From IMG/VR virus record IMGVR_UViG_2744054987_000003, positions 64,001 to 128,000 of that record: DNA of 64,000 nt, one strand, 5' to 3'. This document shows, piece after piece, positions 1-64,000 of this stretch. A program made the position numbers and the translations under genes. The number at the start of each line of letters is the position of its first letter. Within the stretch, counting starts at the first letter, position 1. The DNA comes from a virus (lineage: Duplodnaviria > Caudoviricetes). A model generated the notes under the pieces. It did not search any database. It was not told where the DNA came from and saw only the letters and a list, made by a program, of their open reading frames with translations.

Positions 1-968
1 GGGATGGCTATCGTCGTGTCGGTGCAGCGGAGGTTGGGTTGAAACTCCAGCGTGCCCCCGGCGTAGCTGCCGTCGGCGGTCGAGCCGAGCGGCACCGAGT
101 CGGCCTGCTTCGTCCAGGGAGTCTTGCCCGGCCTGCGTGCCCACACCCGCGCGCTGGCCGCGCCCGTGTCGGCGTCGATCTCCACTGTGGAGATCATCAG
201 CGAATCACGGTAGGTGGCAGTCGACACCGGGCCGTGGGTGGTGATGTCCAGTGGTGCCATCTCGCCGGGGTCCGCACTCCAGGCCGACTCTCCCACGCCG
301 TAGCGCCAAGTGGGATCGGTGATCTGGCCAGGCGTGTCTGAGGCTGTGCGGTTGACGCCGATGCGACTCCAGTGCTTCTTGCGAAGGTACAGCTGGTTGG
401 TATCGGCTCCTGAACCGATGACGACGATGGAGTCGTTGGTGAGATAGACGCCGCGATGAAACGACACGGACTCTCCGGTCGAAGAGGTCACCGGCTGCAT
501 TGGCTCAGCTTGCGCAGACAGCATCTGAACGCGCTGCGGGTCGTAGCGCAAATGTTGGATCAGTCCGGTATCGCCTGTGGCCGACAGGGCATATAGGTAG
601 GTGGTATCGCGACTGCATGCCGCGACCAGTGTGCCGCTGGCGTGGGGGATGGCGTACGACTGTCCGATCATGGTGCTGTAGCCTGCGCTGTCGATTTGTG
701 TCCAGCCGGGCGTGGCGTCTTCGGTGTAGGTGCTGTAGCTGCCGACGTCAGAAGCTGACAGCGTGGCGTCATGCCAACGTCGGGAGAACAGCATCACGAA
801 CACACCGGGCCGTGTGGGATGGAAGTGCACTGGCTGCGCCGCAGCGAAGTTGTCCAGGTCGTAGATGCTGCCCGCCGACAGATCGTCGGTGGATCTGTTG
901 GTGGTGATGACCGAAATGCCGTCAGCGTCGAGCGCCTCCGCTGGGCGGGGCGTACGGACGGTGCCCAT
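1..968 (-). CDS. hypothetical protein, possibly virion/minor tail type (partial, runs off left edge)
   Basis: Not in the ORF track because it has no stop in the window. ATG at 968 overlaps the upstream TGA. The frame MGTVRTPRPAEALDADG...GTLEFQPNLRCTDTTIAIP stays open to position 1. Confidence 0.7.
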   Translation of the reverse strand, partial: MGTVRTPRPAEALDADGISVITTNRSTDDLSAGSIYDLDNFAAAQPVHFHPTRPGVFVMLFSRRWHDATLSASDVGSYSTYTEDATPGWTQIDSAGYSTMIGQSYAIPHASGTLVAACSRDTTYLYALSATGDTGLIQHLRYDPQRVQMLSAQAEPMQPVTSSTGESVSFHRGVYLTNDSIVVIGSGADTNQLYLRKKHWSRIGVNRTASDTPGQITDPTWRYGVGESAWSADPGEMAPLDITTHGPVSTATYRDSLMISTVEIDADTGAASARVWARRPGKTPWTKQADSVPLGSTADGSYAGGTLEFQPNLRCTDTTIAI

Positions 969-1069
969 CAGAAGCCGTGCTTTTCGAGCAGTGCACGCAG
1001 ATCATGCGCAACAGCTGGCAGATGGTCGGGCTGATCCAACTCTGCGATGTAACCGCGCAGTTCTGACAT
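968..1069 (-). CDS. small hypothetical protein (33 aa)
   Basis: MSELRGYIAELDQPDHLPAVAHDLRALLEKHGF fills the gap and is coupled (TGATG) to the next gene. Confidence 0.4.
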   Translation of the reverse strand: MSELRGYIAELDQPDHLPAVAHDLRALLEKHGF

Positions 1070-1121
1070 GAAGTTGTCGCGGTGGTGCAGCTGAAACTTT
1101 GGGGGAGTGAAAGACCCACGC

Positions 1122-1817
1122 TTAGTACTCATCGTCGTCATCGTCCTCGTCGTCGAAGTCCGGCTCGTCGGTGGTGACCTCGCTGACCTCTGCCTCGATG
1201 ACAGTGCCGGGCGCGGCGTCGATGCGTGCGAGCATCGCTGGTATTTGTTCTTGAGGAACGAACTCTTGCACCGCTGCAATGATGCGGTTCTGGCGAGCGA
1301 TCAGCTCAGCGATCTGCTGCGAGCCAGCGTCTTTGCGAGTCATCTCGTGCAGTTGTACTGCCGCTTTGGCCCCGACGTCGAACGGGACGACGGTGTTCTC
1401 GTCGATGAGGTTCGACCAGCCTTTGAGCATCACCACTTCCAGGTAGCTCATGGCATTGACGGCTGCACCGGTGCGCTCGACGACGTCGGGATCGTTGTCG
1501 ATGGCGCGCTGCTGCACGATGCTCTCGTAGATCATGCCTGCCGCGCGAGAGGTATCGAAGTGCTTCTGCTGGTGCAGTCGCAGGTTGTGGTAGGTGATCT
1601 TGTCGTTGCCCTCGCGCTCGACATTGACTGTGCTGTCGAGGATTTCCATGATAGAGGGACGAGTCAATCCCATGCCAAGAAGCTTGTTGACGAACTGGCG
1701 CAGCCCTTCGTCCTTGCACACCTTACAGCGAGGCTCAATGTGCTTGATCTTGGCAAGCTCGGCCCGGACTTCCTTTTGCAGTTCGGGGTCAAGTTCGTCG
1801 CTGGTAATGGTGCTCAG
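1122..1817 (-). CDS. hypothetical protein with N-terminal CxxC and acidic tail, possibly terminase small subunit-like; probable CTG start
   Basis: Track ORF 1122-1721 extends in frame to CTG at 1817, which overlaps the upstream TGA and restores EPRCKVC. The function is a guess. Confidence 0.65.
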   Translation of the reverse strand: MSTITSDELDPELQKEVRAELAKIKHIEPRCKVCKDEGLRQFVNKLLGMGLTRPSIMEILDSTVNVEREGNDKITYHNLRLHQQKHFDTSRAAGMIYESIVQQRAIDNDPDVVERTGAAVNAMSYLEVVMLKGWSNLIDENTVVPFDVGAKAAVQLHEMTRKDAGSQQIAELIARQNRIIAAVQEFVPQEQIPAMLARIDAAPGTVIEAEVSEVTTDEPDFDDEDDDDDEY

Positions 1818-2056
1818 TCCTCACTGTGGCCGCTGCTGCGTTTGCCTGGTCGGGTGCCCGCCAGGGGATTGTGTACGCGGTTGTAGATCCCGCAAACCAA
1901 TGACGAGTCCGCCACGCCAAGGTGGTTGCCGATCTCGCGTTCCTGACGCAGCTTCATCTGGTCGTTGGACAGCCAGCTACTGCCCGGTGCCCGCCGCCCC
2001 AGCCACTTGGCTGCTTCTTCTTCCAGCTTGTAGTCCAAGCCGCTCTTGAGCGGCAT
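1814..2056 (-). CDS. hypothetical protein
   Basis: MPLKSGLDYKLEEE...; packed between neighbouring minus-strand genes. Confidence 0.65.
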   Translation of the reverse strand: MPLKSGLDYKLEEEAAKWLGRRAPGSSWLSNDQMKLRQEREIGNHLGVADSSLVCGIYNRVHNPLAGTRPGKRSSGHSED

Positions 2057-2060
2057 GGGC

Positions 2061-2609
2061 TTATCCTTGGCTGCCACTTCGCACCGCCGGAGTGTCGGAC
2101 ACAGTCTTGGTGGACTCAATCAGCTGATCCGTTTGAGACAGAGCGTCTTTGAGGTCGTCCATCTTGGCAAGCAACTCCTGCCTAGCTGCCTGCGCTGCCT
2201 TGGCAACGTGGCCTTGCAGAATGGGGTGAAGACTCATAAATATCCTCCAGTGGTCGGCTACTGCTGCACGCACGTGGTCGTACGTGTCTACGAGCTTTTG
2301 CAATGCAGCGGCATAGGCGGACTGCAATTCGTCTGGACTAGAGAAGATGTCTTGGCCCCCGGCGGCGAAACCTGACTCTGCGTCATGGCCGTCGATACCC
2401 ATGAGGTCAAAAGCCGCCGTGCTGTGCTCGTCAAGTGTCCCTAACGTGTTGAGGAGATCGTAATAGCCGAACTCCTCGCCGTCGTAGATCAGCACATCGG
2501 AGGCAGTGCCCAACACGATCTGTTCACGCCACTGAGTGATGTGCAGATAGAGCTGACGAAAAATATCGACGCGCGTGGCAGGCGGCTCCGGCAGGGACTT
2601 GGGCGGCAT
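2061..2609 (-). CDS. hypothetical protein, weakly sigma-70 region 4/HTH-like, with C-terminal coiled coil
   Basis: 182-aa ORF; the YDLLNTLGTL..STAAFDLMG segment loosely resembles sigma region 4. Confidence 0.55.
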   Translation of the reverse strand: MPPKSLPEPPATRVDIFRQLYLHITQWREQIVLGTASDVLIYDGEEFGYYDLLNTLGTLDEHSTAAFDLMGIDGHDAESGFAAGGQDIFSSPDELQSAYAAALQKLVDTYDHVRAAVADHWRIFMSLHPILQGHVAKAAQAARQELLAKMDDLKDALSQTDQLIESTKTVSDTPAVRSGSQG

Positions 2610-2611
2610 GG

Positions 2612-3292
2612 CTACTGACTTCTGGTCTGTCGATAGCGGACATTCTCCAACCGCCTGATGAACTGCTGGACCTCCTTGTGGAACGAATCCGCCGCAGAGT
2701 ACAGGCAGTAACGAAAGTAGGCGTGATAACGGTCAATTCGGCTGGCCTGGTTCGACCGGGCAGTGCGGTCACCCTGGGTGCCCTCGATGCTGCTGAACCA
2801 GGCGTCGTCGTGAGTGTCGCGAGAGACGTGGTGTGCGTAGACGGCTTCGCGCATCAGTTCATCGATTCGCGGCGCGATCTCCAACATGAGCCGTTGCAGT
2901 CGCAGGATGGCGGTCTCGATGTCTTGGCCGGTCAGCTGCGAGATGTCTTCGACAGGGTGATCATGCTCATCGAGTTTCCAGACGATTCGTCCGCTTGAGT
3001 CGATCCTGGTTGTGCCGTGCTCGGTGACGTCAGGAACTCTCATGCTGGCGTAGAAGTCATCGATGACGGCGATGACGTCGCCATACAGCTCGAAGAACAC
3101 ACTGTTGGCTGCCGCGCTGACCCGGTCGAGAATCGCCTTGTCCTGCGCGCCCCAGGCGAATCGGATCTTGGTGAAAATACCGATGCGTTCTTGGGCTAGC
3201 ACGTCCTGCGGGAGCTGTTCGTCGATGGGAGCAACGAACTCGTCGCCCATCTCACTGACCACCTTCTCGGCCAGATCGCCCAGCATCGTCAC
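2612..3292 (-). CDS. hypothetical phage protein (helical)
   Basis: 226-aa ORF with upstream GGAAAGGA RBS-like sequence. Confidence 0.75.
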   Translation of the reverse strand: MTMLGDLAEKVVSEMGDEFVAPIDEQLPQDVLAQERIGIFTKIRFAWGAQDKAILDRVSAAANSVFFELYGDVIAVIDDFYASMRVPDVTEHGTTRIDSSGRIVWKLDEHDHPVEDISQLTGQDIETAILRLQRLMLEIAPRIDELMREAVYAHHVSRDTHDDAWFSSIEGTQGDRTARSNQASRIDRYHAYFRYCLYSAADSFHKEVQQFIRRLENVRYRQTRSQ

Positions 3293-3359
3293 TCGGAGAC
3301 TAGTCCTTTCCTAGACACTGATGCAGCACATGCCATAATAACATAAGAGTAATTGGCAT

Positions 3360-3731
3360 TTACGAAGTTTGACGCCACCCTGGATCTTGTGCCGCACGGA
3401 GTATGTTCAGTAAGTCTCCAAGCGTCGTCACGACGTACTGCTGATCGGGCGCACCCTTGCCGTGGCGCTTCTTCACCAGGACTCCCGCCAGCGCACCGGC
3501 GTTGAGCGCCTCACGCTGCGCCTCGCCGAGAGCGCCGGACAGATCAGCGGCCTTGACGTTCTTGCACTCGATGACGACCTCATGGTCGTGGATGTAGAAG
3601 TTGGCAATGTCGCCCTGGTCATGCGCGCCGGTCTTGACCCTGCGATCGATGTAACGACTCCAGTTGTCTTTGAGGTAGTCCGCGATCGAGCGCTCAAACG
3701 TCGCGCCCTTCTTACCGTTGGGGTTAGCCAT
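3360..3731 (-). CDS. Holliday junction resolvase (PD-(D/E)XK)
   Basis: MANPNGKKGATFERSIADYL...DQGDI...VIECKN motifs of phage Hjc-like resolvases. Confidence 0.8.
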   Translation of the reverse strand: MANPNGKKGATFERSIADYLKDNWSRYIDRRVKTGAHDQGDIANFYIHDHEVVIECKNVKAADLSGALGEAQREALNAGALAGVLVKKRHGKGAPDQQYVVTTLGDLLNILRAAQDPGWRQTS

Positions 3732-3937
3732 CAGGGGCACTCTCCTGTGTGTATTAGCCAGCACTCGGTACACGGCTTCTCATCAGTGGACGCCAGCTCG
3801 GGGCAGTCGACGTGCACGACCTCATCGTCCTCGTCGTATCGGGCCTGGTCTCCAGGCTGGATGTCGATGCCGCAGTTGGCGCACTCACTGGTGTAGCGTG
3901 CGGCGAACGTCGGGATGTGGCTGAAGCCGATCTTCAT
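3731..3937 (-). CDS. small Zn-binding protein
   Basis: CxxC...HxxC and CxxC...HxxxC motifs; overlaps both neighbours. Confidence 0.7.
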   Translation of the reverse strand: MKIGFSHIPTFAARYTSECANCGIDIQPGDQARYDEDDEVVHVDCPELASTDEKPCTECWLIHTGECP

Positions 3938-4707
3938 GTTTTGTCCTTAAGCCAGCAGGCGTATCGCATTCTGCAACTGCGCATTTCCTTGGAGTTGTAC
4001 GCGCAGCACAGCGGCGGGGGAGTCTCGGTAGCCACGGCTTCGCGTACCTGGTCGAACTTGGCGTAAATCTCCCTCAACAGTTCATCGTTGCGGGGAACCC
4101 GAATCTCACGCAGTCGGTAGGGCCAACCGCTCTCCATCATGATGACGATGCCGTAGGTGAAGTCGGTGTCGTAGCGCTCGCCGAGGTTATCGCAAGCCAG
4201 CGACACCTGCGCTTCCCAGCTGGGCATGTCGGCCAGGGTGGTTTCGTCGAACTTGCGCGAAGTGCGAGTCTTCAATTCCAGCAGGACCGGCCCCTCGGTG
4301 GGGTGGTGCGCCACGGCGTCGGCCCGGCCGCGCACATGGTGCTCGACGTTGATGTATTCGACTTCGGTGTCGTCCTTGGTGAGAAGCTCTGCCATCTCCA
4401 TCTGCGTCTGCACGACCCCATGGACCGCAGTGCCCACCGACAGCGTCATCTCTCGCTGGATGCTGAACGGCTCCTCCTCGACGAGGTGGCGCGTCTTGGG
4501 GTTGAACAGATAGTAGAGCTGGCGTGCTGTCATCAAAGGATGCGTGCTGGGGTGGAAGTATCCATCGCCCTTGCCGTAGTACTCACCGCTGTCAATCGTG
4601 ATCTGATAGCTCTTGGGCCATCTGTCTGCGCGCATCTGGTTTTCGAGGATGGGCAGGATGAGTTCTTTTGACTCAAGGCTTTTGAGGATGTTGTCCCACG
4701 CAGGCAC
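3934..4707 (-). CDS. Cas4-like / RecB-family exonuclease
   Basis: GTAVH, E, GRADA and ELKT catalytic motifs, Q-x-x-x-A and C-terminal cysteines (CC...CRMRYAC). Confidence 0.8.
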   Translation of the reverse strand: MPAWDNILKSLESKELILPILENQMRADRWPKSYQITIDSGEYYGKGDGYFHPSTHPLMTARQLYYLFNPKTRHLVEEEPFSIQREMTLSVGTAVHGVVQTQMEMAELLTKDDTEVEYINVEHHVRGRADAVAHHPTEGPVLLELKTRTSRKFDETTLADMPSWEAQVSLACDNLGERYDTDFTYGIVIMMESGWPYRLREIRVPRNDELLREIYAKFDQVREAVATETPPPLCCAYNSKEMRSCRMRYACWLKDKT

Positions 4708-4940
4708 TACTTGGACCTCGCTTCCGTGGCCTCTGCCATGGTGTCGTAGTACTCAAGGTGGTACCCCGGATGAACAGTCAGCGAGATATTTCCGGCGACC
4801 CCCAGGCGTGCTACCAAATCGCCGTCGTCGGTGAAGATGTCCACCTCGTGCGCCATCATTTTGCCTGACTTACGAAAGCTGTCCGGCAGGTCAACGAGCG
4901 TGGTGAACTCGTGCCCCGGAAACAGCGTGTCATCGCGCAT
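4707..4940 (-). CDS. hypothetical protein
   Basis: 77-aa ORF overlapping both neighbours by 1 nt. Confidence 0.7.
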   Translation of the reverse strand: MRDDTLFPGHEFTTLVDLPDSFRKSGKMMAHEVDIFTDDGDLVARLGVAGNISLTVHPGYHLEYYDTMAEATEARSK

Positions 4941-5329
4941 CAGACATTGCCTCTCGCCATTTCTACCAACTCCACAAAATCATCGAGACCGACCACCACA
5001 ACGTCGGTGGGCTTAGCCTCGCCTCGCGGCCACATGCGGATGGGCATGATGAAACGCTTACCTGCCTCAGCGGCTTTGGCCTGCCACTGATTCCAGAACT
5101 TTCGTCCGATGCTGTAGCTGATCTTCTCGGTGAGCTTGGCGTCGAGCAGCAAGGCGAACGAGCTGTCCTGGGGATGACTGTTGTCCACGGCATCGCCGGG
5201 GGCCTGCCACCGCGCGCCGGAGGCCGGAGTGGAGTCCAGGCCAAGACGTTCTTGGAGGTCGCGCTCCCACTGCTCCCACGTGGGTATCCTGATCGTCACT
5301 CCTGAACCCCCAGGGGGCCGGGCTGCCAT
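4940..5329 (-). CDS. PD-(D/E)XK nuclease, resolvase-like
   Basis: E...ASGA...GD...LLDAK(L)T motifs. Confidence 0.7.
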   Translation of the reverse strand: MAARPPGGSGVTIRIPTWEQWERDLQERLGLDSTPASGARWQAPGDAVDNSHPQDSSFALLLDAKLTEKISYSIGRKFWNQWQAKAAEAGKRFIMPIRMWPRGEAKPTDVVVVGLDDFVELVEMARGNV

Positions 5330-5502
5330 TCCTTGATCTCAGCAAGTGACTCCGAAGCCAGGTCAAGGTGCCGCAATGCGGCGTTAGCCGAGCGTGGCAG
5401 ATCCAAGTTGCGTGCTAGTCGCTGAAGTCGTGGTCGCAAACGGACCAGCTCACGCACCAGCTCAGCTGCCTCGGCATCGCGGTTGTACGGGAGCCTAGTC
5501 AT
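5296..5502 (-). CDS. hypothetical protein
   Basis: MTRLPYNRDAEAAELVREL...; internal ATG of track ORF 5296-5730. Confidence 0.6.
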   Translation of the reverse strand: MTRLPYNRDAEAAELVRELVRLRPRLQRLARNLDLPRSANAALRHLDLASESLAEIKEWQPGPLGVQE

Positions 5503-5788
5503 TCGGCACCTTTCCGCTGCCTTTGCAATGCGAACAGTCACGGGTGTTGTTGAGGAGGTCTTCGATGCGGGCCAGAGGAGGACGACGCGGATCGTATGGG
5601 GGAGCCACGACGATGCCTGACCAGTGAAGGTCTCCTTTGCGCAGGCTGACCCACCAGGCCATAGCCAGGGGATCGTAGCCCTGGTTCGCGAGTTCTGTCG
5701 GCGACAGTTTTTCGGCCCACTCGATCTCATTGAATCGGACGCCGGTCCAGTAGACGATCTCTTTGTACTGGGTGGGGACGCTACTCAT
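5495..5788 (-). CDS. hypothetical protein with C-terminal CxxCxGxG
   Basis: MSSVPTQYKEIVYW...CSHCKGSGKV; start overlaps the end of recA. Confidence 0.6.
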   Translation of the reverse strand: MSSVPTQYKEIVYWTGVRFNEIEWAEKLSPTELANQGYDPLAMAWWVSLRKGDLHWSGIVVAPPYDPRRPPLARIEDLLNNTRDCSHCKGSGKVPND

Positions 5789-6899
5789 CGGCAGCCTCTT
5801 TGAAGACGTTGCCGTAGCCAGCCGAAGGCTCGTCGGGGATGTCGGTGTCAGGATCGCTGATGGGCGCGACCTGATCGGCAACGTCGCCCAGTCGGGCCAT
5901 GACTTCACTGCGCAGCGTGGCGAACAGACTGTCGTCGTCGCGGATCGTGTCTTGCAATCGATCTTTCGACTGGATCTTGCCGTCCGGCAGCGCCGGATGG
6001 AAATACCAGGCTCCCTTGCGTTCAATGACGTTGGTCAGCAGCGACAGACGCACGATCTCATCCATGGTGTCAATGCCGAAGGCGTACCTGTCAGTCGGGA
6101 TATTGAAGAACCACCAGCTGGCAGTGCGTCCAGGCGGCGCGCAGCCGTTTTTGATGACCTTGCCTTTGATTTCCTGACCGACCTGAACATCCTCGCCGTT
6201 GATCTTGTCGTGGACTTTGCCCTGGCCTCGCTTGAGCACGACCGACTGCGTGACAGCATGCTTCCAGGCCATGCCGCCAGGCCGGATGGTGCGATGCAGT
6301 CCAGCCATATCCTCACGGACCTGATTGACGCCAATTGTCAAGCAATTGAAGACATTACTGTGGCTCGCAGCCAGACGTGCAAAGCGCCCCACTCCAATGG
6401 CATTGCCGCCCATGACGCCGATCTCAGCTGACTTGTTGACTGCCTGCATACTTGGCGCACCACCGATGGAATCAAGCACCGCGATGCACACCGTGCCCGT
6501 GGAAACCGCCGAAACATACATGTCCGAGGCGGACTCGATGTGCAGCGGCTGCATCAAAACGATGCGATCCATCAACTCCTCACCGATCATCTGCGCGGCC
6601 CACGTCATGTCGATCTTGTGCTCCAAGTCGAGGTAGACCGCGCATCGATCAGGCTGCGCCAGTAGGAAGGTGCGCACCGTAAGCATGGCAAGGGTGCTCT
6701 TGCCGACGTGTTCTCCTCCGGCAATCTCCACCACGCGATTGGTCGGCCAGCCGCCGTTGCCTAGTGCGAAGTCCAGCGCCAGCGAGCCGGATGACTCAAA
6801 GCTACGAGAGTCTTGAAGGTCTGATGCCATGCCGATCTTGGCATCATCGCCGAACTGCTTCTTGAGTCCAGCCAGCAGCTTATCTGCGGTAGCAGTCAT
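5781..6899 (-). CDS. recA: RecA-like recombinase
   Basis: SGSLALDFALGNGGWP, Walker A GGEHVGKST, Walker B VLDS, NQVRE, PGG.AWKH. Confidence 0.95.
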   Translation of the reverse strand: MTATADKLLAGLKKQFGDDAKIGMASDLQDSRSFESSGSLALDFALGNGGWPTNRVVEIAGGEHVGKSTLAMLTVRTFLLAQPDRCAVYLDLEHKIDMTWAAQMIGEELMDRIVLMQPLHIESASDMYVSAVSTGTVCIAVLDSIGGAPSMQAVNKSAEIGVMGGNAIGVGRFARLAASHSNVFNCLTIGVNQVREDMAGLHRTIRPGGMAWKHAVTQSVVLKRGQGKVHDKINGEDVQVGQEIKGKVIKNGCAPPGRTASWWFFNIPTDRYAFGIDTMDEIVRLSLLTNVIERKGAWYFHPALPDGKIQSKDRLQDTIRDDDSLFATLRSEVMARLGDVADQVAPISDPDTDIPDEPSAGYGNVFKEAADE

Positions 6900-6917
6900 T
6901 GCATGTTCTCCCGTACG

Positions 6918-9900
6918 TCAGCTAGCCTGCGCAAACAGTAAATCGAGCCGCTCCAACGATGCCAGATGCACACCGCGTGAGTCGCGGATGCAGGTACAGG
7001 CCACTGGAACGCCTTCCTTGACAAGAGATTTAACTCCCACCCATGTATCGTTAAATATTGTGACGTCGAAATCTGCACCGTTGTAGGTGATTCCGATGAA
7101 CGCCATCTCTTGACCTTTACTGCGCCCGTTTTTGACGATGTGGCGTTTCACCTTGCTGACCTGTCCGCCGACGATCACGATGTCTCCGGTGGTGTAGCTG
7201 TCGATGTCGGAGGGGTCTTTGATGGCCACGGCTTCAATAGCAGGTATGTACGGCTCCATGGGGTCGACCAGGATGAAGTTCCCGGCCAGCTCCTGCTCGA
7301 TGCCGAACACCACGTCGGGATTGGAGAAATCAGGAACTCCGAACTCGGCATCAAACCACTTCCTGCCTTTCTGCTCAAGGCGTTTGGCGTAGAGCATGGC
7401 GATGTGATCTGCACGTTGCTGGTCGTCCATCTTGGCGCGCTTGCCTTCGGCAACGTCCATCCACAGTCGGTAATCGTTGTGCTGCTGCATCAACCGGCTA
7501 CGACAGCCTGGCACCCAGTCGCCGTCGCGGGCGGGATCGTATTCAATCGAGTCGAACGCACCGATGCTGATGAGGTTGCGCACCACTGTCTTGTTGACCG
7601 CCCATCCCGTGGCGCGGTTCAGGTAGTCGGTGAAGTCGGTGTAGGGGCGCGTCTTGAGGATCGCCTTGACCGCAGCGTTGCCGACACTGCGGATCGAGTC
7701 AATGCCGTACCGGATGGCGTCACCATCGATAGTGAACTTCTGGCCGCTCTTGTTGATGTCAGGCGGCAACACCTTGATGCCACGGCGGCGGGCTTCGCGG
7801 ATATAGCGGGTGAGTTGCTTGGCGTCGGTAGCCATGAGCGCGACCAGATATTCCTGCGGGTAGTAGTGCTTGACCCATACCTCCCAAGTGGATAACACTG
7901 CATATCCAACAGCGTGACTTTTATTGAATGCGTACCTTCCGCTGGCATTAATTGATGCCCAAATTTTAGTGATTACCTTGCTGGCCTTTTTGTCGTCGCC
8001 ACCAAGCGGGTCCATGAACGCCGGATTGTTCAGACATCCCTGCCGAAACTTGTCGGCGGTGCCGTCGATCTGCTCCTGGAGCTTCTTGCCCAGCGCCTTA
8101 CGGAGATCGTCGGCCTCGGCCCCGGTGAACCCGGCGAGCGACTGCGCGGCAAACATCAGCTGTTCCTGGTAAACGAGGACGCCGTAGGTCTCGTCGGTGA
8201 TTGGCTCCATCAGTGGGTGGTCATAGATCACCGGTGTTTGTCCGGCGCGACGCAGCAGGTATTCGTCCATGAGTCCTGCGTCCTTGACGCCGGGCCGGAT
8301 GATCGAGATGAGCGCGGCGACGTCGACTTCGTTGCGGGGCTTGAGGACTTCGGCGGTCTTGGAGGCCAGTGGGGATTCGACTTGGAAGATGCCGGTGGTC
8401 TGTCCACGGTCGATCTGATCCCAAATAGCAGGGTCGGACATCTGCTCGTCACCGAAGGTCGAGAAGTCCAGCATGACGCCGTGCCGTTCGTGAATGAGCC
8501 GCCGGGCATGATCGAGAGTGTCGAGATGCCGGATACCCAAGAGGTCGAACTTGCAGCCGCCGAGCGCTTCGATGTCCCACATGTCGAACTGGGTGGTGGT
8601 GACCTCATTGCGGCGGCGCATCGGCACCAGACCTTGCAACGGGGTGCCGTTGATGAGGATGCCGGAGGGATGCACGCCGGATTGACGTGCCAGTCCGATC
8701 ATCTCACCGAGTTTCTCGAACAGCGGCGGGTAGCGCTTGGCCCACGGAGCCAGGTCGCCGCCCTTCTCGGACAACACTTCATCCCAGCTCATGTCATCGA
8801 CGTCGTCGTCATCGCCGACAACCTCACCAGCTGCCTCACGTTCGGCAGCCACCAACGCAGCAGCCTGCTCGACGATCTTGCTCATCGCTTCGATGTCAGC
8901 ATGCGGAATATCCTGGCCGGTGCCGGACCACTCTTTGTACTTGCGCGCTAGGTCTTTGAGCATCCCCTTGGGGCCGTTGCGGCTGACGGTTCCCAGCGTG
9001 CAGACATGATCTGCTCCCCAACGCGCCTCCAGATAACCCTTGAGATCCGGGCGAAGTGACTGCGGGAAGTCGACATCGATGTCGGGCATAGACTTTCGTG
9101 CCGGGTTCATAAACCGCTCGAAGATCAGCCCGTAGCGGATGGGGTCGACGGTGGTGATGCCCAGCAGATAGGAGATCAGGCATCCGCCCGCGCTGCCACG
9201 GCTGGGGCCGGTGATCATGGGGTGCGATGGAGCACCGGGGTCCACGTAGTGCTTCCAGCTGCCGTCATGTGCTGCTCGGACGTAGTCCTGCACCACCAGA
9301 AAGTAACCCGCGTAGGAACGCTCCACGATGAGTTGCGCTTCGGTCTCCATACGCTGGTAGTAGGCTTCAGCATCCAGTCCGGCGTCGATCACCTTGGATT
9401 TGAAGCCGGACTCGATGAGCGAGATGAATGCGGCGATGTCGTCGTGGTCTGAACCGGAGTAGGTGGGCAGTTCCAGGGAGGGCTTGACTTCGGCGGTGCA
9501 CGACATGGCGATGTCGTGGGAGTTCTTGATCGCTTCCGCGACAACGTCGTCGGCAACGCCGTGACGGCGCATCCAGTAGTACAGCTCGTCATCACCCATG
9601 AGGTGGTCGGCCTTCTGGCCGTAGTCCTGCTGATCGTTGTTCTTCTTAGTGCCGAGCTGCCACATCAGCTCCTTGTTGACCCAGTCCTCCGGGCGTGCGT
9701 GATGGGAATCGTTGACGACGACCAGCGGAACTCCCAGCTCATTGGCGATGCGTACTTTGGCCTGGTTGATGTCGGTCATCAGCGCGTTGAGTCGGCGTTG
9801 CTCAGTGGTTTGCGCGTCGATGTACTGCCAGGTATGCAACTCCACATAGAAGTTGTCGCCGAAGATGTCGAGCAACGTGGCAACGAACCGACGTGCAGCC

Positions 9901-10364
9901 TCGTCATCGCCCGCCTCGACGGCGCGCCCCAGGCCGGTCATCATGCACCCATCGCTGGCGAAAACCCCCTCGGAGTGCTCGCGCATCAACGCGGGGTCGA
10001 GCATGGGTCGGTGGTAGAAGTGCTTGGCGTCGTAAGCAATCGACGACATGGCCCACAAATTCTCCAGGCCGCGCTGGTCCTTGGCGAGCAGACAAATGTG
10101 GGACAGGTCTTTGGGGTACTTCTTCGCCGCGCGGGCCGCAGCAATGTCGTGATGCCAGTAGCTTTCTATACCTAGCACCGACTTCACGCCGTGCTCGTTG
10201 CACGCCTTCTGGAAGGCCAGGTGTTGGTTGCATTCGCCGTGGTCTGTGATGGCCGCAGCGTCCTGTCCCAGTTCTTTGGCGCGTGTGGCGATCTCGTCGA
10301 CTTTAGCGTAGCCGTCGAGGTGGCTGCCTTCGCTGTGCTGGTGAAGATTACATTGCCTACTCAC
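6918..10364 (-). CDS. dnaE: DNA polymerase III alpha subunit
   Basis: PHP domain (HQHSEGSHLDG, TDHG), RGSAGG, PDIDVDF, KFDLLG, YQEQ, FNKSHA and C-terminal OB fold. Confidence 0.97.
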   Translation of the reverse strand: MSRQCNLHQHSEGSHLDGYAKVDEIATRAKELGQDAAAITDHGECNQHLAFQKACNEHGVKSVLGIESYWHHDIAAARAAKKYPKDLSHICLLAKDQRGLENLWAMSSIAYDAKHFYHRPMLDPALMREHSEGVFASDGCMMTGLGRAVEAGDDEAARRFVATLLDIFGDNFYVELHTWQYIDAQTTEQRRLNALMTDINQAKVRIANELGVPLVVVNDSHHARPEDWVNKELMWQLGTKKNNDQQDYGQKADHLMGDDELYYWMRRHGVADDVVAEAIKNSHDIAMSCTAEVKPSLELPTYSGSDHDDIAAFISLIESGFKSKVIDAGLDAEAYYQRMETEAQLIVERSYAGYFLVVQDYVRAAHDGSWKHYVDPGAPSHPMITGPSRGSAGGCLISYLLGITTVDPIRYGLIFERFMNPARKSMPDIDVDFPQSLRPDLKGYLEARWGADHVCTLGTVSRNGPKGMLKDLARKYKEWSGTGQDIPHADIEAMSKIVEQAAALVAAEREAAGEVVGDDDDVDDMSWDEVLSEKGGDLAPWAKRYPPLFEKLGEMIGLARQSGVHPSGILINGTPLQGLVPMRRRNEVTTTQFDMWDIEALGGCKFDLLGIRHLDTLDHARRLIHERHGVMLDFSTFGDEQMSDPAIWDQIDRGQTTGIFQVESPLASKTAEVLKPRNEVDVAALISIIRPGVKDAGLMDEYLLRRAGQTPVIYDHPLMEPITDETYGVLVYQEQLMFAAQSLAGFTGAEADDLRKALGKKLQEQIDGTADKFRQGCLNNPAFMDPLGGDDKKASKVITKIWASINASGRYAFNKSHAVGYAVLSTWEVWVKHYYPQEYLVALMATDAKQLTRYIREARRRGIKVLPPDINKSGQKFTIDGDAIRYGIDSIRSVGNAAVKAILKTRPYTDFTDYLNRATGWAVNKTVVRNLISIGAFDSIEYDPARDGDWVPGCRSRLMQQHNDYRLWMDVAEGKRAKMDDQQRADHIAMLYAKRLEQKGRKWFDAEFGVPDFSNPDVVFGIEQELAGNFILVDPMEPYIPAIEAVAIKDPSDIDSYTTGDIVIVGGQVSKVKRHIVKNGRSKGQEMAFIGITYNGADFDVTIFNDTWVGVKSLVKEGVPVACTCIRDSRGVHLASLERLDLLFAQAS

Positions 10365-10365
10365 G

Positions 10366-11541
10366 CTAGCGAACTGCTTCCGGTTTCAGCGAGCCGTGCT
10401 CAGAGATGTGTTTGATGATTCGTCGCCAGGCATAATCCTGCCCTCGCGCAGTCAGCTTGCCCGTTGCGTAAGCATGACCGTTCTCAGAGACGCCCTTGGG
10501 GGTTCGTGCGAGACCACGTTTCTCTGCCTGCGCGGTGGCGTGGCCAGAATCAGACCGTGCACCGCGAACGAACAGGCCGATGCGTCCAAGAAAGTCATAG
10601 ACATCCTCGTGGAGGATGCTGATGCCCTGCTCCCTGCCCCACGCCTGGACCTCCCGTGCGAACTGCTGGCGATGGATCAAAGAGTCCGAATCAGCGTGCG
10701 CTCTTGCCTTAGCCACCAGCGGTGCATCGTGCTCAATGGTTTCGGTGAGGCAGAGATTGATCGCCTCAGCGGCCTCGATCTGCTTGTCCTTCTCGGCCAA
10801 CATCTCTGCGGCATCCTGCAAAGCAAGAGCGAAGCGCTCCTCGCGAGTCTGCGGCGCAACGGCGGCAACTTCTGCTTGACGAGTGCGAACCGCAAAGTAA
10901 GTCTTTCCCGCTGCAACCTCAGGCTTCTTGCCGTCGCACGACATAACCACCATGTAGCAGGCGTACCGAGTCAGATGGACGTCAAGCACATGACGCTTGG
11001 CTCCCTTGCCTGCGCCGATCTCCTTACTGCTCTCGGTAAATTGATCCTGAGCTGCGACGATCTCGGCAGCACGCATCGCCTCAAAGATGCACCGACTGAA
11101 ATTCTGCCACTTGTCGTAGCCCAGCGGCCCCATCAGATCACGCGCCGACCAGTACTCCGTGCCGTCTTCGCGCAGTCTGCGGATGCTGTCAAAAGGAGAA
11201 CCCGCATTCGCCGTCAGTGCAAGCTCTCGTGCGACGCCCTCACATGCCGCACACCATTCGCGTGGCGACAGAGCGGAGGTCTCTCCATGACACTGCTGAC
11301 AGACAAACTCAGGCACTGCTGCCCCCTCTTGGTGAGCACGGTTCATCCGCTTGAGTCGTGCAAGTTCGTTCTTGCGAGAACGCCAGTCCGAAGGCGAAAA
11401 CGAAATGGTGCTGTGGTCGCCGGTCTCAGGATTGTGCAGTCTGATGTGTCCGTTGGCGCAGTGAGAGTCGAATTGGAATCCCAGCTTCTCGGCCTCTTGC
11501 AGGAACTCACGCAGCGGCCCTTTAATGCGTTTGGTCGTCAT
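10366..11541 (-). CDS. antirepressor (Bro-N/DinD-like plus ANT/KilAC) with N-terminal HicA-like and Zn-ribbon domains
   Basis: EYWSARDLMGPLGYDKWQNF and LTRYACY...KTYFA (Bro-N/DinD); LTARGQDY (ANT-C); N-terminal GF...GH...SPSD.R..KN..A.LKR. Confidence 0.8.
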   Translation of the reverse strand: MTTKRIKGPLREFLQEAEKLGFQFDSHCANGHIRLHNPETGDHSTISFSPSDWRSRKNELARLKRMNRAHQEGAAVPEFVCQQCHGETSALSPREWCAACEGVARELALTANAGSPFDSIRRLREDGTEYWSARDLMGPLGYDKWQNFSRCIFEAMRAAEIVAAQDQFTESSKEIGAGKGAKRHVLDVHLTRYACYMVVMSCDGKKPEVAAGKTYFAVRTRQAEVAAVAPQTREERFALALQDAAEMLAEKDKQIEAAEAINLCLTETIEHDAPLVAKARAHADSDSLIHRQQFAREVQAWGREQGISILHEDVYDFLGRIGLFVRGARSDSGHATAQAEKRGLARTPKGVSENGHAYATGKLTARGQDYAWRRIIKHISEHGSLKPEAVR

Positions 11542-12020
11542 TGTGTGATCGCTTTCGGGAAGTAGTCCGGCAGCATGGGCGGGACGGTGTTGTTTTCGTA
11601 GGCTTCAGCGATGCGGGGCACAACGGTGTCCCCGACTGTCTGGCCGTTGGGTAGCACGATGTGGCTCAAGAACTCGCTGTCGAACTGCGAGATACCGGAT
11701 TCGACGGCTTCGAGCTTAGCCTTGATGACCAGCGCCAGTGCGCGCCAACGCTGCCGCACCGCCTTCTCGTAGGCGTCTTCTTGTTGCGCTGCGGTGCGCC
11801 GGGTGCCGCGTGCGGGTGTGTGGGTGAACTCCCGTGCATTGCGGTCGGGCATAGAGACCACGAACCGGACCTGCCTGCTTCGCATCTGAAAGTTGACGAT
11901 GGCCTGGTTCGTGGTCTCTCCCCAGATAAGCTGGTCGGCTCCCCAACGCTGAAGTATGCGTCGGATCTCTGCCATCGACTTATCCGTGCTGACCGTTGTG
12001 TCGGCAGCGTAGGTTGCCAC
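11538..12020 (-). CDS. conserved phage hypothetical protein
   Basis: YAADTTVS..KS..EI...WRALALVIKAKLEAVESGI...EFL, a widespread phage family. Confidence 0.8.
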   Translation of the reverse strand: MATYAADTTVSTDKSMAEIRRILQRWGADQLIWGETTNQAIVNFQMRSRQVRFVVSMPDRNAREFTHTPARGTRRTAAQQEDAYEKAVRQRWRALALVIKAKLEAVESGISQFDSEFLSHIVLPNGQTVGDTVVPRIAEAYENNTVPPMLPDYFPKAITQ

Positions 12021-12028
12021 GGCGGCTG

Positions 12029-12982
12029 TTAAGCCTTCTGCGCCTGCGGGGCGTGCGGCATCAACTTCGCACGGAGACTGGCGAAGTCAGTGCCGGTCGG
12101 CGGTGCGACCTGCGGAGCAGCCTGAGCCTCGTCGGGAGTCGAAGTGTCACTGAAGGCGGGTGCCGACGGGGACGACTGAGCGAAAGCCGGAGCATCAGCG
12201 GGGTTGCCGTTGACCGGCGGCTCGTCGGCCTTGGGGAGCAACCAGAACTTGGCACGCTCCTCGCTGGAATGATAGTCGGCCCACTCGTGAAGTGTCTGCG
12301 GGCAGAACAGGAACCGCTCGGGATCGTCGTCGTTCCATTCCCGACCGTAGCCGTAGAACTCCTGAACGACCTTGAGGTCGCGCAGCTCGTCGACGGGGTC
12401 GACCGGCACGATGCGGTACTCGGTGTGCTTGTCGGCCCCGACGCGCTCGATCGAGTAGTCGCGATCGCAGATGGTGCCGTAGAGACCGTGGTATCCGATC
12501 AGGCTGTTCCAGAAGTTCTTGAGTCCCTGGGTGATCAGCCCAAAATTGCGGGACTTGAAAGATTCGCCTTTGAAGTCGATGTCCTCGATCAGGTCCACGA
12601 CGTCGAATCCGCCACCCTGACGGGGAACCAGTTGCCGCTCGACGGCGACGACAACGCCCTTCTTGACGGGCTTGTGTTCGGAGGGCTGCTTGGTGCGGTA
12701 GTCCATGCGCCAGCCCAGGCCGCCGCCGACCTCCGGCGAGGGGGTGGCGTACTTGGTGACGAAGTCGCCCTTGTCGGGGTCGATGATGAACGACTTGGTC
12801 TTGCCGTCGTTGGTGACGATGAACTCGTGGAAGTCCGCGATGATCGGGTCATCGGTCAGGAACCGGACGATCTTGCGGTCCTTGTCTTTCCAGCTGAGGT
12901 AACCCAGAGAGCCGCCGGAGAAGTCGCCGCGATTCTTGGCGTCGTCGATCGTCTGCTTGAGGTGCGCGAATCCGCTTTGCAT
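12029..12982 (-). CDS. single-stranded DNA-binding protein (gp32-like)
   Basis: Lies in the replication operon; IVRFL...DRDYSIERVG..TEY.I.P pattern and low-complexity C-terminus. Confidence 0.7.
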   Translation of the reverse strand: MQSGFAHLKQTIDDAKNRGDFSGGSLGYLSWKDKDRKIVRFLTDDPIIADFHEFIVTNDGKTKSFIIDPDKGDFVTKYATPSPEVGGGLGWRMDYRTKQPSEHKPVKKGVVVAVERQLVPRQGGGFDVVDLIEDIDFKGESFKSRNFGLITQGLKNFWNSLIGYHGLYGTICDRDYSIERVGADKHTEYRIVPVDPVDELRDLKVVQEFYGYGREWNDDDPERFLFCPQTLHEWADYHSSEERAKFWLLPKADEPPVNGNPADAPAFAQSSPSAPAFSDTSTPDEAQAAPQVAPPTGTDFASLRAKLMPHAPQAQKA

Positions 12983-13106
12983 GTCACGTCTTTCGTCAGA
13001 GAGTTTCTAATTACGTTAGCCCGATTCTCGTGTGTGGCTACCTCTGAGGCTACCCGCGACGCCAGCAATACGCAAGCAAGTGACTAAACGAATAGAAGAT
13101 GTCTAA

Positions 13107-13391
13107 TCAAAGGGGGAGACGTTCGGGGGGCACGCCGCCAGCAGTGAGCCGGGCACGGACCTGCTGCACGCGGGCGCGGTGTTCGCGTTCGCGATCTTCG
13201 CGAGCGGCACGATGCTCGGACATTGCTGCGGCCATCGCATCGCCGACACGATCGACGCAGATCAGCTGTGAATGTCCCTGGGGAAACCGGTCGCACGGCG
13301 GGTGATGCACCAACCGGTCACCGTTGTCGAGCACAGTCTCGGTGATCTCTGTGGCAGCCTTCTTGCGTCGGCTGCCGCGCTTGGTTGCCAT
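13107..13391 (-). CDS. hypothetical protein
   Basis: 94-aa basic ORF coupled to the primase stop. Confidence 0.6.
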   Translation of the reverse strand: MATKRGSRRKKAATEITETVLDNGDRLVHHPPCDRFPQGHSQLICVDRVGDAMAAAMSEHRAAREDREREHRARVQQVRARLTAGGVPPERLPL

Positions 13392-14452
13392 TATCGCCTC
13401 CTACCTTTTGGGGGCAACACCAGCGATGCGGGCCATGCCTGGGCGAGTTTGGCCAGCACTTCGTCTTGCGTGATGCAATCGCCAAGGTCGTGATTCTCAT
13501 CAGGAGGGACCACTCGGACATCGACGTGGCGACGATAGAGCGCCTCGGTGATCTTGCGAGAGCCAGCGTATCCAGCCGGGTCGGCGTCGAACCAGACGTA
13601 GACCGAATCGAAGTTCGCGAGCAGGTCGATCTGGCGTTTAGACACCTTGGCACCGAAGGTGGCCACCACATTGGTGAACCCCATCGACACGGCCTTGGCC
13701 ACCGACATCGGCGACTCGACGACGACCGCGTGGCGCTGCTGGCGCACAGCGTCATAGTGATACAGCGTCACCGATTTGGGCAGGCCGGGAGAGTTGCGGT
13801 ACTTGGGCCAGTCGGGCACGGTGCCGGGCCAGCCGTGTCTGGCGGGGATGGTGCGTTTCTGCCAGCCCAGCAGCTGACCGTCGGCGTAGTGGGGGAATAC
13901 GACGCGGTTCTCTGCGGGGTCGTAGCCGATCTGAAGTTCGTTGATGGCCTCCAGACTGATGCCGCGTTCTTCGTAGAGGTAGGGGTGAGCTACAGCCCAC
14001 GGCTTGAGCACGCGGGGATGGTAGGTGGGAGGGTCGAAAACCTCCCCGGTGTCACTGCTGAACAGAGTCTCCAGCTCGGACAGGAAAGCAGTCTTCTCGA
14101 CGGTCGTGCCGACGAGAAAGTTGCTGATGACGGGCAGAGCTTCGGCGACGTCCTCTTTGTGCTCCAGCAAGGCGATGAGGTGCATGAGATCCCCGGCCCA
14201 GCCCATGGCGTAGCAGCAGTAGAGCTTCTTTTCGACGTTGAGGCACGCGCTAGGCGAAGCATCTCCATTGGTGTGGTGTGGATGCACCCGGTCGATGAGG
14301 CAGGAGTGCACGATCTCGGTAGTGCCCTCCGAACCGGCGATCTCGCTGCGATTCTCGGCGTCGTAATAGTCCAGCACCGCACGCGGGTCCAGGCGTCGGC
14401 GGTACTCACGGTAGAGCTGCTGGTTGGCTAGCTCCGCTAACCCGACCTTCAT
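13391..14452 (-). CDS. dnaG: DNA primase
   Basis: N-terminal Zn-binding C/H cluster, RVVFP, PKY, TOPRIM VVES...WFDADPAG...DLGD. Confidence 0.9.
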   Translation of the reverse strand: MKVGLAELANQQLYREYRRRLDPRAVLDYYDAENRSEIAGSEGTTEIVHSCLIDRVHPHHTNGDASPSACLNVEKKLYCCYAMGWAGDLMHLIALLEHKEDVAEALPVISNFLVGTTVEKTAFLSELETLFSSDTGEVFDPPTYHPRVLKPWAVAHPYLYEERGISLEAINELQIGYDPAENRVVFPHYADGQLLGWQKRTIPARHGWPGTVPDWPKYRNSPGLPKSVTLYHYDAVRQQRHAVVVESPMSVAKAVSMGFTNVVATFGAKVSKRQIDLLANFDSVYVWFDADPAGYAGSRKITEALYRRHVDVRVVPPDENHDLGDCITQDEVLAKLAQAWPASLVLPPKGRRR

Positions 14453-15693
14453 CGCAATTCTTCGAGCACGCTGATCTCGGTTCGTTCGCTGAGTTGCCAG
14501 TTGAGCAGCCAGTTTTTGATGTCGGAGCGTCGGGAACCGAGCATCCGCAGCTTCATGGCGTTGTTCTGGCGCTCCTGGCCGGTGCGCGAAAGACCCAACG
14601 CCAGATCAACCTCGCGCTCGGTCTCAGCGGCGTCGGCGAAGTGATGCAGTTCGATATCGCCGCTGGCCTTGGAGTCCTTGTCAGGGCGGCGCAGCTGCAC
14701 AGCCAGCAGGCACGGCAGCTCCTGGCGTGGACGTGACAGCTCGATCGACAGCTGCTTGAGCACAGTACCGCGATGATCCTTGAGGTCACGTGTGCGTCTG
14801 CCTGCCTCCATGTGGGAGAGCTGGTCGATGATGACCAGGTCGGCCCCGGCCTGACGGGCGCGGGCCAGCATGGAGGCCACGGTGCGGTCGCCCTCCTCGG
14901 GACTTTCGACCAGGATGCCGCCCATCTCAGCAAGACTGTCTTGTGCTTGCGTCAGCCGCTGCATCTGCTCGTGGTTGAGGTCGCCGTGCGACAGACTGCT
15001 GTAGCTGACGCCGGAGAACATGGCATCGATACGGTCTTCGATTTCGGCGATGCTCATCTCCAGGGTGAAGAAGATCGGGGTGTACCCAGCCTTGCGCAGC
15101 GACACCGCAGCATTGACCAAGAACCAGGTCTTGCCGGTCTTGGCGAAGGCTCCGAGGGCCACCAGTTCGCCCGGCATGATGCCGCCGATGTGTGCGTCTA
15201 GCTCAGGTATACCCAGCGTCAATCCGATGCCGCCGGGGCGCTGGTTGCGTTCAACGTAACGCTGGCGGCGTTCCTGCGGGTCGGTCATGTCTGAGCGCAG
15301 CAGTCGCGGGGAGACACGCTCGACGGCCTGGTAGGCGCTGGCATGCAGTTTGCGCAGCGCGGCGATGGGGTCTTCGTGCAGTGAGGCAGCGGCCTCGCGC
15401 AGCATCTCCTGTGCGTCGTTGACGGCGCAGCTGCGTTGCAGTGACTCGGCTAGCCACAGCGGCGACTCCTCAACGTCAGGCAGTAGCGCGAAGCCTGGGA
15501 ACTCCTGCTCGATGACGAACGGGGTGGGAGCCATCTTCATCTGGCTGTCGAGCCAGTACTCGATGGTGAAGGCGTAGGCCGCTCTGGTGATCGGCTCCTC
15601 GAACGCCTCCGGGCGCAATCCGCTGTCATAAACGCGGGCGATCTCTGCCGGGTCGGTCAGGCATGACAGCAGACGACGTTCAATGTCAGACAT
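14449..15693 (-). CDS. dnaB: DnaB-like replicative helicase
   Basis: Walker A AFAKTGKT, FTLEMS, IIDQL, AVQL-R. Confidence 0.92.
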   Translation of the reverse strand: MSDIERRLLSCLTDPAEIARVYDSGLRPEAFEEPITRAAYAFTIEYWLDSQMKMAPTPFVIEQEFPGFALLPDVEESPLWLAESLQRSCAVNDAQEMLREAAASLHEDPIAALRKLHASAYQAVERVSPRLLRSDMTDPQERRQRYVERNQRPGGIGLTLGIPELDAHIGGIMPGELVALGAFAKTGKTWFLVNAAVSLRKAGYTPIFFTLEMSIAEIEDRIDAMFSGVSYSSLSHGDLNHEQMQRLTQAQDSLAEMGGILVESPEEGDRTVASMLARARQAGADLVIIDQLSHMEAGRRTRDLKDHRGTVLKQLSIELSRPRQELPCLLAVQLRRPDKDSKASGDIELHHFADAAETEREVDLALGLSRTGQERQNNAMKLRMLGSRRSDIKNWLLNWQLSERTEISVLEELR

Positions 15694-16473
15694 CTAGATT
15701 ATCGGCCTTATCTCGCCGCGCTCGATCTCATCGACGGTGCGCCGACGCGCTTTGGGTCGGTAGTCCTCACCAGTGAACTCGAATACCAGCGACTGCTCAG
15801 ATAATTGTGACAACACCTGTGCTCCGTATCCGGTGCTCAGTTCACCCAGTGTGCAGTTGGTGGTCAAGATGGTGGGTCTGCCCTCGGCCACCCGAGTACG
15901 CAGGATCATGTCGAAGGTCGACTGCGGCAGGTTGGTGCTGGTGCGCAGCTCCCGGCCAAGATCGTCGAGCAGCAGCACCTTGCTGTACATGAATTTGTCG
16001 GCGAACCACTCTTTGCGTTCACTGCTGCGCCAAGATGCGGTGAACGCCTCAACGGCATTGGCGAAGGTGGTGGCAAAACAGGTGTAGCCGCGCTTGATCA
16101 ACTCCTTGAGAATCAAGTTGGCGACGAGAGTCTTGCCCAAACCGATGCCGCCGTGGAGCAGCAGTCCGACGCCTCGCGCGATGTAGTCGTCGTGACGTTC
16201 CAAGTATTTCAGCACGTGAGGCAGCAGTGCGGGGTCGCCTTCGTAGTCGGCCCAGTCCAGACGTTGATACGTCACACCGATGCCGGAAGCGGCATAATGC
16301 AAAGCCAGCTGAAGCTGGCGCTGACAGTTGCAGTCGCACTCGTTTCCTTGCCAGCGGTAGGTCTTGGCTCCCCGGCAGGTCGGGCAGACGCCAAGCATCA
16401 GCTCGGGATGGCTTCGATCGATGCGTTCGGCCTCATCGTCATCCAGAAAGGCCGTCTCGATGTTGAAGGTCAC
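15694..16473 (-). CDS. DnaC/IstB-like helicase loader ATPase
   Basis: N-terminal CxxC/CxC, GGIGLGKT, LLLDDLG.E, TILTTN, G.DYR. Confidence 0.9.
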   Translation of the reverse strand: MTFNIETAFLDDDEAERIDRSHPELMLGVCPTCRGAKTYRWQGNECDCNCQRQLQLALHYAASGIGVTYQRLDWADYEGDPALLPHVLKYLERHDDYIARGVGLLLHGGIGLGKTLVANLILKELIKRGYTCFATTFANAVEAFTASWRSSERKEWFADKFMYSKVLLLDDLGRELRTSTNLPQSTFDMILRTRVAEGRPTILTTNCTLGELSTGYGAQVLSQLSEQSLVFEFTGEDYRPKARRRTVDEIERGEIRPII

Positions 16474-17216
16474 ACATCTTCCTTGGTCAGAACGATAACG
16501 GCGTTCTCTAGACAGTCCCTGTTGTCGGCGAGTCCCTGAATGTGCGTGGGTTTGCCGGTGACGTTGTGCCGCAACGCGGTGTAGGCGTGGTGGTAGTGAC
16601 CGTGGTAGAGCAGATCGGGAACAACCGCATCGCAGATGCCGCCCAGCACCATGCGGTGACGTTCTGATGCGTGAATGGCTTCTATGGGGAACAGGCCCGG
16701 TTTCAGGCCGGGGATCTCCACCGCGTCAGGGCAGTCGTGGCTCAGCACGACATCGACGTCGCCAGAACGACAGCAATGACGAACATCGACACTAGACAGC
16801 TCCTCCTCGACGAACCAGTCGAGCATTGGAGTCCGCGACTTCTTGTCAACGCTGACGCCGCCGCCGACACCCATCCAGGTCTTGTTCCACCACTGCCAGC
16901 GATGGCCGCGAGGGACGTGCTGGACGTGCTTGCCCCACCTGTCGCCCGGCACCAAGGCGCTGAACTCCTCGTGGTTGCCGTCGATCCAGTAGAAGCGAAT
17001 GTCGTTACCGTCGACCAGTCGGTCAACGTCGTCCATGAATGTGCCGTCGTCGCCGGTCGGCCAGAAGCCGAAGTCTCCGAGCTGGAAGATGACGTCGACT
17101 CCCTCTGCCACGGCCTTGGCGACCACGCGCTTCAGAAAGCGGTAGTCGCGGTGTGTATCGCCGACAAGCATGAGTTTCTGCGGGTCCGGCCCCATGTCGA
17201 CACGGCATTCAGGCAT
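16470..17216 (-). CDS. calcineurin-like metallophosphoesterase
   Basis: GDTH, GDFG, GNHE, SHD and HGHYH motifs. Confidence 0.92.
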   Translation of the reverse strand: MPECRVDMGPDPQKLMLVGDTHRDYRFLKRVVAKAVAEGVDVIFQLGDFGFWPTGDDGTFMDDVDRLVDGNDIRFYWIDGNHEEFSALVPGDRWGKHVQHVPRGHRWQWWNKTWMGVGGGVSVDKKSRTPMLDWFVEEELSSVDVRHCCRSGDVDVVLSHDCPDAVEIPGLKPGLFPIEAIHASERHRMVLGGICDAVVPDLLYHGHYHHAYTALRHNVTGKPTHIQGLADNRDCLENAVIVLTKEDV

Positions 17217-17250
17217 GGCGTTAGAGACGTCCTTTGTCGTGGAGGGCTAG

Positions 17251-17541
17251 GCACTTTCAACAACTCAAGAAAACACCCAGCCAGTCTTCGGATTCCCCTA
17301 CTCTCCCCGGATCGTGGCCACTCCCCGGTTCCCCTCAAGTACTAAGTCCAACTGTTCTCCTGCTTCACTCGCGGCGGATTTCGCCCTCCACAGCCCTTCG
17401 TTCAGGGATCGCCTGATCTTCGTGCGGCTCGTCGTCCGCTGTCCCGATCAGGTCGTGGTCGTTAACCGTCAGGGGCTGCTTCGCTGGGGTACTTGCACGG
17501 TACCTCGCAGGTCTGGATGCTTTCTTGAGTTGTCAAAGTGC
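17251..17541 (-). ncRNA. candidate ~290-nt structured RNA (unassigned family)
   Basis: The 5' and 3' ends form a 29-bp stem with three G.U pairs and one bulge on the minus-strand RNA. Nested inner stems are present and a promoter lies just upstream. Confidence 0.7.
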
Positions 17542-17550
17542 GTTGACTCC

Positions 17551-17579
17551 AGTATAGCAGAGTGTCTAATGTCTGTCTA
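17551..17579 (-). promoter_or_regulatory. SigA-like promoter TAGACA-17-TATACT with extended -10
   Basis: Minus strand reads TAGACA gacat TAGACA ctc TGc TATACT. Confidence 0.75.
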
Positions 17580-17826
17580 GTGTCTGCAACTCCTTGATGC
17601 GGTGCAGACCCCATTTGCCGTTCTCCCACTTGACCCAGCAGTACCCCTCGATGACTGCTGGGCCTTCGACTACACCACGCAGGCTGCCTTCCTGTGTGTG
17701 GATGACCGTCGCGCCGTCGATGTCGGTGGTGCCCTCACCCATCGTGGGCTTGCCGTTGATCAACAGCGCCATCCACTGGCCGGTGAAGGCATCGGCGTCA
17801 ACGCAGTCAGGGTGTGTCTTGGCCAT
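17566..17826 (-). CDS. hypothetical protein
   Basis: 86-aa ORF coupled to the upstream gene. Confidence 0.7.
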   Translation of the reverse strand: MAKTHPDCVDADAFTGQWMALLINGKPTMGEGTTDIDGATVIHTQEGSLRGVVEGPAVIEGYCWVKWENGKWGLHRIKELQTLDRH

Positions 17827-18218
17827 CAGATGTCCGAGAGCTGCCCGAAGTCGAATTGCGCCTTGGCATCAGCGCAGTGGCGCTGCTGTTCGTCGTAGAG
17901 ATGCTGTTGTAGCTCACGATCCAGGATGTCGGTAAACCATTTGCGGCCCTTGGAAAAAGACATGTGGCCGATCACCTCGTTGCGGTACTGACCCTGGTGC
18001 CACACGCAGGCCCATTTAACGATCTGTCCGGCGCGACCACCGTAGGTGCGCTTGAGTCCAGCCATCACAGCACGCTCGGGGTAGCCGTCAACGGCCAGGT
18101 CGATACCTCGCAGCTGCTTGATCGCGAGCTTGAGGTAGGTCACCAGTTCAGTGTCGCTCATCGCGGTAACCGGCTTGCCGAGAGCAGCCTCGGCGGGATC
18201 GAGTTCAGCGAAGGCCAC
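17826..18218 (-). CDS. hypothetical protein
   Basis: 130-aa ORF with AGGAG RBS. Confidence 0.75.
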   Translation of the reverse strand: MAFAELDPAEAALGKPVTAMSDTELVTYLKLAIKQLRGIDLAVDGYPERAVMAGLKRTYGGRAGQIVKWACVWHQGQYRNEVIGHMSFSKGRKWFTDILDRELQQHLYDEQQRHCADAKAQFDFGQLSDI

Positions 18219-18233
18219 TCGATACGACTCCTG

Positions 18234-18770
18234 TCAGCGAATGGACGTGGTCTTGCGCTCCGCGTCCTTGATCTTGGTGACGATCTCGTCGAGTTCCTGG
18301 TCATCGATCAGGCCGCGACGGTAGATCGAGGCAGCCATGCCCTTCATGTGGCTGAGCGTGTACCTGCTCTTGCGCACACCCATCTTGATGGGTTCGATCC
18401 TCTCGCCCTTCTCGTCAACGAAAATCCCGTTGGACTGCGCCCAGTAGACCCACTGCGGGCTCCGGTCGAAGAACTCGGCTGTTTCCCGAGCGCTGAAGCC
18501 CCGCTCGAACCTCACCGGCTTGCTGGCCGTCGGCTTCTTCTGGCGCGCGGGCTTAGGCTGCGGTTCAGGCTCGGGCTTGGGTTCAGGGTCAGGCTCCAGA
18601 ACTGTGGCCTCATCGAAGTCCAGCGCAACCGAGGCTCCCGCTGGGGGAGCCTCGGGCGCTTCGGGGTCTTCCTGCGACACAGCGGACGACTCGACGGCAT
18701 CGACGGCATCGACGTTGGTGTCGCTGAACAGTGGTGACTCGAACAGCAACCGTTCTGCATCTGTCGTCAT
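18234..18770 (-). CDS. MerR/excisionase-like HTH DNA-binding protein
   Basis: FSARETAEFFDRSPQWVYW...SRYTL; acidic Pro-rich N-terminus; AGGAGG RBS. Confidence 0.75.
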   Translation of the reverse strand: MTTDAERLLFESPLFSDTNVDAVDAVESSAVSQEDPEAPEAPPAGASVALDFDEATVLEPDPEPKPEPEPQPKPARQKKPTASKPVRFERGFSARETAEFFDRSPQWVYWAQSNGIFVDEKGERIEPIKMGVRKSRYTLSHMKGMAASIYRRGLIDDQELDEIVTKIKDAERKTTSIR

Positions 18771-18790
18771 CGTGTTCGTCCTCCTAGTAC

Positions 18791-18815
18791 GCTATCGTCT
18801 ACGATTAACGATAGC
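18791..18815. promoter_or_regulatory. inverted-repeat operator candidate
   Basis: GCTATCGT-N9-ACGATAGC overlaps a minus-strand TGc-TATCGT -10 upstream of the HTH gene. Confidence 0.55.
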
Positions 18816-18843
18816 ACACGTCCAATGATTCGCAGATCGACCC

Positions 18844-19545
18844 TCACAGGTCACGGACGACGAATCGCGGCGTCTTGGCCTTGCCAGGCACCAGGCAGGT
18901 CCGCAGCGCTTCAAGCACCGCGTGGTCGTTCTGCGCCAGGTCGAGAACCTTTTCGACCGACAGCTGGTATTCGATGCGCTCAGGGATGATCTCGGCGGGG
19001 ATGATCACCTCGTCGCAGGCTTCCAGCCAGCGGTCACCCAACAGGGCCTGCAGGCGCTGCTCGTCGACCTGCGGCACGCCGGTGCCCGCGCCCTCGCGGC
19101 AGAACTTCTTGCCGAGCGCCTTGACCTCCAGCGCGCCGTTCTGGCCGGGGACGTCGGCGACCTCGTCAAGGTGAGCGAACACCTCGTCGCGGATCATGTC
19201 GCGGCGAACCTTGATGAACTCATCGACCTCACGCTCGTCGAGGAACTCGCTCATCAGCTCCTCGGCCTGCTGGTCGTTGAGCGCCGCGCTCTCACGCAGC
19301 TCGCCGGAGCCGATGTTGGTGCTCATCTTGTCGATGATGTTGTTCATCTTGTCGCGCAGCGCCAGCAGCTGATCGAGGTCGAAGTCTTCGATGGCCTGCC
19401 TCTGCGCCTCCATGCGGGTGGCGACAGTGGAGCGCGTCGACTTCTCGGTCTTGTTCGGCACCGTAGCCAGCAGCGCCTCGAACACGGCGATCTCGTTGCC
19501 GGAAGCGGCGCTCGCGGCCAGGGCGGGAAAGTCGATGACGGTCAT
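18844..19545 (-). CDS. hypothetical phage protein
   Basis: 233-aa ORF with GAGGAG RBS and strong GC3 bias. Confidence 0.8.
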   Translation of the reverse strand: MTVIDFPALAASAASGNEIAVFEALLATVPNKTEKSTRSTVATRMEAQRQAIEDFDLDQLLALRDKMNNIIDKMSTNIGSGELRESAALNDQQAEELMSEFLDEREVDEFIKVRRDMIRDEVFAHLDEVADVPGQNGALEVKALGKKFCREGAGTGVPQVDEQRLQALLGDRWLEACDEVIIPAEIIPERIEYQLSVEKVLDLAQNDHAVLEALRTCLVPGKAKTPRFVVRDL

Positions 19546-19572
19546 TGCGTTCTCCTCACGTCGGATGTTTCT

Positions 19573-19601
19573 AGTCTAGCAGATGTCTAGAACAACAGCA
19601 A
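19573..19601 (-). promoter_or_regulatory. SigA-like promoter TTGCTG-17-TAGACT
   Basis: Extended -10 TGc TAGACT with TAGACA boxes in the spacer and upstream. Confidence 0.65.
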
Positions 19602-19605
19602 GTGT

Positions 19606-19776
19606 CTAAACGCAGCCGCCGTATCCGCCGCCGTAGCAAGCCGTGGGTGCCGCGCGGGTCGAAGTCGGCGTCGATCTTGCCGCAGCCCTGGCAGCAACCG
19701 CAGTCGGTGCACCAGCGCAGTTATTGCAGACACCGAGTTCGTCGCGCACCGCATCGAAGATGGGGTTCAGTCGCAT
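19606..19776 (-). CDS. small Cys-containing hypothetical protein
   Basis: MRLNPIFDAVRDELGVCNNC...; fills the operon gap. Confidence 0.45.
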   Translation of the reverse strand: MRLNPIFDAVRDELGVCNNCAGAPTAVAARAAARSTPTSTRAAPTACYGGGYGGCV

Positions 19777-19780
19777 GAAG

Positions 19781-20041
19781 CTAACGCCCACGACGGGCCT
19801 CGATCAGTCGCTGCTGCGCGGTAGCGATGATGTCGTCGAGCGTGGGGCCGAGCACCGAATGCTGAATGAACTGGGTGGCCAGCTTGACCTGATCTTCGCT
19901 GGGAATGCCCTTCCATTTGGTGCTGAAGCTGGCAGCGGGTTTGATGAAATCGCTGAAGCCGTTGGCGGTTGTGGTCACCGACAGCGTGGCCCCGAAATGC
20001 AGGGTCAGCTGCGTCTCGACGATCTCTGGTTCACTGCTCAT
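19781..20041 (-). CDS. hypothetical protein
   Basis: MSSEPEIVETQ...; GAGAGGA RBS. Confidence 0.7.
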   Translation of the reverse strand: MSSEPEIVETQLTLHFGATLSVTTTANGFSDFIKPAASFSTKWKGIPSEDQVKLATQFIQHSVLGPTLDDIIATAQQRLIEARRGR

Positions 20042-20177
20042 CGGATGGTCCTCTCGGTGGGTTGGGACGAGGCGCAGCAACGATCTCGCCGGAGAAAAGA
20101 AGGTAAAATTCGGGTCATGGACCGTGCTTGGCGGGTGATGGAATTGAAACCGCTTTGACGCCTCGCCCCAGGCTCTT

Positions 20178-20498
20178 TCAGATGCTCAAGGTCGCAAACG
20201 GGTCACGACAGAACGCATCACGCATCGCACGCAGGAAGCGCGGCGCGAAATCGATGCGACTCCAAGCATCATCTCGGGACTCGAACTTGTTGCGCAGGAA
20301 CTCCTCATCGTCCTCCAGCTGGCGCAGTGCCGAAGCCAGCCGGGGCAGCATCTCGATGCCGGTCTTGCTCTTCCAACTTTCGACCTTGCCCAGTCCCAGA
20401 TGCTCGAACAGCGCGTTGAACCCGTAAGGCAAGCTGGTGAATGCGTGGTTGAGCGATTCCCCGCAGGTGTGACAGTGCACGCCGACGTCGTAGCTCAC
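20178..20498 (-). CDS. hypothetical protein
   Basis: 106-aa ORF with GTGA overlap and CxxC near the N-terminus. Confidence 0.7.
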   Translation of the reverse strand: MSYDVGVHCHTCGESLNHAFTSLPYGFNALFEHLGLGKVESWKSKTGIEMLPRLASALRQLEDDEEFLRNKFESRDDAWSRIDFAPRFLRAMRDAFCRDPFATLSI

Positions 20499-20683
20499 GA
20501 GACCGCCTCCAGCAGTGCCGGATAGGTGGCCTTGCTGTGGACGTCCGCGCCGTAGCGCACATAGGCGTAGCTGTCGCTGACCGAGGTGATCACACCCTCC
20601 TCGCCCGGTGAGTCTGACGCGAGGTGCGGGGCACGATAGACCACCTTGTGACCGACTTGTTCACGGGCTTCATCGATGGTCAT
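20495..20683 (-). CDS. small SH3-like hypothetical protein
   Basis: GHKVVY...GEEGVITSV...YAYVRY, a common actinophage family. Confidence 0.7.
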   Translation of the reverse strand: MTIDEAREQVGHKVVYRAPHLASDSPGEEGVITSVSDSYAYVRYGADVHSKATYPALLEAVS

Positions 20684-21081
20684 GCCTGGACCTCACTGAC
20701 ATCGGTGTTCTCCTCATCGGTCGCATCAGCGGCTTGTGTTTGCAAGGCTTCGATCTTGGCGCGCAACGAATCCTGGGCCAGACGCATCTCGATGTGGGTC
20801 ATGGTGGATGCCAGCTCGTCGGCATACTTCCAGTAGGCCAGGAACAGGATCAGCATGTCGCCGATCATCGTGGCAGGAACCTTGCCCAGCCTGCTCTCTG
20901 TGGCAGCCAGTGCGATGCTGACGGCGGTGGCGGGCATCCCGCGCGGGTCGTCGGAGTCCAAACGGCGTTCTGCCTCGGAGGCCCACTGCTCCAGGTATTC
21001 CAGGAACTTCTTGCCGACCTCGCCTTCGTCTAGCAGCTCAGCACGCTGCTGCTGCCACAGTGCTTCGTCGCTGACCAGCAT
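20680..21081 (-). CDS. hypothetical protein
   Basis: MLVSDEALWQQ...; ATG overlaps the upstream TGA (track ORF over-extended). Confidence 0.7.
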   Translation of the reverse strand: MLVSDEALWQQQRAELLDEGEVGKKFLEYLEQWASEAERRLDSDDPRGMPATAVSIALAATESRLGKVPATMIGDMLILFLAYWKYADELASTMTHIEMRLAQDSLRAKIEALQTQAADATDEENTDVSEVQA

Positions 21082-21341
21082 CACGCCACCGCGCCGTCGA
21101 GCGGGCGGAACCCGGCGAGGTCGATGCCCAACTCCTCGGCCAGGCGGGCGAAGATCGGGGTCTCGTCGTGGTGGATCTGGCGCAGCCGCTCGACCAATGC
21201 GCCGGGCGGACGTTCGGACTTGTACTGCGTGTGGCGTGGCTTGCGACTCGGGGCGGCGACCGCAACAGGTCCGGTGACGATGAGAAAGTTGATGGCAAAG
21301 AACGCAAGGCATCCCACCATCAAGACCAATGCGTCGTTCAT
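21081..21341 (-). CDS. small membrane protein
   Basis: N-terminal hydrophobic segment; coupled overlaps. Confidence 0.65.
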   Translation of the reverse strand: MNDALVLMVGCLAFFAINFLIVTGPVAVAAPSRKPRHTQYKSERPPGALVERLRQIHHDETPIFARLAEELGIDLAGFRPLDGAVA

Positions 21342-21700
21342 GCTGAATCCTTAGTGTTGTAGGGCTCTCTGAGTTGTCGGCCACGGACGCTGACGCTGAT
21401 GCCCCAACGCCAGATGACGATGTAGAAACTGTGGTCGTCATAGAGCGGCTGCGACGTCGAGTGGCCCTCGAACCAGCCGTCGAACTGTCCGGTGAGATCG
21501 CCGAAGCTCATGTCGATACAGAACTGCGGTCCCTGGTGACTACCAGACTCGGATTCGCAGCAGCTCGCGAGATCGCCGTAGGTCACGCGCCAGCGTTTGG
21601 TCATCGTGTCGCGGTAGCGGTTGTACCAGGGCAGCTTGCCGTCCCACCAGTCGTCGTCGCGCAACGGCATGGTCGATAACCATTGACTGACCGGCTTCAC
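21338..21700 (-). CDS. hypothetical protein
   Basis: 120-aa Trp-rich ORF with 4-nt overlaps. Confidence 0.65.
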   Translation of the reverse strand: MKPVSQWLSTMPLRDDDWWDGKLPWYNRYRDTMTKRWRVTYGDLASCCESESGSHQGPQFCIDMSFGDLTGQFDGWFEGHSTSQPLYDDHSFYIVIWRWGISVSVRGRQLREPYNTKDSA

Positions 21701-21852
21701 CGGCTGGCCCGACTTCCCAACGCCATGAGCGCAGCGCCGACGATCAGCGCAGTAAAGATGTGCGCCAGGTAGGCCACGGGATTGTTGCTCAGCCCGGCGG
21801 CGATGCCGAAGCCGATTCCGGCTGAAACAGCGACGAATCCGGCGGTGGTCAT
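21697..21852 (-). CDS. small two-TM membrane protein
   Basis: MTTAGFVAVSAGIGFGIAAG...HIFTALIVGAALMALG; ATGA overlap. Confidence 0.65.
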   Translation of the reverse strand: MTTAGFVAVSAGIGFGIAAGLSNNPVAYLAHIFTALIVGAALMALGSRASR

Positions 21853-22235
21853 ACGATCACTCCTGTTCCCTTGGCGCGCTTTCCGGGTGGCGGCTGACTT
21901 GACTGCTTGCTTTCGGGATGGAGGAGCACGCCGTACTGAGGGCAGTAGGCGCTGATGGCAGCGGTGATGATGACCGTTGACGCCTGCGCGTCGAGGGTCG
22001 AATGCACCATGCGCTGGACGATCTCGGCGATGGCGAAGCCCGAGTCGATGTTGCGGCACAGCTGGTGTCCCAACGTGATCGCGTATTCGCGGCTGCGGTA
22101 TCCGATCTTGTTGGAATCCAACGTCTGAAGGTAGGTCGTGTCGGCGCTGTTGTCTGCGTGCGCGTCAGCGGTCGGTGCGACCAGTGGCGACAGGAGCACT
22201 GCTCCGATCAATGCGAAGCCCGGAAGTCTAGTCAT
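21849..22235 (-). CDS. DUF732-family secreted protein
   Basis: Signal peptide ending AHA, then D..YL..L....I......AI..GHQLC...G...AAISAYCP. Confidence 0.8.
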   Translation of the reverse strand: MTRLPGFALIGAVLLSPLVAPTADAHADNSADTTYLQTLDSNKIGYRSREYAITLGHQLCRNIDSGFAIAEIVQRMVHSTLDAQASTVIITAAISAYCPQYGVLLHPESKQSSQPPPGKRAKGTGVIV

Positions 22236-22276
22236 CGTCCAGTGGATTCCCTTCAGTAGGGCAGGTGTCTCCAACG

Positions 22277-22305
22277 AGTGTATAGCACTTGACTAGAGGG
22301 CGCAA
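22277..22305 (-). promoter_or_regulatory. SigA-like promoter TTGCGC-17-TACACT
   Basis: Heads the leftward early operon. Confidence 0.55.
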
Positions 22306-22734
22306 GTCTTGTCCTGGGTGATCCTTGGTCGACCGTCTTCCTGATTTTGGGCAGAGTTCTCGCAAGGATTAGGCAATAAGTCCAGGTCAATTCATGTTCA
22401 GTTGTTGTCTATCCAGACACCACACTCAGTACCTGGCCCGCCGAAGGCGGGATGAAAGTACACCGAAGTGAGGTGTACTTTCCGGCCGAAGGCCGGTGCC
22501 CCCCAAACCCCCCACGACCGAAAATTTCGGCCGCCGAGGCGGGCGGCAAACCCCTCTAGCCCCTTGTCTTCGAGAGACAAGGAGCTTTCCCGTTGCCACC
22601 CAGGTCGTAGTACTCCGAACAAGGATGGTCGCTGCCCGCGACAGCGAGAGTTACGCGGGGATGTGTCCTTTCGTTGGGAAGCGAGGGGTGGAGCAGGACT
22701 CAGCTTGTTTACGGCATCTGCGGCATGTCTACGG

Positions 22735-22776
22735 CGTCATTACGTCATTGCGTCATTACGTCATTGCGTCATTACG
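22735..22776. repeat. 8-bp tandem repeat CGTCATT(A/G) x5
   Basis: cgtcatta cgtcattg cgtcatta cgtcattg cgtcatta cg in a ~750-bp non-coding divergent region. Confidence 0.95.
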
Positions 22777-22923
22777 TTTTGCCCGAAGGCCATCTCTGTG
22801 CCTGGCACACCTATACACCAGGAGTTACTTTGGGTACTGCCTCGACAGCTGATGCACTGGAGGCTTCGGACTTGACATCATCAGTGGATGTTCAGTACCG
22901 TTACGACCAGCGTGCTAGCTTGT

Positions 22924-22968
22924 CGAAGGCCCCTGTAGGAGAAATCCTCGGGGGCCTTCGTCATTTCT
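22924..22968 (+). terminator. intrinsic terminator-like hairpin
   Basis: CGAAGGCCCC...GGGGCCTTCG followed by TCATTTCT. Confidence 0.65.
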
Positions 22969-23026
22969 AGCACTCCTCGCGCCGGAACGCAACGCTTGCC
23001 AAGTGTGAGGCATTTGCGTGTAGACT

Positions 23027-24892
23027 ATGTCTAACATGCGACTAGTTGATGACCTCGAAGAAGCTCTCACTGACTACCGGCCCGACGTTCTGTCCCGCTG
23101 TGTTGTCGTGGAGGCATCACCGGAATGGCCAGGCCAGCTGGTGTTCCAGCCATTCGTTGGCGAACAGGACTTCCTGGCGCGCTACAGCGACTGGATCAGC
23201 AGGCACCTCACCCTCAACGAGTTGTACAACCTCACAGCGTTCATCGAACTGCTGGAGGCCGACAGCCACACCGTGTTCTGTGCGCCGAGTGCACAACCAA
23301 TCCTTGATGACTACGCCCGGCTGAGTGAGCCGCTGACGATCGAAGGCTATAGTCTGCGTCCCTTCCAGACCTTCGGCCTCAATCAGGCGTTGGAGCGGGC
23401 GCTGAGCGGCAAAACAACCGGCGACAGGATGTTCTTCTGGAACTGGTCAGCCGGAGCTGGAAAGAGCCATGTCAGCGGAGCCGGTGCCAAAGCGCTGTTT
23501 GACCGCAACGCCATCGACTTGGTCATTGCCTGCACGCTGTCGAAACTCAAAATCAACTTGAGTAGGACGTACTGCGACGACGCCAAACTTAAGTCCGTGG
23601 TCAACGACCATGTGCGTCCAAACATTCGGCGTGAGGGCTATCTCAACCCAGACACGCAGGTGTTCGTGATGAACTATGAGAAGCTGTGGGTTGATGAGGA
23701 TGCACTGCGTGAGGTGACTGCGAATAAGCGAGTGCTGTTCATCGCAGATGAGGCGCATCGTTTGATCTCCGATGGTGCACACAACAAGGCGCGCAAAGCT
23801 CTTGACCGTCTCACCAAAGACTGCCACGCCATCGTCTGGCCGATGAGCGCCACCGTAGTCGACGGTAACCCATTGCGGTTCCGTGACGTGTTTTCGCTCG
23901 ACGGCAGGCCCGCCAAGAACCCGTTGGGCACCAAGAAAGACTTCACCGCACGCTACGCACACGAGGTGCGCGAGATCCCCGTCAAGACACGCAGCGGTGG
24001 ACGGTATACCTTCACCGCCTACGACTGGAACCTGGCCGCACTCCAGGACATCCGGCATCGTGTTGCTGACCGCACGATGACCGCGCGCAAGACCGACCCT
24101 GGCATTCGTGAGCAGTTCAAGGGCATTGAGTGCATTCCAGTCATGGTGCAGCCCACCGCGCAGCAGCAGAAACTGTTCGACGTCATCACCGATCTTGCCA
24201 AGGAGGCCCAGCAGCGCGAGGAGGCGCTGACGCAGCACTACCTGGCATTGCGGATCGCGGCTACCAACCCCGGCGCGTTGTGGTTCGGTACCGGCCAGCT
24301 CGTCATCGACATCTCAGAGCGCGTGCCGGATCTGCTCGACGCCAAGCACTCGGCCAAGATCGAGGTGCTCAACGGGATGTTGGAGTCCATTCGCGAAGCG
24401 CAGGACAAGGCCGTGCTGTTCTGTCACTGGACGAATCTCGGGCTGCTGCCGCTCGTCAAGCACATCGAAGTGCCTCACGTGCTGCACTACGGCACCGGTC
24501 AGACCACGTCGGAATCACAGGCCGCGCAGGACCGGTTCAAAAGCGATCCCGACATCACGCTGTTCGCCAGCTCTGATGCGGGCACCTACGGACTGAATCT
24601 TCAGTGCGCGCGTTACGTCATCAGCGCCGACCCCACCTACTCCTACGACGCGCTGGCGCAACGCAACGCCCGCATCGATCGCGTCGACAGTCACCTCGAC
24701 GGCTTGACAGCCTACGTGCTCATCACCGAGGGCAGCGTCGAGGAGCGTGTATGGCAGGTCTGCAACGAACGCCGGATGCTTGCCGCTGCGGTCCAGGGCA
24801 CTTCCGAAGAACTCACCTACGGTGACGGCGAAGTGTCCAAGTCAGAGATGAACGACCTGAGTTGGTTGGTGTTCGGAGACAAGGAGAAGTAG
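23027..24892 (+). CDS. SNF2-like superfamily 2 helicase
   Basis: LRPFQ, AGAGKS, NYE, DEAH, SAT, SAKI..L, GLNLQ, QRNARIDR. Confidence 0.92.
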   Translation: MSNMRLVDDLEEALTDYRPDVLSRCVVVEASPEWPGQLVFQPFVGEQDFLARYSDWISRHLTLNELYNLTAFIELLEADSHTVFCAPSAQPILDDYARLSEPLTIEGYSLRPFQTFGLNQALERALSGKTTGDRMFFWNWSAGAGKSHVSGAGAKALFDRNAIDLVIACTLSKLKINLSRTYCDDAKLKSVVNDHVRPNIRREGYLNPDTQVFVMNYEKLWVDEDALREVTANKRVLFIADEAHRLISDGAHNKARKALDRLTKDCHAIVWPMSATVVDGNPLRFRDVFSLDGRPAKNPLGTKKDFTARYAHEVREIPVKTRSGGRYTFTAYDWNLAALQDIRHRVADRTMTARKTDPGIREQFKGIECIPVMVQPTAQQQKLFDVITDLAKEAQQREEALTQHYLALRIAATNPGALWFGTGQLVIDISERVPDLLDAKHSAKIEVLNGMLESIREAQDKAVLFCHWTNLGLLPLVKHIEVPHVLHYGTGQTTSESQAAQDRFKSDPDITLFASSDAGTYGLNLQCARYVISADPTYSYDALAQRNARIDRVDSHLDGLTAYVLITEGSVEERVWQVCNERRMLAAAVQGTSEELTYGDGEVSKSEMNDLSWLVFGDKEK

Positions 24893-25138
24893 ATGCTCGA
24901 CGACGAATGGATTTGGCCATTGCTGGCAGCGGTCGGCTCGCTGCTTCTCGTTGCGCTGATCTGCCTTCCGGTGCGTCAGGTCTACCATCACTACGAGGTC
25001 AAGCAGTGCCACCAGTTCTCGGAGCAGGCTGGCTACACAACGAAGTTCGTGGACTACAACTTCCTCAGCTGGGACTGCCTGGCACAGACTAAGACCGGTA
25101 AGTGGGTCGGCTACGAAAAGCTGCGCGACGTTGACTAG
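24893..25138 (+). CDS. small membrane-anchored protein
   Basis: AAGGAG RBS and N-terminal TM helix. Confidence 0.75.
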   Translation: MLDDEWIWPLLAAVGSLLLVALICLPVRQVYHHYEVKQCHQFSEQAGYTTKFVDYNFLSWDCLAQTKTGKWVGYEKLRDVD

Positions 25139-25479
25139 CTTTCACGCCGAGCGATCTGCTGGTCGTAGATGTCGACGATTTCACGCAGCTGAGCAACAGG
25201 GTCGTCTGTATCGAGGATCTCCTGGTATGCCTGGCGGCTCTTCTTGGCGTGCTGAAGCCAGCCTCTCTCTACCCACTTCAGTGCAGCATCAGGCGTAAGC
25301 GACATACCGGCTCCCACCACAGCACCGTCTTCGCCGCGCTCGGGCCAGAACAACTGCGGCGCACCTTGTTCGTCAAGAAACATGATCCAGCGCCGACCGT
25401 CGTCGGTCTCACCCTCGATGAGTCCAGCTGATCCGGTCTCGGCAGGGTTCTTGTAACGCTCAATGCTGATTCGCTTCAT
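25135..25479 (-). CDS. hypothetical protein
   Basis: MKRISIERYKNP...; GAAAGG RBS (track ORF over-extended). Confidence 0.65.
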   Translation of the reverse strand: MKRISIERYKNPAETGSAGLIEGETDDGRRWIMFLDEQGAPQLFWPERGEDGAVVGAGMSLTPDAALKWVERGWLQHAKKSRQAYQEILDTDDPVAQLREIVDIYDQQIARRES

Positions 25480-25543
25480 GGGAATGCCTTTCGGTGAGGG
25501 GATAAATCCGCGCCCCACCTGGGCACTCATCAAGTATAGCAGC

Positions 25544-25747
25544 TCAGGCAGACAGTGTCCCATCACCGGCAGTCGCACGCTCGATGGTCTGCCACGAGTA
25601 CTCCTCGTGCCACCCGTAGAAGGGATGCTCACGGTCAGAGATGGTCGCTGTAGCGAAGTCGTTTCGAGAGCCACTGATTTGCACCCGAAAACCGTTGACG
25701 AGCAGTCCACGGGAGTTCGCCTCTTGCATGATTGCGCCTTTGTTCAT
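25544..25747 (-). CDS. hypothetical protein
   Basis: 67-aa ORF starting ~7 nt after a -10 box (possibly leaderless). Confidence 0.6.
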   Translation of the reverse strand: MNKGAIMQEANSRGLLVNGFRVQISGSRNDFATATISDREHPFYGWHEEYSWQTIERATAGDGTLSA

Positions 25748-25753
25748 ACCTAA

Positions 25754-25783
25754 ACTATATCATGAGTGTCTAGGTAATGTCTA
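25754..25783 (-). promoter_or_regulatory. SigA-like promoter TAGACA-18-TATAGT with extended -10
   Basis: TAGACA ttacc TAGACA ctca TGa TATAGT. Confidence 0.7.
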
Positions 25784-25784
25784 A

Positions 25785-25858
25785 TGGCTGGGGTGTCAGG
25801 ACTCGAACCTGAATCGCCCGGACCAAAACCGGGAATCATACCTTTAGACCACGCCCCA
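25785..25858 (-). tRNA. tRNA-Gln(TTG)
   Basis: Cloverleaf; anticodon arm CCCGG-TTTTGGT-CCGGG, T arm GGTTCGAGTCC, encoded CCA. Confidence 0.93.
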
Positions 25859-25863
25859 GGGAG

Positions 25864-25934
25864 CTGGGATGCAAGGACTCGAACCTCGATTACCGGAACC
25901 AGACTCCGGTGTCTTGCCTTTAGACGACATCCCA
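25864..25934 (-). tRNA. tRNA-Gln(CTG)
   Basis: TGGGATG/CATCCCA acceptor stem, CCGGA-GTCTGGT-TCCGG anticodon arm, GGTTCGAGTCC; no CCA. Confidence 0.9.
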
Positions 25935-25938
25935 TCGG

Positions 25939-26020
25939 TGCCAGCAGCAGGAGTCGAACCTGCACAGCCGAAGCCACGGAGTTACAGTCCGCTTCCCTCG
26001 CCACATGGGGGTGTGCTGGC
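25939..26020 (-). tRNA. tRNA-Tyr(GTA)
   Basis: GCCAGCA/TGCTGGC acceptor stem, GCGGA-CTGTAAC-TCCGT anticodon arm, long variable arm, GGTTCGACTCC. Confidence 0.88.
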
Positions 26021-26024
26021 TTCG

Positions 26025-26099
26025 TCGGGGTGACAGGATTTGAACCTGCGGCCTTCCGCTCCCAAAGCGGATGCTCTTGCCAAGCTGAGCTACACCCCG
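26025..26099 (-). tRNA. tRNA-Pro(TGG)
   Basis: CGGGGTG/CACCCCG acceptor stem, TCCGC-TTTGGGA-GCGGA anticodon arm, GGTTCAAATCC. Confidence 0.95.
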
Positions 26100-26178
26100 T
26101 AGGTACGGGGCATCGCCCCGAGGTCAGCGATAACGCTGTCGGGGTGGTTGCGGTCGAAACTCAGCGGCCATGACGAAA

Positions 26179-26208
26179 ACAGTATCAGCGCAAGTACATC
26201 GGCGTCAA
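26179..26208 (-). promoter_or_regulatory. tRNA cluster promoter TTGACG-18-TACTGT
   Basis: Embedded in the last codons of the upstream gene; its TGA stop supplies the extended -10 TG. Confidence 0.6.
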
Positions 26209-29200
26209 CGTCATGCCGTAGGCGTACGCCTTGGGTGACAGGATGCTGGTGGTGACAGCAACTTCGTTGGTCGGTGTGGTGGCCGTAACCTGCGCGCTGC
26301 CGTGAGCGTAACGCAGCGCGGTAACGTCCAGTGACGCTTGGCTGCCCAGCTGTACGGCGTAGCGGATCAGTGCCAGTTCGCAGTAGCAGTCGTTGATGTA
26401 GATTTCATCGGCGTCATCGCCGGAGACGGTGACCTCCAGAAAGTATTCCTGGTCGTCGCTGTCGGGCACGACAACGAACTGGCCTTGGTGTGTGTACCAG
26501 TAACCTGAGGCAGGCTTGGTAATGATCTCCTGGGAGATGTAGGCCCCGTCAGAGATTCGCTTGATGCGCAACGTGATCTGGTTGTTGGACTGCGTTGGCT
26601 TATAGAACACGACGCAGGGACGAACCATGGCGTTGGCGATGAAGTTCGTCCACTGCGCGATGATCAGACCGGCTTCTCCGGCCCCGGCGGCGCGAGTGAA
26701 GTGCACGCTGCGCAAACCGTTGTAGACCATGTTGGGGTCGATGGTCATCGCAACCAGCGACACATCCGCGCCCCATTTGGTGGTGGAGTCGCTCCAGGTG
26801 GCGAAAGTGTCGCCCCACATGCCTGTCGGCACATTGTCGGAGGTGGTGGTGACGTAGTACGCCAGCTGCAGGGGATCGATGTTGGTGTCGAGCGGATCGG
26901 CTTGCGCCCACATGGAATCCGAGCGCACCAGACCGGAGTCATTGAAGGTGCAATTGACTTTGGCGAAGGTGCTGCGGGTGGTGAAGCTGTTAGCCAGGAC
27001 GGCTTGGGTTTCCACCTTCGGTCCCACAGTTACGCTGTCGAACCAAGGCTGCCCGGCAGTCATCGATTCATCGATAAACGGTCGGATGTGCACTTTGTTG
27101 ACGCCTGTGGGCACGGTCCAGGTGTAGTCCAGGTGTACCCAGCTCGTTGTGGTGGCGGCGTAGTTTGCGGGATCGATGCCAGCGAACACGATGGACGAAT
27201 CCACTTCGGTGTCATCGAGATAGCTGGCACCGCCGATGCCGAAGGCGGGAGTGCCGTCGGTCCCGACAAGGTCTTTCCACCACACCCAGCAGCCGAACCG
27301 GATCTCGTCGCCGGGTGTGACGTCGATGTAGCTCGACAGCGCATCCATGGAAGTGCCGTCGGCGACTGCGGTCAGTGCCCCGAGCTTCCATCGACCGACA
27401 GAACCGTCGCGACTCCACTTGTCAGCAGGATTCAGGGTCCAGTTGTCGAGGTTGTGATCGAAGCCGGGGTTGATGATCGAATACGTTCTGCCTGTCGTGG
27501 TGACCGGGCCGGTGTCGAGTTGCGCTGCTTGACCGTCGCTGTTCGACCAGTGACTGGAACCGATCTGGTAGACGTTGAAATCGAAGCTGGCAGGGTCTTG
27601 CCCGCTGATGTAGGTGGTTGATAGCGCCATGACCTCGCGGACTCCGGCGAAATACGCCAGAGCGGCGTCGCGAGTCACGGTCTTGATGTCGTAGCGATGC
27701 ACCGACGTGGTGACGAATCGTGTGCGCGTGACAGTGCTCGGCGCACGCCCGAAGACGGTATCGGTCAGTGCGGTCAGACCATTCATCACCGCAGCAGGCA
27801 TGGCGAAGGTGCCGCCGGGGAACTTCCACCAGTCGCTGCCCTGTACGGGAGCCGCCCCGGTGGGATTTCGTGCCCAGCTGACCAGTGGGGTGAAAGCGTC
27901 GTTGATGGCTTCAGCGATGCCGTTGCTGATGGTGGTGATGTTTTCGATCGTGTCGTTGATCAACGTGGTGATTGCGTTGCCCGCCAGCACCTGCGAGTTA
28001 GGGGTGGCGCGTTTGTAGACGTAGGGATTGGCTGATTCTGTGCGAGGGGTGTTCGTGACCACAGTCGAGGACGTCGCGGTGCTGGGCAGCTCGGAGCTGA
28101 TCGTCGACGCGCCGGTGATGACGGTGACCGGTGAGACAGTGGTGCCGTAGATTCTGTCCACCGCAGCGCTAACCGAAGCCGGGTTAAGCCAGTTCACGCT
28201 GCCGATGCCGTTGGCTCCTTGGAACAACTCGGTGCCCAGTTCCATCAGTCCGCCGTTAAGCAGTCCTGGATGCTGTGTGGTGGCGGTCTGCTGAACTGAG
28301 ATCGGGAAGGTCTGATAGACGGTTTTGATACCCGAGTCATAGACGGGGTACGGCTCTTGTGTGAGGTTGGTGAACTCCAGCTTGAGGTACTTGGCTGAAA
28401 TCTTCTGGGGAAAGTAGAGTTTGCCCGGCCCGGTCAGGAAGTTCTTCCACACCGGGGTCCAGGTCTTGTTGGAGAAGAAGCTCTCGTCAGTACCGCCCGA
28501 ACCGTGCGTTTGCAGTGTCCAGTTGGCTGCATAGACCGCGTTGTCGAGCGTGGTGGAAGGTAGCTTGCCGTTCTCGTGGGCTAGCAGCTTGTCGGGAGAG
28601 ACGTAGACGTTGGGGTTGGCCAGAAACGCTGAAGCGTGGCCGGTGTAGTCCTCCAACTTGACGATGTGACTGGTAAATCGGCCGCGAAAATTCGTGAAGC
28701 CGTCCTCGCCGTCTACCGTCACCTGCGCGGGGAGGTCTGGGTTCTCGTCAAGCAGGTGCGCGATGACGGTGCCGTTTTGCAGGCAGACCTTGATGTAAAC
28801 GCTTTGCGACTCGTAGGTCCATCCCACAGCGATGCGCAGCGGATGACCGGGCACCAACGCTGGCGACAGTGTCGCCGAGTAGGTTTTAGTGTCGGTGCCG
28901 TCGGTGAATGCCAGAGCAATAGCCCCGGCCACCACGTCGTAGTAGATCGTGGGCCACCACTGCGTGCCGCTGTTGTTGCTCGGTGTCACCGTGAACAGGT
29001 TTGGGTTGTTGGCCAGGTGGTCGTTGACCGGATCGAAGTCAGGTATCCATTCGATGCCGATCCACATGTCTTGGTTAACCAGCGGCCCAATCGACATCGG
29101 GAACAGGTAACTGCTGGTGCCAGTTGGCGCTAGCGAGGTGTCCCAGCGGCCTGTGTCGACCTTCCAGCTGGTGTTTTCGTCGGTGTCGGGCGGCAGCGTG

Positions 29201-30021
29201 ACGGGGTTGAGCTGACGAGTGCCGACGGTGTCGTCGATGCTGTAGTAGATGTTCAGGATCTGGTTGTTGTACAGCGGCTGCATGTCGAGAGCGTCGACGT
29301 ATTGTGGCGAATTGTCGTCGCCCCGAAGATCCAAAAACAGATTAACCACGGCGTTGGGGTCGGGCTGTGGTGCCGACTTCCAGTAGCTGGTGTAGTTGTT
29401 GTCAATGGCGCGTGGTGCGTCCCAGTCTTTGATGTATTTGCTGATGACGTTGCCGATGGCATCTTGTTCGCTGCTGATGGGTAGGCGTCCGGCGTTGCGG
29501 TCGTAGATGTTGCGACGTAACAGCGCATTACGGATACCGATGACGTAGGACGTGTCACCGAGTACCGAGCTGGGCATCCGGGTGGCACGGATTTGCAGCG
29601 CCTTGGCGACGATGGGATAGATGTCGCCCTGCCACTTGTACCAGCTGTCGGGAACGCCAGTGGGGGTGAGAATCAGCGACAGAGGGATGCGGTTATTGTC
29701 GAAGACTTGTGCCCAGTTGTTGAGTCGATCTTGGTACCAGACCTCGACGCGCACCGAGACACGCTTGATCTCCATGCTGAAAGCGCTGATGGCCGAAGGT
29801 GATTTGAAGTTGATCTGGATGACTTCGGTAGTGTCGTCGGTGCTGGCGCGCGGCTGCGAGAACCATTCACGTACGCTGGGTGCGCCGATGCTCGGTGTGT
29901 TCGGGGATGTCTGCTGCTGCTTGAGGGCACCGTCCACCAGCTTCTTGAGGCCCAGCGGCCAGGTGAAGTTCCAGTAGAGGCCGTCGAGCGCACTGGGATC
30001 AGTGGCGGCGGGTTGTGTCAC
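26185..30021 (-). CDS. large baseplate/minor tail protein with discoidin- and CBM-like domains
   Basis: 1278 aa, last gene of the baseplate cluster; AIDNNYTSYWKS (discoidin-like) and INPGFD...W...FDSV (CBM4-like). Confidence 0.8.
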   Translation of the reverse strand: MTQPAATDPSALDGLYWNFTWPLGLKKLVDGALKQQQTSPNTPSIGAPSVREWFSQPRASTDDTTEVIQINFKSPSAISAFSMEIKRVSVRVEVWYQDRLNNWAQVFDNNRIPLSLILTPTGVPDSWYKWQGDIYPIVAKALQIRATRMPSSVLGDTSYVIGIRNALLRRNIYDRNAGRLPISSEQDAIGNVISKYIKDWDAPRAIDNNYTSYWKSAPQPDPNAVVNLFLDLRGDDNSPQYVDALDMQPLYNNQILNIYYSIDDTVGTRQLNPVTLPPDTDENTSWKVDTGRWDTSLAPTGTSSYLFPMSIGPLVNQDMWIGIEWIPDFDPVNDHLANNPNLFTVTPSNNSGTQWWPTIYYDVVAGAIALAFTDGTDTKTYSATLSPALVPGHPLRIAVGWTYESQSVYIKVCLQNGTVIAHLLDENPDLPAQVTVDGEDGFTNFRGRFTSHIVKLEDYTGHASAFLANPNVYVSPDKLLAHENGKLPSTTLDNAVYAANWTLQTHGSGGTDESFFSNKTWTPVWKNFLTGPGKLYFPQKISAKYLKLEFTNLTQEPYPVYDSGIKTVYQTFPISVQQTATTQHPGLLNGGLMELGTELFQGANGIGSVNWLNPASVSAAVDRIYGTTVSPVTVITGASTISSELPSTATSSTVVTNTPRTESANPYVYKRATPNSQVLAGNAITTLINDTIENITTISNGIAEAINDAFTPLVSWARNPTGAAPVQGSDWWKFPGGTFAMPAAVMNGLTALTDTVFGRAPSTVTRTRFVTTSVHRYDIKTVTRDAALAYFAGVREVMALSTTYISGQDPASFDFNVYQIGSSHWSNSDGQAAQLDTGPVTTTGRTYSIINPGFDHNLDNWTLNPADKWSRDGSVGRWKLGALTAVADGTSMDALSSYIDVTPGDEIRFGCWVWWKDLVGTDGTPAFGIGGASYLDDTEVDSSIVFAGIDPANYAATTTSWVHLDYTWTVPTGVNKVHIRPFIDESMTAGQPWFDSVTVGPKVETQAVLANSFTTRSTFAKVNCTFNDSGLVRSDSMWAQADPLDTNIDPLQLAYYVTTTSDNVPTGMWGDTFATWSDSTTKWGADVSLVAMTIDPNMVYNGLRSVHFTRAAGAGEAGLIIAQWTNFIANAMVRPCVVFYKPTQSNNQITLRIKRISDGAYISQEIITKPASGYWYTHQGQFVVVPDSDDQEYFLEVTVSGDDADEIYINDCYCELALIRYAVQLGSQASLDVTALRYAHGSAQVTATTPTNEVAVTTSILSPKAYAYGMTLTPMYLR

Positions 30022-31367
30022 GATGTGCTCCGAACGAAAACAGCCGGATCGCGTTGAGTCTGCGAAGTGGACACGATGCGGTTCTGCGTCATCGAGGCGC
30101 TCACTGTCGAGTCACGTGCCGGTGCGGTGTAGGCAATAGCATACTGCGGCAGGTAGACGGTCTTGCTCTGTGAATCTCCGACGATCGGCAGCCGGTAACG
30201 CGAGCCGGTGGCGATGCCGCCCATGGCGGTAACCTGTGCGCCGTAGGTGTCGATGTAGTCTGCTTGCGAGGAGTAAGGGAAGACATAGTCGGTGCCGTCA
30301 GGGTTGATTGCGGGCGCACTGGCGGGGTGTTGACCGTACTTGCCGCCGGGGTAGTTGTCGGGGGAATCAGCTTTGCTATAGGGCATCCAGTCGGTGTACT
30401 GGGTGTTGGATTCGTACTGCACGAAGTTCGTCTCGGGCAGCACGCTGCCGTCGTCGCGCAGCGTGCCGTAGATGACTGAGTCGATGGAGCTACTGGTGCC
30501 GCCGTCCATGAGGTAGAAGTCCGAGGATTCCTGCGTCATGTTGAAGGCTGCGTAAGGCGCTTTGGTCGGCGTGCCGTCGTTGAACATCCACTGCTCCGAA
30601 GACGACAAATTGACTGGCAGCAGTTCTGGCGAAGGCAGTTTGTCTAGGACTGGGGTGGAGATGACAGTCTGTTCCACCTGGTAGTAGGTGGAGTCCGATC
30701 CAGCCGCAGCGATCGGCACCGGGGTAGCTACTGAAAGTCCGTCAGTGTCGATGGTGACGATGGTGTCGACAGAGATGACCCGCATAAGCATGTCGCGGAT
30801 CAGTCGTAGTTCTGCTGGCGCAAGCGAATCCTTGAGTGGCTGAACAACAATTTCGTTGCGGGACGACTCGCGGCCCAGGAACGCTGTCAACCCCCACGAG
30901 TCGAGGTAGCGCCATACCTCGTAGATGTTGGCCTCTACGGACAGTGCGGCGTTCACGCAGGCGCTGACACCCAGAGGGGTGCTGCCAAGACTGCACGCCT
31001 TGAAGAAGCCTGTGATGCGGGCGCGAAATGCTGCGTCCTTGACTCGGACCTCGTCCCACTGGTCGCTGGTGAGCATGTCCGAGGACGGGTTGTAGTTGTA
31101 ACTCTCCGAAGGTGAGCGAGCCAGGAAGCTGAGTTTGCCGAAGATGTAGTCCAGTTCGTTGAAGTACATCGTGTCGATGGCAGCGTTGAGTCGTGCCAGC
31201 AGTGACTGGTTGACCAGTGCTCCTGCACCGGAGCTTCCGCACAATGAGTCAACGAGCTTGTAGAGGATCGTCGAAGTGTCACCACGGTAGATGTTTCGAT
31301 CAAAATGTGCCATGCGCAGTTCGGTGGAACGTGGCGCGATGAGCGGAAATGCTTGAGAGACAGCCAC
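30018..31367 (-). CDS. baseplate wedge protein (P2 gpI-like)
   Basis: Directly follows baseplate J; LDYIFG...DAAFRARI...GSTP.G pattern. Confidence 0.75.
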   Translation of the reverse strand: MAVSQAFPLIAPRSTELRMAHFDRNIYRGDTSTILYKLVDSLCGSSGAGALVNQSLLARLNAAIDTMYFNELDYIFGKLSFLARSPSESYNYNPSSDMLTSDQWDEVRVKDAAFRARITGFFKACSLGSTPLGVSACVNAALSVEANIYEVWRYLDSWGLTAFLGRESSRNEIVVQPLKDSLAPAELRLIRDMLMRVISVDTIVTIDTDGLSVATPVPIAAAGSDSTYYQVEQTVISTPVLDKLPSPELLPVNLSSSEQWMFNDGTPTKAPYAAFNMTQESSDFYLMDGGTSSSIDSVIYGTLRDDGSVLPETNFVQYESNTQYTDWMPYSKADSPDNYPGGKYGQHPASAPAINPDGTDYVFPYSSQADYIDTYGAQVTAMGGIATGSRYRLPIVGDSQSKTVYLPQYAIAYTAPARDSTVSASMTQNRIVSTSQTQRDPAVFVRSTS

Positions 31368-31368
31368 C

Positions 31369-33129
31369 CTAAGGAGCCGCCTTCCGAATGATGACAGTCT
31401 TGACGAAGACCGGCAATGTGTTGTCTAGGAACTTGAAGTCGTCGGTCTTGCTGTCGTGCGGTGTCGGATCTGAGGAGCTGTTGCGCAGCTGCACACCGTA
31501 GTCGGTCGCGTTGTCCGATGAGGTCGTCAGCTCTACGCTGGCGACGCCGAGCACCTGCTGCACAGCACCGGTCAACGACGAAACTTTGAACTGTGCACCG
31601 TATCCCAGACTGGAGAAGTACACCTTGAGCGCGCTATCGATCGCGGTGTTGACGGTGGCGATCGAGTACGAGGTCTCGTATTCGACGTTCAGGCATGGGG
31701 TGACGTACTGGAAGTTCGCCTGATGCACCATGACATCAGTGGCGACCTGCTTGGAGCTGCTCATAATGTGAGCCAGCAGTTCCGGCGTCTGGTTGTAGAT
31801 GTAGGTCAGCGTCAATGCCTGGCCTGTACTCGGGCCGTCGTCGGTCCATTCGATGCCTGAGACTTCCAGGGAGCTGCCCCCGTTGGTGGTGATGTCTTTG
31901 AGCAGATGATAGTGCTGGCCGCGCGTGTAGATGGTCTCGCCCACCGCAATGGTGGATGGGAAGCTGACGATGGGGACTGAACCCAGGCGCATGAAGCGGT
32001 TGTTGGCTGATGGGGTTCCATCGCTTCCGATACGCTCGAAATTGCCGGTGTAGTACGGCGAGGTGGAACTACTCGACAACTGCACCGCTTGAATGACAGT
32101 CTGTTCTGTCACCGATACAGGGTCGATGCCGTCGACGAAGACATCCACCTTATTGGTGATCGGCGGGTTCTGGGTGGGATCGTTGCGGGAGCATTTCGTG
32201 GTGTACTGAAATTCGAGCCCGACGATATCGCCATCAGCGATCTGGCCGCTGTCGATGCGGGTGAACACCGGAGAGGCCCCTGAAGACAGGTTGTAGTCGT
32301 AGGTGTCAGAGTAGAACACCTCGTCTTCCTGACCGATGTTGGAGTAGCACGACGTCATCTTCGGGAAGACGTATTTCACGTCTTGACTGAGGTTGAGCGC
32401 CAGAGTGGTGGTCGGTGCCTGGATCTGCGTGCGATACAGGCTGGTGATGCCATAGACGGCTACCCGTGATACCGAGTTGTTTTGCAAGCACAGGGATTTG
32501 TACCAGTCGGCGGTCCCGGCGATGTTGCGCAGCAGAGTGTCCCGAAACCGTTGACGCAACTCGGCGTCGGTCTCGACATCCACGCCGCCGGTCAGTGCGG
32601 TGAGGTTGGTTGCAGAGCCGGAGCCGATGACGCTGCCGAGGTAGGTGATGGTGTCCGGTGGCACGTTTCCGACGGTGCCGACCACTGAGCACTTCACCGG
32701 CACGTCGATGGTCAGTGATCCGGCGGGCAGTACTTCGGCCTGTGTACTGGAGAAGTACAGCTGAGTCATGCCGGTGTTGCTGTTGGTGTTGACTCCGCTG
32801 CGGGTGAAGAACTGGCTGCCCAGTGGGATCTGGTAGTCCTGCGGTGCAACGTTGCTCAATGTCACCCGGACAACGCCGGTGGCTGCCTTGCCCTGGAGCC
32901 GCCCAAAGCCGTAGATGCCGACGAACTCCTCCAACTGCAATCCGGTCATGGAGTCGATGTCGAACATGGCACCACACAGGTACTGGTTAACCGATGCTTC
33001 GCTGATGGTCTCGGCGACGGCGTCGATGATGCCGCGCTCGGGAGTTCCCGGCTCGCAGGACAAACCGGGCGCTACGACGGCGAGCTTGGCGAGAATCTTC
33101 GCACTGATCTGCGGAGGACTTGAAGGCAT
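31369..33129 (-). CDS. baseplate J-like protein
   Basis: G..LE...G..R...ATG, GTVGNV, TGGVDVETDAELRQR, GT..Y. Confidence 0.92.
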   Translation of the reverse strand: MPSSPPQISAKILAKLAVVAPGLSCEPGTPERGIIDAVAETISEASVNQYLCGAMFDIDSMTGLQLEEFVGIYGFGRLQGKAATGVVRVTLSNVAPQDYQIPLGSQFFTRSGVNTNSNTGMTQLYFSSTQAEVLPAGSLTIDVPVKCSVVGTVGNVPPDTITYLGSVIGSGSATNLTALTGGVDVETDAELRQRFRDTLLRNIAGTADWYKSLCLQNNSVSRVAVYGITSLYRTQIQAPTTTLALNLSQDVKYVFPKMTSCYSNIGQEDEVFYSDTYDYNLSSGASPVFTRIDSGQIADGDIVGLEFQYTTKCSRNDPTQNPPITNKVDVFVDGIDPVSVTEQTVIQAVQLSSSSTSPYYTGNFERIGSDGTPSANNRFMRLGSVPIVSFPSTIAVGETIYTRGQHYHLLKDITTNGGSSLEVSGIEWTDDGPSTGQALTLTYIYNQTPELLAHIMSSSKQVATDVMVHQANFQYVTPCLNVEYETSYSIATVNTAIDSALKVYFSSLGYGAQFKVSSLTGAVQQVLGVASVELTTSSDNATDYGVQLRNSSSDPTPHDSKTDDFKFLDNTLPVFVKTVIIRKAAP

Positions 33130-33133
33130 GGGT

Positions 33134-33556
33134 TTACAGACTCTGTGTCACATTCACGGTCCCGCTACTGCTGCCAGCGCTGGTGACTTTGACTGCGGCG
33201 CTGACGGTGTCGTAGTTGATCGAAACCGTGACGTCATCGATGGAATAAAGGATTTCAGTGAGGGACAACTTCTTAGGGGTTTCCTTGAGGACTTTTCGTT
33301 GAAGTCGTTGATAGTTGTCGAGTACGCGATTGATCTCGCGTCTGACGCGCTCGGCGGTGGCGTTGCCGACAACCCCGCCGATCATGTCAGGCAGGATCGA
33401 ACCCATGTCGACATGAAACCGGTCGCTCTGGTAAGTCTGGAGCATCCACATCTGAAGGTCTTGGGCCAGCTTGTCCCAGCCGTAGACGATGCCTAGAGCG
33501 GACCCGGCCTGCACGAGATCGCCGTTCTTGACGGCAAGACTGTAGGACACGACCAC
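33134..33556 (-). CDS. baseplate wedge subunit (gp25/gpW-like)
   Basis: NGDL...G.DKLAQDL..W......DRFH..MGS.L; precedes baseplate J. Confidence 0.8.
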   Translation of the reverse strand: MVVSYSLAVKNGDLVQAGSALGIVYGWDKLAQDLQMWMLQTYQSDRFHVDMGSILPDMIGGVVGNATAERVRREINRVLDNYQRLQRKVLKETPKKLSLTEILYSIDDVTVSINYDTVSAAVKVTSAGSSSGTVNVTQSL

Positions 33557-33588
33557 CTCCTACCCTTTAGGGCGGTGAATCGGCGTTG

Positions 33589-33768
33589 CTATTCGACCGG
33601 CGACGCTGGAACGATGTGTTCTACGACTTCAGGAACAGTTTCGGACGACTCGACCGAAGCACGAGCGGATACCTCACGATGCGCGCCGGACTCTCCGGGG
33701 CCAGGTTGTGAAGGTAGTTCGACCCATGGCGGGCGTCCGCCGCTGGGGAAACCTGCCGGAGTGGTCAT
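33589..33768 (-). CDS. small hypothetical protein
   Basis: MTTPAGFPSGGRPPW...; ATGA overlap with the upstream gene. Confidence 0.5.
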   Translation of the reverse strand: MTTPAGFPSGGRPPWVELPSQPGPGESGAHREVSARASVESSETVPEVVEHIVPASPVE

Positions 33769-34481
33769 AGATATACCCCCGATGCCATTGAGAGCCAGCG
33801 AGCCGAGGCGGCCTGCTGGGCGGTACAGGTGAGCTGCGCTCCGACGCCGACCCCGTCCCACAGCGTCATACCGTTAGTTGAGTAGCGGGTTTTGATCGAC
33901 GTCGATGTTGATGTTATCGGTGTGGAGATTGACGCGCCAGAGTACAAACAGCCTGCCACCAAGTTGGGTGCTTGTAGGCCAGAGGAGTTAATGAATGAGA
34001 TGTCATCAGAGGAGTTGGTGTTCCAGTAGTAGGCATGTAGATGGAGGCTCGAACCGATTGCGGCATAAGCAACGCTTGCCACATGCACCTCGGAGATGGT
34101 GTCGCTGGATTCGGTTGAGCTGGCTTCACCGATGATCGCGTGATCGCCTGGCGGCACTCCGGTGATCTCGTAGACCGCCATGCCGCCAAGGCTGGGGGCG
34201 CTGGGGGCGTACGGCTGCCACCAGCGTCGAACACCGGTGTTGCACCAGAACTGCAAACTGCCGCTGAGCTGACTGGCATTGAGCGCCATGATGTAGATGA
34301 GCAAAGTGCTGGACTCTGCGGTTGTGGTGTGGGTGTAGTTGACGTCGATGTAATGGGAACTCGGTGTGGTCACCTCGCTTCCGGCTGCTGAGTCAAATGG
34401 ATCGGCGGGCACCGCTCGTCCCCACCACCCCAGCGACTCCTTGCGTACCGGCCATGCGTCATTGAGCCACGGCTGTGTCAT
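33765..34481 (-). CDS. minor tail/fibre protein
   Basis: Ser/Thr-rich beta-type ORF in the tail module; ATGA overlap. Confidence 0.65.
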   Translation of the reverse strand: MTQPWLNDAWPVRKESLGWWGRAVPADPFDSAAGSEVTTPSSHYIDVNYTHTTTAESSTLLIYIMALNASQLSGSLQFWCNTGVRRWWQPYAPSAPSLGGMAVYEITGVPPGDHAIIGEASSTESSDTISEVHVASVAYAAIGSSLHLHAYYWNTNSSDDISFINSSGLQAPNLVAGCLYSGASISTPITSTSTSIKTRYSTNGMTLWDGVGVGAQLTCTAQQAASARWLSMASGVYL

Positions 34482-36097
34482 GTCGCACTCTCCACAATCC
34501 AAACCCGACCTTTTGCACCGGAACTGTAGGTGTCGCTGCCCCAGTAGTTAACTGCACCACCACCACCGCCGCCCGGCTCCAGGCCGTCCTGCCCCGCGCC
34601 AACCGAGCTACCACCGGAATAGTTCTGACCGTCAGGACCGCGATATATCTGGCTCGGATGAGGTGCTAGGCCCTGAATGGTGTTGTTGGAGTAGCCAGGC
34701 GGATAGGGGGTTTTCGAGGAACTACCGATCAGTCCACCACCGCCGCTGCCGCCGTTGGCGGTAACCAGTCGTGTTGAGCCGACTTCCACATACGAACTGC
34801 TAGCGTTTCCGATGTTGCCGCCTTGGGTGTATGTCCTGGGGACACCGCCAGCTCCAACAACAACACTTAGCGTAGAGCCTGCAGGAATATCACCAGGCAC
34901 GGAAAAAGTTCCCGATGCCCAGGCCCCACCGACCCCACCGAGGTTGGTCGCATAGCCTTTGCCCGACGCGCCCCCTCCTCCGACAGCGATGATATAGACC
35001 GTCTTTGTCCATGACTGCAATTGGAGATTGGACGAGATGTTAAACGGGGTGGTCTTGTTTGCGTGAGTCACCGGCGGCGGCGGCTCGTTAACCTTTTCCT
35101 GCAATGCGGTGATCTGCGACTGCAAGGAGACCGCTTCGTCTCTGAGGATCACGACGTCGTTGTAGAGTGCCTGAATCGCATTGAACATATCAACTACTGT
35201 GGGAGGGATCGGATCGCCGTTCGTATCTTGCTGAAGTGCGACGCCGAGTGCGGTCGTGATGTTCGTCCAGGTGCCCTGCATTGAATCATTGATGTTGTCA
35301 AAAGCCGGTGTGCTGACCTGATTGCCGGGGACTGTGCCCACTGAGGCGGACGGGATGCCGGTCACCTGCTGGCAGGAGCCAACGCTAAATTTCACTTGTC
35401 CGACAGTGCCACTGGCAACAGCCAGTCTGACTGCCATGGCGTCCACACCGGTGCCCCAGTGGATTCGTGAACTCATCGTCCAGACCACGCCAGGATCAGA
35501 AGCCACCGTAGTGTTGGGAGTATCGCTAGACGATGATGAAACCGAAGACACGGTTTGCGACTGCACGCCCATGCCCTGGTAGTAGCCAATGAAATCTAGG
35601 CGGATCGGATAACTTTCGGTGGCGGTCAACACAGACCAGGTGAGTCGAATGCTGATGTCGACGTCCTGGGTTTCTGAGATGGGAATAGCGTTGGAGTAGA
35701 CCTCATAGTTGGCTTCACCGTCAGCGTTGATGATGACGCACTTGTCACCCTGGATGATTTGCGGGGTGTTGGATGACACCGTGCCGGGCTGAAAGGTCGG
35801 CGCGTTGAGTAGTTCAACGGCGACGTCAGCGACGTGCCCAGAGGGCAGCGCCTGGACGACCGAGGGACTGACCGCATTGATGAGATTGCTCGCCGGGAAA
35901 GCCGTCAGCGCGGCATGTACGTCGTCAGCGGTGTTGGTTGTGCCCGATCCGCCAGCGCTTGCAACGATCGCATTGTTGGTCTTTTGAATATCGTCTTGCG
36001 CCGTCTTTGCAGTGTCGTGAATGGTCGACACGGCGCTGCCCGCCACCTGTGCAGGACTGGGCGGTCCCGAGGGCTTGGAGTTCCAGGTGGTAGCCAT
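34478..36097 (-). CDS. minor tail protein with C-terminal glycine-rich domain
   Basis: AVGGGGASG...VVVGAGG...ANGGSGGG...PGGGGGG...GAKGRVWI. Confidence 0.8.
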   Translation of the reverse strand: MATTWNSKPSGPPSPAQVAGSAVSTIHDTAKTAQDDIQKTNNAIVASAGGSGTTNTADDVHAALTAFPASNLINAVSPSVVQALPSGHVADVAVELLNAPTFQPGTVSSNTPQIIQGDKCVIINADGEANYEVYSNAIPISETQDVDISIRLTWSVLTATESYPIRLDFIGYYQGMGVQSQTVSSVSSSSSDTPNTTVASDPGVVWTMSSRIHWGTGVDAMAVRLAVASGTVGQVKFSVGSCQQVTGIPSASVGTVPGNQVSTPAFDNINDSMQGTWTNITTALGVALQQDTNGDPIPPTVVDMFNAIQALYNDVVILRDEAVSLQSQITALQEKVNEPPPPVTHANKTTPFNISSNLQLQSWTKTVYIIAVGGGGASGKGYATNLGGVGGAWASGTFSVPGDIPAGSTLSVVVGAGGVPRTYTQGGNIGNASSSYVEVGSTRLVTANGGSGGGGLIGSSSKTPYPPGYSNNTIQGLAPHPSQIYRGPDGQNYSGGSSVGAGQDGLEPGGGGGGAVNYWGSDTYSSGAKGRVWIVESAT

Positions 36098-38056
36098 TTA
36101 GTCTCCGGTGTCCGTCCAGGTGGTCACGTTGCCCACGTCTGTGTATTCGGTCAGTGCAGGTTCAGAAGGGAAGATGACGAATGGGTCTGATGCGACGCCG
36201 CGATAGACCCAGTACTTGGTGGCACCTGCCGACGCCTGCCACGTCAACTTCACTGCGATAGGCCCTAGCCAAGCATGGGCGTATACAGCATTGGATGCGA
36301 TGGATTCGCCCGCAGCGTTTACGGCGGTGACGCGATACCAGATGTCGTCGCCTGCCGCACCGACGCCAGGATGCCCGGAGGGAATGGTGACTTCTGAAGC
36401 CCATAGCCATGTGGGTGCAGCCGGAATCGAGGGCGACACAACTGATGAAACCTGGGAGGCAATAGCGGCGGCATCGTTGCCCGCGCTGGTGGCCGCGCCC
36501 ATAGCATTGGACACGTCTGCGCCGAGATTCGGTCCCGAACCAGTCGAAGCGACGTTGGTTGGCGGTATCTGGCCGGGCGTGATCGAGTGTTGAGTGGAAT
36601 TACCGCCTAGGATGTCGTCGATCAACTTCTTGAGGTCGGCCCCGATGTCATCCCAGCCACGCCCGTTGGCAAAAATGACGTCGTTGAACAAGTTCAAGAA
36701 GTCTTGGTTGATGTTGGCGAAGCTCGATGGCAGGACGCTGTTCTGAAGATTCGCTCCCGACGACCAGCCACCCGAACCGAATAGGTCTTGCATGACCGGG
36801 TTCCAGTCACCGGTCTTGATGGCGTCACCGAGATCGGTGGTGAGGTCTTGGATGTAGTTCTGGGGGATGTTCTGCGGGAGTGCAGGAACCTGGATGGTTG
36901 CACCAGACGACCAGCCGCCAGATCCGAACAGGTCTTCCATGACCGGGTTCCAGTCACCTGTTGTTATGGCGTTGCCAAGATCGGTGGTCAAGTCCTGAAT
37001 GTAGTTCTGGGGGATGTTTTGCGGCAGTGCCGGGACTTGGATGGTGGCACCGGATGACCATCCGCCCGAGCCGAACAAGTCCTCCATGACCGGGTTCCAG
37101 TCACCGGTCTTGATGGCGTCACCAAGATCGTCTACCAGGTCGGTGATGTAGTTCTGGGGGATGTTCTGCGGGAGTGCAGGAACCTGGATGGTGCCCCCGC
37201 TAGGAACGCTGGTTGTCCCGTCGCCGAACAGCAGATTCAGCAGTGGCGTCCAGTCGCCGGTGCTAACCAGATCGCTTAGCGCTGTGGTCAGACCGCTGAT
37301 GAAGTCTTGTGGAATGTTGGTCGGCAGTGCGGGCACCTGGATGGTGGAGCCGGAAACGTCGTCGGGGTCGGTGAGCAGACGGTTCTTGAGGTCGACCAGT
37401 TCCTGCTCGTCAGCTTTGGTTGCCAGTGCTGCGATGTCCGCATTGGACAGCGGCTTGTCAGCATCGGAGGTATTGTCCACGTTGCCGAGTCCGATGACAC
37501 TGGAATCGATAACGACATCGCCGGTCTGGCCGCCGACAGACTGCACAGGAGCGGCAGCTGCGGCTCGTGCGTCAGTAAAGTAGAGGTTCTCGGCCCCCTC
37601 GGGGACAGCGTCTGTGTCACCGGGTGTCACCGATGTCCAGTTGGGGTCGTCGGTGGTGCCGGTGTTTTGTTGCAGCGCCCCGCCAGAGCTACGCAACTGC
37701 GACTGTCCAAGCTGAAGCACACCTGAATTGACGTTGACCTGCGCGCCATCGAGTTCTAGTGGACCGCTGGAGCCGACACGGACCTGGCCCTCGCTGACCT
37801 GGGTGTTGAGGTTGGCTGAATTGGCAGGCAGTTTGGAGACCAGCCGGTAGTTCATGCTGTTTTCCAGCGTGACGAACCACTGCTCGCCGACAGCCGGGGT
37901 GACGTGGACGGCTCCGGCGGCATAGTTCAGATCAACCATGATGGTGCTGCCACGTCGTGTCATGGCGGTGGCGGTGCGCTTAACGGTGTCGACCGACGTG
38001 ATGGCCACAGGCTGCGTGGAATTGCCGCCTGACAGACTCGAAGTGCCGTAGGCCAT
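36098..38056 (-). CDS. baseplate spike/minor tail protein with internal 49-aa repeats and FN3-like C-terminus
   Basis: N-terminal OB-like (PAVGEQWFV), GLGNVDNTSDADKP, repeats, YRVTAVNAAGES...LTW...Y.VYRG. Confidence 0.8.
   Translation of the reverse strand: MAYGTSSLSGGNSTQPVAITSVDTVKRTATAMTRRGSTIMVDLNYAAGAVHVTPAVGEQWFVTLENSMNYRLVSKLPANSANLNTQVSEGQVRVGSSGPLELDGAQVNVNSGVLQLGQSQLRSSGGALQQNTGTTDDPNWTSVTPGDTDAVPEGAENLYFTDARAAAAAPVQSVGGQTGDVVIDSSVIGLGNVDNTSDADKPLSNADIAALATKADEQELVDLKNRLLTDPDDVSGSTIQVPALPTNIPQDFISGLTTALSDLVSTGDWTPLLNLLFGDGTTSVPSGGTIQVPALPQNIPQNYITDLVDDLGDAIKTGDWNPVMEDLFGSGGWSSGATIQVPALPQNIPQNYIQDLTTDLGNAITTGDWNPVMEDLFGSGGWSSGATIQVPALPQNIPQNYIQDLTTDLGDAIKTGDWNPVMQDLFGSGGWSSGANLQNSVLPSSFANINQDFLNLFNDVIFANGRGWDDIGADLKKLIDDILGGNSTQHSITPGQIPPTNVASTGSGPNLGADVSNAMGAATSAGNDAAAIASQVSSVVSPSIPAAPTWLWASEVTIPSGHPGVGAAGDDIWYRVTAVNAAGESIASNAVYAHAWLGPIAVKLTWQASAGATKYWVYRGVASDPFVIFPSEPALTEYTDVGNVTTWTDTGD
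36760..37345 (-). repeat. ~147-bp tandem coding repeat, ~4 copies
   Basis: TIQVPALPQNIPQNYIQDLTTDLGDAIKTGDWNPVMEDLFGSGGWSSGA units; anchors near 36886, 37033, 37180 and 37333. Confidence 0.9.
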
Positions 38057-40866
38057 TAGATGCGTCCTTGCTTGAGCAAGTCAACGCCGATCGATCCGGC
38101 ACTCAGTGACGCCGCCGAAGTCGTAGTCTTGGCCATCATGTCGGCAGCGCTCGGGTTTGACGGCGCACAGATCGTCGCCGTGGTGGTGTATCCATGCTCC
38201 ATGTCGATGTCGTGGACGACCCGCGAGACGTAGACCTGAAGTTTGTGGTCGGAGAACACGATCCGCATGCTGGGGAGCAGTTCTGGCAGGAAGGTGAAGC
38301 TCACCGAGGTCTGGTATTGCTGCGCCCACTTCTGCATGAAAATTTGACAGGCCATCATGAACTCCAGCTCGCGGCTGCCAGTCAGGTTGGTGCTGATCTG
38401 ATACGGACGAACACCGTACTTCTGCAACAGCATTTGCCCGGTTAGCGAGGAGTTCTGATCGATGGCGACGTTGCGCAGGCGCTGAAACAGCCACTCGTCC
38501 TCGACCGTGGCCACGCCTGCGCTGGTGATCCATGACGAGACCTGATCCATGTTGCCGACGGTGGTGGTCTGGCCATTGACGTAGACGTGCGTGGTGAGCT
38601 GGTCGTCGGAGATGTCAATGTGGACATCTTTGAGTTCGATGTCTTCGAGTTTCATCACGGCGGGCTTGTGATCTAGCCCGAAGTAGTCGGGGTAGTAGGC
38701 ACAGAAGTCCCCGTTGGGTGCCGACTGGAAGTTGCGCAAGGATGCCTTGCACAGTGATTGCACCATCTGGATCAATGGCTGTGAATCAATAAATTCTTTG
38801 TGCCCGCCAGAGTTCGCGATGAAATCCGCTGTAGGACTCAAGAACTCGCCGGGGTAGTACATGTAGGCGAACAGGTTTCGGGCGATCGGTTCGTCGTGAG
38901 TACCGCCAGTGCCCTGGTCGACGCCGGTGCTGGTGCTGGTGCCCGGCGGCATTCCCGGTCCAAGAGATGAGGGATCAGGGATAGGCAACGATGGGTCAGC
39001 GCCCCCGTTAGCGCATATGTGCAGCACTGCGTCAATTTCGGTGGGCATCGGCACGAACCCGATGGGAATGCCGTAGTCGCTGGCGGCGAAGCAGACACCT
39101 GGCGCGATGTACATGACTACGTGATCGAGACCGTTGGTGATGATCAGGTCACCGCGTTGGATATTGGATGGCGGTACGTGCTGCAGTGTGCTGTACATGG
39201 CCTGCGTCGTGCGTGGCAAGGTGATGCCGCTGGCGCGGTAAGCGAAGACCATCAGGCCCGAACAGTCGAAGGCCGCAGGTCCAGTTGCGCCGTACTGGTA
39301 GGGTTTGCCCGCCTGCGCCAGCGCCAGCATGACAGCGAGTTCGGAGTCAGGCACCGGACGACCGGCCACCGCGCTGACTGATGCTGCGCTGGGAGATTGA
39401 GTTACCTGTTCGACGGCGGCATCGGCCATGTCCGCGAGATTGATGCCTGCTACTCCGGCGACGTTGCTGACGGTTCCACTCAGCGGGTTGCTGGCTATCA
39501 CCTGCGCGGCGGCGTCCGTTGCGCCACGTGCGGCTTTGACGGCATCAGTTGCGGCGGTGACGAAACCGTCGAACAGCACTGACGACCCGGCCTGCAATGC
39601 ACGCTGGATGGCTTCGCCTGGGTCCATGTTGCGCCAGCTGAGCTTCTTGAGCTGTTGGAAGAACAGCGTTGACGCCTGGTAGGGATTCATGCGCTGACCG
39701 GCGCTGCCCCACTGCGCGAAGTTTTGCATCTGGAAGATACCCAGTGCGGTGCCGGTATTGCCGGGGCCGTCGTTGGGGATGTATTGGAGGCTGTCGGGTA
39801 CCGCAGGGTTGGTTCTGTTGAGGATCACACCATTGCCCATGGCCATGGCGGCAGCGACACCGAGGATTGCGCCGTCTTGGTTCCGGGTGGCGCTCTGAAT
39901 GTTCTGCGCGGCCTGGCCGAGCTGTTCCCAGGCAGCCTTCTGATTGCTGTCGCTGCCTAAAGCCGCAGCGTTGCCCTCCTGGCCCAAAGCAGCAGCCTCT
40001 TCGAGAGTTTGTGACGTCTGGAGGTCTAGTGCGACCGGCCCCATGCCCATGTCGTCACATGCTGCGATGATCTGGTTGACGTAGAACGGCATCCCGATGC
40101 CGACCGCGCCGCGCTGCGCTGCACCAGGGTTGTAGCTGGCGTAGTTGGGGTGGCCGATTGCGGTGTCATCGCCAAGCAGTAGGCGTTTGAAGTTGTACAT
40201 CTGCGTTTGGCTGGCTGCGGAGTTCTTGGCGATTTCATCGGCCAGGAAGTTGTAGAACGTGACCGGGAAGTTCGCGATATGAATGTTGGCGGGATTCCAG
40301 TTGCCGACATCCATCATCAACCGGGCCAGCAGCGAGCCGAGACCGCTGTCGTATTGCGGCTGGCCACTGCCTGCACTGCCTGCGGCGAAGTTGGGCTGGG
40401 TGAACAGCGATTGCGAGGCGATGAAGTTGGGATTCCACCAGGTGTGCAGCAGACGCTTGAGTGTGCAGGTGGCCTTGATGGTGATGACGCCCGGATAGAG
40501 TTGGCTGTGTGGCCCAGTGTCGACGTAGCCGGAAAACACCTGCTGCCATTCGAGACGCTTGAGCCAGATTTCGATGCGGTCCATCGGAGAGATGACCTTC
40601 GAGTAGCGTCCGCCCTTGTTGGTCAGCGTCACGAAGGCTGTCGATGCGCTGTTCTCCTCTTTGATGATTCGCGCACGCACGATGTCTGATGAGACGTCGA
40701 TCTGTTCGGCGTTGTGGGCGATCCGCACCTTGATCTCCGGCGCATAGATCAGCGTCTTCATCGGGGGCGGGTTGTATGGATCGATGTCGATCCGCGACGA
40801 GAAGTCGTAAAGCCGACTCTGCTCGGAGGTGTTGGTTGTCGTCGAGTAGGGCAGCGCTCCGGTCAT
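38056..40866 (-). CDS. baseplate hub protein with NlpC/P60 peptidoglycan hydrolase domain
   Basis: gp27/D-like N- and C-terminal parts; GKPYQYGATGPAAFDCSGL...LPRT...GDL...HVVMY. Confidence 0.88.
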   Translation of the reverse strand: MTGALPYSTTTNTSEQSRLYDFSSRIDIDPYNPPPMKTLIYAPEIKVRIAHNAEQIDVSSDIVRARIIKEENSASTAFVTLTNKGGRYSKVISPMDRIEIWLKRLEWQQVFSGYVDTGPHSQLYPGVITIKATCTLKRLLHTWWNPNFIASQSLFTQPNFAAGSAGSGQPQYDSGLGSLLARLMMDVGNWNPANIHIANFPVTFYNFLADEIAKNSAASQTQMYNFKRLLLGDDTAIGHPNYASYNPGAAQRGAVGIGMPFYVNQIIAACDDMGMGPVALDLQTSQTLEEAAALGQEGNAAALGSDSNQKAAWEQLGQAAQNIQSATRNQDGAILGVAAAMAMGNGVILNRTNPAVPDSLQYIPNDGPGNTGTALGIFQMQNFAQWGSAGQRMNPYQASTLFFQQLKKLSWRNMDPGEAIQRALQAGSSVLFDGFVTAATDAVKAARGATDAAAQVIASNPLSGTVSNVAGVAGINLADMADAAVEQVTQSPSAASVSAVAGRPVPDSELAVMLALAQAGKPYQYGATGPAAFDCSGLMVFAYRASGITLPRTTQAMYSTLQHVPPSNIQRGDLIITNGLDHVVMYIAPGVCFAASDYGIPIGFVPMPTEIDAVLHICANGGADPSLPIPDPSSLGPGMPPGTSTSTGVDQGTGGTHDEPIARNLFAYMYYPGEFLSPTADFIANSGGHKEFIDSQPLIQMVQSLCKASLRNFQSAPNGDFCAYYPDYFGLDHKPAVMKLEDIELKDVHIDISDDQLTTHVYVNGQTTTVGNMDQVSSWITSAGVATVEDEWLFQRLRNVAIDQNSSLTGQMLLQKYGVRPYQISTNLTGSRELEFMMACQIFMQKWAQQYQTSVSFTFLPELLPSMRIVFSDHKLQVYVSRVVHDIDMEHGYTTTATICAPSNPSAADMMAKTTTSAASLSAGSIGVDLLKQGRI

Positions 40867-41426
40867 CGAGAGTCCTGTCCTCTCTGCGTGCCGTCATCAC
40901 TGGTGACGTATTGCCCGTCGGTGGGGTGCTGTACGGGGCGCAGGCTCGCCGCAGAGGGAAGATTCATCACGCCGGTTGACCCGTACCCCACGACAGACAG
41001 CCAGGTCGCGCCAACGCTGGCAGCGGCAGCGCCCTGCGAGAAGACTGAATCGATAAGGTCGACCGACAGCTGTGCTCGGGGGGCAGGGTTGAAGCGCATG
41101 CCGCCGCCCTTGAAATTGGTAATCAGCCCGGTCCAGTTGTTGATGTCACGCTCGGGCCACCACAGGGTTACCGCCGCTGTTGTCGTCGGCACCGTCGACA
41201 GCGCGGACAGATGGTGCATTCGCACGAAGGTCTGGAATTGCTGAAATAGCAGTTCGTTGGTGAACTGCAGATCGAACGTCACCTGCGGCTGTTCCTGCTT
41301 GGTGGGGAAGTGCTGTTGCATCCACCTGGTCTGGACACTCGACATGTCGCTGTACAGCAGCGTGGAGATACGTACGCAGTTCAGCTTGAAACTGCCCAGC
41401 GTGCTACTGAGTGTGAGTTGCGACAT
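40863..41426 (-). CDS. tail/baseplate protein
   Basis: 187-aa ORF between the tape measure and hub genes. Confidence 0.7.
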   Translation of the reverse strand: MSQLTLSSTLGSFKLNCVRISTLLYSDMSSVQTRWMQQHFPTKQEQPQVTFDLQFTNELLFQQFQTFVRMHHLSALSTVPTTTAAVTLWWPERDINNWTGLITNFKGGGMRFNPAPRAQLSVDLIDSVFSQGAAAASVGATWLSVVGYGSTGVMNLPSAASLRPVQHPTDGQYVTSDDGTQRGQDSR

Positions 41427-41594
41427 CTACTGCGTCGGCTGCGGCGGTGGGAGTTCCATCTGCATCGGTTCGCTAGACGGGTCGTAGACAAACCCCCACT
41501 GATAGGAGAACATCACACCGCCGAGATTGACCTCGGGGTGCAGGTTAGGGAACTTGACCGGCCAGCTCACGGGAGCATTGCTGACAAACGACAA
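41427..41594 (-). CDS. small hypothetical protein (55 aa, not in track)
   Basis: GAGGAGG RBS, TTG start, MSFVSNAPVSWPVKFP...PQPTQ; its TAG abuts the next ATG. Confidence 0.7.
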   Translation of the reverse strand: MSFVSNAPVSWPVKFPNLHPEVNLGGVMFSYQWGFVYDPSSEPMQMELPPPQPTQ

Positions 41595-41625
41595 CCACCC
41601 ACCTCCTCGCTAGATCCCTCTCCTA

Positions 41626-42192
41626 TTACTGCGCGAAGGCGGCGCTTTCGACGTAGGACTTGAGCTGACTTGCCGCGCTGCCGCTGTTGTAGGGACTCTT
41701 GACGAATCCGATGCCTGCGGCGAGACGACTGAGTTCACTGGAGATCGTGGAAGTGCTTGCCATGCCGGAGACATCTTCTTGGACCTTGAATCTCAGTTCG
41801 ATCTCGCGGGTGGTGGCATTGACCTTGTCCTCGAAAGGCACCGAGAGCGCATATATGCGGAACAGCCAGCCCCGTGTTGTGTAGCTGAAGATGCCAGGAT
41901 TGCCTTTACGCTGATCGCCGATCATGTCGCGCATGAAGTGGATGATCTGGCGCAGGTACGGCCAGCCGCCGCGACCGCACTCGACGGTGACGATGAGATC
42001 CTCGATGCGGCAGCCGAGAACCTGGATGACGCGCCCACCGTAGGTGTTTTCGACTTTGGTCAAGAGCCGATAAGTCCACCAGATTTGGTTGGGGTTGGTG
42101 CGGAACTGAAGTGTGCGCCCCATGTGTTCGATGGTGCAGATCCCTTGCTGGAGACCAGGCGTGATGGGTGTTGCTGCGATCGGAATGGTCAC
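41626..42192 (-). CDS. tail tube initiator-like protein
   Basis: First gene after the tape measure; F..NPN.I.W.Y......TYGG.V pattern. Confidence 0.7.
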   Translation of the reverse strand: MTIPIAATPITPGLQQGICTIEHMGRTLQFRTNPNQIWWTYRLLTKVENTYGGRVIQVLGCRIEDLIVTVECGRGGWPYLRQIIHFMRDMIGDQRKGNPGIFSYTTRGWLFRIYALSVPFEDKVNATTREIELRFKVQEDVSGMASTSTISSELSRLAAGIGFVKSPYNSGSAASQLKSYVESAAFAQ

Positions 42193-42195
42193 GGG

Positions 42196-44451
42196 TCACA
42201 TCCCTGGTGGTGCGTTGTTCGATGTCGCATCGCCCCAGCCAGCGTTGGCTTGCTGCTGGTGTGGGGTGAGTTGTATGGTGTTGCCGCCCTGCGGCTGGAG
42301 GAGTCGCTGCGCTTCTGGCGTCAGTCCCAACAGCACTTGGCCCGAGACCTCCTGCTTGGTCACCATCGGTGTTTGCGCGAGTGTTTGGCCAGAACCTTGT
42401 GTGCCTCGCATCCGCCACTTGTAGTCGCCGCTGGAGAGTTTCTCCATCATCTCCTCATTGCTGGCGTCATATTTAATAGATTTCCCTCGCTCATCAAGGA
42501 TTTCAATATTCCGTTGTCCGTGCTGAGCAATGATGTTGTCCATCATCGGTATGTAATCCATTGAAGCCGCAGATGAAACTGTGTCATTGCGGTGAAGTAT
42601 TCGTCCGCCAGCTTCCGCCCAGCGTCCGGCAACGCGGTTCCCCTTGCCCGTTGCGATGTCCGCGATCGAAGTACCGAGGGTCGCGGTGGCGTCTTTCGCA
42701 GTCGATGCAGTTGCTGCAAGAGCCGAAACAACACCACCGCCAATCGATGAAAAGAAGTTGCGATGGTGGACGGCGGTCTGTTCCTGTTTGGCTTCGTCGA
42801 CCTTCTTCGTCGCCTCGCCCAGCGCATCCTCGCCGCCGATCAGACTGTGGTAAATCTGTGCGGCCTGCTGGTAGTCCATCGGCATACCCATCCGCGATAG
42901 CAGCAGCGAAAACATCTGTATCGCGTTGAGTTCGTCATCGGGGTACTGGTTGTGCGCCTGCTCGGCGAACTTGCGCAGGGCATCTTGTGTAACGCCGAGT
43001 CCGCCATCGGATTCGCGAGCGAACAGCGTGCCCGGAAGCGCCCCGGCGGGAGTTTTCCTACCCGCCATGCCGAAGATCATGGCCTGGCGCGATGGACTTG
43101 ATGCGGCCCAGCCGGTGATGTCACCGAGCTTGCCCTTGATAGCCATGTTGTTGTTCCAGGAGTTGGCCCCGATCATGCCCGCACGCTCGGCCAGTGGAGC
43201 TGAAACGCCTGCGCCTTCCAGCGCGGATGCGGTGCCCATGACTTTTTCCAGCATCTCGGGCTGGCTCATGGCACCGGTTTTGGACAGCTCCTGAATGATG
43301 CCGAGATTGGCTGCCAGTCCAGCCATCGACTGCCCGCCCTCGTTGACCTCTTTCTGCACCATCTTGAACGAGTCGCCGATCGCGATGTTCATCTGCGTGA
43401 GGTTGTGCTTGACGAACTCGGTGACGTCGTCGAACTGCTTGCCCGAGTAGCCCTGGCTCAGTGCGCCCTGGATGATCTGGCGGCTTTGTTCGGTGGAGAT
43501 GAATGGGTTCATGGCCATCATGCGTGTGGCGGCGTCGGCCTCCAGCCCTTCGCCGAATCCGCCGCCGCGAATCGAACCAAGATTGCGGTATCCCTGCGCT
43601 ACCTCACCGCCACGCTGGAACGCCTCATATCCCAGCATGCCCGCACCCAGAACGCCTGCGCCCTTGCCGAGCTTGCCCAGCATTCCGCCCAATGCGTCTC
43701 GATCAGAGGCCCCGGCCATTGCGCCTATCCCCGACAGTGCAGCGCGGCCAATGCCTGCGACCGATCCGCCGACACGCATTTCGTTCATCACCTGGTTGGC
43801 CAACTTGGCACCACGGCCGATGTTTCCCATCGCGTCAAGGGTGTCGGTGGACCCCGGTTCGTGAGTCGCGCCGGGGTTCTCCTCGACTTGCTCGTCGACC
43901 GCGCGCTCGCGTTCGGCCACACGGTTGGCTGTTTCCTGGATCTGTTCGCGGCTCGCCGGAATGTCCTCCGGTCTCAGGTTGCCGCGAGCGCGCTGCATGT
44001 TGAGGTAAGTGTCAGGATCGCGCTGCGATAGGTCGTTGGTCCTGGAATGAAAGTCGCTGCCGGAGGCGCGGGTGCCGGTGCCAGCCACACCGGTGCTAAA
44101 GGGGTCCACATAGCCGTGTGGCACTGAAAGACCGCCTGCGGTGGCAGAACCCGACGCCATGCGTTGTTGTAGCTCAGTGACGCGCTCAAGCTGCGTAACA
44201 AGGTTCTGTTGCGCGGTGGCGGCACGGTTGGCGGCTTCGCTGGTTTGATTGAGGTAGCTGACGAAGTTGTCTTGCGCCCGCCCGGCCGCTTCGGCTCCGA
44301 CTCGGAATCGTTCGATTTCCTGGGTCATTTCGCGTAGCGAGGCGATCCCTTCAGTGGGGACGTCGATGGATAGGCGCGCGGCAACGAAGTCGTCGCCTTG
44401 CGAGAAGCTCGTGCTTCCACCGCCAGCGGTTGTCATTTCCATTCTCCCCAC
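42196..44451 (-). CDS. tape measure protein
   Basis: 751 aa, Ala/Gly-rich and helical; immediately downstream of the frameshifted chaperone. Confidence 0.85.
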   Translation of the reverse strand: MGRMEMTTAGGGSTSFSQGDDFVAARLSIDVPTEGIASLREMTQEIERFRVGAEAAGRAQDNFVSYLNQTSEAANRAATAQQNLVTQLERVTELQQRMASGSATAGGLSVPHGYVDPFSTGVAGTGTRASGSDFHSRTNDLSQRDPDTYLNMQRARGNLRPEDIPASREQIQETANRVAERERAVDEQVEENPGATHEPGSTDTLDAMGNIGRGAKLANQVMNEMRVGGSVAGIGRAALSGIGAMAGASDRDALGGMLGKLGKGAGVLGAGMLGYEAFQRGGEVAQGYRNLGSIRGGGFGEGLEADAATRMMAMNPFISTEQSRQIIQGALSQGYSGKQFDDVTEFVKHNLTQMNIAIGDSFKMVQKEVNEGGQSMAGLAANLGIIQELSKTGAMSQPEMLEKVMGTASALEGAGVSAPLAERAGMIGANSWNNNMAIKGKLGDITGWAASSPSRQAMIFGMAGRKTPAGALPGTLFARESDGGLGVTQDALRKFAEQAHNQYPDDELNAIQMFSLLLSRMGMPMDYQQAAQIYHSLIGGEDALGEATKKVDEAKQEQTAVHHRNFFSSIGGGVVSALAATASTAKDATATLGTSIADIATGKGNRVAGRWAEAGGRILHRNDTVSSAASMDYIPMMDNIIAQHGQRNIEILDERGKSIKYDASNEEMMEKLSSGDYKWRMRGTQGSGQTLAQTPMVTKQEVSGQVLLGLTPEAQRLLQPQGGNTIQLTPHQQQANAGWGDATSNNAPPGM

Positions 44452-45337
44452 AGCGGCTCACCGGGCATACGCACCTCACCGGCCCCGCTCATGGCGCGGC
44501 TGTTCTCGCGCTGTTCGTACCAGCGGTTGATGAGATCGATGTCGTTCACCGGCACCTCCATACTTTCTGCCGAGGGAGGGTCGATGACGCTGTTGAGACT
44601 GCCTTTATAGATCGCTTCCCAGCGCTCGTAGGACATGTTGAAGCACTGCATTTCGAGGTCGTCGCGGCGGGTTTCGTTGTAGACGCGCCGATCCATGTAC
44701 AGCCAGTACAGCAGTGCCCAGTGCTGGAACTGATTGAGGTTAGGCTGATGGAGAATCCCCTGCTCGTGGGCTAGACGTATTTCAACCTCGGAGATGTCGT
44801 CTAGCCGCTGAGTTTTCCCAGTTTTGTCGCCAGCTCCACGAACTCCTGATCCAACGCCATGATCTCGCGATAGATCCTGGTAAGCACCACAGGGTAGTAG
44901 GCCGACAGCGCTGCGACCGTCTTGTCGAAGACCTCGTCGTCGGTCTCGTTCATGCTGAAGGCTTGGTACAGCGGCTTGCCGTCAACGGTTTTGATGCCTG
45001 CGGCACATACACCGAGCTGGAAGGCGCGGTGTTTCATCTCCGAGCCGTCGTGGGCCTTGCAGTACAGGCCGATGCGCAGTTCGTCGGAGACGCGCAGACT
45101 TTGAATGACGACGGTATGCCCCATGACGTCGATGGTCTTGGTGCGCTGCCCGACGGTGAGTAGCTGCGAGAACAGGAGCCGTTCTTCCAGGCTCAGTTCG
45201 GTGACTTCTTCCGGCTCAGGCACCTCGGCGGCATCTTCGGGTGACTGATCCGCGAAGGGGAAGTCTTCCGGTGGAACGAAGCCAGATTCCATCGTGGGAA
45301 CGGGGCCGTAGTTCGGCTCAGGGAACGTCATACTCAT
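44433..45337 (-). CDS. tail assembly chaperone, long form via -1 frameshift
   Basis: G GGA AAA slippery site at 44813-44819; the -1 frame is open (KTQRLDDISEVEIRLAHEQG...) into track ORF 44433-44696. Confidence 0.85.
44801..45337 (-). CDS. tail assembly chaperone, short form
   Basis: Between the tube and tape measure genes; ends LGKLSG*. Confidence 0.85.
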   Translation of the reverse strand: MSMTFPEPNYGPVPTMESGFVPPEDFPFADQSPEDAAEVPEPEEVTELSLEERLLFSQLLTVGQRTKTIDVMGHTVVIQSLRVSDELRIGLYCKAHDGSEMKHRAFQLGVCAAGIKTVDGKPLYQAFSMNETDDEVFDKTVAALSAYYPVVLTRIYREIMALDQEFVELATKLGKLSG

Positions 45338-45738
45338 CGCCCCACAAGGTGTTCTGGGATCATGTTGGGATCAGGCGGCGGACCCCAGTTGTAGCCGGAC
45401 GCTTCGTCTTCGTCCAACTGGTTGTCGTAATCCTCGGCAGCCTGCTCTGCGCGCTCCTGGGCGCTGTTGTCCCAGTCGCGTCGCATCCGATTGAACTCTG
45501 TCTGGGTCCATCCCTCGTAGTCGCCGTCACCGGGGTCGAACTCCGGCTCGGCCGCATCGGGATGCACACCGCCGTAGGCGCTGTCGGGGATCTCGTCGAG
45601 CCGGGGCGCGGCAAAGCGATTCAGTCCGGCGGTGATGCGCGGTCCACGCAGCAAGTCGACGATGACGTCTGGGTCTGGTTGCACGTTGGCGTGACGTTCG
45701 GGCAGCCCGAACTGCTCTGCCTGTGTGGCGATCCTCAT
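45334..45738 (-). CDS. acidic hypothetical protein with shared N-terminal leader
   Basis: MRIATQAEQF...; CAGGAG RBS. Confidence 0.75.
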   Translation of the reverse strand: MRIATQAEQFGLPERHANVQPDPDVIVDLLRGPRITAGLNRFAAPRLDEIPDSAYGGVHPDAAEPEFDPGDGDYEGWTQTEFNRMRRDWDNSAQERAEQAAEDYDNQLDEDEASGYNWGPPPDPNMIPEHLVGR

Positions 45739-45776
45739 GGTGTCTCCTGCCGTTAAGTTTCGTGGGGCTAAACGAT

Positions 45777-46247
45777 TTACACGGGAGTCGTGTATGTGTA
45801 TTGCACAGTGATCGATTTCGGCAGAGTCATCGTCCCGATGTTGATGTTTTCACCCGCATCGATATCCGTGATGACGCATCCGTGATACACAAGCGCACGC
45901 ATCAATCCGCTTGGCGAGGTGACGACTTTCTGCATGGTGACCGCGCCCAGCGCCAGCTGCGTCTGCAGCACTTCGAGCAGGTTGATCGCGCCACCAAAGC
46001 CGGGCAGCTGTTGCCACACCCAGCTGACCCACTGCTCGTAGAACGTCATCCGCAACGTGCCTACGCCCACTGCGGTGGCGGTGACGATCTCCAGCGGCAC
46101 AGGAGAATCGATTGGCTGCACAGCCTGGGCCGTGGCAACAGGTGTGGGTGCGGTGTCCTGAATCACCTGCAGGTACGCAAGGCGCTGGCCTTGGTACAGA
46201 AGGGTGGTCCAACCAGACCCACCGAGCCGTGTAACCGAAGGTGCCAT
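45777..46247 (-). CDS. tail tube protein
   Basis: 156 aa directly after the sheath gene; Y.GC.IT.I...E.I......L...ITVQYT. Confidence 0.85.
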   Translation of the reverse strand: MAPSVTRLGGSGWTTLLYQGQRLAYLQVIQDTAPTPVATAQAVQPIDSPVPLEIVTATAVGVGTLRMTFYEQWVSWVWQQLPGFGGAINLLEVLQTQLALGAVTMQKVVTSPSGLMRALVYHGCVITDIDAGENINIGTMTLPKSITVQYTYTTPV

Positions 46248-46291
46248 CTCTTATCTCTCCTGATCCGGGGTCAGCCCTTGAAAGGTCTTGG

Positions 46292-47818
46292 CTAGATCGA
46301 CTGCAAGGTGTTCGCCGAGCCGCCGAAGTCGTTGGCCGCGCTGCTTGACGGCGTGGTGATCGTGGATGTCGAAGTGCTGTTGGCGGAGTTTCCGGTGGTT
46401 CCCACCGAGATGTCGCCGGTCGATAGGCTGATCGCAAACCGGACCACCAGATAGTTCAGCGGGTAAGCCGGACGCCAGCCGAAGCTGACTTCGATGACGT
46501 CAGGATTGGTCAGCAGCTGACGAACTTTCAGTCCGTTGTAGCCGACAAGCAAGCTGTCACGCAGCAGGCTTTGCAGCGCGGCCTCGGCGGTGGCCTTGAC
46601 GTTGATCAGCGTGTAGCTGTAGATCGGCTGCCCGATGAGATTCGCGGCGTCGAGGTAGTCGCGCATCCGGTAGGCCAATGCGTCCTGCTGGCCGATCACC
46701 GACCACTCGCGTGTGTTCAGGTTGGTGAAATCCGTTGTGACGCCGTGACGAACCTGAATGAGCTGCTGTGGGTTCTTCTCGATGACGAGCAGGCCGTTGG
46801 CGGTCTCGTTGGTCTTCTGACCGTCAGGCTGCAGCTCGCCGACATCGCGCCAGCCGCTGAGACGTTTACGCGTCAAAGGCTGCGCGAAACTCATCGCCAC
46901 CGTCATCCCGGCCAGCGATGCAGCCATGTACTGACCACCCAACGAAATGACCTTGGACAGTTCCGGCGCGTAGTACTTGAAGGTGTCCGGTGAGACCATC
47001 GCCACGCGCTCATCGGTGATCTCCTGGGCGTAAATGACCCGTTGAGCCGACGACACCGGCACTGTGGTGCCGTCCACCGCGACGATGCCGCGCCGCTCAT
47101 AGCGTTGCGAGGACTGCGAATCCACGTGCTGCTGCACTGCGGCGTGCAGGTTCTGGTCTCCGCTGCAGGGGACCACGACCGCGACCGAGGGCTGGTAGGC
47201 GAGCTTGGCTAGTGCGCTACCCCATTCATCGTCGTCATCGGGGTTGATAGCGACGCACACGATCTTGTACGCGCCGTTGAGGAAGGCAAAGCGCGCGGCC
47301 AGGCTTAGCGGTGATTGGATATCGCCGTTGTCGTCGAAGGGCTTGCCATAAGCCGACTCGACGTCGTCGTACTCGTAGAAGGTGTAGGCGTTGTAGTAGG
47401 TGGTGTCGGTGTACTGGTAGGTCACCTGAACGGCATCGCCGGGAGCGATGTGCCCGCCGATGACTCGCTTGAGCGCATAACTGGCGTCGTCGGTTCCTTG
47501 GGTTCCTGACACCAGTGCGATGGTGTAGTCGGTGTTGACGGTGTAGCTCTGCCCGGAGTTGATGTTGGTGACCGTGAGCAGGTCGGTGTCGATACCCTGA
47601 TGCGACAGCGTTCGAGTCAGCGAGGGCGTGGTGTCGTCGGTGTCGGGGTTGATGAGCACCGTTTCAACCTGGGTCTGGAAACCGACGCTTTCGCCGTAGA
47701 GGCCCACCGCGTTGGGCAGTGACGAGTTGACGGCGATCTGGGGACCGCTGTCGATGAGGGTGTAGATCCCCGGCGGCAGGTAGTTGGAAAAGTCCACCGC
47801 AGGCTGTACAGACGTCAT
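46292..47818 (-). CDS. contractile tail sheath protein
   Basis: Y.PPG.Y N-terminus, AFLNGA, RHGVTTD, P.YPLNY..V.F C-terminus. Confidence 0.92.
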   Translation of the reverse strand: MTSVQPAVDFSNYLPPGIYTLIDSGPQIAVNSSLPNAVGLYGESVGFQTQVETVLINPDTDDTTPSLTRTLSHQGIDTDLLTVTNINSGQSYTVNTDYTIALVSGTQGTDDASYALKRVIGGHIAPGDAVQVTYQYTDTTYYNAYTFYEYDDVESAYGKPFDDNGDIQSPLSLAARFAFLNGAYKIVCVAINPDDDDEWGSALAKLAYQPSVAVVVPCSGDQNLHAAVQQHVDSQSSQRYERRGIVAVDGTTVPVSSAQRVIYAQEITDERVAMVSPDTFKYYAPELSKVISLGGQYMAASLAGMTVAMSFAQPLTRKRLSGWRDVGELQPDGQKTNETANGLLVIEKNPQQLIQVRHGVTTDFTNLNTREWSVIGQQDALAYRMRDYLDAANLIGQPIYSYTLINVKATAEAALQSLLRDSLLVGYNGLKVRQLLTNPDVIEVSFGWRPAYPLNYLVVRFAISLSTGDISVGTTGNSANSTSTSTITTPSSSAANDFGGSANTLQSI

Positions 47819-47880
47819 CTCGTGCCCCTCTACTTAGGTCAGCGCCTTCACCTATTCCTGGTGCGACGCGAGTAGAGGAG

Positions 47881-48663
47881 CTAGAAGCGAGTTGGAGTGT
47901 CCGGTTCGTTGCGTTCGGCGATTTCGGGATCGACGTCGATGCGCGACAGCTCGTAGATGCCGTCATGGCTGAATGCTTTGGTGAAGTAGCCGAGGACATC
48001 GAAGGCGTAACTGTCTTCGTAGGCCAGCACATCAGGTTGCCAGGGCACACCCACGGTGGTGTTCTGTCCACCGGGGTACTGCACGTCGGTGTTGATCGAG
48101 ATGGACATGTATGGGTTGCTGCACAGCGCATCGAGCAGTGTGCGGTTCTGTTTGACGTCGACCGTGGGGTCGGTGAGGACCATCTGCGGACCTCGGGCGA
48201 ATCCCAGCAGTGAGGTCAGTTTGCCTGCGAGCCGGTCGCGGTCTTTGTTGTAGAGCGCAACGGTGGTCAAAGTGACACGACCACGAACCTCCTGCTCCTG
48301 CACGCTTGTCCAGACACCGTCGATTTTGACTGTCGTCTCTTGCGAGATCCCGGCCCGCTGCAGGCTGGTGATGGAAAACTGCACCCACACACCAGGATAG
48401 AAAATCTTTTTGAGGGGGTACTCCAGGTCGACGTAGACCGTGTTGTCGTCGGGTTTGGAGTCGGCCGCAGAGCCGATGACTGTGATGCCGCTGGCGGTCA
48501 GTGCTTCGCGCACCGCGACAACGACTGCGCGTTTGACGAACTCGATAACGCCGTCTTCGGTGCCGTCCGGCAGCGGCGGTGTGATCAGCGCCGAAGGGTC
48601 GGGTAGATCGTAGTCGCTCATAAACACCGAGGGCGCATACTGGCTGTCGTCGTCAGGCGGCAT
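47881..48663 (-). CDS. tail terminator/neck protein
   Basis: Upstream of the sheath gene; V.LEYP.....YP..WV pattern. Confidence 0.7.
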   Translation of the reverse strand: MPPDDDSQYAPSVFMSDYDLPDPSALITPPLPDGTEDGVIEFVKRAVVVAVREALTASGITVIGSAADSKPDDNTVYVDLEYPLKKIFYPGVWVQFSITSLQRAGISQETTVKIDGVWTSVQEQEVRGRVTLTTVALYNKDRDRLAGKLTSLLGFARGPQMVLTDPTVDVKQNRTLLDALCSNPYMSISINTDVQYPGGQNTTVGVPWQPDVLAYEDSYAFDVLGYFTKAFSHDGIYELSRIDVDPEIAERNEPDTPTRF

Positions 48664-49120
48664 TGCCGCCCCGCAACACGTTCATCAGCATCTGCTGAAG
48701 CTGTGGTCGCGCCTCGCTGATCGCTTTCGTCAAGGCATCTTCCATAAAGTGTTTAGGCGCAAGCCCAGGATGTCTCCAACGTTGATTACGCCAGACCTGC
48801 CCGACGTGAGGAATGTTGACATAGCCCGGTTCGCCGACGTGCCCGCCGGTGCGGATATGCGGGCCGTCGCCCTGCTTGCATCCGATTGGTACCTTGCGTC
48901 CGACGACCCACCACATCAGAAACGGTTTGGTGCCACGGTTTTGGTGCATCAGATACTTGGCGGTGGTCTTCAGTCCGACTTGACCTTCAGCGGGCATGGC
49001 GCTGATGGACTCGATGGATTTCTCAGACCACCCGAGGGAGCGGATGCTTTCACGAGCGAGCTGCACGGCGCGCTGGTTGACCTGTTCGCAGATCACCAGA
49101 GGGGCAGCGACGACAGCCAC
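48653..49120 (-). CDS. neck/tail completion protein (HK97 gp10-like)
   Basis: YL...NRGTKP...HPG..PKHFM..A motif. Confidence 0.7.
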   Translation of the reverse strand: MAVVAAPLVICEQVNQRAVQLARESIRSLGWSEKSIESISAMPAEGQVGLKTTAKYLMHQNRGTKPFLMWWVVGRKVPIGCKQGDGPHIRTGGHVGEPGYVNIPHVGQVWRNQRWRHPGLAPKHFMEDALTKAISEARPQLQQMLMNVLRGGNAA

Positions 49121-49125
49121 GGTAG

Positions 49126-49914
49126 CTATCCGATGACGGTGACGCGGAACTCGCCAGTAGTCGGCGCGGTAGCGAAGGTCAGCGTCACGGTATTGAGGTC
49201 GGTGGCGGTGACGTCGGGGTAGACCTCATCATGCGAGGTCTTGTCCTTGACCGACACCACGACGTCATATGTCCCCAAGTTGTGAACGAACGCGATGGCG
49301 GTGGTGTTGCCGTCGCCGATGTCGGCGGACTTCACGCGGGCCACCGTGTTGTCGACCGATACGCCGGTGCTGTCGACGGTGATGCCGCCCTGCGGCTTGG
49401 CTTTGACGCTGAAGGTCGTACCGGTGAGGCTCAGGCCGTCGCCGTTGATGTAAGTATCGCCGCCGCCGCTTTTGACGAACGTCAGCGCGGTGGTGTCTAG
49501 GGTGATAGGCCCGTCGGTGCTCAGCGTGAATGAGGTGTCGTGGTTCTTGGTGCCTTCTTCGACCACAACCGTGGTGCCGGGCACCAGGTTCTCTGAGGAG
49601 TTGGCGTCAGCTCGGCGCACCAGCGCGGCACTGGCTCCGGCCCAAACGTAGATGCCGTTCTCGCTGCCGTCGGTCTGGTTCTTCAGCAGGATCGCGTCGC
49701 CAGCACTGAGTGTGACGTCATCGATGGTGCTGCCGGGGGCAGATAGGCTGATGTTCGTCGTGGAAGCGGCACGTACGGCCTCTTTCCAGACGTTGCCGTT
49801 GACCTTGGCGTCGACGTACGCCTTGTTGGCAGCATCGCTGGCCACCGATGGACTGCCCAGGTTGATGCCCTTTTGGCCAGTGAAGTCAATGCCGTTGAAG
49901 AATTTGCGGGCCAC
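49126..49914 (-). CDS. virion decoration/fibre protein
   Basis: DAANKAYVD, WKEAVRAA, LLKNQT...ENGIYV, HNLGT.DV. Confidence 0.8.
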   Translation of the reverse strand: MARKFFNGIDFTGQKGINLGSPSVASDAANKAYVDAKVNGNVWKEAVRAASTTNISLSAPGSTIDDVTLSAGDAILLKNQTDGSENGIYVWAGASAALVRRADANSSENLVPGTTVVVEEGTKNHDTSFTLSTDGPITLDTTALTFVKSGGGDTYINGDGLSLTGTTFSVKAKPQGGITVDSTGVSVDNTVARVKSADIGDGNTTAIAFVHNLGTYDVVVSVKDKTSHDEVYPDVTATDLNTVTLTFATAPTTGEFRVTVIG

Positions 49915-49956
49915 CGCGTGCCTCCCAGGTAAAAGTTCCCTCTACCTGTTCTGGTG

Positions 49957-52002
49957 TCAGATCAGCTCGGCCATGCCTGCCTGCGGACTGGCGAAGACCA
50001 GCACCGCTGTATTGGGGTCGGGGTACTCGACGTCGGTGTCGGCTTCTTCGCCGTCGACGAACAGTGTCACCGAAGGGTTGTAGCTGAAGGGGTGCTTGAT
50101 CGTCCAGGTGGCCGCCGGGGCGTTCTGCGTGTGCCAGAAGACTTGCCGCCATTTCACGCCCGGCGTCGGCGGGGTGATCGGTTCATCGTCTTTGCAAGGC
50201 GGAATGACCGGAACGTAGACCACTTTGGTGTCGGGCTGCACGGGCACCGGGATCGCGCGAGACGGCACCGGCTCAATGACAGCGCGGTCGAATGACTGGC
50301 CTACGACGGGCATCTTGGTGATCGACACCGAGTCAGAGACCTGGGTGACGACAGCTTTCTGCCCGACCACGTCCCAGGTGTCCTGCCCGAAGCGGCTGCC
50401 GGTGCGCAATGAGTCGCGGGTAACTTTCTGGATGCCGTAGAAGCCGTCGACGACCGCAGGGGTGCCGTTGGCGTTCCAGCGGCTCACACGCACGACGTAG
50501 TCGTGTTCGATGAGAAGCGGGAAGGCTTCGGTCTGCATCTCGCGCTGGTTGGGTTGCCAGACACCCTGCTTGGTGTAGTCCTCCTGGGCTAGCTTGTCGG
50601 TGAACATCGTCCAGATTTTCACCGCAGCTTTGATCGGCTGCGCAAAACCGGTGGAGTAGCAGATCGAGCAGTCCCCGCTTCCAGCGTTGTAGATGTCGTC
50701 GTAGCAGTTGTGTACTAGGGTGTTCTGGACAACGTAGGTGTGATCATCTTCGATGCCCAGATTGTAAACAATTCCATCGTACTCGACCGGACGAATGGAT
50801 TTCATCCGTACAAGCTCGTGCTCCTCTTGGAAGCGCCACCGATTCTTGACCTGCTTTTTGCCATTTGATCGCCATCCGGTGTTATAGCAACGCTTTCGTT
50901 TATTGCCGATTGGGGTGAGGGCCTTGGATTGGGTTGAGTGAATCGTGGGCTGTTCGCCCAGACGCTGGACTACTTCGGCAATCTGGAGTGCCAGGATTTC
51001 TGAGGTCTGTCCAATACGTTTGGTGTCTGGAGCGTCCCAAGTGGTGGAGGTGTAGGTTTCGTGCAGAGCCGTCTTGAAGCCATCCCCGCACCAAATCCCC
51101 TCGATTAGAGAGACCAACTTCTTAGCTGGGAGCTGCATCAACGGCTCAGGAATGATCTTTTTGTCGCACACAGAGCCGACGTTATACTTCAGGTACTTTG
51201 CCAGCTTTGCCGAGTAGATGTTGGCTACAAAGCCGTCACCCTTTTGGTGTTGCTCGGTCGAGATGAACCCAAGTTCTGATGCGACTCGCGCCACTCGGTC
51301 ACGGTATGACTGTTCATTCCTGTGTGATGCAAACGTGATCGTCCTTGGCCATCTACCACCACCCACGGAGCCTTCGGCTATGTAGTAACCGATCAACCAC
51401 AGAAAATCATCGGTTAGGTTCCACCCCTCATGCTGTTTGATGTCGACGTCGCGCGTCGGGACCATGGTCACGATCCAGGAACGATCATCTAGTTGTTCTA
51501 GGGGCACCTCTGCGATCTCGTGGGACTTTCCGCGCAGTTGTCCGTGACGAGTAGCCACAGAATGGTGCGCCTCACAAACCGACGGACCACAGAACGGCAC
51601 ACCGTCTCGCATGTATGCCTTCTGGTTATGCTGATGGTCGGACGTCATCGCAAAAATCGGGTGATTTCCTGTACCCACGACAGGGCTGGTCATGGCGTGT
51701 GTTTGCCATTCGTACGCCGTTCCCTTGAAGCGACTCCGATGGAGTTGCCTTACAGGATGAAATGTGCCGTCCGAAGTCAGAACCAAGTCGCCGACCTCAA
51801 TCTTCTCGATGGGTCGATAACCTTCGCTGGTGCGAATCAGCGTCCCTGGCGCGAAGCAGCGTGGGCAGCGTTCGGCATCGGCGTCGGGGATCGGGTGACG
51901 CATCGACAGCAAGATGGCTTGTTCGCCAGCGGTAATCAGTGCGTCACGAAGATCGCGTCGCAGGTTATCTACCGCGAAGTCTTCTACGCTCTTGATAATC
52001 AT
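49957..52002 (-). CDS. intein-containing neck/head-closure protein
   Basis: Start MIIKSVEDF (ATGA overlap); exteins give CPRC...CSIC...GF; C-terminal W.IKH...NPSV fibre-like domain. Confidence 0.8.
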   Translation of the reverse strand: MIIKSVEDFAVDNLRRDLRDALITAGEQAILLSMRHPIPDADAERCPRCFAPGTLIRTSEGYRPIEKIEVGDLVLTSDGTFHPVRQLHRSRFKGTAYEWQTHAMTSPVVGTGNHPIFAMTSDHQHNQKAYMRDGVPFCGPSVCEAHHSVATRHGQLRGKSHEIAEVPLEQLDDRSWIVTMVPTRDVDIKQHEGWNLTDDFLWLIGYYIAEGSVGGGRWPRTITFASHRNEQSYRDRVARVASELGFISTEQHQKGDGFVANIYSAKLAKYLKYNVGSVCDKKIIPEPLMQLPAKKLVSLIEGIWCGDGFKTALHETYTSTTWDAPDTKRIGQTSEILALQIAEVVQRLGEQPTIHSTQSKALTPIGNKRKRCYNTGWRSNGKKQVKNRWRFQEEHELVRMKSIRPVEYDGIVYNLGIEDDHTYVVQNTLVHNCYDDIYNAGSGDCSICYSTGFAQPIKAAVKIWTMFTDKLAQEDYTKQGVWQPNQREMQTEAFPLLIEHDYVVRVSRWNANGTPAVVDGFYGIQKVTRDSLRTGSRFGQDTWDVVGQKAVVTQVSDSVSITKMPVVGQSFDRAVIEPVPSRAIPVPVQPDTKVVYVPVIPPCKDDEPITPPTPGVKWRQVFWHTQNAPAATWTIKHPFSYNPSVTLFVDGEEADTDVEYPDPNTAVLVFASPQAGMAELI
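50707..51858 (-). mobile_element. intein (384 aa) with LAGLIDADG homing endonuclease
   Basis: CFAPGT start, TGNHP block B, LIGYYIAEGS and LIEGIWCGDG LAGLIDADG blocks, VYNL...VHN end followed by Cys+1. Confidence 0.95.
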
Positions 52003-52502
52003 GCGTGATGCTCCATCGGGGCATGGAGGACATCTCGCCACTGCGGCTGAGGGTTCTCGCCAAGGGGATCGGGGTCAGTGAGCATCTGAATCTGATGCAA
52101 GGTCACTGGCGTTCCGGGTCGCAAGTACCTCTCTCCTGCCCAGCCTTCCCAGCCTTCAGGGTTCCCGCCCCTTGAGAGATCGAGATCATCGGTATCGCCG
52201 CGCCACGTCGCGCGAAATCGGACGGGGAAGTCTCTCCCCTGTCTGTTGGGCAGTGCACCGGCAGTGTCATCCAGGTTTGGAGTCCACCAGTTTCCCAAGC
52301 CACCGGCGCTCCACTTGTATTTTGCAACATGATCAAGTATTGCGTCGCGGACTGCGTCATCGTCATCAGTGTCTGTGTATCTGTCCGGTCCAGGCGGCAT
52401 GGTGAAATCACGAAGATTCATGCCCCGCCACAGCGATTCTTGAACAGCTGACACACGCCAAGGATACTGCTCAGCCTGTGTGAGCACCCGAATCATGCTC
52501 AT
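51999..52502 (-). CDS. hypothetical protein, possibly ADP-ribosyltransferase-like fold
   Basis: LWRG...WWT...GERYLRPGTPV; carries the shared leader IRVLTQAEQ. Confidence 0.55.
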   Translation of the reverse strand: MSMIRVLTQAEQYPWRVSAVQESLWRGMNLRDFTMPPGPDRYTDTDDDDAVRDAILDHVAKYKWSAGGLGNWWTPNLDDTAGALPNRQGRDFPVRFRATWRGDTDDLDLSRGGNPEGWEGWAGERYLRPGTPVTLHQIQMLTDPDPLGENPQPQWRDVLHAPMEHHA

Positions 52503-52505
52503 GGG

Positions 52506-53498
52506 TTACCACCGTCCCGTGCCCGCAGGGAAGCTGACCGCCGGGGCAGCGGGGTAGAAGCGGAAGGCCCGAGTCATAGCGGCATAGCCACCGGCCATGA
52601 ACAGGCCGTTCGCGCCGCCGCCGAAGATGCCGCCGGACACCAGCAGCGAGCCGCGTCCGAGCTGAAGCAGACTTCGCTTGGCCATCTTGATCATCGACTC
52701 GAACTGCGGCCACTCACTAGACAAGATCGCCTGCCAGCGTTGTGAATACGCGGTGCGGTCCAGGTAGGTGACCTGCATGTTGGCGCGCACCGGGACCTCG
52801 ACATAGGAGCGGATCAAATGCCGCATCACTTCGTAGTAGGTGCCCATGGTGATCAAGCCGTTGAAGTTCTTAGGCGCGGTGGCGGTGCCTGGCCCGATGC
52901 CCCAGTCGACTACCGGGAAACCGGTGAGGTTGATGCGCGTGATCGCCATCTGCGCGATCTGTGCGATGCGCTCGTAGTCGTAGTGGGTCTGGAACGGTTC
53001 GATCAGGTAGGGGCCACCTTCGGTGGAGTCGAACAGGTCGCCGTACATGTAGGTGACTTGTTCGACCATGAGCCGCTGATCGTCAGACAGGCTGTCGTAC
53101 AGCGGCATCTGGTCCTGGATCTGCAGGTTGTCCTGAAACGTGAAGTCGGTGCCGTTGACTCGGTAGGACCATTCGATGGCCAGGGTGCCACGGTTCTTGG
53201 TGTATTGCGGGCCGATGTCGTAGTAGTACTTGCCGACGTCTTCGCGGGTGATCTCGTCCGGGCCGATGGTGGCCACCAGCACACCGCGAGGATCGTCGCT
53301 GACGGGCTGTTGAGCGAGTACGTCGTTGAACCACACCTTCAGGCCCAGACTGTTCTCGTCGGGGTCGACTGAGCCGCTGGTGGATTTGATGTCGAGCGCG
53401 ACGTAGCCGGTGCCGTTGAGGCCGACGAACTTCCGCGTGATCGACTGGTCTCGGATCTTGGGCGAGACGATGCTGATGCCTGATGGTTCGTTGCTCAT
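52506..53498 (-). CDS. head-to-tail adaptor-like protein
   Basis: Ig-like N-terminal half plus helical C-terminal half; first gene of the neck cluster. Confidence 0.65.
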   Translation of the reverse strand: MSNEPSGISIVSPKIRDQSITRKFVGLNGTGYVALDIKSTSGSVDPDENSLGLKVWFNDVLAQQPVSDDPRGVLVATIGPDEITREDVGKYYYDIGPQYTKNRGTLAIEWSYRVNGTDFTFQDNLQIQDQMPLYDSLSDDQRLMVEQVTYMYGDLFDSTEGGPYLIEPFQTHYDYERIAQIAQMAITRINLTGFPVVDWGIGPGTATAPKNFNGLITMGTYYEVMRHLIRSYVEVPVRANMQVTYLDRTAYSQRWQAILSSEWPQFESMIKMAKRSLLQLGRGSLLVSGGIFGGGANGLFMAGGYAAMTRAFRFYPAAPAVSFPAGTGRW

Positions 53499-53499
53499 C

Positions 53500-55098
53500 T
53501 CAGGGTCCAAGGTAGGTGATGCTCAGTCGCGACGTGGTGTTGGAGTCGCCGTCGAACCAGCTGAATATCTGGCTGCCCAAATCAGCTGGCGCGGTGTAGC
53601 TTACCCGCACTTGCAGGATGTCGTTGATGGCGAAACGCATCGGCCCACTGACCGCCAGCGTCTGACTGAAGCCGGGCGCGTAGCTGTTGCCGCGCATGAA
53701 GGTGGCGTTTTGATACATCGACGCTGTGCCGTTGACGACCAGCGCTACGTTAGCGATGTCGGGAGTAACCTGCGGGTTCCATTGCATCGCAGCGTCGATG
53801 TAGAACCGGCCCGGTTCTTTGAACACCACACCGCTGTTCGACGATGCGGCGTTGAAGAAGCCGAAGTTGTCGACGATCTCCTTGTTGAAGTTCAGGTAGG
53901 TGCCAGTAGAGGTAAGTTTCTGCTTGACCGTCTGCGACAGCTGCACTTCGGGCACCTTGCCGATCGGCAGCAATGTCCAACGGTTGACCGAGGTGTAGTA
54001 CTGCTCGTCGGCGATGCGAACGTAGTTAATGTCAGCCGGGGTGGTTTGCCCGAGTAGGTTGATGGGTGCGGTCATGCCTACACCCCAGCCGCGATAATTC
54101 GCGCCCTTCATGCTGACGAGCCGGTTATCGACGATCGAGCCGACCAGCAGACCGGTCTGGTAAATCGACAGGGTGCGCTCGATCAGACTGGCGCGCCATT
54201 GCGTGTTGGCCAGCGCGGTGTTGACGTTGCTCAGACTGCCCAGCAGAGTCTCGCCGCCCCGCCCGGAAGTGGTGTACCAGGCGTTGATGATCCCATCGCC
54301 CACCGACAGTTTGACGTAGGACTGCCGGTCAGAGGACACCCGGAAGTAGAAATCATTGAAGGCGGTGGTGTACAGCGGCGGCGTTCGTTCGATGACCAGG
54401 CTGCCGGTCTCCCAGGTGATGATCTGGTCGTCGCTGTCGGTTTCCTTGTCGTCGGCGTCGGTACGCCAAGCAACTGCGGCGTTGCTGTTGGCCCCGCCAC
54501 CGTCGACCCACGTCAATGTTCCTGCCGGGGTAGCCATCACGCCGTGGCTGGTGTCGCCGGAATCGTAAACCGTGGTTGCCCAGCCGCTGCCGCCGATGCT
54601 GTCGTTGTCGGCGGTGTTGAAGTCGACAATCGAATCCACGCCACTGACCGCGACGTTGTTGTCGTAGAGCGCCCACTGCCGAAAGCATTGTGTGTCGGTC
54701 TCGTAGATCATCATCCCGGTGGTGGGCATACCGGGTCGTGAGGTGGACGTGCAGATGCCGTAAGGGATTCCAGGCAGGTTGTTGTAGTTGTGGGTGTGGT
54801 TGCCCGCAGCAGCCTGAAACTCGCCGGTGCCCAGCGTGTGATGGATTGCTGTCAGCGAGCTGTCGGTGTCGGCGTCCTCGTGAGTATTGGCCTGAGATAG
54901 TTTGACGCCGCCGTCGCCGCCATCGTGGTCGTGCGTCTTCTTAGACGCATAAGTTTGCAGTGCGGTGACTGCATCACCGATGTCCCGATGACTTTCAACG
55001 TGATTCAACTGGCCACTCCCCGCAGAGGACAGGGGAGTCTCTGCGGGGAGCGACGGTACGGTGAACGAGTCGATGCCATCCGGGTATGAAGTTGGCAC
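53500..55098 (-). CDS. virion fibre/minor structural protein
   Basis: TSYP...D, HHTLG...QAAAGNHTH, RP..P..GMMIYETDT, C1q/TNF-like C-terminus. Confidence 0.75.
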   Translation of the reverse strand: MPTSYPDGIDSFTVPSLPAETPLSSAGSGQLNHVESHRDIGDAVTALQTYASKKTHDHDGGDGGVKLSQANTHEDADTDSSLTAIHHTLGTGEFQAAAGNHTHNYNNLPGIPYGICTSTSRPGMPTTGMMIYETDTQCFRQWALYDNNVAVSGVDSIVDFNTADNDSIGGSGWATTVYDSGDTSHGVMATPAGTLTWVDGGGANSNAAVAWRTDADDKETDSDDQIITWETGSLVIERTPPLYTTAFNDFYFRVSSDRQSYVKLSVGDGIINAWYTTSGRGGETLLGSLSNVNTALANTQWRASLIERTLSIYQTGLLVGSIVDNRLVSMKGANYRGWGVGMTAPINLLGQTTPADINYVRIADEQYYTSVNRWTLLPIGKVPEVQLSQTVKQKLTSTGTYLNFNKEIVDNFGFFNAASSNSGVVFKEPGRFYIDAAMQWNPQVTPDIANVALVVNGTASMYQNATFMRGNSYAPGFSQTLAVSGPMRFAINDILQVRVSYTAPADLGSQIFSWFDGDSNTTSRLSITYLGP

Positions 55099-55125
55099 GC
55101 CGGTACCTCCTGCTGTGAGGGGGAA

Positions 55126-55407
55126 CTAGGAGCCGTCGACCGAGTAACCCGAAAGAATCGAAGCGCTGTCGTAGAAGTTGCGCATCCAGTCGCGGCTCTG
55201 GTAGGCGCGCTCCAGCACCCCGTCCGGCGGGTCGATGACGCCCACTGACTCCGCTAGTGCCAGGTCGGCAGCGACGGCATCGACACCGCTTTGCGGCGGG
55301 AAAGCCAGCGCGTCGAAGACCGTGACATCCTGCTCGGTCGGAATGCCGGGGTTGGTGGTGCGCTTGACGTACTGATACTTGATGGCATCAGGCACGGCGT
55401 AGGTCAT
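55126..55407 (-). CDS. small protein, paralogue 3 (VFD.LA.PP motif)
   Basis: DVTVFDALAFPPQSG; GGGAG RBS. Confidence 0.75.
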   Translation of the reverse strand: MTYAVPDAIKYQYVKRTTNPGIPTEQDVTVFDALAFPPQSGVDAVAADLALAESVGVIDPPDGVLERAYQSRDWMRNFYDSASILSGYSVDGS

Positions 55408-55418
55408 GTCTGTTCTCC

Positions 55419-55598
55419 CTATTCGTTGTTGGGCACAGCGGGCCAGTCGTCACTGCGACTGTCCGGTGGGCTTGCCATGCACTCGAAGACGTCCAGGTCC
55501 GGGTGATTCAGCTCGGTACGAGGCTCCCGCACCCAGGCCGCCTTCTTGTACTGCTCCAGCTCGGCCTCGGTGTAGGCGAGCTGGGTGTAGGGCAACAT
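55419..55598 (-). CDS. small protein, paralogue 2 (59 aa, not in track)
   Basis: MLPYTQLAYTEAELEQYKK...DLDVFECMASPPDS; TGATG coupling. Confidence 0.7.
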   Translation of the reverse strand: MLPYTQLAYTEAELEQYKKAAWVREPRTELNHPDLDVFECMASPPDSRSDDWPAVPNNE

Positions 55599-55789
55599 CA
55601 GATGCCCACCTCGTGGGCGGCGTCGATGTCGACCTGCTCGGCGGCCAGACCGGAAGCCGGAGGATGCGCCATCGCATCGAACACGCTGGTATCCGACATG
55701 ATCGGCGGCGCAGCAACATCAGGCGTCCGCTTGAGGCCCAGGTTGCTGTACAGACTGGTGTCGGTACCGAGAACGAAAGTGCCTGCCAT
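55598..55789 (-). CDS. small protein, paralogue 1
   Basis: DTSVFDAMAHPPASG; AGGAGG RBS. Confidence 0.75.
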   Translation of the reverse strand: MAGTFVLGTDTSLYSNLGLKRTPDVAAPPIMSDTSVFDAMAHPPASGLAAEQVDIDAAHEVGI

Positions 55790-55797
55790 CGATCCTC

Positions 55798-56421
55798 CTA
55801 GATCGTCGTTTCCCGCACCGGTGCGGAAAGCTGAACGCGGTCAAACGTCCAGGTCTGGTTGCCGTCCTTGTCGAGCGTGGCGCGTGAGGTGAACTGGGAC
55901 GCCAGCGAGAGGTGGTTGGGGCACAGCGGCGGCACGCCCTCGTTGACGTCCTGCATGGTCTGGATGACCCGGCCGCGTTCGATGACGCCGGTCTCGCGGT
56001 CGACGCTGCCGCACTGCAAGCACGGGCGCTCGGCGAGGCCCTTGGAGCTGGCGCTGCGGGTGTCGACCTCCAGCGTCTCGCCCTCGCCGCGTTCCATGAT
56101 GTTGTTTAGACGCTGTTCGGGGGTCTGCGCTGCCTGGTTGAACAGCAGTGCGATCTGATCCGACATGGCCTCGTCGGTGCTGACGGTGACCTCGCCGTTG
56201 AGCCACATCTTCTGGATGCCACGGACATCGAGTGCGCCCTTGGGCAGGATCATCACCGAGTCGGGGTGTCCCTGCGCTTCCAGCTCGAAGTCCACGCGGG
56301 TGTCGCCGATGTTGTCGCGGCAGGTGATCTTGAACGGCGTGTTGTTGGCGATGTACAGCGGGCCGTCGTACTTCTTCAGCTCGTGGATGGTCCGAATGCT
56401 CGGAGCGGTAGCTGCGGTCAT
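55798..56421 (-). CDS. hypothetical protein with CxxC and CxxH
   Basis: MTAATAPSIRTI...; GAGGAG RBS; first gene after a late-type motif. Confidence 0.75.
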   Translation of the reverse strand: MTAATAPSIRTIHELKKYDGPLYIANNTPFKITCRDNIGDTRVDFELEAQGHPDSVMILPKGALDVRGIQKMWLNGEVTVSTDEAMSDQIALLFNQAAQTPEQRLNNIMERGEGETLEVDTRSASSKGLAERPCLQCGSVDRETGVIERGRVIQTMQDVNEGVPPLCPNHLSLASQFTSRATLDKDGNQTWTFDRVQLSAPVRETTI

Positions 56422-56480
56422 GGTGTGTCTCCTCGTCCGGTGGGTGTCCCCTTCACCTATTGAGGGACGAGAGACGCAGA

Positions 56481-56527
56481 CAACAAGAAACCCCCGCCCT
56501 GGGAAGCCAGCGGCTTCGAGGCGGGGG
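56481..56527 (-). terminator. intrinsic terminator
   Basis: CCCCCGCC...GGCGGGGG followed by TTTCTTGTTG on the minus strand. Confidence 0.75.
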
Positions 56528-56551
56528 CACTTCTTGGGTGTGATGGGCCGG

Positions 56552-56696
56552 GCCAAGGAGCGGCAGCCCGGTCCAGAGTCTCGCCGAGCGTTGTACACCG
56601 CTCACTCCGGGCAATAGACCGGGGTTCCACGGGCTATACCGGCCATCCGTTTAGCACCCTGCACAGGGCGGCCACGTTCCCGCAAACACCCTTGGC
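56552..56696 (-). ncRNA. candidate ~145-nt structured RNA
   Basis: Multiple nested stems between the upstream ORF stop and the terminator. Confidence 0.45.
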
Positions 56697-56711
56697 GTTC
56701 TTGGGCAAGTG

Positions 56712-56918
56712 TTAGTCTACAGCACGTTCAACGATCGGAACATGGCGGGCCGCACGTTCGTCGACGTCGATGACGACGGGGCAGGCGATGGAGAGCTGCC
56801 CCTTGGAGGCGAGGTCGTCGACGAATTGCTGCATCCCGTGCCCGCATTCGGACTGCACGACGATCTTGCACTCCTGGCCGGTAAGCCGGTCTAGCATCGT
56901 GACCAGATAGCTCTGCAT
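56712..56918 (-). CDS. hypothetical protein
   Basis: AGGAGG RBS and own promoter. Confidence 0.7.
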   Translation of the reverse strand: MQSYLVTMLDRLTGQECKIVVQSECGHGMQQFVDDLASKGQLSIACPVVIDVDERAARHVPIVERAVD

Positions 56919-56945
56919 GACTCACCTCCTACCCCTACAGTTGAC

Positions 56946-56975
56946 ATCATAGATCAACTAAGATAGTAGGTGCAA
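56946..56975 (-). promoter_or_regulatory. SigA-like promoter TTGCAC-18-TATGAT
   Basis: AT-rich intergenic segment upstream of 56918. Confidence 0.65.
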
Positions 56976-56994
56976 TACCTCTGTATAGAGTGTG

Positions 56995-59226
56995 TCACAT
57001 TCCGTGGGGGTCTTCTTCAAAATCTTCATCGTCAGGGTCATCGAAATGTGGTGCATAGAAGCTGACCCAAGCATCAAGAAGGTCGTTCCAGCTCGGAGCG
57101 TTACGGCTCATAAACATCTTGCGCCACAGCGGTGGGATGTCTTGATGACCTGCTGCGCGCTGGCGGTTACGCAGACCGGGCGCACGCGGTGGCCGCTGCT
57201 GATCGGCAGGGATATAGGGCATGTCGCCTTGCGTTTTCAAACCTAGATGCTTGTCGAAATAGTCGTTGTCGTCCTTGTGTTTGAGCCAGATGATAGCTTG
57301 CAGCTGCTTGGGCGTCAGGTGTTCAGCCGGGTTGGCGATCCCGCTGTTGACGCGGTGGGTCGCATCAAGCAGTGCGCGGTTAAACACGTCGTAGGTGTGT
57401 GGATCTGAGGGGTTCAGTCCGCCGTCTGGCAGGTAGCCCTTGCGGAACCAGCCGCCGTGCGGCATCGACGAGGCACGAATGTGATGACTGTCGATGGTGC
57501 CGCCGAGGTCTGCGTGCTGCGTCCAGTCACCGTTGGGGTGTTCGTAATAGCCCTGCTCGTTGATGGGGGTGTCATCGAGGATGTTGTTGGAGAAATGCTG
57601 GACTTTGGGACCGCCGAGGATCGCGTTGAACTGCCCAACGTCTTCGGGCGCGTCGAATATCTGTTTGGCTTTGTTGATGTTGCCACCGAGGGTGGGGATA
57701 CCTGCATCACGCATGTGGAAGCGCGGCGAGTAGACGCCGCCGTTGGCGTTCTTCTTGTTACGCGCGCCCCTGACTTGACGCGCATGGTCTTCCATGACCT
57801 TATCGATTCCGTGATGCTGAATGTTGGCGATCCATTCCGCACGACGCTCGGGATCACGCAGCGTTGGCGAACTGGTGGCCTTAGCGCCTTTGCCGACCTT
57901 GGTCTGCCACAAGTCGTCGTGCATGTTGGCCAAGCGCCCCAGGTCGCGCTTGTTGGCTCGTGGTGAGCCACCGTACTGCTCGGCGTAGCGCCGCAGCGCT
58001 TCGGGGTGGACGTTGGCCATCTGCCAGTTATGCCGCTCGTCAGGATGCGGGTTGTAGTTCATCAAGAAGTTGGATGCGTTGCGGACGTTGGCATCCCAGT
58101 CGGTCTGCGGTGAGAAGGCCGACCCGATCGCCACGGCCCGCTGCGGACTCACTCCGGTGTTCTCGGCCATCTTGTTGAATAGGTCGTGCGCAGCTTTGTA
58201 CCAGAATCTGCCTTTGGTGCGCTGCTGATCGTTTGCCCCGTGGTAGTGACTTACGAGGTTGTTGACCATGTCGTTGTAATTGAAGTCCGCTTTGTTCAAT
58301 CGGCCCATCGGGTCGTTGTCCGGGTCTAGCGACGGGGTACGCGGAGCAGCGGCACGTCGTCTAGCGGCCCTCCAGAACTGCGGGTTGAGTGTGGCGACCT
58401 TCTGGGGGCCGAACTCGCCGTTGAGGATCAGGCTGCTGTTCTGGCCACGGGTTTCGCTAGCCAGTGCCGGGAGCGCCTGTGGGCTGAACATTTTGGAGTG
58501 CGTCAAAAATGATGCTTCTTCACCGTGACGGTCGAAGCTGCGTCCGGTGGCGGCATGGCCGAACAAGTCGTGCACGAAGCGGAACTTGTCGTTGTCGGCG
58601 TTGCTGAAATACGGGTGTCCGCCGGTGGCTGCGGTGGACAGCACCTTGAGCCGTCGGTTGTTGTTGAGGTCACCGACCATCTCGTGCACATCGGCGTAGG
58701 GGTCGTAGTCGACGAACTCCGGCCGGATACCCATGGTGTTGACGGCGTGATCGAACTGGTTGCCGACTTCACGGCGCATCGCATCCCAGTGAGGTGCGGC
58801 GGCCTGGTCGAACTCCGGCAGCGCGTCGTAGGCCCGTCCGACGTCGCGCACCGACTGCGGGGTGCGCGCGATGGTGCTGTAGTCCATGTCGTGGGGATCG
58901 CCCAGGCCGACTTTCGAGTTGTAGCCGCGAGCGCCTTGGATGGCGAACTGCACCGGCTGAAAGCTGTTGTGGATCTGCCAGCCGCGCGGGTCGGCTAGGC
59001 GTGCCTCCTGTTCAGCCCACGGCAGTGCCGCGAGACGGTGGTGATGCAGATGCCGTCCGCAGGCCGTGTGGGCGCAGCCGAACAATCGCAGCATCCAGTC
59101 AAGGTCGGGGTGACCGTCTTGGTCACGGTCGATCTCCGGCGGCAGCTCAGAGCCAACACGCAGATCGGATCGCCAGAAGGCTGCCAGTTCGACTTGTTCG
59201 CGCGCGGTGATGATGCGTCGTGCCAT
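56995..59226 (-). CDS. multidomain (polyvalent-like) protein: zincin-like domain plus HhH/glycosylase-like domain
   Basis: FRFVHDLFGH...GEE...H...ETRGQNS; then G..WY...FSPQ..W..N...GPKV..F...IDSH...QA..W. Confidence 0.65.
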   Translation of the reverse strand: MARRIITAREQVELAAFWRSDLRVGSELPPEIDRDQDGHPDLDWMLRLFGCAHTACGRHLHHHRLAALPWAEQEARLADPRGWQIHNSFQPVQFAIQGARGYNSKVGLGDPHDMDYSTIARTPQSVRDVGRAYDALPEFDQAAAPHWDAMRREVGNQFDHAVNTMGIRPEFVDYDPYADVHEMVGDLNNNRRLKVLSTAATGGHPYFSNADNDKFRFVHDLFGHAATGRSFDRHGEEASFLTHSKMFSPQALPALASETRGQNSSLILNGEFGPQKVATLNPQFWRAARRRAAAPRTPSLDPDNDPMGRLNKADFNYNDMVNNLVSHYHGANDQQRTKGRFWYKAAHDLFNKMAENTGVSPQRAVAIGSAFSPQTDWDANVRNASNFLMNYNPHPDERHNWQMANVHPEALRRYAEQYGGSPRANKRDLGRLANMHDDLWQTKVGKGAKATSSPTLRDPERRAEWIANIQHHGIDKVMEDHARQVRGARNKKNANGGVYSPRFHMRDAGIPTLGGNINKAKQIFDAPEDVGQFNAILGGPKVQHFSNNILDDTPINEQGYYEHPNGDWTQHADLGGTIDSHHIRASSMPHGGWFRKGYLPDGGLNPSDPHTYDVFNRALLDATHRVNSGIANPAEHLTPKQLQAIIWLKHKDDNDYFDKHLGLKTQGDMPYIPADQQRPPRAPGLRNRQRAAGHQDIPPLWRKMFMSRNAPSWNDLLDAWVSFYAPHFDDPDDEDFEEDPHGM

Positions 59227-59229
59227 GGG

Positions 59230-60279
59230 CTACTCCGAGTTGGCGATGTCAGCGAGGTCTGCCTTGAGCTGGTTGATGTCGAAGCCCAGCGGCGACTCGC
59301 CGTCGGGGCCGAGGTAATCCTGGGAGACATAGGCCAGCGCCTCATCGCTGAACTGGCGGTATCCGGCCGGGGTGATCTCTTGCAGCTTCCCCCAGCTGAC
59401 GCACACGAAGTTGCCGTTGGCGCGGCGACCGATAACCGGAACGTAGTGCCCGCCTTCAAGATGCGGACGGCGTACCGCGTCCCATGGCTGGCCGTTGTTG
59501 AAGGCGTCCATCCATTCGCTGGGGAACTGCACACCCACGCCGACGGCACCGAACAGGTAGGCGGCCTCGGCCAGTTCCTGGGTGTCGCCGGGGGTCAGCG
59601 CCAGGTATGCGCCGATCTTGTGCAGCGTACCCGCGTCGTCGGCGAAGCCGCTCTTTTGCCGGATCTTGGCGGCGGCCACCATGTCGGTGCCCTGGTCGGT
59701 GCTCGGATCGGCGGGGTTGTAGCCGGTCCACTGTTCGTAGTATTTGATGCCGTCGCTGTCGGCGAACGGGGCCTGCTTGCCGAAACCGTTGAGGGTCCAC
59801 AGCAGGGTCTCGTGGATGGCCCCGGCGATGACGCAGTCACCGACGGTGTCGTTGCCGTACATGCCCCACGACTGGGGAATGTCGGTCAGACCGAACTCGG
59901 TCGGCACCGGCGGCAGGGGGTCCGGTCCCGGCGTCGGTTCGGGTTCGGGCGTCGGTTCGGGTTCGGGCGTCGGCTCCGGGTCGGGCTGTGGAGTTGGCTC
60001 AGGGGTCGGCGTGGGGTCTGGTTCCGGTGCCGGTGCGGGAACCGGGAACGGGCCGAAAATCTGTTCCAGCAGCTGGATCAGCCATTGGACGAGGGGGTCG
60101 TTGTAGAAGTTGCCGTTGCCGAGGTCGGCTGTGAAAGCGCCGATGGCGCGCTTCACGTCAGCTTCGTTGCCGAGCGCGGCCAGCAACAGTGCTTCGGGGC
60201 TGCGGTTGGTGGCGTAGTCGCGGAACCGCAGACTGACCGCGCCCGTACGTGCAGGCTTCTTGCCCAGCTTGTAGCTCAT
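59230..60279 (-). CDS. papain-like cysteine peptidase with PEPT linker
   Basis: GNDTVGDC..AG, GGHYV and VSWG motifs. Confidence 0.8.
   Translation of the reverse strand: MSYKLGKKPARTGAVSLRFRDYATNRSPEALLLAALGNEADVKRAIGAFTADLGNGNFYNDPLVQWLIQLLEQIFGPFPVPAPAPEPDPTPTPEPTPQPDPEPTPEPEPTPEPEPTPGPDPLPPVPTEFGLTDIPQSWGMYGNDTVGDCVIAGAIHETLLWTLNGFGKQAPFADSDGIKYYEQWTGYNPADPSTDQGTDMVAAAKIRQKSGFADDAGTLHKIGAYLALTPGDTQELAEAAYLFGAVGVGVQFPSEWMDAFNNGQPWDAVRRPHLEGGHYVPVIGRRANGNFVCVSWGKLQEITPAGYRQFSDEALAYVSQDYLGPDGESPLGFDINQLKADLADIANSE
59925..60045 (-). repeat. Pro/Glu/Thr low-complexity coding repeat (18-bp unit)
   Basis: ggcgtcggttcgggttcg repeats encoding PEPEPT. Confidence 0.85.
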
Positions 60280-60334
60280 AGAAAGACCTCCCTGTCACCT
60301 ATTCAGGCAGCAGGGAGGTCTTGTGCTCGAAGGT

Positions 60335-60562
60335 CTAAGCAGACGTCATGCGTCGCCTCCCTGCGGCATACCGCTGAGAAATTTTCAGGGGAGGTCCGCC
60401 AGGCTTGACTGGCGTCGAACTGACATTGGAGGTTTCACTGTGGGATTGCGACTGAATGAGATTAGAGTAACGGCGCTCGCCCACCTCTAGCCCGTATGCC
60501 TCGCTAAGGCAGATACCGGGGTAGCGGGCACGCCATTTTTCAAGAATGCGTTGTGCGTTCAT
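60335..60562 (-). CDS. hypothetical protein
   Basis: AAAGGAGG RBS; MNAQRILEKW... Confidence 0.55.
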   Translation of the reverse strand: MNAQRILEKWRARYPGICLSEAYGLEVGERRYSNLIQSQSHSETSNVSSTPVKPGGPPLKISQRYAAGRRRMTSA

Positions 60563-61134
60563 TGGCGCGCACCTCCTTTTGCAATCTGATCGTGCACAAA
60601 CGGAAAGCTCTTGTAGTACTTTTGCTCTGCGTTGTCGAACAGCCCGATTTGGTTTCGTTGGAGTGCTGCCCCACCGGCCTCCCACGGGTCGTCGAAGACC
60701 TCGGGGATGTCACTGTACCACTGCGGATGATGATCTGGGTGCTGTGCAACTTCGTCTTCGTCAGTGATCTTGGGGAACTCCCAGCCGCCGATGCCCTCCT
60801 CGTCGGGGTAAGTCTCCCGGTGGTTTCTCAATGAGTGCGGCGAGGGCAGTGTCGGAACCCTTTGCTCACCATAGTCCTTAGAGACCGTGTAGCCGGTTGT
60901 GGGCTTGTCGTCGTCAGAGAGAGTGTGGACCTTATTGCCGTCCTCGTCGTACTTGTCCAGCACGGTGAACCCAGGGCTGTCGTGGAAGACGGCCCTGTCG
61001 TATGCCTTGCGCGCCAGATCGGCGTAGTACTGAGCATCCAGATCGCCTGGGGCTGCTTGCCGTCTCGCAGCGACGCGCGCCCACCAGGGCACGAAGTGGA
61101 ACGGCTGATCCGACTGAATCTCAACGGGACGCAT
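60559..61134 (-). CDS. hypothetical protein
   Basis: GAGGAGG RBS; N-terminal ...PWWARVAARRQAA leader. Confidence 0.75.
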   Translation of the reverse strand: MRPVEIQSDQPFHFVPWWARVAARRQAAPGDLDAQYYADLARKAYDRAVFHDSPGFTVLDKYDEDGNKVHTLSDDDKPTTGYTVSKDYGEQRVPTLPSPHSLRNHRETYPDEEGIGGWEFPKITDEDEVAQHPDHHPQWYSDIPEVFDDPWEAGGAALQRNQIGLFDNAEQKYYKSFPFVHDQIAKGGARQ

Positions 61135-61151
61135 GAGACCTCCTCGTTTAT

Positions 61152-61382
61152 TCAGGCGTCAGGTAGCGGGTAGTTCAGCAGCTTTTCGACATCGCGCATC
61201 AGACGTCGACGACGCCAGTGCTCGGGTTCAGGGCAGGTGTCATGCTTGGTGCCCAGCCAGTTGCTCGTCGCGGTGTCGCCTTCGCGCCAGCGTTTTCTGC
61301 AAGCATCACAATGCGGCGGCAAGATGACCCAACCATGTGGACCGAGCATCCACAGTTCTTCGTGGGCCAGCTCTTTGGTCAC
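61152..61382 (-). CDS. small hypothetical protein
   Basis: GTGA overlap; CxxC. Confidence 0.6.
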   Translation of the reverse strand: MTKELAHEELWMLGPHGWVILPPHCDACRKRWREGDTATSNWLGTKHDTCPEPEHWRRRRLMRDVEKLLNYPLPDA

Positions 61383-61798
61383 CGCAGCGCTCTCCAGTCA
61401 TCCATGTCAGCGCCGGTGAGTACTCGTACTCGGTCGGCACCGAATCGCGTTACAGCGACGGCCTGATCGAAGTCGAGACGCTGCTGATCGGTATACGTTT
61501 CTCGATCCCAGCCCTTGCTGAAGGGGCTGCGGATGCACAGTATGCCGACGCGCTCGGAGGTAGGGTGTTCGCGCTCCCAACGCTCCCGGCGTTCTTCTTC
61601 TTCACGATCACGACGCTTGCAGTAGTCGTGGAACTCTTTGCTCTCGCTGTCGATCAATCGCCCATCAGGGCACTCGATGCCGTGAAAGATGTGGCCGTCA
61701 CCATTGCTCATGGCGCGAGCAAAACCAAGCGCCTCATCGAGACTGTCCTCCTCCTCACAGTAGGCGCAGCAGCCCCAGATTAGATACGCGCCGCTCAC
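61379..61798 (-). CDS. hypothetical protein
   Basis: GTG overlaps the upstream TAG. Confidence 0.65.
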   Translation of the reverse strand: MSGAYLIWGCCAYCEEEDSLDEALGFARAMSNGDGHIFHGIECPDGRLIDSESKEFHDYCKRRDREEEERRERWEREHPTSERVGILCIRSPFSKGWDRETYTDQQRLDFDQAVAVTRFGADRVRVLTGADMDDWRALR

Positions 61799-61950
61799 TA
61801 GTGTGCACACCAGCAGTCAAGACAAAGATCCGTCGCGCCGACAGCCCAATCGGTGCCGCAGCCTGAGCATGAACGCCAGCCGTGCGCAGTCATCGTCTTG
61901 TCGAACTCGGCATCCTCCCCCGGAGGCTTGCGTTCAAGGTCCAGGCTCAT
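61798..61950 (-). CDS. 50-aa Zn-ribbon microprotein (not in track)
   Basis: AGGGAG RBS; MSLDLERKPP...CSGC...CLDCWCAH. Confidence 0.6.
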   Translation of the reverse strand: MSLDLERKPPGEDAEFDKTMTAHGWRSCSGCGTDWAVGATDLCLDCWCAH

Positions 61951-61978
61951 ATGCGCTCCCTAGCTAGACCGCCGCTCA

Positions 61979-62143
61979 TCAGTAGCGGCCCGCAGCGACG
62001 TCGATGCGGAACTGCTGACGGGAGTGACGACGCTCGGCGCGCTTCTGCGAAGCGTTCGCGCGCTTGGTGCGTTCGCCGCAGCACTTGCCGCACGGAGGCT
62101 GACGGGTCACGCCGAGCATGCCGGTGTGAGTTCCGGTGGTCAT
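61979..62143 (-). CDS. small basic Cys-containing protein
   Basis: AAGGAGG RBS; MTTGTHTGMLG...CGKCC...KRAERRH. Confidence 0.55.
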   Translation of the reverse strand: MTTGTHTGMLGVTRQPPCGKCCGERTKRANASQKRAERRHSRQQFRIDVAAGRY

Positions 62144-62296
62144 CGGTGCCCTCCTTGGGGTCGAAGTTCCGCTCGTGGAACAGCAAGATGTGCAGCTCGT
62201 TGGACAGGTCACGCCGGTAGGTGTGGGCATCGATCCTGGACCAGTCTTCCACCTCGCGCTCCCCTTGCTAGTGGCTATACAAATACTATACCGCAG

Positions 62297-63898
62297 CTAG
62301 TTAGGTGGGTCCATTCTCTCCCAGACGTAGACGGCGGTCCCTGCGTTGTGTACCTGCACGACGCTGCCGTTTGCGTATCCGGCCATGATCTCGGCATGTC
62401 GTTGTGGCTCACGATTACGCACCTCGTTTTCGCGGACATGCCAGTTCCAGAAGCTCGGCTGGTTCTTGATGAACCTTGCCCCAGGCAGGCCAGTCACACT
62501 CGACCCGTCGTAGTGATTCAGGTCGACGTAGTAGACGATGGAGTTGGTCTTCGGATTGTCGGCAATGATTGCCTTCCAGAGCTTGGTGGCACCCCCAGAA
62601 ACGCTGTGCCCCAGACGGCACGCGCCCCGAGCTATCTCCATATCGTAACGACCTTTGCCGAAGTAGGCTTGTCCCACCGTGTAGCACATCAGATCCATCC
62701 CGGTGTTCTTGTCGACCAAAACATACGCCCACTTCGCTGGGCGATACCCCTGGATGTTGTTGGTCTCGAAGAATGACTTCATCTCAATGGCGGGCCGCTT
62801 CTCCACACGAGTCCCGCGTGCACCGACCCGATTCTCTGTGCGCCCCAGCGCGTGAGTGATCATGTTCTCGTAGATAGCGCGTTTATGCGGCTGGGACCAC
62901 AAGTGCTCCCATACATGGATCAGCCGAACGCCGATGGCTTGGCAGCGAAGGGTCTTTTCGAGATGGTAGTTGCGATCTCTGAACTTTGCGGAGTGCCAGT
63001 AGGTTCCGTTGAACTCAATACCGAGCCTGTGCTCGGCGGAGTAGATGTCGATCTCGTGCGGAGGAATGACTGAGCGTGTCGTGATCGTTGGTATCTCCCA
63101 CTCGCCCAGCAGGCTCCTGATCTCGGCTTCACAGTAGGAGACATAGTGATCCAGCTCGTCCCAGAGACCTAGCTGCCGGATCTTTGCGGCCAGGTAGAAG
63201 TCGCTGACACCGAGACTGACCTCTAACCCACGAATGGAGCGGATGCCTCGTTCGCGTATATAGGCCAACGCAGTTTCTCGGGTTGCGAAGATTGCACTGA
63301 CCTCTGGCCCCACTTTCGTCAGGGAGATGGCGGTGTTGACTGTTTGGTTCTGTTCCGGTGTGCGTCGATGCTGCGAAGGGATGATCTCGACATTCTGCTG
63401 CTTCAGATACCGAGAGACGGTGCCGGTGGTCGTGTCCTCTATCTCAGCGATCTCGGCAATCGAATGGCCCTGTTCGTAAAGAGACTTCATGCGCTCTCCC
63501 CACTGCTTTCGACCAGGGCGATCAGCCAGTAATCCGGCGCGCTTGAGCCACTTGTTGGCCGTTCCCTGCGAAACACCGAAGTGCTCGCCCACCTTCTTGG
63601 CTGAGCCGCGACGTCGCACGCCTCCGGTCGACAGTGTGGTCTCAACGATCGTGCCCTCCCACACAGCGGGAAGTTGGTCTTTGATCTGCTCGTAGCGCGC
63701 ATCCTTGTTGTAACGACCTCGCGCACCATCACTTTTGATGCCGATGCGCCTGCGCCGGATGTAGACCGTGTTTGCAGGAACGGCCTTCCCAAGCCTCTCG
63801 GAGAGGAATGCAGCGATCTCGTCGTCGGTCTTGCGCTCAACCTCATACATACGACGGATGTCATCGTCAAACGGCTCTAGCGTTGATCTAGGCGGCAT
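62297..63898 (-). CDS. Hef-like free-standing homing endonuclease with multiple HTH domains
   Basis: Several HTH repeats, EIDIY....LGIEFNG.YWHS...K...C...G.RLIH.WE nuclease core and a C-terminal GNAT-like region. Confidence 0.8.
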   Translation of the reverse strand: MPPRSTLEPFDDDIRRMYEVERKTDDEIAAFLSERLGKAVPANTVYIRRRRIGIKSDGARGRYNKDARYEQIKDQLPAVWEGTIVETTLSTGGVRRRGSAKKVGEHFGVSQGTANKWLKRAGLLADRPGRKQWGERMKSLYEQGHSIAEIAEIEDTTTGTVSRYLKQQNVEIIPSQHRRTPEQNQTVNTAISLTKVGPEVSAIFATRETALAYIRERGIRSIRGLEVSLGVSDFYLAAKIRQLGLWDELDHYVSYCEAEIRSLLGEWEIPTITTRSVIPPHEIDIYSAEHRLGIEFNGTYWHSAKFRDRNYHLEKTLRCQAIGVRLIHVWEHLWSQPHKRAIYENMITHALGRTENRVGARGTRVEKRPAIEMKSFFETNNIQGYRPAKWAYVLVDKNTGMDLMCYTVGQAYFGKGRYDMEIARGACRLGHSVSGGATKLWKAIIADNPKTNSIVYYVDLNHYDGSSVTGLPGARFIKNQPSFWNWHVRENEVRNREPQRHAEIMAGYANGSVVQVHNAGTAVYVWERMDPPN

Positions 63899-63904
63899 CA
63901 AGCG

Positions 63905-63934
63905 AGTATATAGTCAGGCGGAATGCTCTGTCAA
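63905..63934 (-). promoter_or_regulatory. strong SigA-like promoter TTGACA-18-TATACT (leaderless transcript)
   Basis: Six nt separate the -10 box from ATG 63898; no RBS. Confidence 0.75.
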
Positions 63935-63943
63935 CGGCCTGCC

Positions 63944-63985
63944 GGAAAAGCAAAACCCCCGCCTCTTGTGAAGACAGGGGTTTGC
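63944..63985 (-). terminator. intrinsic terminator
   Basis: AAACCCCTGTCT...AGAGGCGGGGGTTTTGCTTTT on the minus strand. Confidence 0.75.
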
Positions 63986-64000
63986 TGTACAGCTGAAAGC

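Follow-up and report, generated by a model that had tools for sequence, protein, structure and literature searches.

A structured RNA element at the head of a phage replication operon belongs to a widespread, apparently unnamed RNA family

Results

Locus, promoter and operon context

The window analyzed here, a 64,000-nucleotide stretch of a large mycobacteriophage-like genome, carries at 17251-17541 on the minus strand a structured RNA gene of roughly 290 bases, which lies inside an ORF-free gap bordered by the ORFs 17566-17826(-) and 16470-17216(-). Directly upstream is a sigma-70-type promoter-like site (17551..17579, minus strand), composed of a -35 element TAGACA (17579-17574), a 17-nt spacer and a -10 element TATACT (17556-17551) that is preceded by TG, with 10 of 12 matches to the consensus and its end 9 nt from the 5' arm of the closing stem P1. 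This promoter had been proposed in an earlier note on the same DNA and was confirmed as the only such site in 16900-18000, where shuffled sequences gave a mean of 0.3. In the family described below, 19 of 50 distinct elements have TANNNT somewhere from -45 to +6 relative to the start of P1, compared with 10.8% of background windows.

On the other side, the link to the next gene (17214..17250, minus strand) is 34 nt long and includes an AAAGGA ribosome-binding site; it leads to the ATG (17216), which opens a metallophosphoesterase gene, and no terminator-like site was found on the RNA strand of this link region. The operon continues with genes for a DnaC-like loader, DnaB, primase and SSB, and the replication genes extend to a Pol III alpha ORF, such that the earlier claim of an element heading the replication operon is borne out in this phage by the identities of the downstream genes. 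In cluster C1 as in the window, the RNA passes directly into the ribosome-binding site and ORF, with a gap of about 35 nt to the ribosome-binding site, and given this direct run the role of the RNA may be purely in cis.

A long closing stem with variable, covarying arms

P1 is formed by a leader-like 5' arm (17513..17541, minus strand) and a trailer-like 3' arm (17251..17280, minus strand), both identified by direct reading, RNAfold and a family pairing test. The 5' arm, read from 17541 to 17513 (GCACUUUGACAACUCAAGAAAGCAUCCAG), pairs with 17280-17251 over 29 bp (7 + 22); a single G bulges from the 3' arm, three of the pairs are G.U and there are no other mismatches, exactly as had been described before, including the observation that all three mismatches at the DNA level are G.U pairs on the minus strand. 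RNAfold of 17240-17550(-) recovered P1 in the minimum free energy structure, whose energy of -122.2 kcal/mol compares with -102.6 +/- 4.8 kcal/mol for 100 shuffles (z = -4.08, 0 of 100 as stable). In a register-anchored test of 62 unselected family members, standard pairs made up 65-87% at 21 of 22 positions and a fraction of 0.48 at the remaining one, with 4-6 pair types at each position, and slid registers in the same members mostly gave 0.1-0.6. The length of P1 ranges from 22 to 41 bp across the family, and its arms, while covarying, are the most variable part of the element.

The G.U pairs had previously been taken to point to selection on the RNA. A bias towards G.U over A.C was indeed seen (86 versus 34, by a detection that itself favours G.U), but the family-wide excess under strand-symmetric detection was 41 versus 26 and not significant (p = 0.086), and the G.U excess in P1 is at most suggestive of RNA-level rather than DNA-level selection.

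The 5' domain and its invariant junction strands

Covariation supports a fold in which P1, a 5' domain (P2-P6) and a 3' domain (P7-P9-P8) meet in a three-way junction. The 5' domain (17354..17514, minus strand) comprises P2 (17511-17507/17363-17359), P3 (17502-17496/17373-17366, with a bulged A), P4 (17488-17486/17386-17384), P5 (17479-17473/17396-17390) and the P6 hairpin (17452-17412). Its model, R1, has one match only in the window (127.2 bits, E = 8.5e-28). Of 100 loci searched with it, 98 were matched, and the remaining two are chance coding hits. Paired cells amount to 88.7% in alignment A2, versus 61.3% in shuffles, with 26 of 29 pairs changing on both sides, and to 89.1% in alignment A3 (101 sequences), versus 59.7% in shuffles; values as high were reached in 0 of 500 shuffles, and slid registers gave 30-50%. 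The covariation among homologues that had been named earlier as a check is thus strong in about 100 homologues, and is found in both domains and in P1. It supports two of the inner stems originally read from the single sequence, CAGCCC/GGGCUG (P5) and CCUGAUC/GAUCAGG (P6). A third, GCGG/CCGC, appears at the tip of the length-variable P6 hairpin in the single-sequence fold and was seen nowhere else, and the fourth, CAAGUAC/GUACUUG, lies outside the covariation-supported model; it would bridge the junction to link the 5' and 3' domains.

Two nearly invariant junction strands stand out in this domain, namely CUGACGGUUAACGACCACGAC between P5 and P6 (17452..17472, minus strand), the 21-nt core motif by which the family was collected as an exact pattern with one N and whose columns are invariant in A2, and GCGAUCCCUGAACGAA between P6 and P5 (17397..17412, minus strand), whose columns are invariant or nearly so in A2. 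The P6 hairpin between them varies in length, with a spacing of 13-200 nt among 96 distinct members, and the RNA as a whole has about 37 invariant unpaired bases. Such extreme conservation of unpaired junction bases within covarying helices, together with a position upstream of an ORF in mycobacteriophages, could also be that of a riboswitch-like sensor in which the invariant strands form a ligand pocket controlling the downstream genes. We consider this highly improbable, as no regulated gene family recurs, neither an alternative terminator nor a sequestering helix was seen, the 22-41 bp of P1 close the aptamer-like part and leave no expression platform, and there was no match to an Rfam riboswitch.

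The 3' domain and a palindromic loop

The 3' domain (17282..17354, minus strand) consists of P7 (17354-17350/17286-17282), P9 (17339-17337/17298-17296), a conserved internal loop and P8 (17328-17324/17311-17307), of which P9 is weak in the window member, with one C-G and two U.G pairs. An initial P7a plus P9 arrangement for the window was not borne out, and the model was redrawn from single-sequence folds and a chosen seed, for which 18 of 40 sequences were picked by hand for consistent single-sequence folds. In the resulting R2-based alignment A6 (65 matches), which is fitted to the model, 85.8% of cells are paired versus 61.3% in shuffles, with a covariation of 0.50 versus 0.13; in the raw MAFFT alignment the signal is weak (53.6% versus 44.5% paired).

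At the tip of P8, between GGA and GAU, lies the loop GUGGCCAC (17314..17321, minus strand), recognized by its self-complementarity across the family. Of 252 cells in this loop, 99.6% are self-complementary, and its central adjacent pair is GC in 37, CG in 25 and UG in 1, which is compensatory change. The palindrome, 8 nt long in the window and 6-12 nt among the variants (GUGCGCAC, GUGGCCAC, GGUGCACC, GCGGCCGC, GCUGCAGC, GUUGCAAC and GAGCGCUC), thus changes in sequence while keeping its palindromic form, down to the two bases at the centre, which argues for pairing in trans. From these sequences, a kissing homodimer is the most likely form of such pairing, and the self-duplex of the loop 12-mer has a calculated energy of -17.3 kcal/mol. 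The variants with a 12-nt palindrome could also fold on themselves as 4 bp plus a tetraloop, and palindromy would likewise be kept if a dimeric protein bound this site in the DNA.

Family distribution and neighbouring genes

Searches with the 21-nt core motif gave 29 stretches from viruses, 98 from metagenomes and 1 from a genome, and also about 206 cluster-C mycobacteriophages. The motif is in 133 loci, of which 104 are distinct in sequence. The 54 complete members are 242-427 nt long, and a genome carries either one copy or two in tandem; a single copy is present in the genome of this phage (G000) and in each of four other large phage genomes. The element is absent from Phrappuccino, the nearest cultured relative, and at the DNA level this phage resembles cluster C in the element only. 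Among species genomes the exact motif had 1 match, and a search of 151 genomes with R1 also gave 1 match, on a contig that duplicates one from a virus. That contig, part of a metagenome-assembled genome, is the sole find outside virus-like DNA.

No conserved partner gene emerged: tblastn of nine proteins flanking the element in the window against the 133 loci matched only the same phage (L004, L087) and produced one chance match, and clustering of ORFs across loci gave no common neighbour family, the largest clusters being antisense ORFs over the element itself. At three loci a tmRNA gene and at one a tRNA gene lies downstream, rather than a protein operon, and in Myrna a second promoter-like site is located between the element and the next gene. 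Since neighbouring genes are not conserved, the element is better described as a stand-alone RNA gene than as a fixed leader. What the earlier note had read as a single element is hence extended to a large family with varying neighbours and a covarying palindromic loop.

The patchy distribution, with its absence from Phrappuccino, would fit a DNA-level element, be it a miniature inverted-repeat mobile element, a cruciform, an origin or the operator site of a dimeric protein, as would the long inverted repeat, the palindromic loop and the confinement of DNA similarity with cluster C to the element. This explanation is nevertheless very improbable. The arms are the most variable, covarying part of the element, whereas ends bound by a transposase would be conserved, no transposase gene is found nearby, and each of the five genomes named above has a single copy. 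In addition, covariation is seen in six further short helices that surround unpaired, conserved strands, and U.G is the dominant form at two pairs.

Relation to known RNA families

The claim that this structured RNA has no recognized family withstood a search of the whole window with Rfam 15 (4227 models), which returned 4 tRNAs only, with no match at gathering score in the element. For 17150-17650 at E <= 10, Rfam gave two chance-level matches far below the cut-offs, neither of them to 6S RNA; for 16 homologous loci it gave one tmRNA and one tRNA, both outside the elements, and ARAGORN called no tRNA or tmRNA within the elements of 60 loci. Readings of the conserved strands as RNase P, Y RNA, a group I intron or a hammerhead-like motif were considered by eye and dropped, there being no Rfam match to any of them.

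The earlier note had also raised a 6S/Ms1-like RNA polymerase decoy, for which the long stem closing the RNA, a size close to Ms1 and the phage context would speak. That reading, which we think has only a slim chance of being right, found no support: 6S RNA was not matched, and in the fold two irregular arms meet P1 at a three-way junction, rather than forming a stem, a large central bubble and a stem that mimic an open promoter; in addition, 6S RNAs are not known for the strong sequence invariance seen here.

A literature search, including one with the motif as a text string, found no description of this RNA. The text available for PMC6582537 deals with the host Ms1 only. An automatic catalogue compiled from viral contigs (PMC10690425) has 10,006 unnamed candidates for structured RNAs; its main text, as available, mentions neither boxA nor dimers and has Mycobacterium in one reference title only, and part of the element may be listed among its supplementary models. 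The element is as such a member of a widespread, apparently unnamed family of structured phage RNAs.

Strand, coding potential and expression

The promoter-like site and the boxA-like motif described below share one orientation. At two positions of P3, U.G is the commonest pair (51 and 44 sequences, with C-G in 20 and 27), and since these would be C.A mismatches on the opposite strand, this argues that the RNA is made from the minus strand.

Many cluster C1 records carry CDS features over the homologous stretch, such as genes 61 and 62 of Trinitium (hypothetical proteins), which would make the region protein-coding. We give this reading almost no credence: the invariant 21-mer has stops in two of three sense frames by direct reading, none of the 54 elements has a sense-strand frame that stays open from end to end, the insert between the junction strands shows no period of 3 (26/38/32 among 96 distinct members), and the substitutions take the form of compensatory pairing. 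The CDS calls over the element in many deposited phage genomes are therefore probably wrong.

A search of sequencing runs with a cluster C1 homologue (L003:150-950) found three runs from two studies, one recorded as RNA-Seq and two guessed to be RNA. Each contributed one contig (261, 276 and 173 nt), identical to the stretch except for a 1-nt insertion in one of them, and all lie within the element. Contigs of this kind reveal neither transcription nor its ends or level, and the material may include DNA, so they are at best a hint of expression; that the flanks are uncovered carries no weight.

A boxA-like motif and resemblance to rRNA leaders

Inside the 5' arm of P1 lies a boxA-like motif, UUUGACAACUCAA (17525..17537, minus strand), identified by its occurrence in the family and in actinobacterial 16S leaders. 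Of 97 distinct members, 33 have the strict boxA-like 8-mer, placed at -60..-66 relative to the core motif; the background rate is 0.012 per 80 nt. The same motif (YUUGA[ACG]AACU..AA), which we take to be the NusB/NusE site, occurs once per 16S leader in 12 of 13 actinobacterial loci, and in 7 of 11 actinobacterial rrn loci it lies within the leader-trailer helix, paired to the trailer in the way the phage 5' arm is paired to its 3' arm. Thus, the resemblance to a boxA-bearing rrn leader stem, which the earlier note had drawn, holds in the actinobacterial loci checked. Judged from the sequences, the likeness of P1 to the rrn leader-trailer helix is one of apparent working and not of homology. 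Leader-trailer helices and boxA are ascribed a role in rRNA biogenesis in the available text of PMC10250234.

The likeness did not extend to the interior. As candidate rRNA mimics, the 5'- and 3'-domain profiles (A3, A6) were searched with nhmmer against 13 rrn loci, with a best E of 2.1, and pairing of the invariant strands with host rRNA was likewise rejected, with duplex energies against 16S-spacer-23S of three genomes resembling those of shuffles (0.10-0.94 of shuffles as good).

A boxA-like motif that is transcribed first, in a promoter-proximal position, would suit a purely cis-acting processive antitermination leader of the lambda nut, HK022 put or Bacillus EAR type, in which the RNA stays with its own polymerase and ensures read-through of the operon. 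The long downstream operon, reaching the Pol III alpha ORF, and the short link without a terminator-like site in the window and cluster C1 are in line with such a role. However, 64 of the 97 members lack the 8-mer, which can therefore not be the core function of the RNA, and the covarying palindromic loop and the roughly 37 invariant unpaired bases would be superfluous for a boxA leader. The downstream genes are moreover unrelated among members, including the tmRNA and tRNA genes mentioned above, and Myrna has its second promoter-like site. On balance, we find an antitermination leader of this kind unlikely, if still deserving of attention.

Discussion

The explanation we favour, and hold to be fairly probable, is that the element is a stand-alone gene for a widespread, unnamed phage RNA whose closing stem imitates a pre-rRNA stem and which probably pairs with another copy of the same RNA and acts in trans. 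The gene would be transcribed from its own sigma-A-type promoter, and P1 would imitate the boxA-bearing leader-trailer helix of the host pre-16S rRNA. From this imitation we infer that the long untranslated transcript would be made by a Nus-modified, Rho-resistant RNA polymerase, that the RNA would fold inside the P1 clamp, and that RNase III would then cut the element out, a cut that would also release the downstream replication-operon mRNA. Excision by RNase III and Nus-dependent antitermination are both reasonable inferences from the likeness to rrn, although the boxA-like 8-mer is limited to 33 of 97 members. Two molecules would subsequently join via their palindromic loops into a symmetric kissing dimer, and the dimer might act in trans, its invariant strands binding a conserved host or phage partner.

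Here we speculate further, and only tentatively, that this is a new class of phage RNA which exploits the machinery by which the host makes its rRNA. By taking on the promoter, boxA and leader-trailer helix of a pre-rRNA in miniature, the RNA would be transcribed Rho-resistantly, chaperoned and cut by RNase III. It would then form a protein-free symmetric dimer or a larger RNA-only particle, whose roughly 37 exposed invariant bases might, during infection, trap a factor that is universally conserved in actinobacteria.

If the favoured explanation is true, a new, abundant class would be added to the few large structured RNAs of phages. The cultured phages that carry it, about 200 cluster-C mycobacteriophages, can be grown on a laboratory strain of M. 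smegmatis, unlike the carriers of other such RNAs, and genetics and biochemistry are hence immediately possible. A copied host pre-rRNA stem would suggest a safe route by which phages make long untranslated RNAs, and the covarying palindromic loop offers a clean, testable prediction of RNA-RNA self-assembly.

Several known systems share single traits with the element. As in the pre-16S rRNA leader-trailer helix, the flanks come together in a long helix around a structured RNA, with a common motif in the 5' strand and a promoter directly upstream; the phage-encoded element differs in that the enclosed RNA, of about 230 nt, is unrelated, in that mRNA follows the element, and in that the motif is found in only one third of the family. 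The lambda nut, HK022 put and EAR elements are processive antitermination RNAs, and nut has a boxA; like them, the element is promoter-proximal phage RNA, with a boxA-like sequence as in nut, but it is far larger and has a conserved core, a palindromic loop and non-conserved downstream genes, with no boxB-like partner identified. With 6S/Ms1 it has in common the size range and a long stem joining the ends, whereas the phage element is branched, highly invariant in sequence and confined to phages. The packaging RNA of phi29 likewise has paired ends and a three-way junction, together with loop-loop intermolecular pairing like that predicted here, but its loops join head to tail and are non-palindromic, and the two RNAs are not alike in sequence. 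The element is carried by large myovirus-like phages, which presumably have ordinary packaging genes.

The retroviral dimerisation initiation site is a kissing loop with a 6-nt palindrome and purine flanks whose natural variants stay palindromic. Both are hairpin loops with a self-complementary stretch between purine flanks, although the molecules are unrelated and the phage palindrome has 8 nt (6-12 in the family). Finally, OLE, ROOL and GOLLD are large ornate bacterial and phage RNAs that form RNA-only homo-oligomers, as described in the available text of PMC12286853. The phage element has no Rfam match to them, is smaller (242-427 nt), occurs in high-G+C phages and has a closing helix like that of pre-rRNA, with one predicted trans contact; homo-oligomers are known for those RNAs and are predicted for this one. 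What the two share is a structured, non-coding, phage-linked RNA, for which the present family contributes covariation evidence of an intermolecular kissing contact.

Genomic setting and closing stem

Conserved, strand-specific, non-coding and structured, the element at 17251-17541 (minus strand) combines three modules that covary, a loop complementary to itself and a closing helix like that of rrn. In the sequence of 17100-17750, the arms of this helix (P1; 17541-17513 and 17280-17251, minus strand) form 7 + 22 bp with one bulged G, and G.U accounts for all three pairs that are not Watson-Crick, as the earlier note had claimed for a 29-bp stem. RNAfold, one of the checks it had proposed, retained P1 in 17240-17550 (minus strand) at -122.2 kcal/mol; 100 dinucleotide-shuffled versions averaged -102.6 +/- 4.8, none of them as stable (z = -4.08). 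The claimed promoter is likewise present as a promoter-like sequence, TAGACA-17-TATACT with TG ahead of the -10, at 17579-17551 (minus strand), the sole such site across 16900-18000. An 86-aa ORF (17566-17826) and a 248-aa ORF starting at 17216 border the gap.

The proposed place at the head of a replication operon also holds, as metallophosphoesterase, DnaC-like loader, DnaB-like helicase, primase and SSB genes follow on the same strand; DUF7242, DUF7229 and phrog_2799 proteins are encoded upstream. By its DnaB, the window is closest among cultured phages to mycobacteriophage Phrappuccino (64% aa), followed by cluster C1 phages (43%). In both the window and C1 phages a ribosome-binding site and ATG occur within about 35 nt after the 3' arm.

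Other features of the region were noted. The link at 17217-17250 resembles that of Trinitium (L002 2916-2950; ..CCAC.GA.AAAGGA..), despite different downstream proteins in the window and C1 phages. Rfam places a four-tRNA gene cluster at 25788-26099 on the element's own (minus) strand, ~8 kb upstream of it, and an Ant/Bro-N antirepressor-like protein is encoded at 10366-11541 (minus strand) within the replication gene string. The virus record is a provirus by its source's classification.

A phage-borne family without a fixed neighbour

Of 50,697 phage records searched by blastn with the gap, 203 matched, all of them Bxz1-type Mycobacterium or Mycolicibacterium phages and all within the element alone; megablast with the 8-kb flanks recovered none of those 203. 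The homologous stretch occupies the gp65/gp66 gap of Bxz1, lies within a 700-nt gap in Myrna, and is also found in Trinitium and Tonenili; the alignment of the window with Trinitium consists of identity blocks with insertions of tens of bases between them. Scanning three collections with the 21-nt block between P5 and P6, one position left free, yielded 29 viral, 1 genome and 98 metagenome stretches, and the family set comprised in all 133 loci, 104 of them distinct. A 33-nt query matched 207 cultured-phage records, namely 206 mycobacteriophages and, by chance, the tape-measure gene of one Rhodococcus phage.

The covariance model of the 5' domain (R1) detected a single copy in the window, at 17354-17514 with 127 bits, and likewise a single one in the 147.5-kb virus record that includes it (G000). 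Searched against 100 of the 104 distinct loci, R1 gave 101 matches in 98; in the other two (L056, L079) the motif sits in apparent coding regions. Three loci carry a second copy (L064 4934-5414, L074 2153-2636 and L096 1-1701, all minus strand); L064 and L074 each have two complete copies arranged in tandem, with an identical palindrome in both. Single copies occur in Myrna and in each of three near-complete viral genomes of 147-167 kb. R1 matched none of 150 other genomes of the cellular record's phylum (a tally including two unpublished genomes), the sole match among its cellular genomes being a contig (in G001) that repeats a viral contig.

None of nine window flank proteins recurs beside other family loci, and no neighbour family is shared among loci beyond close relatives. 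Phrappuccino (L156 1-6501) keeps the flanking synteny without the gap, from DUF7242-like gp104 to DnaC-like gp112 and helicase gp113, tightly packed, and R1 matches nowhere in its 136-kb record. Thus, the RNA is an accessory gene, gained or lost, and the element is phage-borne without a fixed neighbour.

A TANNNT sequence closely precedes P1 in 19 of 50 elements, compared with 10.8% of control windows. Myrna has a further promoter-like site, TTGCAC-17-TAGAAT, between the element and the next gene (within L006 2880-3160), where ~250 nt of extra non-coding sequence precede gp9. A long insertion in Myrna-type members also contains a second palindrome, GUCAUGAC.

Covariation supports a three-way junction

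A search of the motif's surroundings for the best-pairing long-range stem gave 54 complete elements of 242-427 nt, closed by 20-41 pairs of freely different sequence. Helices P2, P3, P4, P5 and P6 were derived from a covarying-column scan of 25 short members. In a plain MAFFT alignment of these 25 5' domains (A2; 29 pairs assessed), 88.7% of cells held standard pairs (61.3% shuffled), both sides changed at 26/29 pairs, and the covariation score of 0.725 (versus 0.208) was reached by 0/500 shuffles; slid registers were 35-43% paired. The R1-fitted alignment (A3) was 89.1% paired over 2680 cells, versus 59.7% shuffled. Here U.G led at two positions of P3, in 51 and 44 sequences against 20 and 27 with C-G, and since these would be C.A on the opposite strand, they favour an RNA read in the element's orientation.

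For the 3' domain, a first drawing on the raw MAFFT alignment was weakly supported (53.6% vs 44.5%). Single-sequence folds of 40 members mostly gave one irregular hairpin, in which an outer helix and an internal loop lead to a 3-bp helix and then, past a 7/7 internal loop, to a 5-bp helix with its loop. A seed of 18 of these 40, picked for equal spacing (A5), was 85.3% paired versus 60.8%, and the model built from it (R2) found 65 matches; their alignment (A6, 13 pairs) reached 85.8% vs 61.3% with covariation of 0.50 vs 0.13, values that derive from a selected seed and an alignment leaning towards R2. For P1, the 62 elements with both R1 and R2 matches were paired gaplessly outward from the junction, with arms unchosen: 21 of 22 steps showed 65-87% standard pairs (0.48 at the remaining step) and 4-6 pair types each, and slid registers mostly gave 0.1-0.6. 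The covariation among homologues that the earlier note had named as a test is present in both domains, with P1 in register across 62 elements.

Because P1 and the two domains pair in this way, the fold is a three-way junction of P1, the 5' arm and the 3' arm; forcing it on the window costs ~11 kcal/mol (-105.2 vs -115.9 unconstrained). Rfam contained no family matching the window or 16 homologous loci, in keeping with the earlier claim that no known family applies. That claim's companion, a 6S/Ms1-like decoy, is weak given this lack of an Rfam match and the covarying three-way junction.

Invariant strands and coding potential

In A2, the 21 bases between P5 and P6 and the 16 between P6 and P5 are invariant or nearly so, suggesting that they might bind something conserved; a riboswitch reading is weak. 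Across 96 distinct members the P6 hairpin between them spans 13-200 nt, its lengths divided 26/38/32 among the residues modulo 3, and none of 54 elements has a sense frame open throughout. This pattern is non-coding, and it leaves the coding reading weak. Many C1 records, including those of Trinitium (L002 2562-3181) and Bxz1 (L001 2792-3181), annotate CDSs for hypothetical proteins across the RNA or have the next gene begin within its 3' arm. Beyond the 3' arm comes a later ATG preceded by a GGAGG site, and the deposited calls are probably wrong.

A self-complementary loop

In P8 the loop consists of G-G-A, then eight bases, then G-A-(U/A). Those eight differ between members and remain self-complementary (GUGCGCAC, GUGGCCAC, GGUGCACC, GCGGCCGC, GCUGCAGC, GUUGCAAC, GAGCGCUC), and 6- and 12-nt palindromes also occur. 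With the loop scored as four 'pairs' in A6, standard pairs filled 99.6% of 252 cells versus 70.9% shuffled, both sides changed at all four, and the central adjacent bases were GC in 37, CG in 25 and UG in 1. A hairpin cannot pair its own bases when they are adjacent or only two apart, and therefore the constraint would be on pairing with a second identical loop. We infer that the element may form a kissing homodimer through P8, for which the 12-mer self-duplex is worth about -17 kcal/mol; contact between the copies is possible at the three two-copy loci. The palindrome could alternatively be a DNA site for a dimeric protein, yet this leaves unexplained why both half-sites change jointly beside a hairpin that covaries as RNA, and we regard a DNA element as a weak reading.

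Resemblance to rRNA leaders

Among 16S loci from the phylum of the one cellular record with the element, unpublished genomes being left out, a single YUUGA[ACG]AACU..AA motif lies 60-253 nt ahead of the gene in 12 of 13 with 600 nt upstream, and recurs in the 16S-23S spacer. Of 97 distinct members, 33 carry the strict 8-mer in the 5' arm of P1, with constant spacing to the core (background 0.012 per 80 nt), bearing out the rrn-leader likeness that the earlier note had put forward. We take the actinobacterial leader motif to be the NusB/NusE site (boxA). Mycobacteriophage members and one rrn locus (L137) have ..AACUCAA.., and most other members and rrn loci ..AACUGAA.., a split in sequence that hints at host matching. 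The motif, together with its surroundings, is almost perfectly paired with sequence beyond the 16S gene in 7 of 11 rrn loci, forming the leader-trailer helix that PMC10250234 describes for E. coli. P1 matches this helix in layout, with a promoter, the motif on the 5' side, and a long helix around a structured RNA. Same-strand tmRNA genes lie ~0.4-0.9 kb downstream in 3 of 60 loci, which are distinct and metagenomic or viral (L014 10221-10616, L026 284-609, L052 1049-1394, minus strand), and a tRNA gene ~0.1 kb away in one (L108 629-712, plus strand). These fit a stable-RNA transcription unit under an rrn-like stem, in only 4/60 loci.

Proposed role and known systems

We propose that the RNA would be transcribed from its own promoter, that P1 and the leader motif would borrow the host rRNA transcription and processing machinery, that RNase III would cut it away from the downstream message, and that it would dimerise, its invariant strands binding a conserved something. 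An antiterminator acting only in cis is a serious rival to this released RNA. Three short contigs inside the C1 homologue, from three runs, only one of them on record as RNA-Seq, in two studies, give a thin hint of transcription.

The literature searched, motif string included, held no description of the RNA; an automatically compiled catalogue (PMC10690425) of 10,006 viral candidates without names may include it. Its nearest analogues, functional and not homologous, comprise the self-assembling ornate RNAs (PMC12286853). The pre-rRNA leader-trailer helix belongs among them on the same functional, non-homologous footing. So do the kissing loops of retroviruses.
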